A model generated the notes under the pieces. The model did not search any database, was not told the origin of the DNA, and saw only the letters and a list, made by a program, of their open reading frames with translations. A stretch of 64,000 nt of DNA from Camelus ferus (Eukaryota): positions 29,142,001 to 29,206,000 of the forward strand of contig NC_045696.1 of assembly GCF_009834535.1 (NCBI RefSeq), given 5' to 3'. Numbering within the stretch: position 1 is the first letter of the stretch; every line of letters starts with the position of its first letter. Below, in pieces: positions 1-64,000 of the stretch. Position numbers and translations under genes: made by a program.

Positions 1-106
1 TATAAGGATAAAAGCATCATAAAGAAATATTGGTTCAAATGGGTGCAAATGAGAGTAAAATTTTTATACATATTATCCATGCAAATTGTTTTTTACTAAA
101 TCTTGC

Positions 107-425
107 ACTAAATAAACTTATTTACAAAACAGAAACAGACTCACAGACATAGAAAACAAACTTATGGTTACCAAGGAGGCAGGGGGAGTGGAGGAATAAA
201 TTGGGAGTTTGGGACTTGCAGATACTATATACTATACATAAAATACATAAACAGCAAGGTTCTACTGTACAGCATAGGGAACTACATTCAAATTACATTC
301 AATATCTTGTAATAGCCTATAATGAAAAAGAATATGAAAAGAAATACATATGTACAACTGATTCACTATGCTGTACACCAGAAATTAACACAACATTGTA
401 AACTGACTATACTTCAATAAAAAAA
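107..425 (+). mobile_element. 5'-truncated young LINE-1 3' UTR with A-tail
   Basis: AAACTTATTTACAAAACAGAAACAGACTCACAGACATAGAAAACAAACTTATGGTTAC...CTATACTTCAATAAAAAAA; closely similar to the L1 3' UTR at 4635-4950, which follows an ORF2 C-terminus. Confidence 0.9.
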
Positions 426-1099
426 TAGTAATATTGCTTAAAAAACCACAAATTCTCTTTAAGAATCATAAAAGTAAAAATAATAGCATAGGGAAGCAGT
501 AAATGTTAGAGATTCTAGATAAAGGAAAATTAATGAGAAAATTTTCATAATTAGATATTATACAAATATATTTATTTATTTGTTTGTTTGTTTATATCAA
601 AGTGATAGATAAATTTAAAGCAATTTGAAGAGGATTCTGGAAAGATGACAGTTTGAATCCATATTCATATCCCTCCACTGCGAATTTCAAACCATCTGCC
701 TCTTCTGAGCCAAGCTAAGGCAGGGCCTGCAAGGCAGGTGTTGCAGAAATGTACATGAGAAGTTTGAAGTTTCTATCTGAGTCCTGAAGGAGAGAAACAT
801 TACTGAATCTCTTTCTTCTAACCAGGAGGAAGTACTACGGAATATTGCCACTGGCTCCTGGGGAGAGTTAAGATCACAAATCTATTGTACACTGGCAGAA
901 AGCTACCCTCTGCTAGAATTACTGTGTCTCTTTTACCTAGCCCCAGCATTATTGAAGAAGCTTTAAAAGAAGAACTAATTCTCTTCAATGCTGGAAAGTG
1001 GGAGCAAGGAGAAGGGTGAGAGCCTTATGACACCTCTATAAGATATTGGCAACAGGCAAGCCCACAGAAAAAGAGAACTCTACCACATGTGTCATCATT

Positions 1100-3425
1100 T
1101 AAGTAGTCCTGGGGTTAGGTTAGGTGCCAGTCTGAAATTTCCCAAGAATGTAACATGCAAAAGACATTCTCAAAAAGTTTTTGAAACAGAGCAGAAAAGA
1201 ACAAGAGACTTGGGCCAAAATAATATAAGCAATTAAGGAAACTAGAGAGCATTCAAATTAAATTTTATAGAAATTACAAAAAAATGCTTATTAAATGAAA
1301 ACAAATCAGCTGATGAATTGAAGAAGATTAAAATACAAATTAAAGATATGGAACGTTAAGTTCAAGACATACAATAAAGAATGGAACCAAAACAACCAAA
1401 TAAAAAAACATAAATTCTGACTCAGAGGATAGATATGAAAGACCAAATACAAGATAAATAAGAGAGTTTAATAGATAAGAAAAATATGGGGCAAAAAGAT
1501 ATAGTTTGGTTCTGCAAACTGAAAGGACTCATAGATTTCCAGTTGGGATTGATTTTTTTTAAAATAAGATATATCTTGATAAACTTTCTGAAACATATGT
1601 ATAAAGAGAATGTATTATAAACCTACAAACAGAAGGAATCTATGTAGAATAAAATTTCTACCCACACAACTCATCTGAGAAGATAAACTGAAACAAAACA
1701 GCAAAGTGAATAAGCACAGAAATCGTAACAGAGAAAAAGATAACTTTAAAGTTACATCTAAATGGGGCATAAGTATTGAAAGATTCTTGCAATGGGAAAA
1801 ATAGATAGCAATAAAAATGCTAATGCTACTTGAGAGCAAAGATACAAAATCAAGGAGAGCAAATTTTAGGGAAAGAAGAAAGAAAGCAATCCAATGTTTT
1901 TATAAGGGGGAAGAGGTAAAACAATAAAAGAGTTGAGATATGAAAATATTACAAATGTTTTATGTTATAGGGCAGTGAGAAAGAAAGGAAATGGGGAACA
2001 TATGAGAAAGAATATTGTGGGGAAATATGAAATTCCACTTTTATATATAAGTAAATAATTATTTATTTGATTCTAAACACTGGAAAGCAATCATTAACAA
2101 AGGGCAAGTAAAGAGGCAATTTCCCAAATTAACATAGGAAAATAAAAGGAAGAGTTACAATATTATTAGAACATATAAAACAGGGAAGAAAATAGAAACA
2201 ACAAAAATGAAATGAATCTTAATATTAATTTAAGTGGAAAGAATAATATCAAGCATATATCTTACTATCCTGAATTCTCCATTGAAACTTGAAGATTGTC
2301 ATACTGAAATTTTACTTAAAGCTTGAAATAAATGGATAAACAAAAGGATATTAAGTAAACATAAATATAAATTAGTATTATAATATTAATATCAGACAAG
2401 ATAGACTTTAACATTAAACAGCAAAAGAATACATAGAATATAATAATAATAATAAAAGTATACAGATGTATATGTTTGTACACATATGAAGAATGAGAGA
2501 TAAAAGGCAAAACCCTTTTCACAAATAATTTTGAAGCTAGAAATAGTAAAATCCAACCAAAATGAAAGGAAAATACAGGAAAAATATAATATATTTCCCA
2601 GATCAGTTAGAATTTATTACATCAGAATAAGTAAGGTCAAAAATGATTTAAAAATATAATCAAAAAATTGATTTAACATGCATGAAAACTTTATATATCT
2701 CAGCCAAAGAATCTATATATTATTTTGAATGACCACAGAGCATTTTGAAAAACAAATCTTGTTGCCCACCCAAATTCATTCAGTTAAATAAATGAGATTT
2801 ACAGACAATATTTTCTGAGAGCATTTCAATATGACTGAAAAAATTAAAATTCCCTGAATATAAGAAATTAAGAGACAACCCTTAATAGTCCTTAAATTAA
2901 GGGCAATATAAAAATGGAAATTATAAATTATCAAAGTAACAATATAAAAGAGAATGTCTCCTACAAAACTTGTGAGAAAAAGTATAAGCTGTGACTAGTT
3001 ATTATCATCATTAAATGTCTTTTTCATTAATGAAGAAAAATAATAAACTAAGTACTAATATTACAAATTTAAAAAGGGGACTATAAAGAGCTAAAACTCA
3101 CTTATGAATGTAGATGCTAATATTCTAAATAAAAGAATACCAAATATGATCCAGCCATATGTTTAAAAATGCTGTATTATAGCTTACAGATATTTATTAC
3201 TAGAAAGAGAAAAATGTTACAATATTAGAGAAATATGTCAATGCAAAATATACCAGTAACAAATAAAGAGCAAAACTACAGATTCTTACCAACAGATGAA
3301 GAGTAAACTGAAATATATGTCAGTTTATGATATATATAATAAATATATTCTAAATATAATAAGAATAAAAGAAAACAAAATTTAACTAAGAAAAGAAAAA
3401 TTCTGAAAACACTAGCAATTATAAA
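1100..3425 (+). mobile_element. Ancient, internally deleted LINE-1 (ORF1/ORF2 remnants)
   Basis: A-rich; ~2380-2420 translates IILISDKIDF (ORF2 endonuclease); ~3095-3170 resembles [23 protein letters not shown] at the RT start. Boundaries approximate. Confidence 0.75.
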
Positions 3426-3427
3426 TT

Positions 3428-3998
3428 TCTCTTACAGCCATGATGGAAAAACAGGGACCAAATTTACACACTAAACAATTAGAAAACTGGAATATGATAT
3501 ATGAAAATAATCACTTTCAGATCTTGGACGAGAGGCAGAACAAGGAAAGAAGTAAGATAAATAAGGTGGACACTACAATGGCCCCAGTTACAGCCTAGAG
3601 AAAGCATTCAGAATGCATTCAAGGATTAACTGAAACAGAGTCCAGTAGTCTCTGAGCTGAAAAGAGTGCATGGTTGGGGGAGCCAGGGAAGCTGGAGTCA
3701 GTGGATTGAAATATTGAAGAGGAGGGAGCTACACAAGGAATTCTGGGAAGCTACAAAACAATCATCTTGATTCTTTTGTGTGAGTATTGATTTGTGCATG
3801 TAAGAGAAGTAACTACCCAAAGGTGAGGAAAAAACCTCTGGAAAGGAATCACCAGAAAATCCCCATGTGTTACATAGGGTTTGTGCTCAAACCAGGCAGA
3901 ATAAAAAGACCTCTTAATAGACAGAACATCAAGGAAAAATCCTAGTAAGTATATTGCCTTGGTGGTGGAGCCAAATTAGCTCTATAATAAATGCTGTC
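3428..3998 (+). mobile_element. Old L1 5' UTR fragment (L1MC/L1MD-type)
   Basis: Starts CAGCCATGATGGAAAAACAGGGACC and ends GGAGCCAAATTAGCTCTA, resembling recalled L1MC/MD 5' ends. Confidence 0.5.
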
Positions 3999-4440
3999 TG
4001 ATTTATTTTATATGTTACTGGATTCTGTCTGCTAATATTTTGTTGAGGATTCTTGCATCTAGGTTCATCAATGGTATTGGCCTATAGTTTTCTTTTTTGG
4101 TAGTCTCTTTGTCTGGCTTTGGTATTAGAGTGATGGTGGCTTCATAGAATGAATTTGGGAGTATTCCCTCCTCTTCAACCTTTTGGAAGAGTTTGAGAAG
4201 AACTGGTATGAGCTCTTCTTTGTATGATAGTACTCCCTGGTGAAGTCATCTCATCCTGGACTTTTGTTTGCAGAGAATTTTTCATTGCTGATTCTATTTC
4301 ATTTCTAATGATTGATCTGTTCAAATGATCTATTTCTTCTTGATTTAGTTTTGGTGGACTGTACATTTCCAGAAACTTGTCCATTTCTTCTAAGTTGTCC
4401 AATTTATTGCCATATAGTTGTTCATAGTATTCTCTTATGA
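3999..4440 (-). mobile_element. Young LINE-1 ORF2 fragment (inverted part of a 5'-inverted L1)
   Basis: ORF 4175-4402 (-) reads MDNLEEMDKFLEMYSPPKLNQEEIDHLNRSI; the downstream minus-strand sequence reads [14 protein letters not shown]. Both are L1 ORF2 linker/RT-start motifs. Confidence 0.92.
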
Positions 4441-4950
4441 CTAGACGAAGAAGTTGTGGTATATTTATACAATGGAATACTACTTAGCCATAAAAAAGAA
4501 TGAAATAAATGTCATTTGCAGCAACATGGATGGACCTGGAGATTGCCATTCTAAGTGAAGTAAGCCAGAAAGAGAAAGAAAAATACCACATGATATTACT
4601 AATATGCAGAATCTTAAAAAAAAAAAAAAAGACAAACTTATTTACAAAACAGAAACAGACTTACAGACATAGAAAACAAACTTATGGTTACGAGGGGGAG
4701 AAGGGGGTGGGAAGGGATAAATTGGGAGCTCAAGATTTGCAGATACTAACTAATACATATAAAATAGATAACCAACAAGTTCATACTGTATATATAGCAC
4801 AGGGAACTATATTCAATATCTTGTAGTAACCTACGGTGAAAAAGAATATGAAAGTGAGTATGTGTATGCTCATATATGACTGAAGCATTATGCTGTACAC
4901 CAGAATTTGACACAACATTGTAAACCGACTATACAATAAAAAAAAAAAAT
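4441..4950 (+). mobile_element. Young LINE-1 ORF2 C-terminus, 3' UTR and poly(A)
   Basis: KLWYIYTMEYY then MSFAATWMDLEIAILSEVSQKEKEKYHMI (ORF2 end), then 3' UTR and AATAAAAAAAAAAAAA at ~4936-4949, followed by (AT)n. Confidence 0.93.
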
Positions 4951-4964
4951 ATATATATATATAT

Positions 4965-6240
4965 AAATAGATGATCTTGGCTATACAACTTTTAAACATT
5001 TTAATGTTATTAGTCAAACTGATACATTTAGGGGAAAATTACAATTGGGATAATGAGTTTAGCTCTTTAAAAATATGGAGAAAAACTTTATAGAAAATTA
5101 AATTAAAAATGTACAAAATAACAAAATATATTAAAAGATGCTCAAGTAACAATAATAAGGAGATTAAAAATTTCACTAAAATTAGGTAATATTTAACACT
5201 CATTTTTTTTTAGAAAAAGCAATTAAAAGAGTGCTAACACATTACTGGTGCAGATGTTGGGGAAAAGGTTTTATCATAAATAGTTGACAGAAGTGTTAAA
5301 TTTCACAACCTTTTTTGGAAAGCAATGTGGCGATATGTATCAAAATTTAAAAGACACACACCCTTCAGTCCTGCAGGAGTAATGATAATGACAGCACTTG
5401 GATGAAGCTTATTTTGTGTCACTCATTTACTCTAATCACTTTATGTAATTGGCTCATTTAAATCTCATAGCAGTTCTCTGACGGATTTACTACTATTAGT
5501 CCATTTTACAGATAAGAGAATTGAGGCCGAAAAATGATAAACAACTTGTCTGAGAAAATGCCAAAGGGGGTTTGAAAGCAGGGAACCTGCAGGAATGAAG
5601 AGTCGTGCTTTTAAAACCTTCATAGCTTTGCTTATATTTCACTTGTAGGAATCTACTCATAGAAAGAAAAGTGAGTATTTAGTAAATCACTGTTGTTAAG
5701 CAGAATTGATGCTGTGAAGTGGTATCTATTGGAGAATAATCAAAGTCTGAACAAAGAAAATAAAATAAATGTTCATTAATAAGGGAGTGTTGAAAATGCA
5801 TAGTACATCTAGAACATGGAAAGTTATAGAACCATTGGTTAACATGATTTATAACAATAATTGCTGTTTTGGAAGGATTTGCACAAGGTATTTGTTGGGG
5901 GAAAGAAGGAAGATATAGAGACTGAGTTTATTATGATTCCATTGTTTTAAAAGATAATAGTAAGAAAATGCATAGAGATAGATTATGATGATAGAAAGAA
6001 TAGAAAGACAGAAAGACAAAACATGAAAGACAGAAAGAAGGTGGGGAGGGAGGACAGGCAGAAAGGAGGCAGGGAAGAGGGAAAAACATACAGCAGAGAG
6101 AGAAAAATGAAAAGCTCTATCAACATGTTATTCCTGGGAGATCTGGAGAGAAGAGAATGATCAAGCACATAAGAAAAAATAGAATTGTTCAAAATTCGCT
6201 ACTGTATGTGGCATGATCCCATTCGTGTAAAATGACATGT
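4965..6240 (+). mobile_element. Ancient L1ME-type 3' region, split by a MIR
   Basis: TTTTGGAAAGCAATGTGGCGATATGTATCAAAATTT...CCCTTCAGTCCTGCA resumes as ATTTCACTTGTAGGAATCTA after 5635. Confidence 0.65.
5380..5630 (-). mobile_element. MIR SINE nested in old L1
   Basis: CCATTTTACAGATAAGAGAATTGAGGC core plus CTCATTTAAATCTCATAGCAG, matching the MIR reverse complement. Confidence 0.75.
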
Positions 6241-7042
6241 ATTATCACACTAATATATTAATATGATTTAACTATACAGTCAAAGAAGAGAGTCTTTTAA
6301 CTATTAAGGAAGTCATCATTTAACCAGAAGCTTATTTTAAAAGTCCACCAAAAATGAATGCCCCAATATCATTAGCATACAAACTGTGTGTATATTTAAG
6401 AAAACCGATATAATCTTGTCAATATAAGTAAACAATGGTCAATTATCCCAACTCCAAATTAACGATATAAAATACCAGCAAAACACTCCAGCTAGTGGAT
6501 CTGACTCTGATATACGCCTTTGCAGGAAAATATAGACAGTTCAATCTTGTATATGGTTCTTAACAATAAATGATCAGTATTTCAGAAGAGTAAAAGAGTG
6601 TCTCGGCAACATCCCTGTAGAATCTTCCTAATGTCCTTGTGCCATTTGTTGAGGGACTCATGTGTTCCACTTTCTTGAAGATTTATGTGCCAGAATGCGA
6701 TGTGTGCTTATAAACAGAGTAAAGGGAGAGGTGTTTTGAAATTCCCATAGGAGCTAAATTCTTCCCTGTAAATAGAGTTTTTTTCTTTGTACCTTTAGAG
6801 AGGCATCTTATGTGACAGCTGAAAATTATTTCTGAACTCATAAAAAGGTCGTCACTAGAGAGATAACTTATCGGACACCCAGGGCAGTTGACAAGCTTAT
6901 CCACTCTGCTGTTAAAGCCAAAACCATTTGAGGGATTGACACACTTTGATGCTTCTTGCTACCTAGTAACATGGGATTTAAGTTTAGTGGGAGAGATTTA
7001 TAGCTACACCACAGCGAAGTCCTGGTCATCTCAGGTGATGAA

Positions 7043-7320
7043 AAGTATAGTGTGGTAGAAAAGACTAGAGCTCTAGAAACTAAAAGACCTGTCATGACCA
7101 GTAAACCCCTTCTGCGGCCTTGGCTCAGCCAGTTAGCTTCCTTGTACCTTGTTTTCTTTACTGTATAAATGAGGGCTTTGTAACATCCACATTTCACTGA
7201 CGGAATTTTAGTTAAGAGAAAAACTGGGTCTCTCAGGATGTTAATGGCAGCATCAAGCCAAATCAATTTAGGAAGTGCTATTGATCTGATGAGCATCATG
7301 GTATGAAACACTGTGTGAAG
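7043..7320 (+). mobile_element. MIR SINE
   Basis: GTATAGTGTGGTAGAAAAGACTAGAGCTCTAG...CCTTGTTTTCTTTACTGTATAAATGAGGG core-like. Confidence 0.6.
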
Positions 7321-8839
7321 TCATGTATCAGATAAATCAGTTTAAATGGTTTAATTCCAAAACCTGTTTCTGTTTTTATTTTTTGCTTAGAACTTTGAGA
7401 CTTCACAGAATATAATTTGTGAAATAATGTGCTACATGATATTTAATATCCCTTCCAGGCATAAATGTATATGATTTATTAAATTAGTCATTCGAACTGA
7501 GTAGAAATATCCTATCACCATTATTTTTTCATCAGAAACTGGACATAATTTTTCACATTTAGCAATGGTCTGAAATAATATAGACTAAGCAAGAGAGCAC
7601 GTTCTCTCTCACAAAAAAACAGAAAAAGAACAGTTTTCTGCGTGCAACTTTTTTTTCCTGCTCATCTACTCACCAATTTCACTTAACATTTATTTTTTGT
7701 ACATAAACACATTTCCTAGTATAACATAGTAGTATGGCTACCAAAAATATTCATTATATTCCATTAAGTAGTGATACAGTTAAAATACTTTTTCAAAATT
7801 CATATAAATTATCTATTTGAATCTGTTGCTGAGAGTTATAGAACTATAGCGATGTTCCTCACCCATCCAATTAAAAATGATAGATTTTTTAAACATAAAT
7901 GGTTCCAAAGCAGTGCTCACAGGTATAGTGAATATGTAAGAATCTTGAATTAATTATTTTCCTGCCCTCTTGAAATATGCCTGAGCCCAGAAGATCCTGC
8001 CATGAAAGGAACTTACTTAATTTACACCAACTTTAAAATAATCTGGTTGTGGCAAAGCATGACCAGACAGCTGCCTGCAGCCATAGTCCTACATTCAGTT
8101 TATGTTTAATGAACTATTTTGGTTATAAATGAGTATAGCTCAGCTCCCCCAGACCTGTGCTATCTTGAGCAGCTTCCAAGGCTTTGGGAATTTAAGCAAA
8201 GAATATAGTAAGAGGCAGAAAAAAATAAATGGTTCTCAATAATTACCACCTTTGGCACCAAACAAAAGGGTTGGGTAGGCATTGCTGAGCTGACTCGACT
8301 CTGCAGAAAGCATGCGCACCCAGAGTCAGGGCAACATACAGCACTTCTCAAGTTTCACATTTTCCTTCTGTTTTCTGCTCTGTTAAGTTTTTATTTAAAT
8401 GCAGAGATCTGACTGGAACATCAGAGAATTGCTTTCCATGGAGTGGATATCCAATTATTATGACAATAGTCAGCAAAGAAAAATTAATTTCATGTGAAAA
8501 GTGACAAAGCTCAAACAAAATGTGACCTTGAATACAGATGTATTAATATTGGGGAAAGAAAATGCCCTTTCTTCCCACTCAGATATTAGCTTAGTTACAC
8601 AAGGAATGTGCTTTCTGGTAAATTATTTTAAATTTTAAATATTTTAAAAATATTTGGGTACCTTATTTTTCACATCAAACCTGAAAATTATTCATAAAAA
8701 TATGGACAACTGTAATGATGTTATTACAGTCCTAGCCCATACTGGATATTTCCCATGCCATTTAAAAGTCTTTTTTAGTTAGGGAATGAAAGTGTATCAT
8801 CATATGTATAAGCACAATTTCTCCTAGGAAGAGGAAGAA

Positions 8840-9700
8840 GGAAAGCTGGTGCAAATGAAAAGGGGTAGAAGGGAGGAGCAAGATCATATGAAGAACTGTT
8901 AGCAATATTTAGGGGGTTTGTTTTTATTCTATTGGCATTAAGCCACTGCAGAACTTATAAACAAGGTAACATTATATAATTTACCAGATGTAGAAATCAC
9001 TTGGAAAATGGATGCTAGAGCAGAGTGGGATGATGGTTTCTTGCACTAGTGTAATAGGGAGGAACAAATCTGATCCATATTAGATCTGTTCCTTTACCTC
9101 TAACCCTGTGCTCTGTTTCCTGTGCTTTGTCACACTGGTTCTGTACCTTTTATAAAAGAATGTTGCCTTTAACCTGAAATATACAGGGTATCCCATTCTC
9201 AAGGCACTGACCTTTAAGGGTATAACACGTTTCCATTCGTAGAGAGATTAAAAAGTAGCAGAATAGAGAATAACCTCTGTCTTATTGGAGGTTTACAGGA
9301 ACATTGTGACCCCACCTAGGTGGACAGCTGCAAGAACAAAGGATTCTGACTCCAAGAAGTTGGCAACAACCAGCCTCACTGCCTCCCCTTTTTAGTATAA
9401 AAGGAGCCTGAATTCTAACATAGATAAGATGGTTCTCTAGGATATTAGTCTGCCATCTTCTAGGTCTGCTGGCTTTCCAGATAAAGTCATTATTCCTTGC
9501 CCCAGTACCTCATCTCCTGATATACTGGCCTGTCCTGCAGTGAGCAGAATGAGTTTGGACTTGGTAACACTAGCACAGAAATATTAGAAATTAGGGAAGT
9601 AAAGAAATTCAGAATGTATTTTTAATGGTACTGAAAGATTTGCCCATGGATTGGATATTGAGGAGGGAAGAATCAGTTTTGTTGATCAATTATGATACCT
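8840..9700 (-). mobile_element. L2 fragment interrupted by a solo LTR
   Basis: L2-like motifs (AGATCATATGAAG, AGCCACTGCAGAAC, GATGATGGTTTCTTGCACTAG | ...GATTTGCCCATGGATTGGATATT) on both sides of the LTR. Confidence 0.6.
9050..9569 (+). mobile_element. ERV1-class solo LTR with 4-bp TSD
   Basis: Begins TGTAATAGG and ends GGTAACA; CTAG on both sides (9046-9049, 9570-9573); TATA-like AGTATAAAAGG at ~9394; degenerate poly(A) signal GATAAA at ~9480. Confidence 0.9.
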
Positions 9701-12608
9701 TGGACCATTTCCTGTTAGATTCGGGGACAATATGGTGTTGAGGGGAATTATTGGGCTGATAGACTTAGAAACAGTTGTAACATTCTTAGTTCTTTCTCTG
9801 AAAAGTTGTGAATGCTCCTTACTTCTGTATCCCTCTATAAAATGACCTTCATGTTCCCTTCCTACTTGAGAATGCTATGAGTGTTACACTTTGCAATCTA
9901 TGTTACTGCTCATTGTTTTCATGCAACTCCTTTCTCTGTCTTAATTGCATTATGCTACACTTGTTCCTATTGAATGTCAGTTCCATTTGTTTTTCATAAC
10001 TTCACCAATTTATCAAAGTCAACTGAATCCAATCTTACCCTCTCAAGGTGTTGACCTTCCCTTTTCATCTTTTTGTTCTCATGTGTGCTCCTAATGAGGT
10101 AAATTTTCTCCTCTATCATTTAGATTCTGGATTCTTCTTTCAGTATTAACCTCCACAATTCACTTGCGTTTCCCGTAGCCCATTGATAATCATGTTTTTA
10201 AAATCTTTTGCTTCCTATTGGTGTTCTGTATAAAATGGTTTTAGCTTTTAAGACAAAAGATAAAGTTATGCTTACAAAAGATACATTTCAATCCATTTTT
10301 TCCACAATTTCCTATATTTAACACCCTGTATTCAGGATAGGATTTATTAAATTTCAGAAGCAGAAACTTAAGGCTTCATGCTGTAAATTCTGCCCATATG
10401 AACACATATTTTGCATTGTAGTAAATCTTTTAGATGTAAAAAGTAAATTGTCAAGTATGTAATTTCTAGTCCTACAGGTAACCAGCATAGATAGGATGAC
10501 TTAAAATCAAACATATAAAATATGTATTAAAATCATAAAGTATTATATATTAAATACGTATTCACAATATATATTATTAAAATATATTTCACCGTATCAC
10601 TTCTCATGTTGTTTTGACTATTTTCCCTTTGCCTGCTTTTGTTCAATGTTCTTTTTTTGATAAATGTAGGAGTAAAGAGAAAAAGCAAGCATTAAAATGT
10701 CCATTTTTCAGTGGATTTAGTGTATTCATTCTCATTTTTCATCTTTCATATACAATACAAATACATGTATTGTCAGTATTAGGAATATAATCTAATGTAT
10801 AATGCCTTTCACTATGTCAAATACATGACCTTTAAATAATAAGTATTTTAATCTTGCACACTCCAATCTGCAGAGAATAAATGTCTAATTACATGGGGAA
10901 AATAATTAAAAATAAGACTGACCTTTCTCTATGATTGCATATTGTATGTTTTTAATTAGAAAAAAGTTAATATAAACCTGTGAACACAGATAATCATTTT
11001 AAAATATCAGTGTGTGTCCAACTTAATATGGTTTACTTTTCTGGATCAATGACTGCTTTTTATTCATTAATGCTAATATATCAAATTTTGTAAGAGTATG
11101 ACATTTTATAGCAGTGAGCAATTCCTTTATTTGTTTTTGTAAAATTAAACATGGAATATTTAGCCTTAAATGCTAAAGAAACCTACTAATTCACCTAAAA
11201 ATACACTAACAGCATGAAGTAACACAGCCCAGGATGCAGTTTTCCTCATGATTCTTAGACACATTATATGAAAGTTTATTTTCAAGCTTACTTAAAATTC
11301 CTCTACCAATCTGTGCCCTAAATAGTATATACATAAAATACCTTATAAATTCATGTGTTTGCCCTTAAAGTATGTAGCTTGCCTGTAGTAATGATTTAAC
11401 TACTTATGTGTGTATCGAATCATCATATTGAACACTTTAAAGATATACAATTTTTATTTTAAAAACTAAAATGCTTTCCAAAAATTGCCCTAATAGAAAA
11501 TGTATATTATTTAAAATAGGAAATATAAACTCTTCCAATGTCAGACTCAATCTTACATTTTTTTAGGCAAATAAAATAATATGATAGATGCATCAACTCA
11601 ACTTCAATAAAAAAAAAGATAAATATATATTACGTGACTATAACAGCAATGCTTTTTCTGATAAATATCTTTAACCTAACTAAAAGCAAAGAGCCTTCGT
11701 ATTTTTCCACCCTTGAGTCACTAAGTTTATTTCCTTTTCCTTATGTTTCTATCTTCTAGAAACAGAAACCTTCGAATTTATCAATGGAATAAAACAGGGT
11801 AGCAGTAGGGCATTATAACATGACTACAACAAACCACAAGACAGGAAATGTGTAAAAATTCTAATGAATTTTAAATTATTTTAATTAGATCTTAATATGA
11901 CATCAATCACTAATATTGGGAATATGCTCAAAATAACAGCATGTCAAATACTGTACCCACAGCTCAGAGGCACTTTAGGACAATTCCTATGACCGGAATT
12001 TTCTTATGTATATGATAACAAATGTCTCAATTTTGTGACAGGTTTTATAAATTATTTTGGCTGTATAAAACCATGCCTGTCACTCTCAAAATACCAACAT
12101 ATGAAGCATTATTTTAATCAAGTGAAGACTCCATCATCAAAAACCTTGAAATAAATACTTGAAGAATGTATTTTTAAAAAGCAGGCATTCAGCAATAAGT
12201 CAATTGGTCCTAGAAAGTGTAATGGCTGTCTTTATGAAAAGTCATTCATCTTAACAAGGAATGCCATCAGAAGTTGAAAGCAGTGATCATATAAAATTAC
12301 GAAACAATTACGGAAGAAAATTATTTTGGGTGACATAATTATATGTGTCCTTCTATGCTCATCATCATTTGAGTCACTTACTTGAAAATAGAACTTTGTT
12401 GCTCCATCAAATATTAAAGAAAAAGTATTAAAAGGTTTCCATGGCATATAGTTCAAACTCTTATCACTTATTAAAATTTATATTGGTGACAGTTGTTGTA
12501 TCTTCCTCAATAATGTTTGATATGTTAATTAGAAAAGTATCTGTATAATTTTAGTAAGATATTAAGAAAAACAGGAAGGTCAAAAGGTCGATGGAATAGT
12601 CTCTATCT

Positions 12609-12812
12609 GTGCTATCCAACATGACAGCCATTATCAAAACTATTGAAATTAAAGTTAAAATAATTTAAATTAATGAAAGTTAAAATGAATCCCTTGGTTG
12701 CACTACCAATATTTAAAGTGATCAATAGCCACATGCTGCTACAGTCTACAGTACTGACTGTGTGGATATAGATTATCCCCATTATTGAAGAACATTCTAT
12801 TGGATAGCGTCA
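12609..12812 (-). mobile_element. MER3-type hAT-Charlie MITE
   Basis: GTGCTATCCAACATGACAGCC...ATTTAAAGTGATCAATAGCCACATG...TTCTATTGGATAGCG; the termini are inverted repeats (GCTATCCAA/TTGGATAGC). Confidence 0.8.
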
Positions 12813-15800
12813 AACTGGAAATTCTACGTATCTTGAATTTCCAAGTAAATGTTGATTTGTTTCCAAATTTTCCCTTTAAACTTCCATACACAAAATGAGA
12901 TGAAATTAAATACTATGATGTCCTCTTAAAGGTGAAAACAGTTAAAGATATTTAATTTGGATGTAATGCCTTTTCAGAAGACTGGAAGAAAGGGAGCCAA
13001 TGCTAACCCTAAATATCAGTAATTTCTAAATTTTACACAGTAAAGAAGTAATCATCTACATCAAAAGACTGACACTCGCACTACCAATTGACAGCACTAA
13101 TCCAAGTTTCTCGCTGAGTTTGCAACAAAGGAATGCATTTATAAAGAATTATTAACAGAAGTCCTCTCACCAATGTCTTTCGCTAGGAGGGACATGGAAC
13201 AGTAATTGCAAGATTCCAGTGATGAAACTTGCACAGACAAACACGATTACAGTCTGCTTCAGTATTTCTTCAAGTCTAGACTTTTTAGGGTAAGGTAAGG
13301 AGGAAAAATAATTCGCTTAAAGCAGACCCTTTAATCTGAGACCCTTTGACAACTCTGAATCATTCATTCCACTAACCTATTATCATATTAAAAATGTTTG
13401 AAGTAGTTGGAGCCTCTTGTGTACATATGCTCAATATAATGTGAATTTAACACATGATTTTATTCATCAAGAATATCAGAAAAAAAATCTGCTGATAAAA
13501 ATCTCATTCATAGCCTATTTTTAAATATATAAGTAATCTGTTTTTCTCCCAGGGGGTCTGTCTCTTCCTTTTAATGTGGATGTGATGGGAAATTAGCTTA
13601 TGTTGAATGCTTTTGATAAAAAGTTTTAGGTAATTATTAACATGTTTATATATGTAAAGTAAAGAACCAGAAAAAATAAATAAAAGTAGTGAAGCCCAGA
13701 GGTGGGTAAAAGAATAAGAGACGGTGGAGATATAGATTGTTTCTGAATGGTAACTCAGTATACCCATAGCCAAAGTGAAAATGAAAGTTAGTATTGATAG
13801 TCATTCCAAGACCAGATAAAGAATCAGAAAATATTGAAGATGAGGATAATTTCCTCATGGCGAGAATGGAAAAACTCAATAAGGGTCAGAAATACAAGTA
13901 GTGAAGTACCAAGGGGCAGTGACAGTGGTAGTAGGTATCAGTGGATACACAAACAAATTCCAGTAGAGAAATGAAGATAATAACTTTAGCAGTAAGATTA
14001 AGATGCAAGTATTGTTAATTTAAAAGTATGAAAAACCTCAGGCAGTTAATGATATGCTCACAAATTACTTTCCATGAGAAATTATCAAATATCTGTAACT
14101 GGCTTTTTGTTTGTAATTGGCTTTCATTCTGATTTGAAACATTACAGCCCATGACATTTTTCTTCAGTTCATCCTCTTTGTCAGTCACCAAATAAATTGT
14201 TTTTAAACAATCTTTAATGTTAATTCCTTTTCTTCTCATAAGACCTCCATCCCATTGATGCTTTCATTATCTCTGGCCTCACTTACTGTGACAACTCAAA
14301 ATACTTCCATATGCCTCTGTTTTCCCTGCAACCAATAGGAAAGAAAAGAATGGCTCCATGTGGCAAGTAAGATCTACTTGAACTATCCAAACATCTTACT
14401 GATGTCAATTCTCTCTCATTCAAATTCTCTACCATAGTAGCAGTGATCAATGTAGGGTTTTCCAATCAAGTCAGACTTGAGATGAGAACCAAGTCTTTGC
14501 ACATAATATTAAGTCGACTTGAGACTTTCTATTTATTTTTTTTCTCCCTCGGTTCCCAAAATTATTCATGAAATAAAGCACAGAATCTACTTCCTTCTTT
14601 AACTAATTATAGTGCTATTTGTATGGTAGGCTTTCTAGAATAACAGCTTTAACGTTTGGACCAGAGATCTAAGATAAGGGACTGAGTTATTAAGAGGAAT
14701 TACAAATTCATAAGCACACAAAGCACTGCCTATGGGCTGTATAAAAATAAATATCATGTAAAAATTATATAAAATATTAAATATATGTATACAATTTTAT
14801 GTATTATAGATACTTCTTTAAAACATATTTTACAGTCATTTTTTACTTAAAATTTAAAATGCAAAACAGGAATCTTGTACCTCAACACTTAGAGGTCTTT
14901 CATCTAACTTTTCAAATTGCAAGAACATAAATTATACAACGAATTAATACTTGATGTTGGTAAAATTTTTGTTTTTAAATTCAGGCCAGGGATTCTGGAG
15001 TAATATATTAATGAATCATTCTATTCTCTATAGATAAAACCTCATTAGTTTTGAGGTTAGACGCTTTGGGCAAGATGTGAGGAAATTCTTTTTGCTTCAT
15101 GATTAAACAATTTATAACCTTTAATTTTTTTATAAAAAATATATTCTTGGGGAAAAAAAATTTATGAGAAGAAACTTGGACATACAAGATTATATCAAAC
15201 TTTATTGTCCTAAAAACCAGACTATGAAACTCTACTCTTAATATGACATAGGCAATACATGCCAATATTTGCTCTATTTTCAATCTGATACGCTACTGTG
15301 TACTTACATCTATCCATTATCCCTTTTTATTTTAAATTAGAGAAATGGTTTTATATTTAATTGATCTTACCAAGGCCTAAATGTATTCTTATAACTGAAA
15401 AAAATAGGAAAAATATAAACTGCTCTAAATCCTTTTGAGCGACAAAATTTTACTATTATTACTCTGGTCTTTCAAAATACAGTAGTGGGACATATTTAGA
15501 TTTCTGAAAGCATATAAATGATACTAGCTGAGAACATTTTATGTGAGGAATAGTTAAAATATACTAGTCAGTATTTTAATGGGAAAAAGTGAAAGATGTA
15601 ATAACACATCCATATGTCCTCAACATTTCTTCCTATTTGCCATGAAAGGCAATAGCCTATAAAATTCTACATGATTGAAACATCTTTAAAATTCAAATTG
15701 GTGACAGAATACAATAAGCCTAATATAAATAGCCAGATCAATTTGGATCAAGTTTTTGAAATGAAAACCTCAATTCTAGCTGAGGGCAGAATCCACACTT

Positions 15801-17074
15801 GGATAGCTTCAGATATGGGAGGAAGAAGTGGGATGATCTGCTCCCCATTCATGTCTGATGGTACTCCACGGGAAATATTTCTCCTGGACAGTTTTATTTT
15901 AGAAAATAAATAATGAGAATTCATTCAGCCATATTGACTATTTTTAAGACTCTCAGGCAAGGCTGGACTTCCTCTAAAAGTGTGCTTCAACCTCCAAAGA
16001 AAACAAATCTAAGACTTCTTCCACTGTGAGAGGGATAGTAGAATGAGGATAAGGCATATAGTTCCAGTATGTAGGAGAGGACATAAACTGTTGTCTGACC
16101 ACTCTCCAAAACAAGTACTCCCATCCTTTATTCACTAATGAAAATGTTCTCTACCATGAAGCTCACTTCTGAATAATTCTCCTCCTAAGAAATGATTATC
16201 AGATAAGAATGACAACATGTGAAAGCAAAAGGAAAGTGTAGCTCAATTGAAAGATTCTTCCATATTTTAGACAGACAAGAATATCTATCTAATATCACAG
16301 ACTAGTATCACTTAACTGGAATATTTGGCTCCAAACCTGATCAAAATATAAATTTGGTCCAATAGAGCTAATAACATTGCTAGTTATCAAGATAACTATA
16401 TTCACTTAATGATGTTTTTTAAAAGTTTTCTCTAAGAGTTTTTTACCCATGAAGAATATAAAATTTTCTTGTAAATGTGTGTCAATATACAAACATAGGC
16501 AATTAAATCAATAAAAGAAATGATTAATCTGAACAGAACATAAAGTTATCCCTATTTGTTTAAAAAACAAAAGAATTTTTCATTCACCTTCTTATAAAGG
16601 GATTTTAGTAACCATTTATGTAGTGATTTAGCAATGATAAGTGAAAAACTGAAGAAAGATAATGTCACTAATTCTCATATATAAATGATAATTTAGTAGG
16701 ATGTATAGACTATAGGAAAATGCTGATAAGCTGCAAATCATTCTGCTTGATTGTTTTCTTCCAAATAGTTGTCTGGTTAACATAATGTTAAACATGGAAT
16801 TATTTGCTTAAAAATTTGATATTGAAAAAGGTTTCCAATATATGTTTATCTTTTGCTTGAGTCTCAAGACATTAGTGATGAGCTGTGAACTCTAGAGTTG
16901 GACAGATTTAAGTGCAAATTAAGGCTTTATCCTTTATTCAATGTCTGGATTTACATACTACACTTTTATTTCTTACTCAGTGAAAATCTAAAGTAAATGC
17001 TTCTGGTCAGCCAGGACTTGTGGTAGGTGGTAGGGAGAAGAGGGACACATGAGTTGGTAAAGGTACAAGAATAA

Positions 17075-17332
17075 ATGTTTGCCATCTTCAATTTATAACT
17101 ACCAATGTATTCCTAGATACTACTCCCCAGTCTTCTGAAAGAAGAAAGAGTACACAGAATCAAGTGTGTACACTGTTCGTGACAGTGACGTATCATTTCT
17201 ACTCATCTTCCATTGATTGAAATTTAACTGTATGACCACACCTAACTATAAGGAAGGCTAAGATGCTGTTTGACTCTGTGGCTAAGAAGAAGAGAAAATG
17301 AATTTATTGAATAGCTAGAAGTCTCTGCCACC
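17075..17332 (-). mobile_element. MaLR LTR fragment (MLT1I/J-like)
   Basis: ATGACCACACCTAACTATAAGGAAGGCTAAGATG...GAATAGCTAGAAGTCTCTGCCAC terminus. Confidence 0.7.
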
Positions 17333-17989
17333 ACCTACCACATACAACTATATTGCAGATTGAATGACATAATATAAAGTTCAGTTATTGGCCATGCAAG
17401 GTTAAAACAATATTTGCTATTATTATTAATGTCAGTGTTACCATTTTGAACTTCCTTTCTCATTATAGAGCTTTCAGGTTGTGAAAGAGACTGTAAATTG
17501 GTTAAATATTTACTTTTTCCCAGAGAGAGTCTGAAAATTTCTTTTCTAACACTCTTATACAACTTTCTTATTTTGATGTAATGAAAAGAGAGTGAACTTT
17601 GGAGTTATACTAACTGGAGACTAGACCTCTACTTTCTTACTTAATACCTGGGTTATACAAATTAGTAAAGGATTATTGAATATCTACAAATATTTCACTT
17701 TGTACTGTGCTCTCAGAACATAGATAAATTCAAAGTTTCATTGCATAAACATTAAAAAATGACAATATTTAAAAATGAGTCCAATTATGGTGATAAATTC
17801 AGATAGTGAATATAGTTAATGTGAAAAGCAGACTATTTGATGACATCAAGTAAAATGGTTATTAAAAAATGAAGGACTTGAACTTGAGCTGTGGCTTAAA
17901 AAAGAAGAAAAACACATTTGACCAACTTTTCACATGTGGAGAAACAGTATTTGATTAATAATTGAAAGTTGAGGAAATAAAGAAGGAAA

Positions 17990-18870
17990 AAATTCAAAGC
18001 TATTTTCAAAATGTAATCACCTGAGGAAGATATAATATTACCTGAGCAGAGAACACGTGATAAAAAGTAGCTTTAGTAGAAAAAAACAGTAATTTAAGTC
18101 TTAAGTGTGTAAGTTTTGAGAGTTTCCTGTATGGATTACATTGAAAATGCCTGTTGGTAGTTAAAATTGTCTGGAAAATAGAAAATTTATGGTTAGAGAT
18201 AAAGATTTCAGAATAATGAACATAAACATGAATTACTGGGTGAAAGCTAATCAGAAAAAAGGCAAAGAAATAAACTCTGGGCAGGGACCAGGAGGAACTC
18301 ACGAGGTAAGAGAAGTGAGAGAGAGCAGTGATGACACAGAATCAAAGGGTTAGAGAACGAAGGAGGAGGAAACAATCAACAGAATTACCAGTTTCTTTTT
18401 AAAACATTTTTACCTTGGTCAGGTACTTGGAAATGCCAGTTTGCATGAGGACCAAATCACCTAGAGGTCCAGATTGCATTTAGTTAAGCAATAAAAGAGA
18501 TTAGAGAAACTGAAGACTGTAACTGCAGACAAATCAGTAACTTGCTTGGTAAGAAGGAAGAAAGCAGCATGGAAGTAACATAACAAGAAAATAGGTCAGA
18601 GATTTTAATTTTTAGGATAGAAAATATTGCAATATGCTTTAAAAATTGAGATGAAGAAGTCAGTGGGAAAGAGAGTTATATTATAATAGGAAAAAAAGCC
18701 AATGTGAATGTGAAAACTATAAGCTTGAAAAGGAGCTGAAATACCGCTTCTACTAAGACAAGTGAAGTCAGGGACATCACATGGTGGATGAAAGGGAAGA
18801 TGAGGAAACCATGGCTCTGTTTCCTAGTGAATAATGAACAAGGTCATGTGTGCCAGGTGAAGAGAGTGAG
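17990..18870 (-). mobile_element. L2 fragment
   Basis: Purine-rich degenerate L2 3' region motifs (TGTGTAAGTTTTGAG, GAGATAAAGATTTCAG). Confidence 0.5.
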
Positions 18871-18889
18871 TTTCAAGGTGCATATTTTA

Positions 18890-19720
18890 CTTATTCATTT
18901 ATTCAAAAAATATTTTTTCATTGCTAAGTTCTAAGCACTAAGGCTCTGGGAAACAGAAAATTGAATTCAACATGCTTTGTAACTTCAGAGTGCTTACACT
19001 TTGATAAGGAAGACACATAAGGAAATCAGTGATAAGAGAACTGTGTGATGACTGTTGCAATAGAAATGAGGACAGGGTGCTTCTTAACGGAAAGGGAGCT
19101 CTAACATAATGCATGGGAGAAGAGAGGAAAGGAAATCTTCCTGAAGGAAACAAGGCTAAAGATGAATCTGAAGGCTGAAGAGTATTTATGTAGGCAGTTA
19201 AGGAACTGGAAAGGGTGTTCTTGGTAGAGGAAGACAGCATGACCGAAGGCAGAGTTAGAAAACAGAATGATAAATTCAGAAATTGGGATTTGCTTATATG
19301 GCTGGAACTTAGTGAATTTAGCACTTGAGTGAGGGATTCATAGCTGTGATTAGAGGTACTCAAGAGCTGAATTGCAAAGCACATCTTGGGCCAAACAATG
19401 CAGTTTAAGTTGTACTTTCAGATAAGTTATGGTGATCTATGTTAACATTTAAAATGAAGGTAGGCTCATCAGATCTGCATTTGAAAATGAATACTCAGAT
19501 TCAAGGAAGAGGATGACCTGCTAGAGGCAGAAAGACTAGTTTAGGCAAACTGATCTAAGGCAAGAGAGATGGAAAATAGATGCAAAATATAAGAGCTATT
19601 TAGGAATTGAAGCTTGCATGATAAGGCTTGGAAGTAGAAAGATGTTTCCTAATATGAAGCATAGGTCTTTCTTTAATGGATACCAATAATAAGGTAAAGA
19701 CTAAAGAAGATGATGTAGTC
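18890..19720 (-). mobile_element. L2 3' portion
   Basis: TTATTCATTTATTCAAAAAATATT is the reverse complement of the L2 tail; followed by typical L2 3' motifs (GAATCTGAAGGCTGAAGAGT, ATCAGATCTGCATTT). Confidence 0.7.
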
Positions 19721-19735
19721 TTGAACTTTTGTTAA

Positions 19736-19773
19736 TGCATCAGTAAGAGTTCAACCAGAGAAGCAGAACCAGT

Positions 19774-19820
<47 letters not shown>

Positions 19821-19940
19821 AGAGAGAGGGAGAGAGAGATTTATAATAAGGAACTGGCTTATATTGTAAGGATTGGGGCTGGTAAAGCAAGGCCAAGATC
19901 CATAGAATTTCCTTTCTAGGGTTTAAGTGATTCGAACTTA
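19736..19940 (-). mobile_element. MLT2 (ERVL) LTR fragment
   Basis: TGCATCAGTAAGAGTTCAACCAGAGAAGCAGAACCAGTAG...GAGATTTATAATAAGGAACTGGCTTA, the typical MLT2 end with an internal microsatellite. Confidence 0.75.
19776..19839. repeat. (CA)n(GA)n compound microsatellite
   Basis: Directly visible. Confidence 0.97.
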
Positions 19941-20825
19941 TTTATATGGTGAAGGAGAGAATCTGTTGAAAGTTAGAAGGAGTAAGGGTAGAAAAGAATG
20001 GAGCAAAACAATAACCTGAGTATGGCAGTGGAGAACCAGAAGGATTTGGACAACTCCAACTGGCCCTTTATAGTGTGGTTAGAAGAAAATGCCTCAAATT
20101 GAAAGGCTACTTGGGTACCCTTATTGTAGGGATAAACTCATTTATCAATACATATGTGGAAGTAGGTAATGTAAAAGAATTTAAGTTTTCTTAGCAATAG
20201 GCACAAAGGTTACAATTTAGTTTTAATGAAAACATTAGATCACTTGGAGTCAGAAGATAAACAGAAATGTTATGGGGGAAATCAAACCATAGTCTTCTCA
20301 TTTAGCATCTGGATATGAAGTTGTGATATTGCCATTAATTCTACTCCCAGAGCCATGCTTTTTGCTCACTGTAGCAGTTTTGAGCTACAATGGCAAGAGA
20401 TGTGTACTATATTGCCATTGTCATAGCAGTTAGAGCCATAAGGGTAGTGAAAATGTCAAGATCTCCCTATCCAGCAGCCCCCACCTTATCAGAGCTTTGA
20501 CTGTCAGCCCAGTTATAAAGCAACAATGTATTCTGCTGTGCATGCTTATGTCCCAAGTGCTCCCAGAATATCCTGTTGGTCCCTCTATCTCCAGGAGACT
20601 CTTTAAAATTAAGGAAATCAATCAGTACATAGATTTCATATATATTTAGATTTCACAGGGAATAATGTTCCTATTATACATTCAAAAAACAGAGAAGGAA
20701 TAAAGCTAAGAAGGATGATAACAGGGAGCAGTAAAGGAAGGAAGGAGGATACAGGTATTATGCAAGTCTTTATCTTGGTATGTAAGTAATTAAATTAAAA
20801 AAACAAAAAACAAAAAAAAAAAACA

Positions 20826-20876
20826 CTACACCAGAAACTGACCCAGCATTGAAACTGAATATACTTCAATAAAAAT
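20826..20876 (+). mobile_element. Extremely truncated L1 3' tail
   Basis: TACACCAGAAACTGACCCAGCATTGAAACTGAATATACTTCAATAAAAA matches the last ~50 nt of the L1 copies at 107-425 and 4441-4950. Confidence 0.75.
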
Positions 20877-20916
20877 ATATCTTAAAAAACCCACTACTAC
20901 ACAACAATAAAAATAC

Positions 20917-21391
20917 TGTATTAGTTTCCTAGGGCTACAATAACAAATTTCTACAAACCAGGTGTATTAAAACAATAGAAAGCTACTTTCTCAAATTTCT
21001 GGAATCTAGAAGTGCAAAATCTAAGAGTCAACAAGGCCATGATCTTTCTGAAGTCCCCAGGGAAGAATCCTTCTTTGCCTCTTCCTAGCTTCTGGAATCC
21101 TACAATCCTTGGCATTCCTTGGCTTGTAGTTACATCATGCAAATTTCTACCTGCCTTCACATAGCCATCTTCCCTGTGAATGTGTCTGTGTCTCTGTCTC
21201 TAAATATCCCTCTTTTTTAAATTTTACAGACACAAGTCATTGGATGTTGGGCCCATTCTAAACCAATATGACCCCATCTTAGTTTGATTACATACACAAA
21301 GATTCTATTTCCAAATAAAGTCACATTCATAGGAACTGGGAATATAGGACTTAAATATATCTTTTGAGGGGACATAACTAAAGCCACTATA
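20917..21391 (-). mobile_element. MaLR solo LTR (MLT1C-like)
   Basis: TGTATTAGTTTCCTAGGGCT...GAATCCTTCTTTGCCTCTTCCTAGCTTCTGG...CTATTTCCAAATAAAGTCACATTC. Confidence 0.85.
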
Positions 21392-21487
21392 ATAATGTTT
21401 ACCAAAGGAAAAAAAATTGCTTTATCTTACATTATTTCAAGTTCTGAAATAAATGAACTATCATTTCTTCTTAGTCTTGTCTCAGCA

Positions 21488-21615
21488 ATCTAGTTCTCTC
21501 ATCTATAAAATGAGGACAATACTAGTTTCTGTCTTCTCAGGTTATTGTGAGGATTGGGTTCATTAAACACATCTAGTGTTTAGAATAGCTTCTGGCAATA
21601 TAGTAGGCACATTGT
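21488..21615 (+). mobile_element. MIR SINE fragment
   Basis: CTCATCTATAAAATGAGGACAATA...GGTTATTGTGAGGATT...TAGTAGGCAC. Confidence 0.75.
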
Positions 21616-22854
21616 AGGTGTGAGATGGGCAGCCTTGTAACACCTGCTGTCCCCTCCCACAACAATGATCCTGCCAAGCCTTTACCCTAAAGAAACGAAA
21701 AGATTAGCTAAATCTTATTGTCCACACAGTGTGGGAAGGCGCCAATCTATTAGTGAGACAGCACTAATTAAAGTATTTTTATCAAGTTTCCCCTATTGTT
21801 TCTGCAACACTCTGTAATTGGACAATTTACTCTATTAGACAATGACCTTGGGTATTGTGGTTGGTGTTAGCATCCCATTCTCAGTCAATTTCTAACAGAA
21901 GCAGGTGAACTCTCTTAATTGGTATGCCCGGGGAGAAATACAAACATGTCAAATGAATAACCATCAGGTAATACACAGTGTTGGATGACATTCACTTTCT
22001 CCTCTGCCAACTGCCTTTAAGGTAAACTTGGTAACAAAGCAGGACAACTTTTCCTCTTCTATACAGAGGTAAGATTAGCTCATTTAAAAGGTGTAATAGG
22101 GGAGGAAGGGAGCCTAAGTGAGCATGGTAGGCCAGCGGCATTGATTCCCACCTAGTAAGTGCTATTAATAGAAAAGCTTATGGTGAAGAAAACAATAGAT
22201 ATGCTATTTGAAGATCTGTTTTAATTCCACGTCAGTCAAAAGCCTCTTTATTCATTTATAACTATCACAAAACTAAAGGAATTAAATCTCTCCCCAGCCA
22301 TCAGCCCAATTAATTGGTAATGCTATTTTGCAGACCCAAGCTGGGAAATTCTTACCTTAACCAGCATTGTGTGTGCCAACTGTTTGCTCGTTTAAGCTGA
22401 AGATTCCGGGGGAGAAAATACAATGATTTCTTTGGTAATTTGTGATCCTAAAGATCTATCTAATCAAACAATGAATCTTAAAATTGTGAATAATCCCCTT
22501 TTCTACAGGAGCTTCACTGTGTAGAAAAATTAACCAGGGAGTTGTAATAAACAGTGAATCCTAGTCCTGCCTAGTTTGGGGTTAGTTTGCATAGTGCCCT
22601 AAAATCCATTGACAGCAGCCAGATAGTTGAATCCTTTATTTTTATACTGAATCTAAGGAGGGAGGGAGGAAAAAGAAGGAGGCCAGAATTAATCCCAATA
22701 TTTTAACTAGGAAGAGAACACTGATATTTTCTTGTTTTTCTCTAATGACACACACACACACACACACACACGTATATACATTCAAAATAAATTAAAATCC
22801 TTCTCTAATTTTCTGTCTAGTTATCATGATAGCATTCCCATCAAAGACTTAGAT

Positions 22855-23058
22855 CAGTGCTTTTCAAACCTGTTGGCTCATTAGCATCACCTGGTCATTT
22901 TAAGACCTTGTGACGCCTAAGCTGGACCTAGATCAATTAAATCAGAACTGGGAGGAATAGGAGATGGGATTCCTACGTAGGCATTTTTCTTTTTTTTTCT
23001 TCCTGAAGTAGTCTAGCCTTCTAGGAAGTATCCTTTCTGAAGTAGTTGGGAGCCACTG
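22855..23058. mobile_element. MER5-type hAT MITE
   Basis: Termini CAGTGC...CCACTG; internal ATTAGCATCACCTGG and AATTAAATCAGAA; degenerate 8-bp TSD ACTTAGAT / ACTGACAT. Confidence 0.75.
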
Positions 23059-24487
23059 ACTGACATGGCTAGAGTTTGATATTTTAAGCACTTCATTTTG
23101 TTCATCTTCCACATCTGTTCATTGTTGTTTCCCCAGTTTGTAGAAATCGCTACTCATTGTTAATAAGGTTCTTACACTGAGAAAGCACATTTGCTTCTTC
23201 ATTTCCCCTTTCCTTTCCTTTGGGATTTCTGGCATTGGGCTACGTGGGTATTAACTTCTTGACCTTTCTAAGGTATAACCACATTAGGCTAGTTCTATGA
23301 TAGCACTGATAACAAAAGTGCCTATTAAGGATCCTATTTCTGTGTAATTGTCTAGAAAACAACACAAATATAGTTAATGCTCTTTAGAATTCTGCACTGA
23401 TAATAATTGAAATACAACCAAAACACATTAGCTTTAAAAAGGGTTCAGTCTATATTCACATTAGCAGCAACTCAGGTTATCTAGCCATAATTACACCAAT
23501 TTTTCCTAAAGTATGTCCCTTCTTGTTGCTTAAATAGCCCTTTAGGTGTTAGATTACTGCTCTAGAAGTCAGATTACTGCTTAGCTTTTAAGAATTGTGA
23601 GTCGTTTAGTAGGGTCAGAAGGCCTAGAACAACTCAGCTACCTCAAACACAAGAGAATTGTATATCAGTCTATTTCCAAAAGGACAATGGCCTGAGGTGC
23701 AGTGTGCATTATAAATAAAATGCACTTCTGCAGCAGTGTAATTTCAATATTTGTTCATTTATTTCCACACCAGAATGGAAAAAACAAAAAAAACTTTGTT
23801 CATAGCCAATAGCAACATATGCATTTCTTATACTATTGCTTCCAAGATATGCCAGACAATGCTACTTTCAAGAAAGGATTCATTTGCAAATCTGGCAGAC
23901 TTTGTTATCTATTTCTAAGATATTCTTAGCAACCTTTAAGACTGAAAGGCAGGTGCATTTCTTATGACAATACTATCTGCCTGACCACGATTGTGAAAAA
24001 ATAAGTAAGTAAAATAAAAATAAATAAGCATGTTACTATTTGAAATGCAGCAGTGTAAACTGTAAAGGAATGGACTAACAATACTACAAAATTCACCATG
24101 CGTTGAAGGCCACACAAGAGCAGGCCTACAGATCATTTCATTGTGTGTTACTTCACCAGCTCAGAGCATTGATCTGATGTCTTTCATGTATCACACTATT
24201 GATATCAGAGTGGCAAGATCAATTGTATAGGTGGCCCCACAGACCGCTCTGTTAAGTTTATTAGTAGTTATTTAGCATCCACAGCCAGAAAGTCAATTTG
24301 TTTCTGTACTGTTTCTCATTAGTGTATATGTTTTCTTTTGCTTTTGCAGGATTACCCAACCCATTTTTGAGAAAGCAATTTAAATGGTCTATCCTTGCAT
24401 ATACTATCAACTTTCAATCAAGTACCTCCATAGCAAACACAATTTTGCTCCCAGACAAAAGAAGAACAAAACAAATGGTCTTCTTTT

Positions 24488-24614
24488 CTTTTTTTTGGAG
24501 GAGGGGGGCAGTAATTAGGTTTATTTGTTTGTTTATTAATGGTGGTACTAGGGATTGAACCTAGGACCTCATGCATGCTGGGCACACACTCTACCACTGA
24601 GCTATACCTTCCCC
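24488..24614 (-). mobile_element. tRNA-derived SINE (camelid vic-1-like)
   Basis: Minus strand reads GGGGAAGGTATAGCTCAGTGGTAGAG (A box)...GGTTCAATCCCTAG (B box), then an A-rich tail; near-perfect TSD TGGTCTTCTTTT (24476-24487) / TGGCTTTCTTTT (24615-24626). Confidence 0.9.
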
Positions 24615-25331
24615 TGGCTTTCTTTTATCGCTGTTCTTCCTAGTAAATTAACTGGCAGAGGTCACTCACATTGGCTAGAAGAGTGGTATGATTTTCATCT
24701 CATATTGCCATAGAAGGGAGAGTGTTGCATAGGATTTAGTTGTGAATACAGGAATAAAATGTCAGCCAAAACTAAAAACTTCTGGATGTTTAACTCAGCC
24801 GTTATGGGTTTCTTATTGTGGAGCCTGTCCTGCCTGTCAGCCAGTAAATATGTATTAGATACCCACAACTTCCCAAGAGTAATTAAAAATTAAACAGATT
24901 TCTTCATCTCCTGGGCCTACAGTTCACTATAAAATCATAATTATCAGAATTCATTCTTATTCACTTGGCTCTCTGATATATTCAATTCAAGCCTATAAAT
25001 ATTTATAGCATGCTGCTTTCTACTGTCGAAAAGTTTACAGTCTTGTATGAATGATAACGCAAGCACATATAACTAGCTACTCAAACGAGCTGAGTGCCGT
25101 GAGACAAGCATGAATGAAGTACGATGGTTCAAAGTATGGGTAATGATTCTTTTCACCAGAAGCCCACATGGCAGGGTAAGTACCAAGGTAAGTCAGCAGA
25201 ATTTCTAAATGTCATTGAGGATATTTAAGTACAGAGAGACTGTAAGTGGGCTACACAAGATAGATGACCTGACTTACACCAACAAGGACATGAAGCATCT
25301 TCTGCTTCTGGTCATAATGGATTTCTGACAC

Positions 25332-27851
25332 CAGACTGGCCCTCCCTCTCTAAACAATACAGAGTTGAACAAAATAAGTGCTCCTTAAGTGGAAGTGGAT
25401 CATCATAAAGGCCTTCATCCCCATCTTCACTCTGAGTAAGCTGAGGAGGAGGAGGAGGAAGAGGAGGAGCTGGTCTTGCTGTCTCAGGAGTGGCAGAGGC
25501 GGAAAAGGTGGAGAAGAAGGGGAGGCAGGAGAGGCAGGCACACTCTGTGTAACTTTATGGAAATACATCATGATTTCTATGTGATTGTTTTGCTTTTTCA
25601 TTTCTCTAAAAATGTTTCTAAAGTGTTACAATCCTTCTTTCACTACCTTCTTTAGTTTTAGTGCCTGTATCATAGAAGGGTCCATGTCATAAAAAAAGTC
25701 AAAAGCAGTCCTGAATAGCTGGAGCCCTTCTGTCAGACTGTCTAATGTCAATGTGTTTTCCTGACACTATTTCTTCTACATCTTCTTCCTCATCGTCTGG
25801 CACTGGTTCACAAGCACTCATCTCCATCCAGTTGTCTTCTGTTAATTCTTCTGGTGTAGTGTCTGTTAACTCCTGAATTTCTCCAAGATTTATATCTTTA
25901 CATCTTTCACTCATCACTTTTTTTTTCCATATCCACCATCTCTTTCATGGTTTCCTTGATTGGATCTGTCATAAATCCTATAAAGTCATGTACAACATCT
26001 GGACACAGCTGTCTCCAGCAAGAATTTATTGTTTCAGGTTTGATGAATTTCATGGTTTTTCTGTAACAACGATGTCATCATCAATACTGTAATCCTTTCA
26101 GACTTTCATGATTTTTGCCCTATTAGGATTTTCTTCCATAGAATTGACAATTCTTTTCATATAGTACCATGTATAATGAGCCTTAAAGGTCCTTATGATC
26201 TCTGACCTAAAGGCTGAATTAGGTGTATTGTTTTGGGGGTGTAGACCCCACAGTAGACCACTTTGATGCCTTCAGTGTTGAATGCATGGGGTTCTGAGTG
26301 GCCAGGGGCATTGCCTGTTATCAAAAGAATCTTAAAAGGCAATCTATTACTAGTAAGATACTTCCTGACTTCAGGGACAAAGCATAGATAGAAACAATCC
26401 AGAAAAAGGTTCTCATTGTCCAAGCCTTCTTGTTATACAACCCAAAGACTGGCAGGTGGTGTTTGTCTTTTCCATTCAAGACTTGGGGGTTAACAAATTT
26501 ATAAATAAGAGTGGTTCTGGTCATAAACCCACTGCATTTGCACAAAACAGTAGAGTCAGCCTATCCATGCCTTAACTTGAGTTGTTCACTTCTCTTCCTT
26601 ACTAATAAAGGTCCTCTGTGGCATTTATTTTCCAGAATAGGGCATTCATCTGCATTTAAATCCTGTTCAAGCAGTTATCTGTTCTCTTCAACAATTTTCT
26701 TAGTGGAGTCTGGGAATTCATCTGTTCTTGGTCAGCAGAAGCTGCTTCTCCTCTTACTTGACATTTTTTAAGCTGAACCTCTTCCTAAAATTATCAAACC
26801 ATTCTTTGGTGGCATCAAATTCCCCAGTTTTAGATCCTTCGCCTTCCTTTTACTTTGAGTTGACACATAATGCCTTCACTTTTTCCCAAATATTGTTAGA
26901 CTCTATATGCATGCCTTTCTGATAGCAATCCTGCACCCACATAAAAGCTAAATTTTCAACAGAAGAGGAAAAAAAGGTATTTTCCTAAAGTGCAAGATTT
27001 TCATGCCTGCTGGTGTAGTGTAGGGATGGCTTCATAAATTTCCTTTTTCTTCTTCTTCTTTTTTTTTTTTTTTTTTTACATTGATCCTTATGCTGGATTT
27101 ACTTATATTGAAATGGCTGGCAACCGCAGCTGCAGACCTCAATCCCTGGTACATATCAAGCAATTCAACTTTTTCTTATAAGGTCGTGACTTTTCGCTGC
27201 TTCTTGGGAGCACTTCCAGTATCACTAGTGGCACTTTGTATGGCTACCATGTTGTTATTCAAAGTTTACAGTGCTTTTTTAAACACAATGAAAAATACAA
27301 AAGAACCAGGAGAGATCACTTTTTCCTGAGCTACACAATTTACTGGAGAGACAAACTGCTCGTGCAGAGATGATTGGCATCACGTGGAGTTTTAAAAGGA
27401 TACTTTCATCACTTGAGCTCAACACAAGAACAATAGGAAGTGGCTATGAAATTACTATGGTAGTACAGTATGTACTACAGTTAATTTTATGTAGTTATGA
27501 TTTAATACTGCATCTTTATGTTTGTTTACATTTCTCTCTACTGAGAATGGAGCCATGTATAGTCTGTCGTGTTTGTGTGTGTGTTTTGATAAATTTTAAC
27601 TTTTTATAATAGATTCGTATATATTTTATGGTAGTAAATGATAAAGTAGACTAGTATCTACATATCTTGTATACATTCATGATACACCTAACTTTTTCTT
27701 AATTTTTTTTTTGATATTTCTAGGCTACATGGTTTGTGAGTTTTTTCAAATTGTCTCAAATCTTCAAAAAAAATTCCAATATATTTATGGAAGAAATCCA
27801 CACATCAGTGGACCCATGTAGTTCAAACCCAGGTTGTTGAAGGGTCAACTG
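25332..27851 (-). mobile_element. Near full-length Tigger2-type (TcMar/pogo) DNA transposon
   Basis: Right TIR on the minus strand CAGTTGACCCTTCAACAACCTGGG flanked by TA; left TIR degenerate; internal transposase remnants. Confidence 0.88.
25400..27200 (-). pseudogene. Disrupted pogo/Tigger DDE transposase
   Basis: Fragments in several frames: FDATKEWFDNFRKRF, FKCR/NADE region, LPVFGLYNKKAWT, PFKILLITGNAPGH, LIQPLGQ and an acidic C-terminus. Frameshifted, with the expected Asp of DNAPGH and QPLDQ read as Gly. Confidence 0.85.
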
Positions 27852-28828
27852 TAGTACGAAAGTGGTCAATGCATAATTGTTGAATGTATAATGTCTCAGC
27901 AATACTTACTAGCAGGAAAAACAAACAAAAAGTTTCCAATAAGCTGCAAAAAAAATAAAGCAATAAAGTACAAAGAACCATCAGAACTAGAACAGATTTC
28001 AAATAAGTGTCCATCCATGAGCCATAGAGCATGATTGAAGAACAAAACATCTCAGCATGGTAAGATTGCCAGGCAAACATCAGCTTTTCTAAGACAGAAG
28101 TATTATTCTGGATGCCCTCTTGAGAAAAGCAAAGAGCTTTAATATGTTCCGTTATCTTCAGACTTGAAACATGGTAACTGCAATCTTTTCTTTATAAGCA
28201 CTACACGACCAAATTAACTTACAAAAGGTTCGGAGGAGAAAAATCATCCAAAGGACTATAACAGGCATATTGGAGCCAATTAGGAACACATGATAGGCTA
28301 GGTTCAGTCATTAGAAGGTTTCACGCCAGTGATCAGCTTCAGATGCTGACACCTGTGGGACATTCAGTATCTCTCTGTGGGCTCTCTGTTTATGGACAAG
28401 GAGCTTAACAGGAAGTAAACAACAGGAGGTGGGACCATCCTCTATCAGTCTCAGAGATGATAATGGCTCTCCCAGCACAGAGCTGATTAGACAGACATGT
28501 TGAACAGGGAAAAAAAAATATTGTAAATTGGGCAGCATGCCAGCTCTCTCCTGAGTCAGCAGTTCCACGTCTGACTTTATTATAGTTCAAATTAAAATAA
28601 GGGCACAAAGTAGACAGAGTTGATAGCAGGTCAAGTTTATGTAACTCTTTCCTCACCCCAAATATCTTCCTTGGTAAATGACCAGTGAATCTGAAATCCC
28701 TAGTAAGGAATCAATGAGTAAAGACTTTCACAGAAATAGATACACTTAAACTAACTTTTAAAACTTTCAAAAATAACATTGTCTAGGTGAGTTAGAAGAT
28801 GTTTAACAATCACAAATTAGTTTATCTA

Positions 28829-29170
28829 AGTTAATAAACAACAAATCCAAAAGGGACCTACTTATGCTAAACCCCAGGTCACCAAACCAAGACTTAATTA
28901 TAGTTTGGGCTCTCCTAGAAATGGAATCTTAAACTGGTCAGCTAGGAATTGCCTGATCAGCGCTAGTAAGGCCATCTGCCATCTTCCAAAGGAAAGTGAC
29001 CTTGCTATAATCAACCCACTTTTTCACCTGGTATAACTCCCTTGTTCCCACTCCCTCTGGCTATAAGCATCTTTCATTTTGCACAGGTTCTTAGTGCTCC
29101 TTTCTGTTTACTACATCAGATGCTGCCTGATTAATAAAAATTTTAATATGCCTCAGTTTATCTTTTAACA
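28829..29170 (+). mobile_element. Probable ERV1-class solo LTR
   Basis: TATA-like CTATAAG at ~29062, AATAAA at ~29133, ends CTTTTAACA; left end uncertain. Confidence 0.6.
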
Positions 29171-31859
29171 TTAATAAAGGTCATTTGATGGCATGAGTTT
29201 CCAGAGAATGGTATTTGAGTTTTGGCTATAGCCATATGGAGAAAATGTTTATACTGGAACCAGAGCTACTTGATCATATAAGGTCGAGACAAAGAGAGAG
29301 AACATCAGTGAGTTACAGACATCTTACATAGGAGACAAGTGAGGTTTAGCCACAATGAATAAACAACTAGACACATTTTTAATAATTATAAGAAATGGTG
29401 GCAAGATAACTACTTTGGATTACCTTGTTCATACTAAATTGCCCCAAATAAAGACTTCAACTCATCTTGTTTCTTAGTTTGTACCTGAACTTCCAGAAGA
29501 AACCCTGTTGTTTCTATAATTTTTTTTCCCTCAATACCAAAATACTCTCGGTCCATCTGAAGTTCCTTGTATTCCAGAAATAATCCATTTGACACAATGA
29601 TTCTCGTCATCTCTCTTCTAAATAATTGTAATTCTCCTACATACTTCTTCTAAATTGAAATTAAGGTGTCACTTTGCCTAAGAAGTCTCTAAAACCTTAG
29701 CCTTCAGAAAAATGATTTCCAAAAAATCCTGATTTGATGTCTACCTCAATCAGATACACCTGTGCCCCTTTACCTCACAGATCAAAGGATCTGCCAGAAT
29801 GACTTTGTTATTGTGCCTCCACAGCTGACTTCCTGTTACAGATATTGGCATATATTATGTGAGCCCGTGTTTACAGCTCTGTGTGGTAAAAGGCATATCC
29901 ACATTCTGATTTTGTGTGATCTTGTGTATTTCAGGCATCTAAGTGAATATTCTGTGACCATTCAGGACTCAAGAACAGACTGTCCCCTAATGAATAGGAT
30001 GGAATTGGAACACATCTCTTCACATTCACTGACTGAGATTAATTTGACAAATACCCATTAGACCAGCCAACATCTTGCTCAGTTACTCCTATTTGCTTTA
30101 ATTTATTTAGCAAAAGACCCTGATCTATCAAGTTAAATGCCTTGATCGTTCATCAGCTCGCAGATAGTAAAGTGTCCCAGTCTACAACCAGATTATCAAT
30201 CTGTAAAAGGTGAACATGTGGGTAACTCATTTAACTGAGCAAGGTCTAAAGCTTCTAATATTTTAAGTTACTTGGAGGCCACGGCTGAGCTATAATCTTC
30301 TCCTTGTCAAACATTACAAACTTATAAGCAGACATTTGTTTCCATGAACAAACCAAGCTCCAAACAAATGTATTTTCCCCTGCAGTTCATTCCTGACTAG
30401 GTATTTATTCAGGAGATCTTCATTCTGCTATTATATTGGATATACTTTGGTTTGTGCACAGAAATTATACTGTTATGACAGCTCTATTATTTTTACTGGT
30501 TGGCTTGCAGCAATTTATCTTACAGTACATGAGGAATTTATTTTTTTAATTGGCTCTGCTTTTCTCTATGAATGTGTTTATGAGGTACTATAGCAGTTCA
30601 ACATTTGAACGTTTCAGTGTTTTCCACCAATTTGGTAATCTTGTAAACAGTGGTGCTTCTGAAGGGCCTCTAAGCAGTTTTGAAAACATATTAAAAAGAA
30701 AAAGCTAGTAAATTTAGTTTTATCTTTTAATGCTTTTTTAATACTGTCAACCTAATATTGGTTTTAACTATACATAAAGGATGCAGTGATATTTGGGCTC
30801 AAAGATGTAACTAAATAAGAACAATTCTGATTAAAATTTAGGCATTTTAAATCCCTTTAAACTTCATTGAAACTAATAAAAGAATTGTTATTAAAGAAAC
30901 AGAATATTAGTTTTCTGCTGCTAATATTACCATAAGAGCCTGCACAACTAGTAGCTTAGCACATCAAAGATCAAAGAGCTGACATCCCAGTATTCTACTT
31001 TTATTTCAGAATGCTTATTAACTCAGGTAACTGGTAATGAACTAGTTTTTCACCGTTGAACCAAAATTTAAAAGCTAAATAATTTCACAGGTAGAACTGT
31101 GTTTAAGTCCATTAGTTTTTATGGATCTTAGCACAGATATACAGCTTAATCAGTTAAAACACATTTTTGGTAATCTAAATCCATTAATAAGAATCTCTAA
31201 AATATATTGCAATTATTAAATACATAGCTCAAGCATTTATTATATACCGTTTTATTACAAAATAGCTTCAAATAAACCAAACAGGCACTCTAAGTTAGAT
31301 TTCGATACAACTTAGTAGCACATAATAACATTTCATCCAAAAATTCAACTACTTGTAACACAGGCAAATGCAACTTATTAGACTTATATTTACATTTATT
31401 CAGCAAATATTTAATAAATGTTTTAATATCCTTAGCAATAGTTTTTCATTGTCTCTTTATGTGTACACTAAAAATGCAGTATTAAGTAGAATACCATAAA
31501 TGTGTCACTTTCTGATAGTGTTAACAAAGTACTTCAAAAGCCCACTGGAGAGAGAGAATTTTCAAAGAGTAGGTGTAGAGAGAATAAGACATGACAAATG
31601 AGGTGAAAGGCAATTCAGAAGAAAGAAATAGCCTGATAAATAAAATAAAGAAACAGGTAAATTTCATCTGACCTCTAATTCATAACCAGGTGACCACAGA
31701 GTATCTGAAGGAGAAAATGTATCAGTACATGGCACCATAAGGCACAAAGTGAGTCTCACTAGCTATGTGTTAGAAATCAACTGCCTTGAGTCCCACCTCA
31801 GACCAATTAAACCAAATGTAGTAACTGCAGGTTCAAACATACTTGGGGTATGTCCCACT

Positions 31860-34228
31860 GAATCTTGTTTGCCTTACCACAGCCAACCTTGTCTTTGGAA
31901 ATTTAACTTATGCTCTTAAAACACCTCATCTGCTCCTTACTGCTGCTGTATGGTTAAGCCTTATTTTTCTCTCATGTACTGAAAATTTTATCACCAAGGT
32001 AATAGACTTCATCTCTATCCTTGATCCTGCTATAGTTTAAAAAAAAATGCCAGGATATCTTTGTTTCTAAATTTCTTTAGTTTGTCACCTCCAGTCACCT
32101 TTTCCTGAACTTAGTCTGATGGTCACATGTTGAATTCTGCTATCATCACTTGCTGTACTTCTGGAGCCATTAATTCAGTAATTCTAGTCCCTGATGAAAA
32201 CCTTCTGGATTTTCTGCTCACTTTCTCAAGTTGTTCTGCAATAATTCTTTAAATGCATCATTCCATAAATCCAATGACCATTCTATTGTCACCTACCCCT
32301 CAACTCATTTCTATTTTTATTTCTCTTCAACTCCAGCTATCATAATAAATCACTACCATTACTACCTAACAAGCATCCTCAGCTTCATTGTACCCTCTTT
32401 CTTTCTTGTTTTTAAAAATTAACCTTTAATTAACTCAACAACCTGCTCCTTCATGACTGTAATCCAAAAGATAAACAGGACTGGAGAGGATTTGCAGAAC
32501 CAGTGATATTGGTATTGCTATAATTCATGATCTCTAATCTCACCTAAGCTTTCAACATTGTCCAGTTTCTTTAAAACCATATTTCTCAGTAATTTTTTTC
32601 TCCTATTCTTTGTAAGATATATTCCATGAAACTGTGTTTAAACTTCCCCACCTCACTGTCCACCTCAGAAGATAACTATGTCATAAGTAATTTGTGTACC
32701 AGCCTCTGCCCTTCTCTTCTAATCATCAATCATCACTTACACTGTACTGGCTATTTTCATTAGAATAAATACGGTGACCCCAATTCCTCTCCATTTTATC
32801 TGTCCATTTAAAGCTAAACTCTACAATTGCCTTCACTTCCTTCAGTCACATACTTTCCTGAATTCAGTTCATTTAAGTTTTTACCAGTTACCTTCACTTT
32901 GTTAAATCCAAGGATCAGTTCTTAGCATCTTACTTCACCTATCAGCAACACTTGAGGTTGCTGGTCACTTCTACCTTCTTGAAACACATTTTAATTTGGT
33001 TTCAAGGGCACTAAGTTGATTTCCTCCTGTTTTAAAAAATCACTGCTCCTTCTTAGTCTCCCTTATTGGTTGGTGCTCATTTTCCTGACCTCAGAAACTT
33101 GTAGTGCCATATATCTCAGTCCTAAACTTTTCTTCTTTCTACCTACACTCACTTTCTATCTACATACATTCAATCTCATAACTCTAAATGCCATCTACCT
33201 GCTGCTTTATAAAATTTTTATTTTCAGCCTAGAAATTCTCTTCTAAACTCTGGATTAATATTTAAAATATTAGCTATGAGTCACTTCATATCTTCACCTA
33301 AATATCTAGTAGATATTTCATATTTAAGTAAGAGAATACATAATCCTAATGTTCTCTCTCCACCTTCACCCCAAAATTCTTCATCTCAATAATGAAGTCT
33401 CCATCCACCAGTTGTTCAGTCTAAAAATCTCAGAGTCATTCTTAACTCCTATTTTTTCTCACAACATGTACTCAATTAGTTGGTGAATCCTATCTTTAAA
33501 ATATATCCAGAATTTCATTATACACACTATCAAAATATACCCAGAGTCATATTTCTCATTTAATTCATTACTGCCACCAAGAATCAAACTTGGATTATCT
33601 CAATTCTTTAAACTCATGAGTACCTCTAAGCCAAAAACTCTCTACTTTTTATGTAAATGGTCTCTTGATTTCATCTTTGCCTACTTCAGTCTATTTTCAA
33701 TATAGCAGCCAGAGGGCTTCTGTTAAATAAAACTAAAATCATGTTTTTCCTCTGCTTAAAAACTTCCAGTGTCTTCCTGGGTCAGCTGGAGTAAAAGTTA
33801 CTCTCTATGCCAGAATCACAGACATTTCTTAATTCTTTATTGAACGCTCCAGGCACATTCTCACATTAGGGACTTAGCATTTTTCCTTCCTTTGGTCTGG
33901 AATGTCCATTCCCCAGATATCTGCTCACGCTTAACCTCCTTCAGATCTCACTTTCTCTGTAAGACCTTTTCTGATTATTCAATTTAAAAGTACAATCTCT
34001 CTGGATTCTTTACTCCCATTCCCAGCTTTATTTCTCTCCACAGCCCTTCTCATATTTCATGTATTACATATTTACCTTTTTATCTGGAGTGTTGTATGTC
34101 TCCCTACCTCTTAGCATAAGGCCTATAATCAAAGGCAATGTTTTTTAGGTCATTAATTTTGTGTATTTCTATGCCCCCAATATTTAATATGGTGAATAGT
34201 AGATATTTAATAAAACATTAAATGAATA
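31860..34228 (+). mobile_element. L2 element (3' part of ORF2 to tail), fragmented
   Basis: CT-rich strand with L2 motifs (TCAATATAGCAGCCAGAG, CTCTGCTTAAAAACTTCCAGTG, TCTGGAATGTCCATTCCCCAGATATC); ends TTTAATAAAACATTAAATGAATA. Confidence 0.8.
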
Positions 34229-34349
34229 CACTAATATGTCATCAAACAAAAAAATCCATCATATTATCTTTCTTATTCCCAAATCTGAACATTTATTTTC
34301 ATCTGGCTCCATTCTCTTTTTCTTTCATATTCTTACTTAGAGGAGCTAG

Positions 34350-34530
34350 CCCTGCCAATGAACTTGTGAGGTGGGTACTATGGTTATCACTGCTTACCAA
34401 TGGGAAACTGTACAATAGAGTGGTTAAATCATCTACTTTATATCAAACCTGGATCCAGTTAGTGTGAAACCCAAGAATTGTACCCAGGTAGATTAATTCC
34501 AAAGCACTGTTAAAAACCACACTCTACTCT
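34350..34530 (-). mobile_element. MIR SINE fragment
   Basis: TGTGAGGTGGGTACTATG...AATGGGAAACTG...ACCCAGGTAGATTAATTCCAAAGC. Confidence 0.6.
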
Positions 34531-34619
34531 TCCTCTAATGTTATTGATATATTTAATTTCTGGGAGCTCTTCAGTATGTTCCCCTGATTCTTCTAGAACT
34601 ATCTTACATTTATATTATC

Positions 34620-35350
34620 TTACGTATAAATGCTGGAGTTCCTTGAAAATCGGTCCTGAATTCTTTTTACCATCTTTGTGCATCTTATATGTTGCCTTAT
34701 CTCTGGTAACTTGCAATACCACTGATCTGCCAACTTCTCAATGTCACTATTCTGAAAGACTGCTCTTCTAAATGAACTTGACAGTTTCACCTCACTCTCT
34801 CATAGATTCTTAAATACATGTTCAAAATTTAACTCATGGTTCCTGCCTACTGTTCAAACCTGTTTTACCCCCAATGTTTCCCATCTCAATTACTGGCATC
34901 TCCATCCATCCAAATTCTCCAGTCAGAAAACTGGAATTCCTTCTTGACATCTTCTTCTCTCTCATTTGTCTCATTCAATCTGTTAATAAATCATCTTGAT
35001 TCTAACCTCCCCAAATTTTGAGTCCTTTCATTCTCTCCATCTCCACTGCCACAATTCAAACCATTATTTCTTTCAAGTATGTACAAAGAAAATAGCTTCT
35101 TATCTATTTTTCATACTTCTACTGTTACTTTTTGCCAAACCATTCTCTATGGGAACAACACACTGTCTTGCCTAAAATTGTCTGTTAATTCTCCATTTTC
35201 CTTAGTATTAGATTTTTAAAAATTTCTACTAGCCTTAAAAATCTTACAACTGGCCCCCTGTCTACCTCTCCAAGCTGATCTATCCCCATTCTTTCCACAC
35301 ACTATACTCCAAGTGTATTGGCCTAATTGCAGTTCTACATATATTCCATT
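34620..35350 (+). mobile_element. L2 fragment
   Basis: CATGTTCAAAATTTAACTCATG, CCATCCATCCAAATTCTCCAGTCAGAAAACTGG, CTCTCCATCTCCACTGCCAC. Confidence 0.7.
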
Positions 35351-36969
35351 AGTGCATACCGACTGAAAAGAGTGGCAAAGAGCCATTGTCCCCAAGATTC
35401 TTCTCTGGAAGAAAGGTTGGCCCTGAATTATAAGAAGGAATAATTAGATAAGTAATTTCATGGAGGCAGACAAGAATAAGCCTTATAAGCTTGCTTTATA
35501 AAAAAAGAAAACAAACTACTTGTTATTAGCATTCAAATACATAATAAATGTAGGTTATCTATAGGGTACAGATATACTCTATTTAACTGAAGATTAGCTG
35601 TGATTTTGTAAACCTGTGAATAAAATAACAAATGATATTGTATATGTTAAATTTTTGACATAATATTCCCACCCTATCTTATAAATTTGATCACTTTATA
35701 AAAGTAAGAAGAAAAGGTACTTATTCTCTTATTACCTTTCTAACTCAATAAGTGCTCACTTAAAAAATGGGCACATGAGAGAGGTATAGATAGAAAATCT
35801 ATAATATCTATATAATTTAATAGTTCAATAATTATTTCATTAAATATTTTGATGATATAATTATATGTAGAATATGTTATCACTTTAAGATTTTGAAGAA
35901 TTTAGTATTAAAGGGTAAGTATGAGAGATGATATTTTATCTTTAATATAAGAAAATATAACCCATTAAGAATAATAGTTATATCTTTAATAGAAGAGATA
36001 TATCTATAAGACATGAAGGAGAAGCACTTTACTATAAAAATCATATGCCAAATGCAAGAAAACAAGAATTAGTCAGTTTTTCAGATGTGGTCAGCAGATT
36101 TCTGTCATATAAATCCTTTTGGTGCACTGTATTGTAAACTGTAAAGAAGGAACATACACTAAAATACTGTATTATTTACATCCTTATGACAATATAGAAT
36201 TAGAATTAATGATTTTATTGTAAAATAATTTTTTAAGATTTCTTTTTTATGAAAACAAACATTATTTACTGTGAAAATGTTTAAATGCTAGGTTTTAATT
36301 AATAAACATGTATTGTAAATAATAGAGCAAACGTTGTAAAGAACATCCCCTGAGGTTCAGAATGGAAACAAGTTAAGTACATAGATAATAATAAATAAAA
36401 GAGCTACCAAAGTGGTAATGCTTCCTTGCCCTCCCTCCCCTCATTTGTATCCAGGATATAGAACTGAAGAATAAAAAAAGTACAATTTTAGAGTCACAGG
36501 TTTATCATACATGCAGGTAGGATTACTAAATTTAAAATGTAAATGCAAATCAAGACTTTAAAATAGGTCAACAAATAATCCAATAAGTAAAAAATAATTT
36601 CTAATAATGAGTGAATTAAAGCTGAAATGAGATATTATCTTTTAAATAATGATAAAGGCAATCTTGCAAAAAGTATGTTTTAAAAATAAAAGTTGTACAA
36701 AGAAGAAAAATCCATAGATATTTTTAATAGAAGTTCAGGAAGGATTTGGTAGCGAAAGAAAGTAAAATATAAAATAAAATAGGAATTCCTATTGTTACTA
36801 AAAAATGCACTTCTGCTGAAAATAAAACTCAATATTAATAATAAAAGGTATAAAGGTGTTCATGTTTTAGGAAGAGAAGGTAAAGGAAGTTTCATTAAGA
36901 TCAAGAAATGTTTAGGGCTATTTCGCCTTTGTTTCTAACAACAGGTCATATATTTATTTACTAATTTGT

Positions 36970-37085
36970 TTTCTTATTCATTCAATTTATATTTATCAAG
37001 CACTACCTAGTGCCAGATATTGCTAGGTGATAAGGTCACAGAGGTGGAAAACAAAGCCTGTATCTTCAAAGACTCAGCATAGTAT
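36970..37085 (-). mobile_element. L2 3' tail fragment
   Basis: ATTCATTCAATTTATATTTATCAAGCACTACCTAGTGCCAGATATTGCTAGG. Confidence 0.65.
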
Positions 37086-37340
37086 GTAATGCAGTTGAAG
37101 ATGGGAAAAAATTTTTTTAAGTATTGCAATAGGTACTTCAAAAGTTAGAATAGCTTCAATATCAGCAGGGAAGATAAATTTATGAATTCAAAAATTCAGT
37201 AACTCTCCTTAAAACTAACTGGAAAAGACCTCATGATGCCAAGATAATTGATGAATATCAAATGTATGAAAACTATTTAATTATCTATGATTTTCCTACT
37301 GGATTTCAACAGAGGGTGAGAATCAGAGTCAATGGAGCAT

Positions 37341-38613
37341 TGCATTAGTTAGCATTTCTATGTGTCAAATTACCCAAAATTTAGCAGGTTAAAATAGTAA
37401 AACTGTACTATTTCATAATTCCAAGGGTCAGGAATCCCCCCCCCCCAAATCTCATTCTTTTATAGATTCAGATAAAAGTCTTGAATATTATTACCTAAAT
37501 CAAGTTCAGAAGTGAATGAGTCTCCTCAGATAAAATTTAGCTATAGCTTCTCATATATTGTTTCTCTCAATCTGTATACCATTGTGAAATAAAAAGACAC
37601 ATTAGCTCATTTCAAACACCCAATACAGAACGGTGGAATAGGCATAGATAACTGCTATAGATATTAAATGAGGGTCACAAAAGAGTCACTGGTCCATAGC
37701 AGTTTTTAAATCCAGCCAGACAAATGCTGGATGTTTCCTGATGAGAATTCAAGACCTAGAAATAACTATCCATGGCCCTTAGTTTTTCCTTCTTGATTTT
37801 ACTCTTTAAGTAGACTTTCCATTTTTAGGAAATGTAGCATAAGTTTGCAAATGAATAGTTTTCTCAGCCTTCTTCCTGCCAACAGAATTTGGGACTGTCT
37901 CCCTGCTTTCATTTTGCACTGTCTCTGTCCCTTTAGATTCAAGCTGACACTGTTTCTTCCAATATAATTTTCTCAAAAACTTTATGAGGTTTCTATGAAT
38001 ATCACTGGGGTTCAACCCCATTAGACAAATCTGTGCCCACAAATCTCTTCACAGTAAGCATTTAGCTTACAGGCCATATTATATGAGTGAGAAAATCTGT
38101 GAGTCAGAGGCACAGCTTCATCTCTAGGCCAGATTTTCTGGCAGTGCCCTGGATTTGAACTTTGCTTAGAAGTCAATTCTAAATTTCTAGAATCTTTGCC
38201 ATCTAGAAATTCTGAAAATTTTCAAAGCCATGGAGTCCTGTCTTCTTTTTTAACAGTCCTTACCTCAATTTATCTCTCTCCTCTCACATTTTACTCTATG
38301 CAACAAGAATAAATTAGGCTGAATATTCAAGACTTGCTTTATGAATATCTTTAGCTAGACCAATTAATTTACTTGCTACTTTCGACATCACTGTAGACAA
38401 CAGTGGTGCCAAGCTCTCTGCACTACAAAATAAGTACCCTTCTTCCTCCAGTTTCTAATAACATGTTGCTCATTTCCTTTTGACCTCTCTCACCAGTATT
38501 CTTCTCAAAGTCCATTTCTTATAAACAACCTATCCAATACAATTTTAAGCATTCTCTAATGCCCTCCTCAAAATCCTTACAGCTTGTGTCACTGCCTAGA
38601 ACTAAAGCCATAC

Positions 38614-38656
<43 letters not shown>

Positions 38657-39273
38657 TACATTTTTTAAATTGTTAAGGCATCTTTCTGCTTTCAAATACA
38701 AAAAACACATTATTTATCTGCTGATGTACAACAAGCACACAAAAATTGAATAGCTTAAAACAGCAAATTTTCTTTTTTCTTTGTCTCACAGTTTCAATGG
38801 GTAAGAAGTCCAGGTATGGCCTAGTTGAGTGACTTTTTCATGAAATTAAAACATTCTCTTAAAAAATTACAATCAAGTTATCGGACTGGGTAACAGTTAT
38901 CTCAGGTTCCACCTGGAAAAGGTTCCACTTTCAAGCTTAAGTATGTAGCTATTGGTAAGCTTCACATGTGTGTGATGTTGGGCCAGAAACTTTAGTACCT
39001 TGCCACATGGTCCTCTACATAGGGCAGCTGACAATTGGCTGGCCTCAAAGCAATTGAAGAAGGAAGAAACAGATCAAGATAGGACACACAAGATAGAAGC
39101 CACAGTTTATACAACGCAGTCTCATAAGTGGCATCCAATCATGTCTGCCATATTCTATTCATTAAAAGTGATTTGGCAATTTCAGTTCATATTCAAGGCG
39201 GAGGGATTACACAAAGGCATGGATAACTGACTGTGGATATCCACAGAGGCCATTGTAGAGGCAGACTACCACA
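37341..39273 (-). mobile_element. MaLR (MLT1G/H-like) provirus remnant: partial LTR, internal region, LTR
   Basis: LTR-like starts at 37341 (TGCATTAGTTAGC...CCCAAAATTTAGCAGGTTAAAA) and ~38700; MLT1-int-like sequence between them; ends GGCAGACTACCACA; flanks AGCAT / GACAT. Confidence 0.7.
38612..38660. repeat. (TA)n(CA)n microsatellite
   Basis: Directly visible. Confidence 0.95.
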
Positions 39274-39361
39274 GACATGAAAGGAGATTGGGAGTTGGTA
39301 TAACCCTATTTTCTAAAAAAAAAAAGAGAATCCAGATAAGTACCTAGAAACCCAGTAGATT

Positions 39362-39892
39362 TGTATGGCTGGAACAGTAAAGACCTCTTAAAATACCCTC
39401 ATCTTAATTCACAGAACCTGTGAATATGTTACTTTGTAAGGCAAAGGAGAATTTAAGGTTGCAAATGAAATAAAGTTTGCCAATCAACTAACCTTCAAAT
39501 AGGGAGATCATCCTTTATTATCTGGGTAGGTCCAACATATCCTTTATTATCTTGGTAGGATCTTAAACATGGAAGATAGATGTAGAAGAGGAGAGTCAGA
39601 GAAAGAGATATGACAATGAAATCAGGGTCAGAAGACGCTATGTGAAAGAGGAAGCAGAAGGGCCACCAGATGAGAAATGTGGATAGCCTCTGTAGATGGG
39701 AAAAGACAAGGAAATGGATCTCCCCTAGAGTCTCCCTCCAGAAAGAATGCAGCCCTGTTAACACCTTGATTTTAGACCAGTGAATCTTGTGTTGGACTTT
39801 TAACCTAAAGAACTGTAAGATACTAAATTTGTGCCATTGTAAGCCATAAAATCTGTGATTATTTGTTACAGCACCCCTAGAAAACTAATATA
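39362..39892 (+). mobile_element. MaLR solo LTR (MLT1D/E-like)
   Basis: GAACCTGTGAATATGTTACTTTG...GGGAGATCATCCTTTATTATCTGGGTAGG...ATTTGTTACAGCACCCCTAGAAAACTAATATA. Confidence 0.85.
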
Positions 39893-41504
39893 ACTGTATT
39901 TGGAAAGGCACTAATTTGGTGGGAACACATTAAATAAAGGTCAATAACGTTTAAATTGGGTTGTATATTTAGAAGTTAAGTGTATATTAAATGATCGTTA
40001 AACTATTTAACAAGGAAACTGAAAACATTAAGAGACTACAGAATTATGTTTTTTTAGTACTCCTCCAAATCATGTTTCAAGACTATGAGATGAATGCCCA
40101 TACATATGAAATCATAATATATATGCCCATATCATATGCATGTAATGTATACACACACACACACACGGAGCACACACACACAAAAACACACACACATACA
40201 CATATTAACTGCATCCAGTTGAAAAACATAGGCTTATATTCAGGAGTAAAACTCTACCTTTAACAAAGTGAAAACATACGTATAGGCTGTAGCAACACTG
40301 TTTAACATCCAAATGAGATAAAGGGTCTTTTCAGAGGATTTTCAGGTTTTTTTTTAAAAAAAATTAGGTTTTTTTTGTTTTGTTTTGTTTTTTGGTAATT
40401 CAGAGCTTTTGTTCAATATTTAAATGTTTCCTAAGTGGTTTTATAGCCCAACTATAATCTTTCAAAATAACCATTAATTTCTCTCTTTTTTAAAATGTGT
40501 GATTCCTACTCCACTTCCTATTTTAGATTGTGGTGATGCTCTCCACTCACGCATTAAGTTTGAAGATAGAGCCTCCTAACCTCTTCCCTCTTTATATTGT
40601 TCATGTCTAGTTTATCAGCAAGCATTGCTTATTTCTCCAAAAACATCAACAGCAAACTCATCCTCGAATATATTTTCTTCTCCATTTTTATTCCCTTATA
40701 GTTCACATCTATAGCATCACTCTCCTGAGCTGTAATTATAAACTCTCAATTTATTTGCTGATCCATTATATTTTATTCCATCACCTCTCTTCTGCCTCCT
40801 CTTATCCATTGTCCACATTTCAGTCAAAGGTCTATTTGTGAAAGATAAACCTGATCAAACCATGATAATTCTAAATTTTTTTATCAGTTCTCTTAATCAT
40901 CTGAACCAATATTTCAATTTCATGGGCCAACTTATTATGTTATATATAAACATATAAATTAACTGAGGAACAAACATAGCATTGTTAATACATCGTTTTG
41001 TTGAGTAAAAAGTAAAAACTTCCATTCACTAATGACATTATTTTGTAAAAGAAGGAAATTATAAAATCAATATGTGGGAATAACAAAATCTCAGAATATG
41101 AAATACTCTCCAAGAGAGTACACAGTGAATGTTCATGGATATGTATGAAAACAAAAAGACAAAGTAGAAATAGGACAAAAAGAAGGAAGAAATAAATGAA
41201 GGAAGGGACAAAAAGAACAAATTTAAAATGTTAGCATATTGAGAAGGATACGTGTGACTCCAAAATCACCAAAAAACAATGTAGAACTCTATTAAAATTT
41301 CTTATTGATGCAACATGTTTGTGTGATTGAGAGATGGTGTATTTGTTTGTATGAGAGATTGACATTGTCAACAACTTGCTTTGTCCGACTTCTCTTGCAC
41401 TCTCTCTTCCTCTACTTTAAACGAAGCTGCCTTAGATCACCCAATCACTTTATTGCGTCGATGACTTAGATTTTATTATTTCCCATTGTCACTTCTTCTC
41501 TGAT

Positions 41505-41617
41505 CAGAAAAACAAAAGAACAAAAGAAGAGATAAAGAAAGGGAGAGAGGGAAGGAAAGAGAGAGGAGAGAGAGAGAGGAAAAAAGAACGAAAGAAAGAA
41601 AGAAAGAAAGAAGGAAA
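41505..41617. repeat. GA/GAAA-rich low-complexity tract
   Basis: Directly visible. Confidence 0.9.
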
Positions 41618-42823
41618 ATTTTTTGAAAAATCCACACTTGCAGAAGTTTGCATTGAGATGAGAGGGTGAGATCTAAAGACTCTACATATGGATATTTTTT
41701 GGATCACAAATTGTTATATTGATAGGCATTGGTTAGTTCTGGAAGATACATTTAAAAGGTCTAACAGAGAGTGTATGTCTAATTTGTCTCATTACTGTTT
41801 TGACGCTGTCAAAAATTTGGGGCCAGGCATTATCTGGAGCTGCACAGTTCTGGGGTCTGATTCATCAACATGGAGCTGTGAGGAATTTAAATGAAAACCA
41901 TCAGGACTAAGGATTTAGATCCACATCAGGGAGCTCACTACCTTTCTCTCTGCTTAGAAAAGAGGGTGAAAGTTGATCTATGGTACTTCTTTTGAAGCTG
42001 CATTTGTATATCAAACATAGTTTTTCACTTATGCTTATGTGAGGAGGCTTCCCTGTAGGGTCCAAGCCTTGGCACAGTTAACAAATCTCTGGAAGAAAAT
42101 CCAAAATCCTTATCATCTGCCACCTTTCCTTCTTCAACCATCTTCCCTACAGCCACTCTATTCCACACCACGATCCTCCCCACCACCACATGCTGTGCTC
42201 TTTATTGTCTCTTGACTTTCGTATTATTTCCTTTGCTTAAAAAGCCCTTGGCGCTCACCCACATTGTATGGTTATTTTAAATGTAATATGAACCATACTG
42301 TAATTTCATTATATGTAATTACTTATAGTCTGTCTCCTCCCTGGAGTGTGGGTTCCTTCTGTGTTGTGCTTCTCTAGATAGTGCTTCACCATCAACTGTA
42401 ACATGAAAGAACCCTATCATAATAGAATATCTCAAAATGGCATTTACCTTCATTTTTATTTGAAGACTTTTTAGTAGATTTAGCCTGGCCGCTCACGGTT
42501 ATATATGCTTTATTATGAAGTGTGGGGCCTAAAGCTGACTGCTATTCTGCAGTGCTAATGATTCCTGGTTAGCTGTCCCCCTGGGAAGATACAATAATTA
42601 ACAATGGTGCCTGGAGAGCCTGATTCCCAGTATACACACTGGCACATACGTTTTCCATAACTATGTCTAATCACTCAGTTAATTGAATAGAAAAACCACA
42701 AGTTTTTATTTCTGTAGAGTCCTACAACATAGTATTCTTCAAGATTAATTTTTTTGTCTTTCTCATTGCAACCATCACCTGGCTCCATCTCAGAATCAAC
42801 CTAACTTACTTGGGTTTTATCAC

Positions 42824-43287
42824 TGTAGCAGTCTAAAAAGTTGCCCCCCAAAAATATCTACATCAAATCCATGAAATCTGTGCATGTTACCTTATTTGAA
42901 AAAAGGGTCTTTGCAGAGTGATTGTCAAGAATCTTGAGATGAGGTGATCCTTTATTATCCAGGTAGGCCTTAAATCCAATGACAAGTGTCCATATAAGAG
43001 AAAGGATGAGGGAGATTTAAGATAGACAGAAGAGAAAATATAAAGAGAAGGAAATGTGAAAAAAGAGGCAAGATTGGAGTGACCAATCACAGGAAATGCC
43101 AACAGCCACCAGAAGCCTGAAGAAGGAAGAAATGGAATCTCCCCTAAAGCCTCTAGAAGGAGCATGGACTTGCCAGTACCTCTATTTTGGATGTCTGGCC
43201 TCCAGAATTGTGACGGAATACATTGCTGCTGTTCTGAGCTATCAAATCTGTGATAATTTGTTACAGCAGCCATAGGAAACTAATACA
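42824..43287 (+). mobile_element. MaLR solo LTR (MLT1C-like)
   Basis: TGTAG...ATGTTACCTTATTTGAAAAAAGGGTCTTTGCAG...TAAATCCAATGACAAGTGTCC...TTTGTTACAGCAGCCATAGGAAACTAATACA. Confidence 0.88.
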
Positions 43288-45559
43288 CTGCTGAAAGATA
43301 CAACCCCCCCCCAAACACACAGGCATCACCATCACCACTTTCCTGCTTCATATTCCATCACAGCATTAATCACATTCTAAAATACCATGTATTTGATTTA
43401 TTTATCTTGTTCAGCTTCTGTCAAGTTAGAATGTAACAAAGCTGTAGGTATGCATTTTTCTTAAGTGAAATAATACAGCAAAACATACCAAAAGATATAC
43501 TTTACTTCCCAAATAATAAAAAATAAAAAGTAATTATTATATTTGATTTGCTCTGATGTAAAAGTGAGGTACCACTTATTCATTATTGGCTCCTAATTCC
43601 AACAAATTCCATCTTTAAAATAATATAATTAATGTTAGTGATGAAAAAGAAAATGAAATAAAAGGCAGATTATTCATTTGGTGAGGGGAATAGATAGTTA
43701 TATGGGATAGCAGAGTCTAAAAGTGGTACTTAGAATCCATAAGGTAGTCAATTTATCACTGTCAAATTTGATATTTGCATGTCATGGAAAAGAACATAAG
43801 CTCTTGCTGCTTTCAACTAAGAAAACCCTCTAAATGAATCAAGAAAACACAAAATATATCAGCAAGTATATTATGCATCATTAAAAACACTGCAAGTTTG
43901 AAGGGATTTTATTGATCAATGATAAAAATATACTTTGTTTCTGTAAGACATTCAATTAAATAATGAAATATTTGTGATATATAATAAAGATATTTAGAAA
44001 AATACTTAGAATACTGAAGTTTTATGCACGTATCTGAAAACCCTAGTGTAGTCTGTGAAAACACTCTTTATGCTCATTACTAGAGATATGATGTAAATCA
44101 TTTTTTCCACTTAATCAGATAAATTCAATTTATTTGGCAACAAAAGGAGAATTTAAGATATGGCAGAAAAGGATATCTCTTGGAAGATAATATAAATAGC
44201 TAAAAATAACTTTGCAATATCCATTTTATGTTAAAATATACATATCACTCTATAAGAAAGCCAATAAAAACATAAAATCTATTATTCTATAATTTGTTGT
44301 TCTGTTTGTTCAAAAGTAAGTGTAGTGTTCAAGATCATATTTTAAATAATCAATAAAATATAGATATTTTAAAATAAAATCTCTCTACGCACACACTCAT
44401 CTACAGTTAAATAATATTCAAAACACTACTTTGTAAAATGCCTCTATGTGCAGGCAAAATAATTAAGTTGATATTAAGATTTTAATTTTAATGGTAAATA
44501 AATAAATAATGTATTATAACCAGCATGCAGCACAAATAAAATACATGAAAAATAATTTGGTATGATAGTTTTCCCCAAAGACATAAGGGTAAAAGCATCT
44601 ATTTATTTCACCCACTATTGACTAGAAATTTTTGAAACTTTTTCTAAGCAGGAGTAACTGTGAGGTTTAAGTGTGTATACAGAGACACACACAGACACAC
44701 ACAGAAACACATACACTCCTTTTCTGTTGATATTAAGGTCTCTTGAAAAATTTTTATTATTTTCAATACATTTCTGACTTTATAGTTTTAAATCTAGGAC
44801 AGTTGAACAGAAAGTAGTAGAATATCACCTGCTACTTTTAAAGAATGATAAGTATAAATGGAATTCTTGGTAAACTCCAAATTATCATGTTAAAATCCAA
44901 CTTTATTCTTTTCTTTTATTACAAAGGAAATATAGGTTTATATTCCAAGATTCACTAAAGCCATCAGACTATTTTTAGACTTTCTAATCAAAACTGATAC
45001 ATCGATAAAACATGTCCCTTGACAAAATAAAAGTTCATGCTATAACTCCAATTTTAGATATTTGATTTCGTGAATATGTATGATTCATCAAAACGTCAAA
45101 ACGTACATTTCAAGGCATTTATCTGAATATCTACAAGAACTGATAACAAAAGGATATACACTAATACTGATTTTTTAAAAGACATTTGAAACATAACATG
45201 GTAACAATTCTGGGAATAAATCAGATAGATCTTAGGAATAACAACGTGACCTACAATTAAGAATCAGATGCTTACACCTAAGTTTCACTAATATAATATA
45301 ATTTATTTTGCTGTTATGATAAAACATGTAAATTCATGATTTTGTTACTTTCTAAGATCCAATTGCTAGCCAATGTTATTTATCTAAAAAAGTCTTGAGT
45401 AATAATTATGCAACACAAATGTCTTCAGCCGGGGCTTCCCTTCTAGATTAAAGAGCTACATACCTACCATATATATTAGCTTAGATGCTCACCAAATTTC
45501 AAAAGTCAACATAAACGAACCCAATGTGTCCCCTGTGGCTCCAGTTCGTTCTTCATTTA

Positions 45560-45680
45560 GTACATTCATTAATATTTATGGATCACATACTATATGCCAG
45601 GTATTATTCTGGGAACTTGTGACACATCAGTGAACAAAACAGATGAAAATCCCTGTCTTCTTGGAATTTACATTCTAGAG
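45560..45680 (-). mobile_element. L2 3' tail
   Basis: ATTCATTAATATTTATGG...TACTATATGCCAGG...CAGTGAACAAAACAGA...TTTACATTCTAG. Confidence 0.8.
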
Positions 45681-46799
45681 ATCAATGCAGTGCCCCAAAC
45701 ATCTGAATATTAATCATGATTCTGCTATTCTCTCACCCTAACACCCCATAAATAACCAAGCCTTTCTATGCTACCATTAAAAGAATCCTCTCAATTTCAT
45801 CCAATATTCTGCATTTGATACTACCCAAGTCTAAGCTGGAATAATTTCTCTCCACAGCTATTGCCATCTCTTCTAACTTTTCTTTCAGTTAGCTCCCTTC
45901 ATCTCATTCATTTTCCACATATCAAGAGACATCTCTATAAAATTAATGTTGTTTACCTGCATAAAATTCTTCAGTGCAATGAGAATTCCACTGCTGTCTA
46001 AAGGAGGCAGTAGATCATTGTTCCTGTGGAAAGAAGGAAAAAAAGAAATTAATGGATTAAAATTTTGTACATTTAATATGGAATATCAGAGGGTGGTAAA
46101 TTCAAGACACTCTTGAAGAAATGAACGTAAGGAAGAATGAAAAATTCCTCAATGAACAGAGAATGATATGGTAGTCATCATACCAAAGGCAAGCACCTGA
46201 TCTGGGCACCAACAAAGACTAAGAGAAATCAGATAAACTTCATCAACACTGTTGTCAGGTGTAATAAATTAGAAAGTGGAAAAGCCCATATGAAAAATAA
46301 ATCATTATTAAAGTCAATATTTCTTTGACTCTGCCTCTCCCAGAAATTTGCTGAGAGAGGGGCACTTGATGAAGGTCTGGAAAAACAGAAAATTCATACA
46401 ACCCCACGTATCATGTGGTACTTGGATTCCAGGGTATTTCCTTAAATTAAGCACAGTGGTAAAACAAAAGCATCTAAAACTATGATCCTACTACAATACC
46501 AACTCAAATACTGATAATATCAAAACAATCAGAGCCACAGTGGTGGCAACACAACAGATTGGGTACTGGTTTCGATAAACTCAATCCAATTAAAGGTGGG
46601 GCCCAACCCTAGCTAATATCAGTGCTTGAAAGAATCTTAAAAAATCAGTCTCATATCCTAATGCCACATAAAAGAAATGGCTTACACTTTTAGGTTTGAG
46701 GGTGTTGGGATGTTTTGTGTCTGGAGTCATTGTTTGTTTTGTTTAGTTTTGTTCTTTAATCACAATAAAAACACAATAAAAAAAAAGATATGAGGTATG

Positions 46800-48040
46800 C
46801 AAGAAGCAGGAAATCATATTCATAATTTTAAAAAATCTAATAGAACTGGACCTACAAGTCAACCATTTATTGGTCATAGAAAGGACTTTAATATAATCAT
46901 TATACATCTGTTTAAGAAAATACATAATATAATGAGTGAAGAGTTGGAAAAGATAAATTGAACTTCCAACGAGAATAAAAAATAAATTCTAGAACCAAAA
47001 AAAAAAAAATTTGAACCATCAAACATACTGGATTGGCACTTCAGAGGGATAACTGAACATGCAGACAGTGATAAGAAATAAACATATTTTTAGATGATTA
47101 GTTATCTAGTTTTCAAGCTTGAGAGTAAAAGATGAACATTAAAATCAAAGTAAATAAAATAATGAAAATAAAAGTAGAAATTAATTAAATAACAGTCAAA
47201 CAATGGAGAAGACCAACCACGGAAAAAGTTTGATTTTTAGAAGGTTTAAAAAGCTACTAAGGTCCTAGGAAGACTGGGGAAGTGAAAAAGGGAAAATGAA
47301 AGCTATCAATAAAGAAATAGCAGAAACTATCAATATCATGGGCACATTACTACAGATCTTACAGACCACAATAGGATAATGATGGAATGTTATAAACAAC
47401 TTGAGATCGACAGATTTAATAAAATAAAATGGCCAAATTCTCATAAAAACAAAATTTAAAAAAAAACTCACAACTTGACTACCACTTTAAGGAGCCCTGA
47501 AGAGAAACAATAAATCCAAAAATGGCAGCAGAGCACTGCGTGCAGTCCTTGTTTAGAGACAGGGGACTCTTGCACAGTGGCCCAGGCCAAGAAAAAGGAC
47601 AGGTTTCAGAAATCACATCCCCTTCTCATCAAAATGTTAGCTTTTTAAGTTTTTGCAGATGTAAACTCTAAAAGAAAAAAAATGGCTGCCTTCTGCTGCT
47701 ATGTGGTAAAACTTGTGCAGAGCACTCGTGTTTCTGTGGACATCACAACTGAGAACCATTCCAGCCACAAAAACTGAGCCAGAAAAAATTTTTTAATTGC
47801 TGAAACATTATTAAACAAAGCATTTTCAAAAAAAAAATCTGAACCAAGACCTTAATAATCCTTTATCTCTTTGAGAAGAGAGCTAATTAAAAATATCCCC
47901 AAAAAGAAGGCTGCAAGCCCAGATGACTTTAATGCTAAATTTTATTCAATATTTAAGGAAAAAAAAACCTTTCATATCTGTTTTATGAGGATAGAATGAC
48001 CGTGATATCACAACTTAACAAAGATAATACAAGAAAATAT
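46800..48040 (+). mobile_element. Old LINE-1 ORF1/ORF2 fragments, interrupted at ~47473-47837
   Basis: ORF2 linker motifs (CATTACTACAGATCTTACAGAC, AAATGGCCAAATTC, GCAAGCCCAGATGACTTTAATGCTAAATTTTATTCAATATTTAAGGAA, TTTTATGAGG). Confidence 0.75.
47473..47837 (+). other. Non-L1 insert in L1 ORF2; candidate retrocopy of an mRNA 3' end
   Basis: Unique sequence interrupting colinear L1 ORF2; ends ATTAAA + 12 nt + A10. Parent gene not recognised. Confidence 0.45.
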
Positions 48041-48044
48041 GGCA

Positions 48045-48990
48045 GGACATCAACAAGATGAAACAATAGGAGGTCCCAGGATCACAGTCCCTTCAACAGA
48101 AGTAATTTGGTAGCAATCCACAGACAAAAGTGCTTTTGTAGCATTTGGAGATCCAGGGAGGAGACTGTGACCCCAGGTGGAGATATAACCAAGTAGGGTG
48201 GTATTGAGAAGGCAGGCCTGTGCCAGTATAGCAGACTCACTGATCATGGTCCCCCAACAGACCCAGAAAGAGCCATGCCCCTCTATGGATTGGCTGTAGA
48301 CCCATTTGGCCTTGGTCCTGCCACCAGCATCATTGCCTGAGGGACCTGGCAAGAGTCATTCTCGTCCAGGTCCTAAGTAACAGACCCTCTGACCTTGGAC
48401 TCCTCTGTGAATACTGAAGTAGTCCTGAGACTGGGTTCCAGCACATCTCAGCTGTTGTCCAGGACCCATGCTATCCCAGGGACCCGTCCCAGGGACTCAG
48501 AGGGAGTCACACCCATCCACATACCAGCTAACAGGCCATCATCCAAGATTCTAAAGCAAACCCTTGTCTCGGTGCCAGCCCTACTGAGCAAGATCCAGGA
48601 GGCAGTTTTATTCACCAAAGGACCAAACAGAATCCAAGCCCACCTTAGCCCTACTAACAGGCCAGCCATGGGCTGCCCTGCAGACCTGCAGCAGCCAGGT
48701 GACTGGCCTCCAAAGTTTACAGTAATAAATACCTACCTTAATAAAAAAGAAAGATCACAAATAAACACCTGATTTGGCATGTAAAGGAATGAGCAAAGGA
48801 AGAACAAACTAAGCTCAAAATTAGCAAAAGGAAGGAAATAGTAAAGTTAAAGCAGAAATTAATGCAACAGAAACTAAAATGACAATAGAAAAGAGCAACA
48901 AAACTAACAGATGTTCGAAAATACTAACAAAATAGACAAACTTTTAGCTAAGCTATCCAAGAAAAAAAAAAGAGAGAAAACAAAAATAAA
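48045..48990 (+). mobile_element. LINE-1 5' UTR fragment joined to an ORF2 fragment
   Basis: GACATCAACAAGATGAAACAATAGGAGGTCCC 5' end and GC-richer UTR, then from ~48712 KFTVINTYLNKKERSQIN...KIDKLLAKL (ORF2). Confidence 0.75.
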
Positions 48991-48994
48991 TACT

Positions 48995-51335
48995 TAAGTA
49001 CTTATTGCCATTTAAATTTTTTTTCTGGCTGCTTTTGTTGTTCTTCTCTCTTCTACTCTTCTGTCTCTTCTTTGGTGATTCGATTATTTTTTGAGTGTTA
49101 TGTTTAGATTTCTTTCTCATTTTCTCCTTCTATTTACCATGTTTTTTCTTTGTGGATACCACGAAGTTTGCGTATACCCTTCTGTGTATATAACCACCTC
49201 TTTTAAGTTAATAGTAACTTAATTTTGAACACATTCCAAAGCTTTATATTTTTCTCCATCCTCCACTAAGTTTTATATTTTGATGACACCTTTTACGTCT
49301 TTTTACTTTATGTATTCTTTAACTAATTATTGTTTTGATTAATTTTATTATCTTCCCTTTTACCCCTTAACTTGCTTTATAAGTGATTGATCACTACATA
49401 TATTATTTATTTACCTTGTCTGATGAGAATATTACTTTCACATGTGTTCTTTCCATCAATTAGTGCTTTTTCTTTGTGGCTTAACATTTATGTAAGGCCA
49501 GTTTAGTGCTGACGAACTCCTTCAATTTTTGCTTATCTGGAAAACTTTTCATCTCTCCTTCAATTCCAAATGCTAACTTTTCCAGGTAGAGAATTTCTGG
49601 TTGGCAGTTTTTTTTTTTCCTTTCAGCACTCTGAATATGTCATACCACTCCCTTCTGGCCTGTAAAGTTTCTGCTAAAAAGAATTGCTGATAGCTGTATG
49701 GGGTTTCTCTTATGCATAATAAATTGGTTTTTTTTTTCTCTTTCTGCCTTTAAGATTCTCTTTTCATCTTTAACTCTTACCATCTTAATTCTAATGTGTC
49801 TTGCTGTGTTTCTCTGTGGGTTCATCTTATTTGGAACTCTACGGGCTCCCTGGATCTGGATGTTTGATCTTCCTTCAGATTAGGGAAGTTTTCAGCCATT
49901 ATTTCTTCAGATAGTTTTCTCTGGCTCTTTCTCTCTCTTGTACTTCTGGGGCCCCTATAATGCAAGTGTTATTCCACTTGATGTTGTCCCAGAGGTCCCT
50001 TAAGGTTTTCGCACTTCTTTTAATTTTTTTATTTTGCTGCTCTAAGTGTTTCCTATTGCTTTGCCTTCCAGCTTGCTGATTTGTGCTTCTATTCCATTTA
50101 TTCTGCTGTTGAAACCCTTGTGTGCATTTTTCAGTTCAGTTATAACTTCTGTTTGGTATCTTCTTATACTTTCCATCTCTCTGTTAAAGTTCTCGCGGTG
50201 TTCATCCATTCTTCTCTCAAGATCAGTGAGCATCCTTATGACTATTACTTTCAAATTTTTGATCGAGTAGGTTGCTTATCTTTGTTCCATTATGCTTTTT
50301 TTTTATTTGACTTGTTTTTTCATTTTAGAATGTATTCCTCTGTCCCCTCATTTTGTCTGCCTGTGTTTGTCTATATGTATTAGGCAAAAATGCCTATATC
50401 TTCTTCAATCTTGAAGGAGTGGGCTTGTGTAGTAACTGTTCCAAGTGGCCCAGGAGTGCAATCTCCCCTGGCCACCAGAGCCAGGCACTCTATGAGCATC
50501 CCTTGTGTGGGCGGTGTGCTTCCAACAGCTGCTGTGTGGGGAGGATAAGGCTCAGGGTGCTCACCCATCCTCGTTGCAGTTCAGTCTCTGTGCAGGTTGG
50601 GTAGGGCTCAGGGGCTTTGCCTGGCCCAGTTACAACTCAGCTGCTAAACTAGATAGACCCTGGGGAGCTCCCTGGCCTGCTTAGCGCCTGGGTGCTATGT
50701 AGGCCAGCAAGGAGGCGGAAGACTCACCCAGTTCTTTTACTGCCCAGGATGAGAAAGGTCCACCCTCCAGTGCTAGCAGGCTAGAGAGAGGGCACCAAAA
50801 ATGGCACCTGTCAGCTCCATCACCAGCAAATTAGGATGAGATTGCAAAAATGGTGTTCACCAGCTCTCCTGTCCCTGGATAAAGTCCCTGCAGATTTCTG
50901 CCTCTCTGGAGGCTGCTTTAGAATTAGTAAGTAGGTCTCCTTCACTTCTGGTATAGGTGCTTTTCCACTTGTTGTTTTTGTGCTGGAACTCAGGGCAAGT
51001 GGATTTGATCATGAGCCCTTTTAGAGCAGAATCTTTGTTTTCTACAGTTACGATTCTCCTGATTTTAATCCCTGTTGATTTTCAAAACTAGTGGTTCTGG
51101 GGGCTTGTCTCCAGTGCCAGCCCCCAGGGTCAGTGTGCCTGATGAGGGGCACAATCCCTTCACTTCTGTGGGGACAGTTCTGTATTTTGGGGGCTCCTCC
51201 CAAGTGTGTTATCAGTGCATCTGAGGTGGGCTGTTGAGCGAGGCATGTCTCTGCCTCTCCAATCCTTCTCCTTGTGTCCCTTTTGTCTTTGTTTTGGAAG
51301 CACCATCTGAGCCTGAATGAGTTTAACTCAATGGT
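48995..51335 (-). mobile_element. LINE-1 5' half: 5' UTR, decayed ORF1, long inter-ORF spacer, ORF2 start
   Basis: ORF1 peptides MKVIVIRMLTDLERRMDEHRENFNREME and NPQRNTARHIRIKMVRVKDEKRILKAERE; ORF2-like ATG GCA ATA AGT at 49011 (-). Confidence 0.88.
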
Positions 51336-51849
51336 ATACAAGGAAAACAAATAAAAACGTCTTCTTTAGCTGTCCCTTTAATTCCAACCTGTAGATCTGT
51401 TCTTTGTTCTCTGCCTACATATGAAATTTCAGACAAGCCTAACTTTTCCTAGATATATTTAGATAACTTTAAAAAATTCTGGTCACTTTCATTCATAGTA
51501 AGTCTCAATTAAATGATACTATTTAACTTTTATCAATTTATTAATTTTCTACTAAATAAAATTATAATTAATTCATTATAATTATTTTATCATTTAGTAA
51601 TTTCCAGCTAATTTAAAGCTTCTCTCTCATCCAGGCTTTTACTACTTTCAACATAGAAGTCAGGACTGGGTAGCCTTTTTCCCCATACCTTGTTCTTCTA
51701 CTTCTCATCTACCTAATATGAGGATGCCTCAAGATCCTCGAGCGTTGGATTAGGGTCAAGAAGAAGACATAAAGGTTGTCTGGCAAGTATAGAATTGGCA
51801 CTAGTTCCTTCTGAATGTGGCACATGGCCCCATGATAATTCATTTCCTC

Positions 51850-52264
51850 CTACTTTGTGAACAGGGTTAATGGAAACTAACAAATGATGGGACAGTACCT
51901 CAGGCAAAAAATGGAAGCTGTTACCACCCCTAAGCCCGAACAGAAAAAAATAAATGTTTACCAGAGCTAGAGAAAGAATTACAGCTGTAGGAAAGAGAGC
52001 TGCTAACAAGAACTGTGATCATCACTAGATAAACTCAACCACTGTTAGAATAGTGGCAAGGTTGAGAGGGAACTAGAGGAACAAATATCCTAAACTCACT
52101 TGACTGCTATCCTGCCAGCCAACTCTAATTAACTGAATCCAATCAGAAGCCAGAGGGCAAGGAAGCCAGCTAGCAGATACTTTGACACAGCCTCTCAGGG
52201 CATATAGAAGGTCAAGAATGATGATAAGCTGATCTGAAAGGGTAAAAGACAAATATCCAGCATA
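51850..52264 (-). mobile_element. ERVL LTR (LTR33/LTR41-like)
   Basis: CCAATCAGAAGCCAGAGGGCAAGGAAGCC...GATCTGAAAGGGTAAAAGACAAATATCCAGCA terminus. Confidence 0.6.
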
Positions 52265-54060
52265 TCTCTTCAACCAGTGAATGTAGCACCAGATGATGCA
52301 AGAAGCCATTTAAAAAAATCCAATGAAAACAACAAAGTATTAGAACTATTAACAGAATTCAACAAACTTTCTGGATACATAATCCACTTGAAATCAGTAT
52401 TTTTCTTATAAGCAACAGCCAACTAGAAAATATAGTAGAAAATAAGGCATCAGTCTCATTATTAACAAAATGATTACACATTTGAGAATCCAGTTTGTCA
52501 AAAAAGTACATAAGAACTTTCTGGAGAAAATATTTGAGTTCTATTAAAAGACACAAAAGAGGATTTAAAGATGTGAAAAAAATATATTTTATGCACATAG
52601 AGAAGCATTTAAATTTCTCTCCAAATCTACAAATCCAGTGATAATCTAGTTCAAGGTGAAATATGTTGTTAAAACTCAATAAACTAATTTTACTATTCAC
52701 ATTGAATAGAAATATTCACATATACATAAGTTAATTTTGATAAAGAATATAGATGTGTGATTCATCCAACCAGTTAGAATAAAAGGCAAAGAAGCTTAGC
52801 ACCAAGCATGGTATAGTACAGTGAGGAACAGGTATATAAATAAAGGGGATAAAAAGAGGAGGTATATATGGGGATTTCATATACAAAAAGATGTCACTAC
52901 AATCCAAAGAATTAATATTGTTAAAATGCCTACACTACCCAAAGCCATCTATAGATTCAACGAAATTCCTATTAAAATTTCTTTGACATTTTTCATGGAA
53001 ATAGGAAAAACATCCTAAAAAGCTATAATAATCAAAATGGTATGATACTGGAATAAAATCAGGCACATAGACCACTGGAACAGAAGAGAAAGCCCAGAAA
53101 TACACCTGCACATATACAATCAACTAGTATTTGATAAAGGAGCCAAGAATACCCAATGAGGATAAGATAGCCTCCGATAAATGACACTGGGAAAACTAGA
53201 TATTCAAATGCAAAATAATGAAATTGGCCCCCTATCTTACAACATTCATAAAAATAACTTGAAATATATTGAAGACTTTACCATAAAACCTGAAACTGTA
53301 AAACTCTCAGAAGAAAATATAGGGAAATAGCTACTTTACATTGGTCTTGGCAATGACTACTTGCACATTACGACAAAAGTACAAGCAACAAAAGCAAAAA
53401 TCAACAAGTGGGACTACATCAAACTAAAAAGTTCTGCACAGTAAAAGCAGCAATCAACAGAATAAAAAGGCAACCTATGAAATAGAAAAATATTTGCAAG
53501 CCAGTTGTTACTTAAGGGGTTAATATAAAAAATATATTAAGGAACTCATACAACTTAATAGCAAAAAGCAAATAATCTGATTAAGAAATGGGCAAAGGAC
53601 CTGAATAGATACTTTCTAAAGAAGACATGCAAATGGCCAACAAGTACATAAAAAGGTACTTAGCATCACTAATCATCAGAAAAATGCAAATGAAAACCAC
53701 AATGAAATATCACCTCATACCTATTAGAGTGGCTATTATCAGAAAATAAGAAATAACAAATGTTGGAGATGGTTTGGAGAAAAAGAAACCCTTGTGCACT
53801 GTTGGTTGGAATGTAAATTGGTACAACCACTATGGAAAACAGTGTGGAGGTTCCTTATGAAACTAAAGGTAGAACTATCATAAGATCCAGCAACCCACTT
53901 CTGTGTTTATATCTAAAGGAAATAAAATTATTATCTCAAAGAGACATCTACATTCCCATATTCATTGTAGTATTATCCACAATAGCTAAGATATGGAAAC
54001 AAACTAAATGTCTATCAGTAGATAAATGGATAAAGAAAATGCGGCATGCATATATATAAA

Positions 54061-54885
54061 AGGGTTGGGCAGAGGTCCCTTAGACCTGTCTGACCTGAAT
54101 AGACAGCCCAGATCTTCTCCTAGGGTGGACCAAGGGGTCACCTGAGTGGCTTCCTGCAGGGAAGGTGCCAGAAGGATGGTGAGCAGGTGAGCACCTCACT
54201 TCGGCACCCTCCTCAGACACATAGTGTGCCCATTTGGCCTCTAAAGTCACAGATTGTGACCAGGGGAAGCCACCAGGGAGTCTTGGAACCCTTCTGAGAT
54301 AAAGAAAGATAAAGGTTAAGAGACCCTTAAAAAGGAAGTGAAGGTACAAAGGTGGGAGAAGAAATGTGCTAAGGGATGGCATCTCTGTAATGACAACACT
54401 GCTTCATGTTTGACTAGCACTTTATTCTTTTTTAAACATATTTTCTATCTATTATCTTGTTTTGTCCTTAGCCTATCCTTCTAAGGTAGGTGTGGTAGGA
54501 GTTTCCTGATTTGGCAGCTGAAGAAAGTGAAACACAGGAGAGATGCTTATCCAAGATCACACAATAAGAGGGTGGCAGGGCAGGGACCAGGACCCCTGTC
54601 CCCAGTGCAGTGTCCCCCACCACACACACTGCCTACCTCTGCTATTTGAGAGACCTCTCTTGCCTGACCTCTCCTGGTCTCTCTCCTCTCTCTTTCCCCT
54701 GACCCACCAAAAATAATCAGAAGCAGCAGGAGGCCAGCTCATGGGGTTACTGGGAATGGGGAACAGATTGACTACAAAATGCCTGGGGTTGTGCCTCCAG
54801 AAGTCTCTTCCTATGTAGGCATTCCTGGGATGTGGGGAGGGCCCCTGGTGCTCAGCCTGGCCCTCCCACCTCCAATCCCCCTCTG
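54061..54885. other. GC-richer foreign segment inserted into a (TA)n tract of the L1
   Basis: L1 reads ...AAGAAAATGCGGCATGCATATATATAAAA | insert | AAAATGTATATAT...TATAAAATGGGATATTATTTGGCC. The insert shows no TIR, LTR ends or poly(A). Confidence 0.75.
54390..54635 (-). mobile_element. MIR-family SINE inside the foreign segment
   Basis: TAGCACTTTA...TATTATCTTGTTTTGTCCT...CAGCTGAAGAAAGTGAAAC...CTTATCCAAGATCACACA...GTGGCAG...CACACTGCCT. Confidence 0.7.
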
Positions 54886-55388
54886 TAAAAATGTATATAT
54901 ACATACAATAAATTATATATATATATATAAAATGGGATATTATTTGGCCATAAAAAAGAAGGAAATCCTGCCATATGCAACAACATAGATGGACTTTGAG
55001 AGCATTATGCTAAGTGCGATAAGTCAGACAGAGAAAGACAAATATTTTATGACCTAACTCTTATGTGAAATAAAAAAAAAAATAATGTAAAACAAACAAA
55101 CAAAAAAAAAAACCTTATAGAAAATGAGCATAGAATGATGTTTTCCAGAGGCTGGGGATTGGTCTAAGGGCACAAACTTCCATTTATAAGATAAATGAGT
55201 TCTGAGGATCTAATATATAGCATGGTGACTAAAGTTAATAGTATTCTATTATATATATTTGAAAATTTCTAAGAGAGTAAATCTTAAATGTTCTCACCAC
55301 ACACACATACACACACACAAAAAAACATAATTATGTGAAGTGATGAATGTCTTAATTAACCTTATTCTAGTAATCATTTTGCAATACA

Positions 55389-55854
55389 TGTCAACTAAAA
55401 AAAATGCACATTAGAGCTAGGAGGTGAGTTTTATTCAGTGGCTTACTGAGAACCATCAGTCCAGGAGGCAGCCTCTCAGATAGCACTGAGGAACTGCTCC
55501 AAAGAGGTAGGGGAGGAGCCAGATTATACATATGAATTTTTTTGTCTGGGAAATACATGTAGTCAAGCATATGTCTTGGTAAAGAATTACTATTAATCAC
55601 ATGCACATACACACAAAACAGATAACTAGAGTTAAAGATTTCAGTGCCTATCTATGTATAGGAAGATGCAAAAATCTGGGGTCCTTGAATTTCTTCCTCA
55701 GGTATGCATTTTAACTATCTAGGAGCCCATATATCCAAAACACCAAATACTTCATCCTGAATTCCTTGCAGGATGTATGTGGGTATTTGGAGGCCGTGAC
55801 TGTAGTGGGTAATGACTTGATCCTTGTAGAATTGGAATGGTGGGCAACATTCTT

Positions 55855-55855
<1 letters not shown>
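55389..55855 (-). mobile_element. ERV1-class LTR inserted in the L1 3' UTR
   Basis: TGTCAACTAAAAAAAATGCAC...TTTTATT (minus-strand AATAAA)...CAGCCTCTCAGATAGCACTGAGGAACTGCTCC. Confidence 0.75.
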
Positions 55856-55857
<2 letters not shown>

Positions 55858-55903
<46 letters not shown>

Positions 55904-56000
55904 ATACAGAGGCTGGGGATTGGTCTAAGGGCACAAACTATATATATACACACACACACACACATATGTATACATATATGTCATATATATATGTGTATAC
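55858..56000. repeat. (TG)n / (TA)n(CA)n microsatellite containing a 33-bp insert
   Basis: Directly visible. Confidence 0.95.
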
Positions 56001-56716
56001 ATATCAAATCATCGTGTTGTATACCTTACATTTATACAAGATTATGCATCAATTATATCTCAATATAGCTGGGGAAAAAAGATAGCATTACAAAATTATG
56101 GGGAAAGGAAAGATATTTTTCATGTTATTATAGGGAAAATTGTCTCACTATATGGAGAAAATTAAATCTGGATTTCTACTTCATCTGTCTGTTGATATGT
56201 ATCAATACCTTTCATAGTTTTATAATAAATCAGTCATCTAGTGAGTAAACGGGTTTTCCTGAGTTATGTGAGTCATTCTAGCACATTAATTGAACCTGAA
56301 GAGGGGGTGGTAGTGTAAGCAAACAGGGTAGGGGCTCCCCAGAGAAAAAAGAACCAGGCATAGCTTTCTTGACATCTTTGGCCTAAATAATTTTGTGATC
56401 CAAGCCTGGCCACAATGCTTGCCCTTGAATTGGTCTCAGTAATTAATGATCTTAAGGGAACAAAGGAATGCAGGAACAAAGGAAAAGCAATCAAGAAACA
56501 ATTGTTCAGAGATACAATAGGGTCCTAGTTCCTCTTCAAGGGATTTACATAACAATCTAATACATTATCACTGAGTTCTGCAGGAACTAAGATCCCCATC
56601 CAGGTGGAGGATGGGAACGACACTCTGAGACCCCAGACTGATGGGAACCTATGGAATGATGCTGTTGACCTTTTCTGATGCTCATGACTTCAATCAAGTA
56701 AAGAGTGAGCTCTGTC

Positions 56717-57538
56717 TGCCCCCCTTATAAGGGATGGAAATACCTGTTGGTATTCATAGACACCTTTACAGGATGGGTAGCAGCTTTCCTCACCAGAACA
56801 GAAAAAGGAATAGAAGTGTCAAAATTTCTGCTCAAAAAATAATACTAAGGTTTGGGTTACCAAAAAGTTTACAGAGTGATAATGAACCCTCCTTCTCTGC
56901 CAAGGTGACTCAACAGGTTTCTTCAACTCTGGGTATTAACTATGCCTCCACTCTTCCTGGAGGCCCCAGTCCTCAGGCAAGGTAGAAAAAGCAAATCACG
57001 TTCTAAAAAGAACACTTGCTAAACTATGCCAGCAAACTTCAGAAACCGTCCTGCCTATAGCCCTTCTAAGAATAAGAACGGCCCCTAAGGGAATTTTAGA
57101 ACTTAGCCCATTTGAAATGATGTATGTAAGGCCCTTTTTAACTGCAGATTTCCTGTTTGATGAGGAGATGCATAAACTAGTCTCCCACATTATTAGCTTG
57201 AGCCAAGTTCAAGGAGCCCTCCAGGAATATGCAAACAAAGTGTTGTCCTTTCCCGAAGAGGAAGAAGTTAAAGTCCCCGTCCAGTCAGGGGATTCTGCCT
57301 TACTAAAAACTTGGAAGGAGGGTCCCCTGAAGACCTGCTGCAACCAAAATGGAAGGGACCATATCAGGTATTACTAAGCACCCCAACTGACGTTAAGCTA
57401 CGAGGAATTGCTAGTTGGGTACATCTGTCCAGAATAAAACCTATAGCTTATAAGCCCCAACAGGAACCAGGAGAGACCTACACTTGCGAGGCAATACAAG
57501 ACCTCAGGTACCTGTTTAAAAAAAACAGTACCATGTAG
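56717..57538 (+). pseudogene. pol: Gammaretrovirus-like (ERV1) pol integrase fragment, frameshifted
   Basis: PPYKGWKYLLVFIDTFTGWVAAF...RFGLPKSLQSDNEPSF...WRPQSSGKVEKANH (rve core) and [33 protein letters not shown] (GPY/F C-terminal domain). Confidence 0.93.
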
Positions 57539-58199
57539 TGATGATTACAATAGTTCATAACTGCTTACATATATCCAATTAAAGCTCCTAAAATAAGTAT
57601 TTTAATATACAGTGGGAAAGATGTATGTTTTCAGTAAAAGAATTTCATAAAATACAAAAATTTCATGCATGATCAGGATTTTAAATATTTAACAAATTCT
57701 AAAAGTTCTTTGTAGCTCCAGCTAACTTTGAGATGCTTTAAATTTAGGAAACCTGGGGCATCTTAGATATTAAGTTAACCTGGATTTTTTTAATATGTTA
57801 AGTTAAATATAATCAGTCATATTATATCAGTCAACAAGTCTATCGATTGAAGATGTTTAACTGCCTTTTAAGTCTTTTTGTTGTTACAGACCATCAAACT
57901 GCTGTTACAAAAGTGTGTCATCTTTAAGAAAATTCATCAGAAGTCAATGGAAACACTGGGTTACAGCAGCCCCACATGAGATGCTGGCTGTGCAAGGATT
58001 CAAGTCCACACCCTCAGCCCTTGGATGCAAAAACAAAAGGCTATCCTGCCCCTGGGGCCCCTAGATTAGACATTAGAGATTTTTACTCCCTGATAGGCAG
58101 GGTCAATGCCCCTACTCAGCCTGGAAGCAGTTTCAGAAGACCGACCTTTGCCCCTTTGCAACCCCATAGATTATGGGAGTAAAATCTCTGAGGGGGGAA

Positions 58200-58838
58200 T
58201 GAGACAGGGAGGAGGCAATGCATAGCCATTCAAGGAATGCTACAGAAATTAACATCAAAATGGTGAAAGATTCCACCCCTAGTAGGCCTCGAGGATCAAA
58301 ATGATGGGAGATTTAACTTCTAGTAGATCTTGAGCTTCATTATATGCCCATTGTAATATATTAACATGGTGAGTAACATGCCCACAGGCCCATGGCTGTC
58401 CCAAGGCTAGCCACAAAAGGTCAAAGCGGGAAATGGCCAACTTCTTGGGAATCCCAGCCCTTTCCCCAGGCTAGCTAGACTGGTCCTTCCACTTATTAGC
58501 ATATGAAGCTACCAAAGCCCATAAAAACTGTCAACAAGGTGCCTCATGGTGGCTGCCTCTCTCTCTCTCTCTCCATTCAGAAATGGCCCATACTCTGTTT
58601 ATGGAGTGTGTATCTACTTTTACTCTAATCTAAGCACCCAACCCCCACACCTTGTGACCTTTCTCTTGCCTTTCAATATATCTCTCTAAATAAATCTACC
58701 TTTACTCAACTGTGACTCGCTCGTGGATTCTTTCCTGCATGAAGCCAAGGACCCACACTTGGTGGGGCACGTCCCAGGGGCTCAGCCAAAGCCTGGGACA
58801 TGGCCCTCCTCATGCCCCACATCTGTTTTCTTGCATCA
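58200..58838 (+). mobile_element. ERV 3' LTR preceded by polypurine tract and env-tail remnant
   Basis: PPT GAGGGGGGAA at 58190-58199; LTR TGAGAC...GCATCA; CATAAAA at ~58520; AATAAA at ~58688. Confidence 0.85.
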
Positions 58839-58990
58839 AAATTACATAAGTCTTATTGTTATGTCTCTGAAAAAGGTGCTTTGAACAAGTCTTATTAGTT
58901 ATTATTTTATCTATCCCCAAATATTTATTCTAGATAACCGATTTCCAGTCATGCTTCTCTTATTGAAAAATAATAAAGGATACTTCTTTC

Positions 58991-58994
58991 AACA

Positions 58995-59031
<37 letters not shown>
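58991..59031. repeat. (CA)n microsatellite, probable decayed poly(A) tail
   Basis: Starts 13 nt after AATAAA (58972-58977) and ends directly before the target duplication. Confidence 0.85.
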
Positions 59032-59034
<3 letters not shown>

Positions 59035-60462
59035 TGAACTCTGTCAATTTTTGTCCCCACTCTATGCTGAATCCACTATGCTTAAGCCCTCTCATGAATA
59101 TACATACAGTGCCCAAGCCTCTTCATGAATATGCATGTACCCTTAGCTTAAAACATCCCCAATTTTGATGTTTGGAGAGACACTGCTTTGGGAGAGATCC
59201 CCAGTGTTCCCCTTACTTGCTGCAAGTAACAAATCTTTCCTTCCCCAGCTCTCTGGCTTGGTCGTATCTTTTGGCTCAACACCCACCAAGAGGCAAACCC
59301 AGTTTTCAGGTAACAGTGGGAACCTCTGATTTACCACCAGCTGGTCAGAGAAAACAACTTGGACTTGTGATTGGCATCCTGAGTGGGAGGGGACTGTGGG
59401 AATCCCCAGTTTTAGGCAGTTGGTTAGAAGCGTAGGAAACAACATGGGCTTATCATTGGTGTCTTGAGTGGAGGGTGATCAAACCTGCAGAATCTGCTTC
59501 TGTCTCTAGGTAAACAGGAAACTGAGTTGAATTCTCAGACATCCTGCTGGCATCTGAGAATTTCTTGGTGTGGGGAAGCCTCCACTCATACTCCGCAATT
59601 GGGTCCAGGAAACTTTTGGAACAAGTAACTGCACATCTCCAAGAAAAAGACAAGAAAGCTTGATAGAAAAATGAACAAAACATCTGAAAAATTAATTTGC
59701 AGAAGAATTCAAACATATGACAAGCATATGTAGAGCTGTTCAAACTTACTATTGATCAAATAATTACAATTTAACAATGAGATATAACTTTATATTAATC
59801 AGTATATTTAAAATCAGAACATGGTGTCATTCCAGTTATTGGCAAGGATGTGGGCAGACAGGAACTTTCATGCTGTGCTGGCAGTGTATACTGCAACAGC
59901 TATTCTGGAAAGCCATCTGGCAATATTTAGCAAAATTACGTATGCGTGTTTCCTATGACACAGAAATCTGTCTTAGTATATATTCCAGAAAACACTTGCA
60001 CAAATCAGTATGATGATATTTATAGAAAGACTCATCTTAGCATTTTTTTTTTATAGTTATAGAAAACATGAGTGTCCTAGGTGTTCATCACCAGGACATT
60101 GGTCAGGAAAATGTGACAGATACGAACTATAAGGCAGCTGCAGGACACAGTGAGCTGCATGTGCATATAGTAGTACAGACGGCCCCAAAACAGAGCATTG
60201 CCCAAGGCAGAAATTGATCAATGTCACCACATACACACACATGCATGTGTGTGTGAGCACACAGATACACCCCAAAAAAGTAGTAATTTATTCCATCATT
60301 TGAATTAGTTGGAATGATATGATTTTAGATCAGATATGTATGTTTAACAGTTACTATCTATGAAAGACTTAATCAAATGTCTGTGTATACATATGCATGT
60401 ATATGTGTATATACGTGTGTGTATGAAATATATTTTTAAAAGGCATAGTTAAGGTTATCATC

Positions 60463-60815
60463 TGTCTTAGTTCAAGCTGCTACAACACCATACTATAGAA
60501 TAGGAGGTTTAAAAAGAACAGAAATTTATTTCTTCGAGTTTTTAAAGTTGGAAGTCCAAGATCAGGGTGCTGGAATGGGTAGGTTCTGGTGAGAACACTC
60601 TTACAGATTACAAACTGCCAACTTTTCTTTGTATTCTCACATACTGGAGTGAGAGAGCGGCTCTAGGATTATTTTTACAAGGGCACTAATTCTATTCATG
60701 AAGGCTCCACCCTCATGACCTCCGAAAGACCCCAGCTCCTAACACCATCACATGGGGGACTTAGGATGTCAACATATACATTTTGAAGGGACACAAACAT
60801 CATCACAATATATAA
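60463..60815 (-). mobile_element. MaLR solo LTR (MLT1A-like) with 5-bp TSD
   Basis: TGTCTTAGTTCAAGCTGCT...GGAAGTCCAAGATCAGGGTG...AAGGGCACTAATTCTATTCATGAAGGCTCCACCCTCATGACC; TCATC at 60458-60462 and 60816-60820. Confidence 0.88.
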
Positions 60816-62298
60816 TCATCACAGTACATAAGGATTTCAAACATCTTTATCCCCATGATTCAATTACAAAGTGATGGCATTTAAATTTTCTGATATTCAA
60901 AGTATTTAGAAAAAGATGCTTGAACTGTTTCTTTAATTACAACTATAGTGATTGTACGGTTCTGGTATTTGTTTTGTGAGAACTGCTGAGAAAAATGCAG
61001 AGAACTGCTTTGTAGCCAAGTGGTGACAGTATCAATTATCCTTCATACAATTTAAATTCTTTCCTGAGCTTTCTGCAAATTTGCAGATTAAAGCTGGAGT
61101 CAGAGGAGTGTTCTGAGAACACATAAGGGACAGTAAAATGAATTTTGCTTTTAAAATTTTTGATGGAAAAGAAAAGAAAATTTAATCAGCCACTTTACAT
61201 TATTGATTACCAGCAGGATTTTGACTGTCATAGGTAAATGTCAGGAACACTAATTAGATTATTTCACAATTTATGTGAAGATTAACAGCAGAATTTATTG
61301 CATAGAGAATACAAAAGTCAGAAAAAAGAGTTTTATTCTTTTAAGTCTTTTCTTTCCTCATAAGGCTGCTTTCTTTTCCGATACCTTTTATATCCGGAAG
61401 ATGATGGATCAAACTGTGCACAGCTCAGAATACAGATTGGCACTGGAATGTTCTGTAAGTTTAGTATGCAGACGGTGTGATTCTTATTCCTGATATGCCA
61501 AGGGTCTGCATAGCCACATGGAAAGATTAATTACGGCTCACATCAATTTCGGCCTCTAGATGTCATGTAAAGAACATAACATCAGAGAGGAAGCTGCAGA
61601 ATTTTTATTATGGCCATCTGAGAAAATGTATGGGTTGGGGGAAAAAGGGGACTCTTGTACCCTTTTACAGGTTGTGCATTGTTTTACTAGGCAAGCAAAG
61701 GCAGACAGGCTGAAAATCACATCTTGGAAGTGCTGTTAAGAGATGCTCACCTCGCTTCAATCAGTCCACTCTAAGGTTTAAAAGAAGAGGGATGAGGATT
61801 CATAAGAGGTGCGTTCCTATGACCAGTCTCCAAGACTGAAAGTGATACTGCCGATAGCATTCAGAGTATTCAAGGCAGTGCAGCAAATAGTCAGACAGAA
61901 ATCAGAAAAAAACAAGAATTAGGATTTCTGGGCATTTTAATGATCTTCCCTTGAAAACAGAATGAACAGGATAGAAGCAGATTTGAATGAATCTTAATTA
62001 AATTATTATATATGTTTAATTACAGTGTTTTAGTGTGAGACCAGACACATGATATGGGCTTCAATTTTTGTGCAAGCTGCTTCACAGCAGGGAAATAAAA
62101 TGTGCTTCAGCCTGTTTTGCAAAACCGAGCAAAAAGGGGACTAGATGAGTCACAGGAAAAATCCATCACAAGAATTGTATAACACGGATTAGAAAAGGAG
62201 ACCATATCCGTTCATCCCTATGTTTCTTACAATCTTCAGTTAATTCATCACAGTGTAGCTCCCTGGATATTTAAGGACAATAGAAAATGTCCACAAAC

Positions 62299-62497
62299 CC
62301 TCCTCTTATTTCCATTTGTAGCTCGAGGGTGCAGCGGGCTGCAAACAACAAGCCATTTAAATACCTCCCAAGCGCGAGCAGGCGAGCTTGCTGTAAGATG
62401 AGCAAGGAAACACAAAGCAGACAGACAGTGAGGATAGGGAAATCATGCAGAAGAACCAAAAGGAAGGAAGAGAAGCAAAGCATACGAAAATGAGAGT
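62299..62497 (-). other. Candidate 3' splice site and alternative exon of an unidentified minus-strand gene
   Basis: Minus strand has a long pyrimidine tract with no AG over 62497-62393, then CTTACAG| at 62391. Possible donors are GAG|GTATTT (26-nt exon) and AGG|GTTTGT (92-nt exon). Locally CpG-rich. Confidence 0.4.
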
Positions 62498-64000
62498 CTG
62501 CCTAAACCGGGGTATGGTAATAAGCTCAGACACTGGAAAGACTTCAGTCAAAAGTGAAACAGCACATCTGATTTCAGAAGCAGAACAGTGGAATAATGAA
62601 TAGTGTCAAACCTTTTGGTCCTTAAAACTAGGTTTAGCTTCATCCCCAGGAAAACCAGTGATTGAAAAAGTACTGGATTCCCCTTGTGTTGCTAAAGTTG
62701 AATTTCTTCTTTTTCCCTGAAGCTGCCAAAATAGAAAAATAAGCTCAGAGTAATTGCTAGACTTGGTCTCATAATTATAGGTCTTGTCTGTGCACCTGAA
62801 ATAAGTAACTTTTAACCGAAGAAAGTTTTGCTGAATGCACAACAAAGAACATTATTGTTATTTATAAAATTAAATTATACCTTTGAAAAAAAAACAGTGT
62901 TTTCAAAGTATCGTAATACTAATCTCAAGCATTTCTTAAGCATAGGCCAACCAATCTTGATTATCTCTCTCACTGCTGATTATTTTGAAGCTTCTCTGCA
63001 GTAAAAACAATCTTAAAAGAAATTACTAGGCCCAAGTCTAGGCCCTAATGTTTAAAGGCAAATACAGAAAAGTTTCTCTTTGTAAATGACATCTGTCCTC
63101 TGGCTCATGACCAAAAATCCCTCCCATCTTATCACTGCTGTGGCTATGAAAACACGGACATAAAAGCTAAAACTCACAATAGCATACACCATAATTCTTG
63201 GTCAATATATTTCCAGAATCTGTAGGAATTTGCACTAACCAACAGCTTGTCGGAACTGACTTAGTATGTACATTTAGTGTGTGTGTGTGCGTGTGTGTTC
63301 CAGGCTCAGCTACCGACAGTCATGCCTAATTGGAAATAGGGAGGACTCTAACTAATTCCTTCTGTCATTTGATAAGCCACTCAAGTGCCAAGTAAAGATT
63401 CTCTATGAACCAGGAAATTGGACTCATGGCCCGCTTCTCCTTATAGAATACTTGTGTGCTTCTGTCACGACTCCTCTGCTTGTGCCCCTCAGCTGTCCCT
63501 GCCTCACCACCAGTATTCACCTTAGACTGTTGGGTCCATTCTCATTCTGTCCTTTGTTCTTGTTTGCCATTCACCACAAGAAACACAGAATTCCCATGAA
63601 AACCTCACGTCAAGTCTCCTATCCCAGGCACTGAGAACCATTGAGAATAAAAAGAAAACTAAATAGTAAGGAAAGAGACAGACAGACAGAGAAGCACTTC
63701 TTAAAAGTAAGCAGGCAGAAAGTCAGAGGATGCATCTGGAGTCCTGAGTGTTCACAGGACAGAGGGACAGAGGAAGTGTCTGAGGAACAGAATAACAAGA
63801 AAGACCTAGGATCAATAAATCAAAATAGACTCTCTTTTCCCATCTCCATGTTCTATTTCAGTCTGCACTTGCTTGGGGATAAATAAGCCATTTTCTCTTC
63901 TCTGTACTTAATTTTGTGTTCAGTGGAGTATGTTGAGCTATTTGGAGATCTAGAAAATATTGTTTAGAAAGATGAGTAAAGATGTGTTTTGAAGAACCCT

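What the first reader, a model, noticed from the sequence alone, without database searches (positions are those of the whole stretch)
56703..59045. Apparent L1-retroposed ERV read-through transcript inserted inside another LTR
Seen: 56717-59031 is flanked by a 14-bp direct repeat with one mismatch (GAGTGAGCTCTGTC 56703-56716; GAGTGAACTCTGTC 59032-59045). It starts abruptly inside integrase, just after where the first catalytic Asp should be. It then runs through an env remnant, the PPT and a complete 3' LTR, continues ~150 bp past the LTR, and ends with AATAAA and a (CA)n tail. Established: retroviral integrase makes 4-6 bp TSDs with LTR ends, while L1 TPRT makes 7-20 bp TSDs with 5' truncation and an A-tail; L1-made ERV copies are known for HERV-W but normally stop at R. 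Inference: a provirus elsewhere was transcribed through its own LTR poly(A) site and copied here by L1, carrying donor flank that identifies the source locus.
Basis: partly seen in the sequence, partly recalled or inferred. Interest (0 to 1): 0.72.

Follow-up and report, generated by a model that had tools for sequence, protein, structure and literature searches.

The report
Retrovirus remnant recopied by LINE-1
A 2.3-kb dead piece of an ancient retrovirus, with about 150 extra bases after its normal end, sits inside an unrelated viral repeat with the marks of having been copied in from RNA by the LINE-1 jumping gene, a known process seen here in a less usual run-on form whose source locus is still to be found.

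Summary
The anatomy is real. A 14-bp repeat (one mismatch; the only such pair in 64 kb) brackets 56717-59031: a gamma-like integrase remnant cut four codons after its first catalytic Asp, a PPT, a TG..CA LTR (58200-58838), 153 AT-rich bases with AATAAA, and (AC)20. The interrupted host is an unrelated solo LTR with its own 4-bp duplication. Best reading (0.75): L1 target-primed reverse transcription of a polyadenylated RNA that ran through the LTR's poly(A) signal into source-locus flank. Not shown: the empty site, the source locus, the LTR's true 3' end, the env identity (five searches blank) and which promoter made the RNA; no genome or sister copy was reachable. The tail is CA, not A, and the endonuclease site fits only if 2-3 A's merged into the tail. 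L1-made ERV copies are known (HERV-W, HERV-H, HML-2, and ARTenvV in antelopes); a kept U5 plus flank is the only unusual trait. The scan's earlier notes hold no look-alike. New variant of a known kind; one dead copy; interest 0.33.

The parts
56310..56313 (+). Left 4-bp duplication (GTAG) of the host solo LTR; the DNA on both sides reads as one older LTR-like repeat (MER21-like, label recalled)
   Evidence: family label from memory, not tested
56314..56716 (+). 5' part of the host solo LTR (starts TGTAAG), 43% G+C, unrelated to the inner LTR
   Evidence: 36 of 100 shuffles reach the score against the inner LTR
56700..56702 (+). AAA just 5' of the left repeat; if counted in the duplication (17 bp) the bottom-strand nick reads CTTT/AC
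   Evidence: extension is inferred, the right copy is preceded by CAC
56703..56716 (+). Left copy of the 14-bp direct repeat (candidate target-site duplication)
56717..57538 (+). 5'-truncated class I (gamma-like) integrase remnant, lacking the first catalytic Asp, broken by three frameshifts
   Evidence: Pfam rve E 5e-4 and 2e-3 (below cut-off), MLVIN_C E 7e-14; tblastn of 9 relatives in four segments; 49-65% identity to 29 relatives
57539..57890 (+). AT-rich stretch (27% G+C) in the env position; decayed env by recalled motif spacing only, or captured host DNA
   Evidence: no hit; no template elsewhere in the window
57891..58189 (+). 3' internal region before the PPT (47% G+C); env C-terminus/3' untranslated by position
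   Evidence: identity inferred
58190..58199 (+). Polypurine tract abutting the LTR
58200..58838 (+). Inner 3' LTR, TG..CA, 639 bp, with an intact AATAAA at 58689-58694 and 144 bases after it (MER41-like, label recalled)
   Evidence: 3' end supported by composition only
58839..58991 (+). 153-bp AT-rich stretch after the LTR, no primer-binding-site start, AATAAA at 58972-58977, ends in CA 14 bases later; candidate source-locus flank
   Evidence: no similarity to either LTR or to the rest of the window beyond shuffles
58992..59031 (+). (AC)20 array in the place of the poly(A) tail
   Evidence: tail origin inferred
59032..59045 (+). Right copy of the 14-bp direct repeat
59046..59315 (+). 3' part of the host solo LTR (ends GGTAACA; poly(A)-signal-like AACAAA near 59227)
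59316..59319 (+). Right 4-bp duplication (GTGG) of the host solo LTR

Best explanation
Three nested events. An old LTR-like repeat was hit by an ERV1 that left a solo LTR (integrase, 4-bp duplication). Later, in the germ line, an RNA polymerase II transcript at another locus ran through the 3' end of a different, already decaying gamma-like provirus, passed the AATAAA in its 3' LTR and was cleaved and polyadenylated at the next AATAAA, about 150 bases into host DNA. L1 ORF2p nicked the solo LTR at a T-rich bottom-strand site, primed on the poly(A) tail and reverse-transcribed 2.3 kb before stopping inside integrase; second-strand cleavage 14-17 bases away made the duplication. The A tail later turned into (AC)20. 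Shown: the anatomy and the repeat. Inferred: that the repeat is a duplication of a single-copy site, that 58839-58991 is source flank, that the array was an A tail. Open: whether the RNA started in the provirus (about 0.35 of the 0.75), in a host gene or lncRNA (about 0.22) or in an upstream L1 (about 0.18). The copy is dead: no 5' LTR, no gag, no RT, broken integrase.
For: Unique 14-bp repeat whose inner edges meet the start of integrase similarity (within 3 bases) and the end of the array exactly. Abrupt 5' end in mid-gene, no 5' LTR. AATAAA 14 bases before the array, ending at CA; only 4.1% of window positions have AATAAA ending 10-30 bases upstream and this is 1 of 6 (AC)7+ arrays in the window with such a signal upstream. 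Sharp G+C drop at the LTR's CA, no primer-binding-site start after it. Host halves have TG..CA ends and a 4-bp duplication and are unrelated to the inner LTR. AAA before the left repeat gives CTTT/AC; similar sites (CTTT/AA, CTTT/AT, TTTT/AC) are listed for L1-made insertions in PMC4859970. Poly(A) tails can become dinucleotide arrays (PMC3812793). 14 of 24 listed runs, 7 studies, two organisms, hold 0.53-0.58 of the sampled words while non-insert DNA is only 24% of the query, so insert-like DNA exists outside this assembly.
Against: No A tail is left (two A's); AC arrays are common here (6 in the window) and one may have come with the copied DNA. The 14-bp repeat as it stands fits TTTT/AA at 1 of 6; the 4-of-6 fit needs 2-3 A's to have merged into the tail, and 33 of 667 host-LTR sites fit as well or better; CTTT/AC itself was not among the table rows I saw. 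The LTR's own AATAAA is intact, so read-through is assumed. The inverted-repeat test does not favour 58838 over 58991. No empty site, sister LTR or source locus was seen. The run shares stop at 0.58 for a reason I could not determine, and the junctions were not checked in those runs.
Confidence: 0.75

Rival explanations
1. Same L1 copying, but not a proviral transcript (a subset of the best explanation's 0.75): an orphan 3' transduction from an L1 upstream of or inside the source provirus, or the 3' end of a host mRNA/lncRNA into whose last exon the provirus had inserted.
For: The insert holds no promoter or 5' end, so the three RNA sources leave the same product. Orphan transductions are a recognised class (PMC4859970, PMC7058536, passages); ERVs are also transcribed by readthrough from other promoters (PMC11359688, passage). 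The 153 bases are 40% T and 27% G+C, as in 3' UTR ends.
Against: No L1 or host-exon sequence is in the insert. 24% of 150-base windows here hold AATAAA by chance, so no gene end is needed to explain the signal.
Confidence: 0.4
2. Retroviral, not L1: the family's LTR really extends to the CA at 58991, that end was joined by integrase, the other end was joined aberrantly, giving a truncated provirus with a long duplication; the AC array grew at the junction.
For: 58991 ends in CA and matches the LTR start as well as 58838 does (5 of 8). ERVs with 13-450-bp flanking duplications, one a truncated provirus, are reported for HML-2 (PMC5488345, passages).
Against: The G+C change point sits at 58821-58835, not 58991; it would give a 300-base AT-rich U5 with a second AATAAA placed exactly like a used poly(A) signal; 40 bases of AC lie between that CA and the right repeat and are absent from the left side.
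Confidence: 0.12
3. DNA-level event: a templated insertion or small duplication at a staggered break copied 2.3 kb of genomic DNA that already ended in a CA microsatellite; or a small tailed insertion came first, a provirus entered it, and a deletion removed the 5' part.
For: The tail is not poly(A). Microsatellites are frequent in this window.
Against: Leaves the AATAAA-14 bases-array spacing and the AAA before the left repeat to chance; no local template in the window; the multi-step form needs a deletion ending exactly at the repeat's edge.
Confidence: 0.1

Closest known systems
HERV-W processed pseudogenes (PMC5016936, PMC5537654; passages)
   Same: Class I ERV sequence with a 5-15-bp duplication, attributed to L1; 135 of 213 HERV-W loci are of this kind.
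   Different: Those end at R (U3-R 3' LTR) with a poly(A) tail and TT/AAAA site; this one keeps the whole LTR and 153 more bases, has an AC array, lacks any 5' R-U5, and lies in a non-primate (camel, by earlier notes).
HERV-K(HML-2) 2q32.1 retrocopy, and HERV-H retroposed copies cited there (PMC3590776; passages)
   Same: Single L1-made ERV copy outside HERV-W, 13-bp duplication with one mismatch, short tail.
   Different: Spliced RNA; tail about 90 bases after the LTR signal and the last about 150 bases of the LTR missing; no host flank described in the passages seen.
ARTenvV retrocopy in Hippotraginae (PMC9604959; section 9 whole and passages)
   Same: Artiodactyl, ERV-derived RNA, 14-bp duplication, L1 mechanism.
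   Different: Copy of the spliced mRNA of a co-opted env gene, over 97% identical to its source, with empty sites shown; ours is non-coding, unspliced over the part kept, and unanchored.
L1 3' transduction, orphan type (PMC4859970, PMC7058536; passages)
   Same: Read-through past an element's poly(A) signal to a downstream one, 5' truncation, flank that tags the source.
   Different: The element read through is an LTR; whether an L1 drove the transcript is unknown.
HML-2 insertions with long duplications (PMC5488345; passages)
   Same: ERV sequence, including a truncated provirus, between duplications longer than 6 bp.
   Different: Here a non-LTR stretch, a poly(A) signal and an array separate the LTR from the duplication.

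Membership tests
HERV-W-type L1-processed ERV pseudogene | 3' LTR cut to U3-R (no U5) | tested here: not met
   144 LTR-like bases follow the LTR's AATAAA up to a CA end, then 153 more
HERV-W-type L1-processed ERV pseudogene | 5' end at R-U5 | tested here: not met
   Insert starts inside integrase; 5' truncation removes the test region
HERV-W-type L1-processed ERV pseudogene | Duplication of 5-15 bp | tested here: met
   14 bp, one mismatch, unique in window; empty site not seen
L1 target-primed insertion | Poly(A) tail after a poly(A) signal | tested here: inconclusive
   Signal at the right distance but the tail is (AC)20
L1 target-primed insertion | Endonuclease site TTTT/AA or YYYY/RR at the duplication's 5' edge | tested here: inconclusive
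   1 of 6 for the 14-bp form, 4 of 6 (5 of 6 YYYY/RR) for 16-17 bp; 33 of 667 host sites reach 4 or more
L1 target-primed insertion | Single copy of the repeat at the empty site or in sister LTRs | not testable with these tools
   No genome; scans found no sister copy; read laying gave no result
Orphan L1 3' transduction | Same-strand L1 upstream at the source locus | not testable with these tools
Integrase-made provirus | LTR ends at both junctions and a 4-6-bp duplication (PMC6407205, passage) | tested here: not met
   No LTR at the 5' junction; 14-bp repeat. Met by the host LTR (4 bp, one mismatch)
Class I (gamma-like) ERV pol | Integrase core plus MLV-type C-terminal domain | tested here: met
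   MLVIN_C above cut-off; rve pieces below cut-off; relatives carry the same two families
Retroviral env | Detectable similarity to env TM | tested here: inconclusive
   No Pfam, homologue or PDB hit; the one phmmer hit is a 6458-aa tandem-repeat protein with 26 summed stretches; decay could hide it

The most novel reading that the evidence does not exclude
A camelid ERV1 lineage has LTR poly(A) signals leaky enough that L1 repeatedly copied its read-through RNAs, so that a set of retrocopies each carries a barcode of its parent provirus: HERV-W-like L1 mobilisation outside primates, with parent-offspring links that R-terminated copies cannot give, and a way to test what makes an ERV RNA a good L1 substrate.
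Probability: 0.1. Interest if true: 0.6.

Novelty: new variant of a known kind. Interest (0 to 1): 0.33.

Why it matters
As one dead copy it matters little. If the source is found it is a clean case of 3' transduction through an LTR, shows that this provirus was transcribed in the germ line while L1 was active, and warns that ERV fragments counted as decayed proviruses include L1-made copies. Reviews still call L1 mobilisation particular to HERV-W (PMC5537654) and note its unexplained absence in New World monkey ERV-W (PMC6995185), so several flank-tagged copies in camelids would be useful; one copy does not show that.

Tried and rejected
Genome search for the flank and for sister LTRs: no genome held. 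Laying contigs of four runs on the locus: no result, so junctions, empty sites and source flank are unchecked in reads. Scans for sister copies: viral contigs 0 hits in 4 of 4 scans; species genomes 0 in 2 of 2; metagenomes 29 loci, all chance matches limited to the 18-base pattern plus at most a few bases; plasmids and phages no match. These collections are not mammalian, so blanks say nothing about copy number. Env tests blank; a language-model look-up did not run. Rejected: inner and host LTR of one family or a recombinant; inner LTR as a 5' LTR (PPT before it, no primer-binding-site start after it); local template for the flank or the AT-rich stretch (weakest case 2 of 15 shuffles); terminal inverted repeat as proof of the LTR end; assembly artefact as sole explanation. 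Host gene context: Pfam on 177 of 183 listed stop-to-stop frames of 62 aa or more (5 over microsatellites and 1 already scanned were dropped, and frames over a short stretch left of the host LTR were not listed) found only L1 and integrase domains. Literature: 10 searches showed no listing that describes an L1-made ERV copy running past U5 into source flank; the library lacks most subscription papers and Pavlicek et al. 2002 was not held, so this is weak. PMC8605555 (camel TE survey, passages) and PMC10194239 (references only) added nothing. No supplements were read; those of PMC5016936 and PMC9604959 could hold comparable cases.
Full report
Setting. The window is mammalian and mostly repeats: L1 pieces, one tRNA-derived SINE, no host coding domain in 177 frames scanned. 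Two earlier notes on this genome call it camel; the SINE looks camelid to me by recall.

The repeat. The 14-mers at 56703-56716 and 59032-59045 differ at one base. No other place in the 64 kb, on either strand, is within one mismatch, and between 56314-56900 and 58839-59315 no other 13-mer pair is that close. The chance at a fixed pair of sites is 4.7e-8, or 1.7e-4 allowing 60 bases of slack at each end. The repeat does not extend: AAA precedes the left copy, CAC the right.

The insert. Nine related integrases align in four segments from 56720 to 57535, i.e. three frameshifts, and none aligns to 56314-56716. Pfam gives rve pieces below cut-off and MLVIN_C at 7e-14: a class I, gamma-like pol. 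The closest proteins found are 49-65% identical (29 proteins); the only one named to a species is a bat hypothetical protein, so no family name comes from a tool. After pol come about 350 bases of 27% G+C and 297 bases of 47% G+C. By position and by the spacing of motifs that I recall from gamma-type TM proteins this is decayed env, but Pfam on all six frames, a homologue search, PDB and a phmmer scan of 1.84 billion proteins found nothing real, so captured host DNA is not excluded. A 10-base PPT (58190-58199) abuts TG at 58200. The LTR has an intact AATAAA at 58689 and a CA at 58837-58838. G+C falls from 47% to 27% with the best change points at 58821-58835. The inverted-repeat test is no help: of 27 candidate CA ends, 58838 ties with 58991, 58819 and 58784, and 58708 scores slightly higher. 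The 153 bases after the LTR do not start like a primer-binding site and match neither LTR nor the rest of the window beyond shuffles. They hold AATAAA at 58972, 14 bases before (AC)20. This is 1 of 6 (AC)7+ arrays in the window with a signal upstream, against a background of 4.1% of positions.

The host. 56314-56716 and 59046-59315 start TG and end CA, are flanked by GTAG and GTGG, and show no similarity to the inner LTR (36 and 94 of 100 shuffles score as high). They read as one solo LTR of 673 bases set by integrase into an older LTR-like repeat (MER21-like by recall). So there are three layers, and the two inner ones have different duplication lengths, 4 and 14.

Endonuclease site. Taken as 14 bases the nick site is ACTC/TT, a poor fit (1 of 6 to TTTT/AA). 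If the AAA before the left copy belongs to the duplication and its right-hand twin was lost in the tail, the site is CTTT/AC (4 of 6; 5 of 6 to YYYY/RR); 33 of 667 host-LTR sites fit at least that well and I tried several offsets, so this is modest support. PMC4859970 (passages and table rows) lists CTTT/AA, CTTT/AT, CTTT/AG and TTTT/AC for real insertions; I did not see CTTT/AC.

Outside evidence. 14 of 24 listed runs, from 7 studies and two organisms (13 A, 1 B; DNA guessed or kind unknown; one may be the assembly's source), hold 0.53-0.58 of the 312 sampled words of 56300-59330. The insert is 76% of that stretch, so insert-like DNA exists in other animals; the junctions were not checked, since laying contigs returned no result, and why the share stops at 0.58 is unexplained. 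All scans for sister copies in non-mammalian collections were blank or chance. The scan's own notes hold no look-alike.

Mechanism. The 5' truncation, the 14-17-bp duplication, the placed poly(A) signal and a tail-position array are the set expected of L1 target-primed reverse transcription; poly(A) tails can turn into dinucleotide arrays (PMC3812793, passages). Integrase makes 4-6-bp duplications at LTR ends (PMC6407205, passage), which fits the host and not the insert. I put the L1 reading at 0.75. The RNA must then have passed the LTR's signal and used the next one; 24% of 150-base windows here hold AATAAA, so an ordinary flank suffices. What drove the transcript cannot be read from the copy: the provirus (about 0.35), a host gene or lncRNA (about 0.22) or an upstream L1 (about 0.18). 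Against the L1 reading stand a longer LTR ending at 58991 with an aberrant other end (0.12; long duplications around HML-2 elements are reported in PMC5488345, passages) and a DNA-level copy that already ended in a CA array (0.10).

Known kin. It works like a HERV-W processed pseudogene but fails that group's defining LTR structure: those end at R (PMC5016936, passages). A review calls L1 mobilisation unique to HERV-W (PMC5537654, passages) and New World monkey ERV-W lacks it (PMC6995185, passages), yet an HML-2 copy and HERV-H copies are reported (PMC3590776, passages), and an L1-made copy of the ERV-derived ARTenvV mRNA with a 14-bp duplication is described in antelopes (PMC9604959, section 9). 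Read-through plus flank is the logic of L1 3' transduction (PMC4859970, PMC7058536). Ten searches listed no paper on an ERV copy running past U5 into source flank, but the library is partial, the key 2002 paper was not held and no supplements were read.

Verdict. A real, well-formed nested insertion; most likely an L1-made copy of an RNA that read through an ERV LTR. New variant of a known kind, single and non-coding, with the two decisive tests (source locus, empty site) still to run. Interest 0.33; 0.6 if it proves to be one of a series.

Noticed in passing
window 55146-55178 and 55907-55939: Exact 33-bp direct repeat: the first copy lies in an old L1 3' end, the second is wedged between a (GT)23 array and an AT/AC run; looks like a short local templated insertion or an assembly patch.
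   Followed up: no
window 4018-4950: L1 with an ORF2 piece on the minus strand (RVT_1) joined near 4440 to a 3' end on the plus strand: looks like a 5'-inverted (twin-primed) L1 insertion.
   Followed up: no
window 55389-55848: Another LTR-like element with TG..CA ends just left of the nest, no clear 4-bp duplication by eye; this 4-kb stretch is a pile of LTR insertions.
   Followed up: no
window 57539-57890: 27% G+C, rich in both A and T, beside a 43% G+C integrase with no in-frame stop in its aligned segments: far more decayed than pol, or captured host DNA; it ends in a pyrimidine tract and AG like a splice acceptor.
   Followed up: partly
window 56300-59330: Best-holding runs of both organisms stop at 0.53-0.58 of sampled words; an index ceiling or a diverged copy, not resolved.
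   Followed up: no
window 58254-58335 and 59079-59136: Short two-copy internal repeats in the U3 parts of the inner LTR (41 bp, 73%) and of the host LTR (27 bp, 78%), as is usual for LTR enhancers.
   Followed up: no
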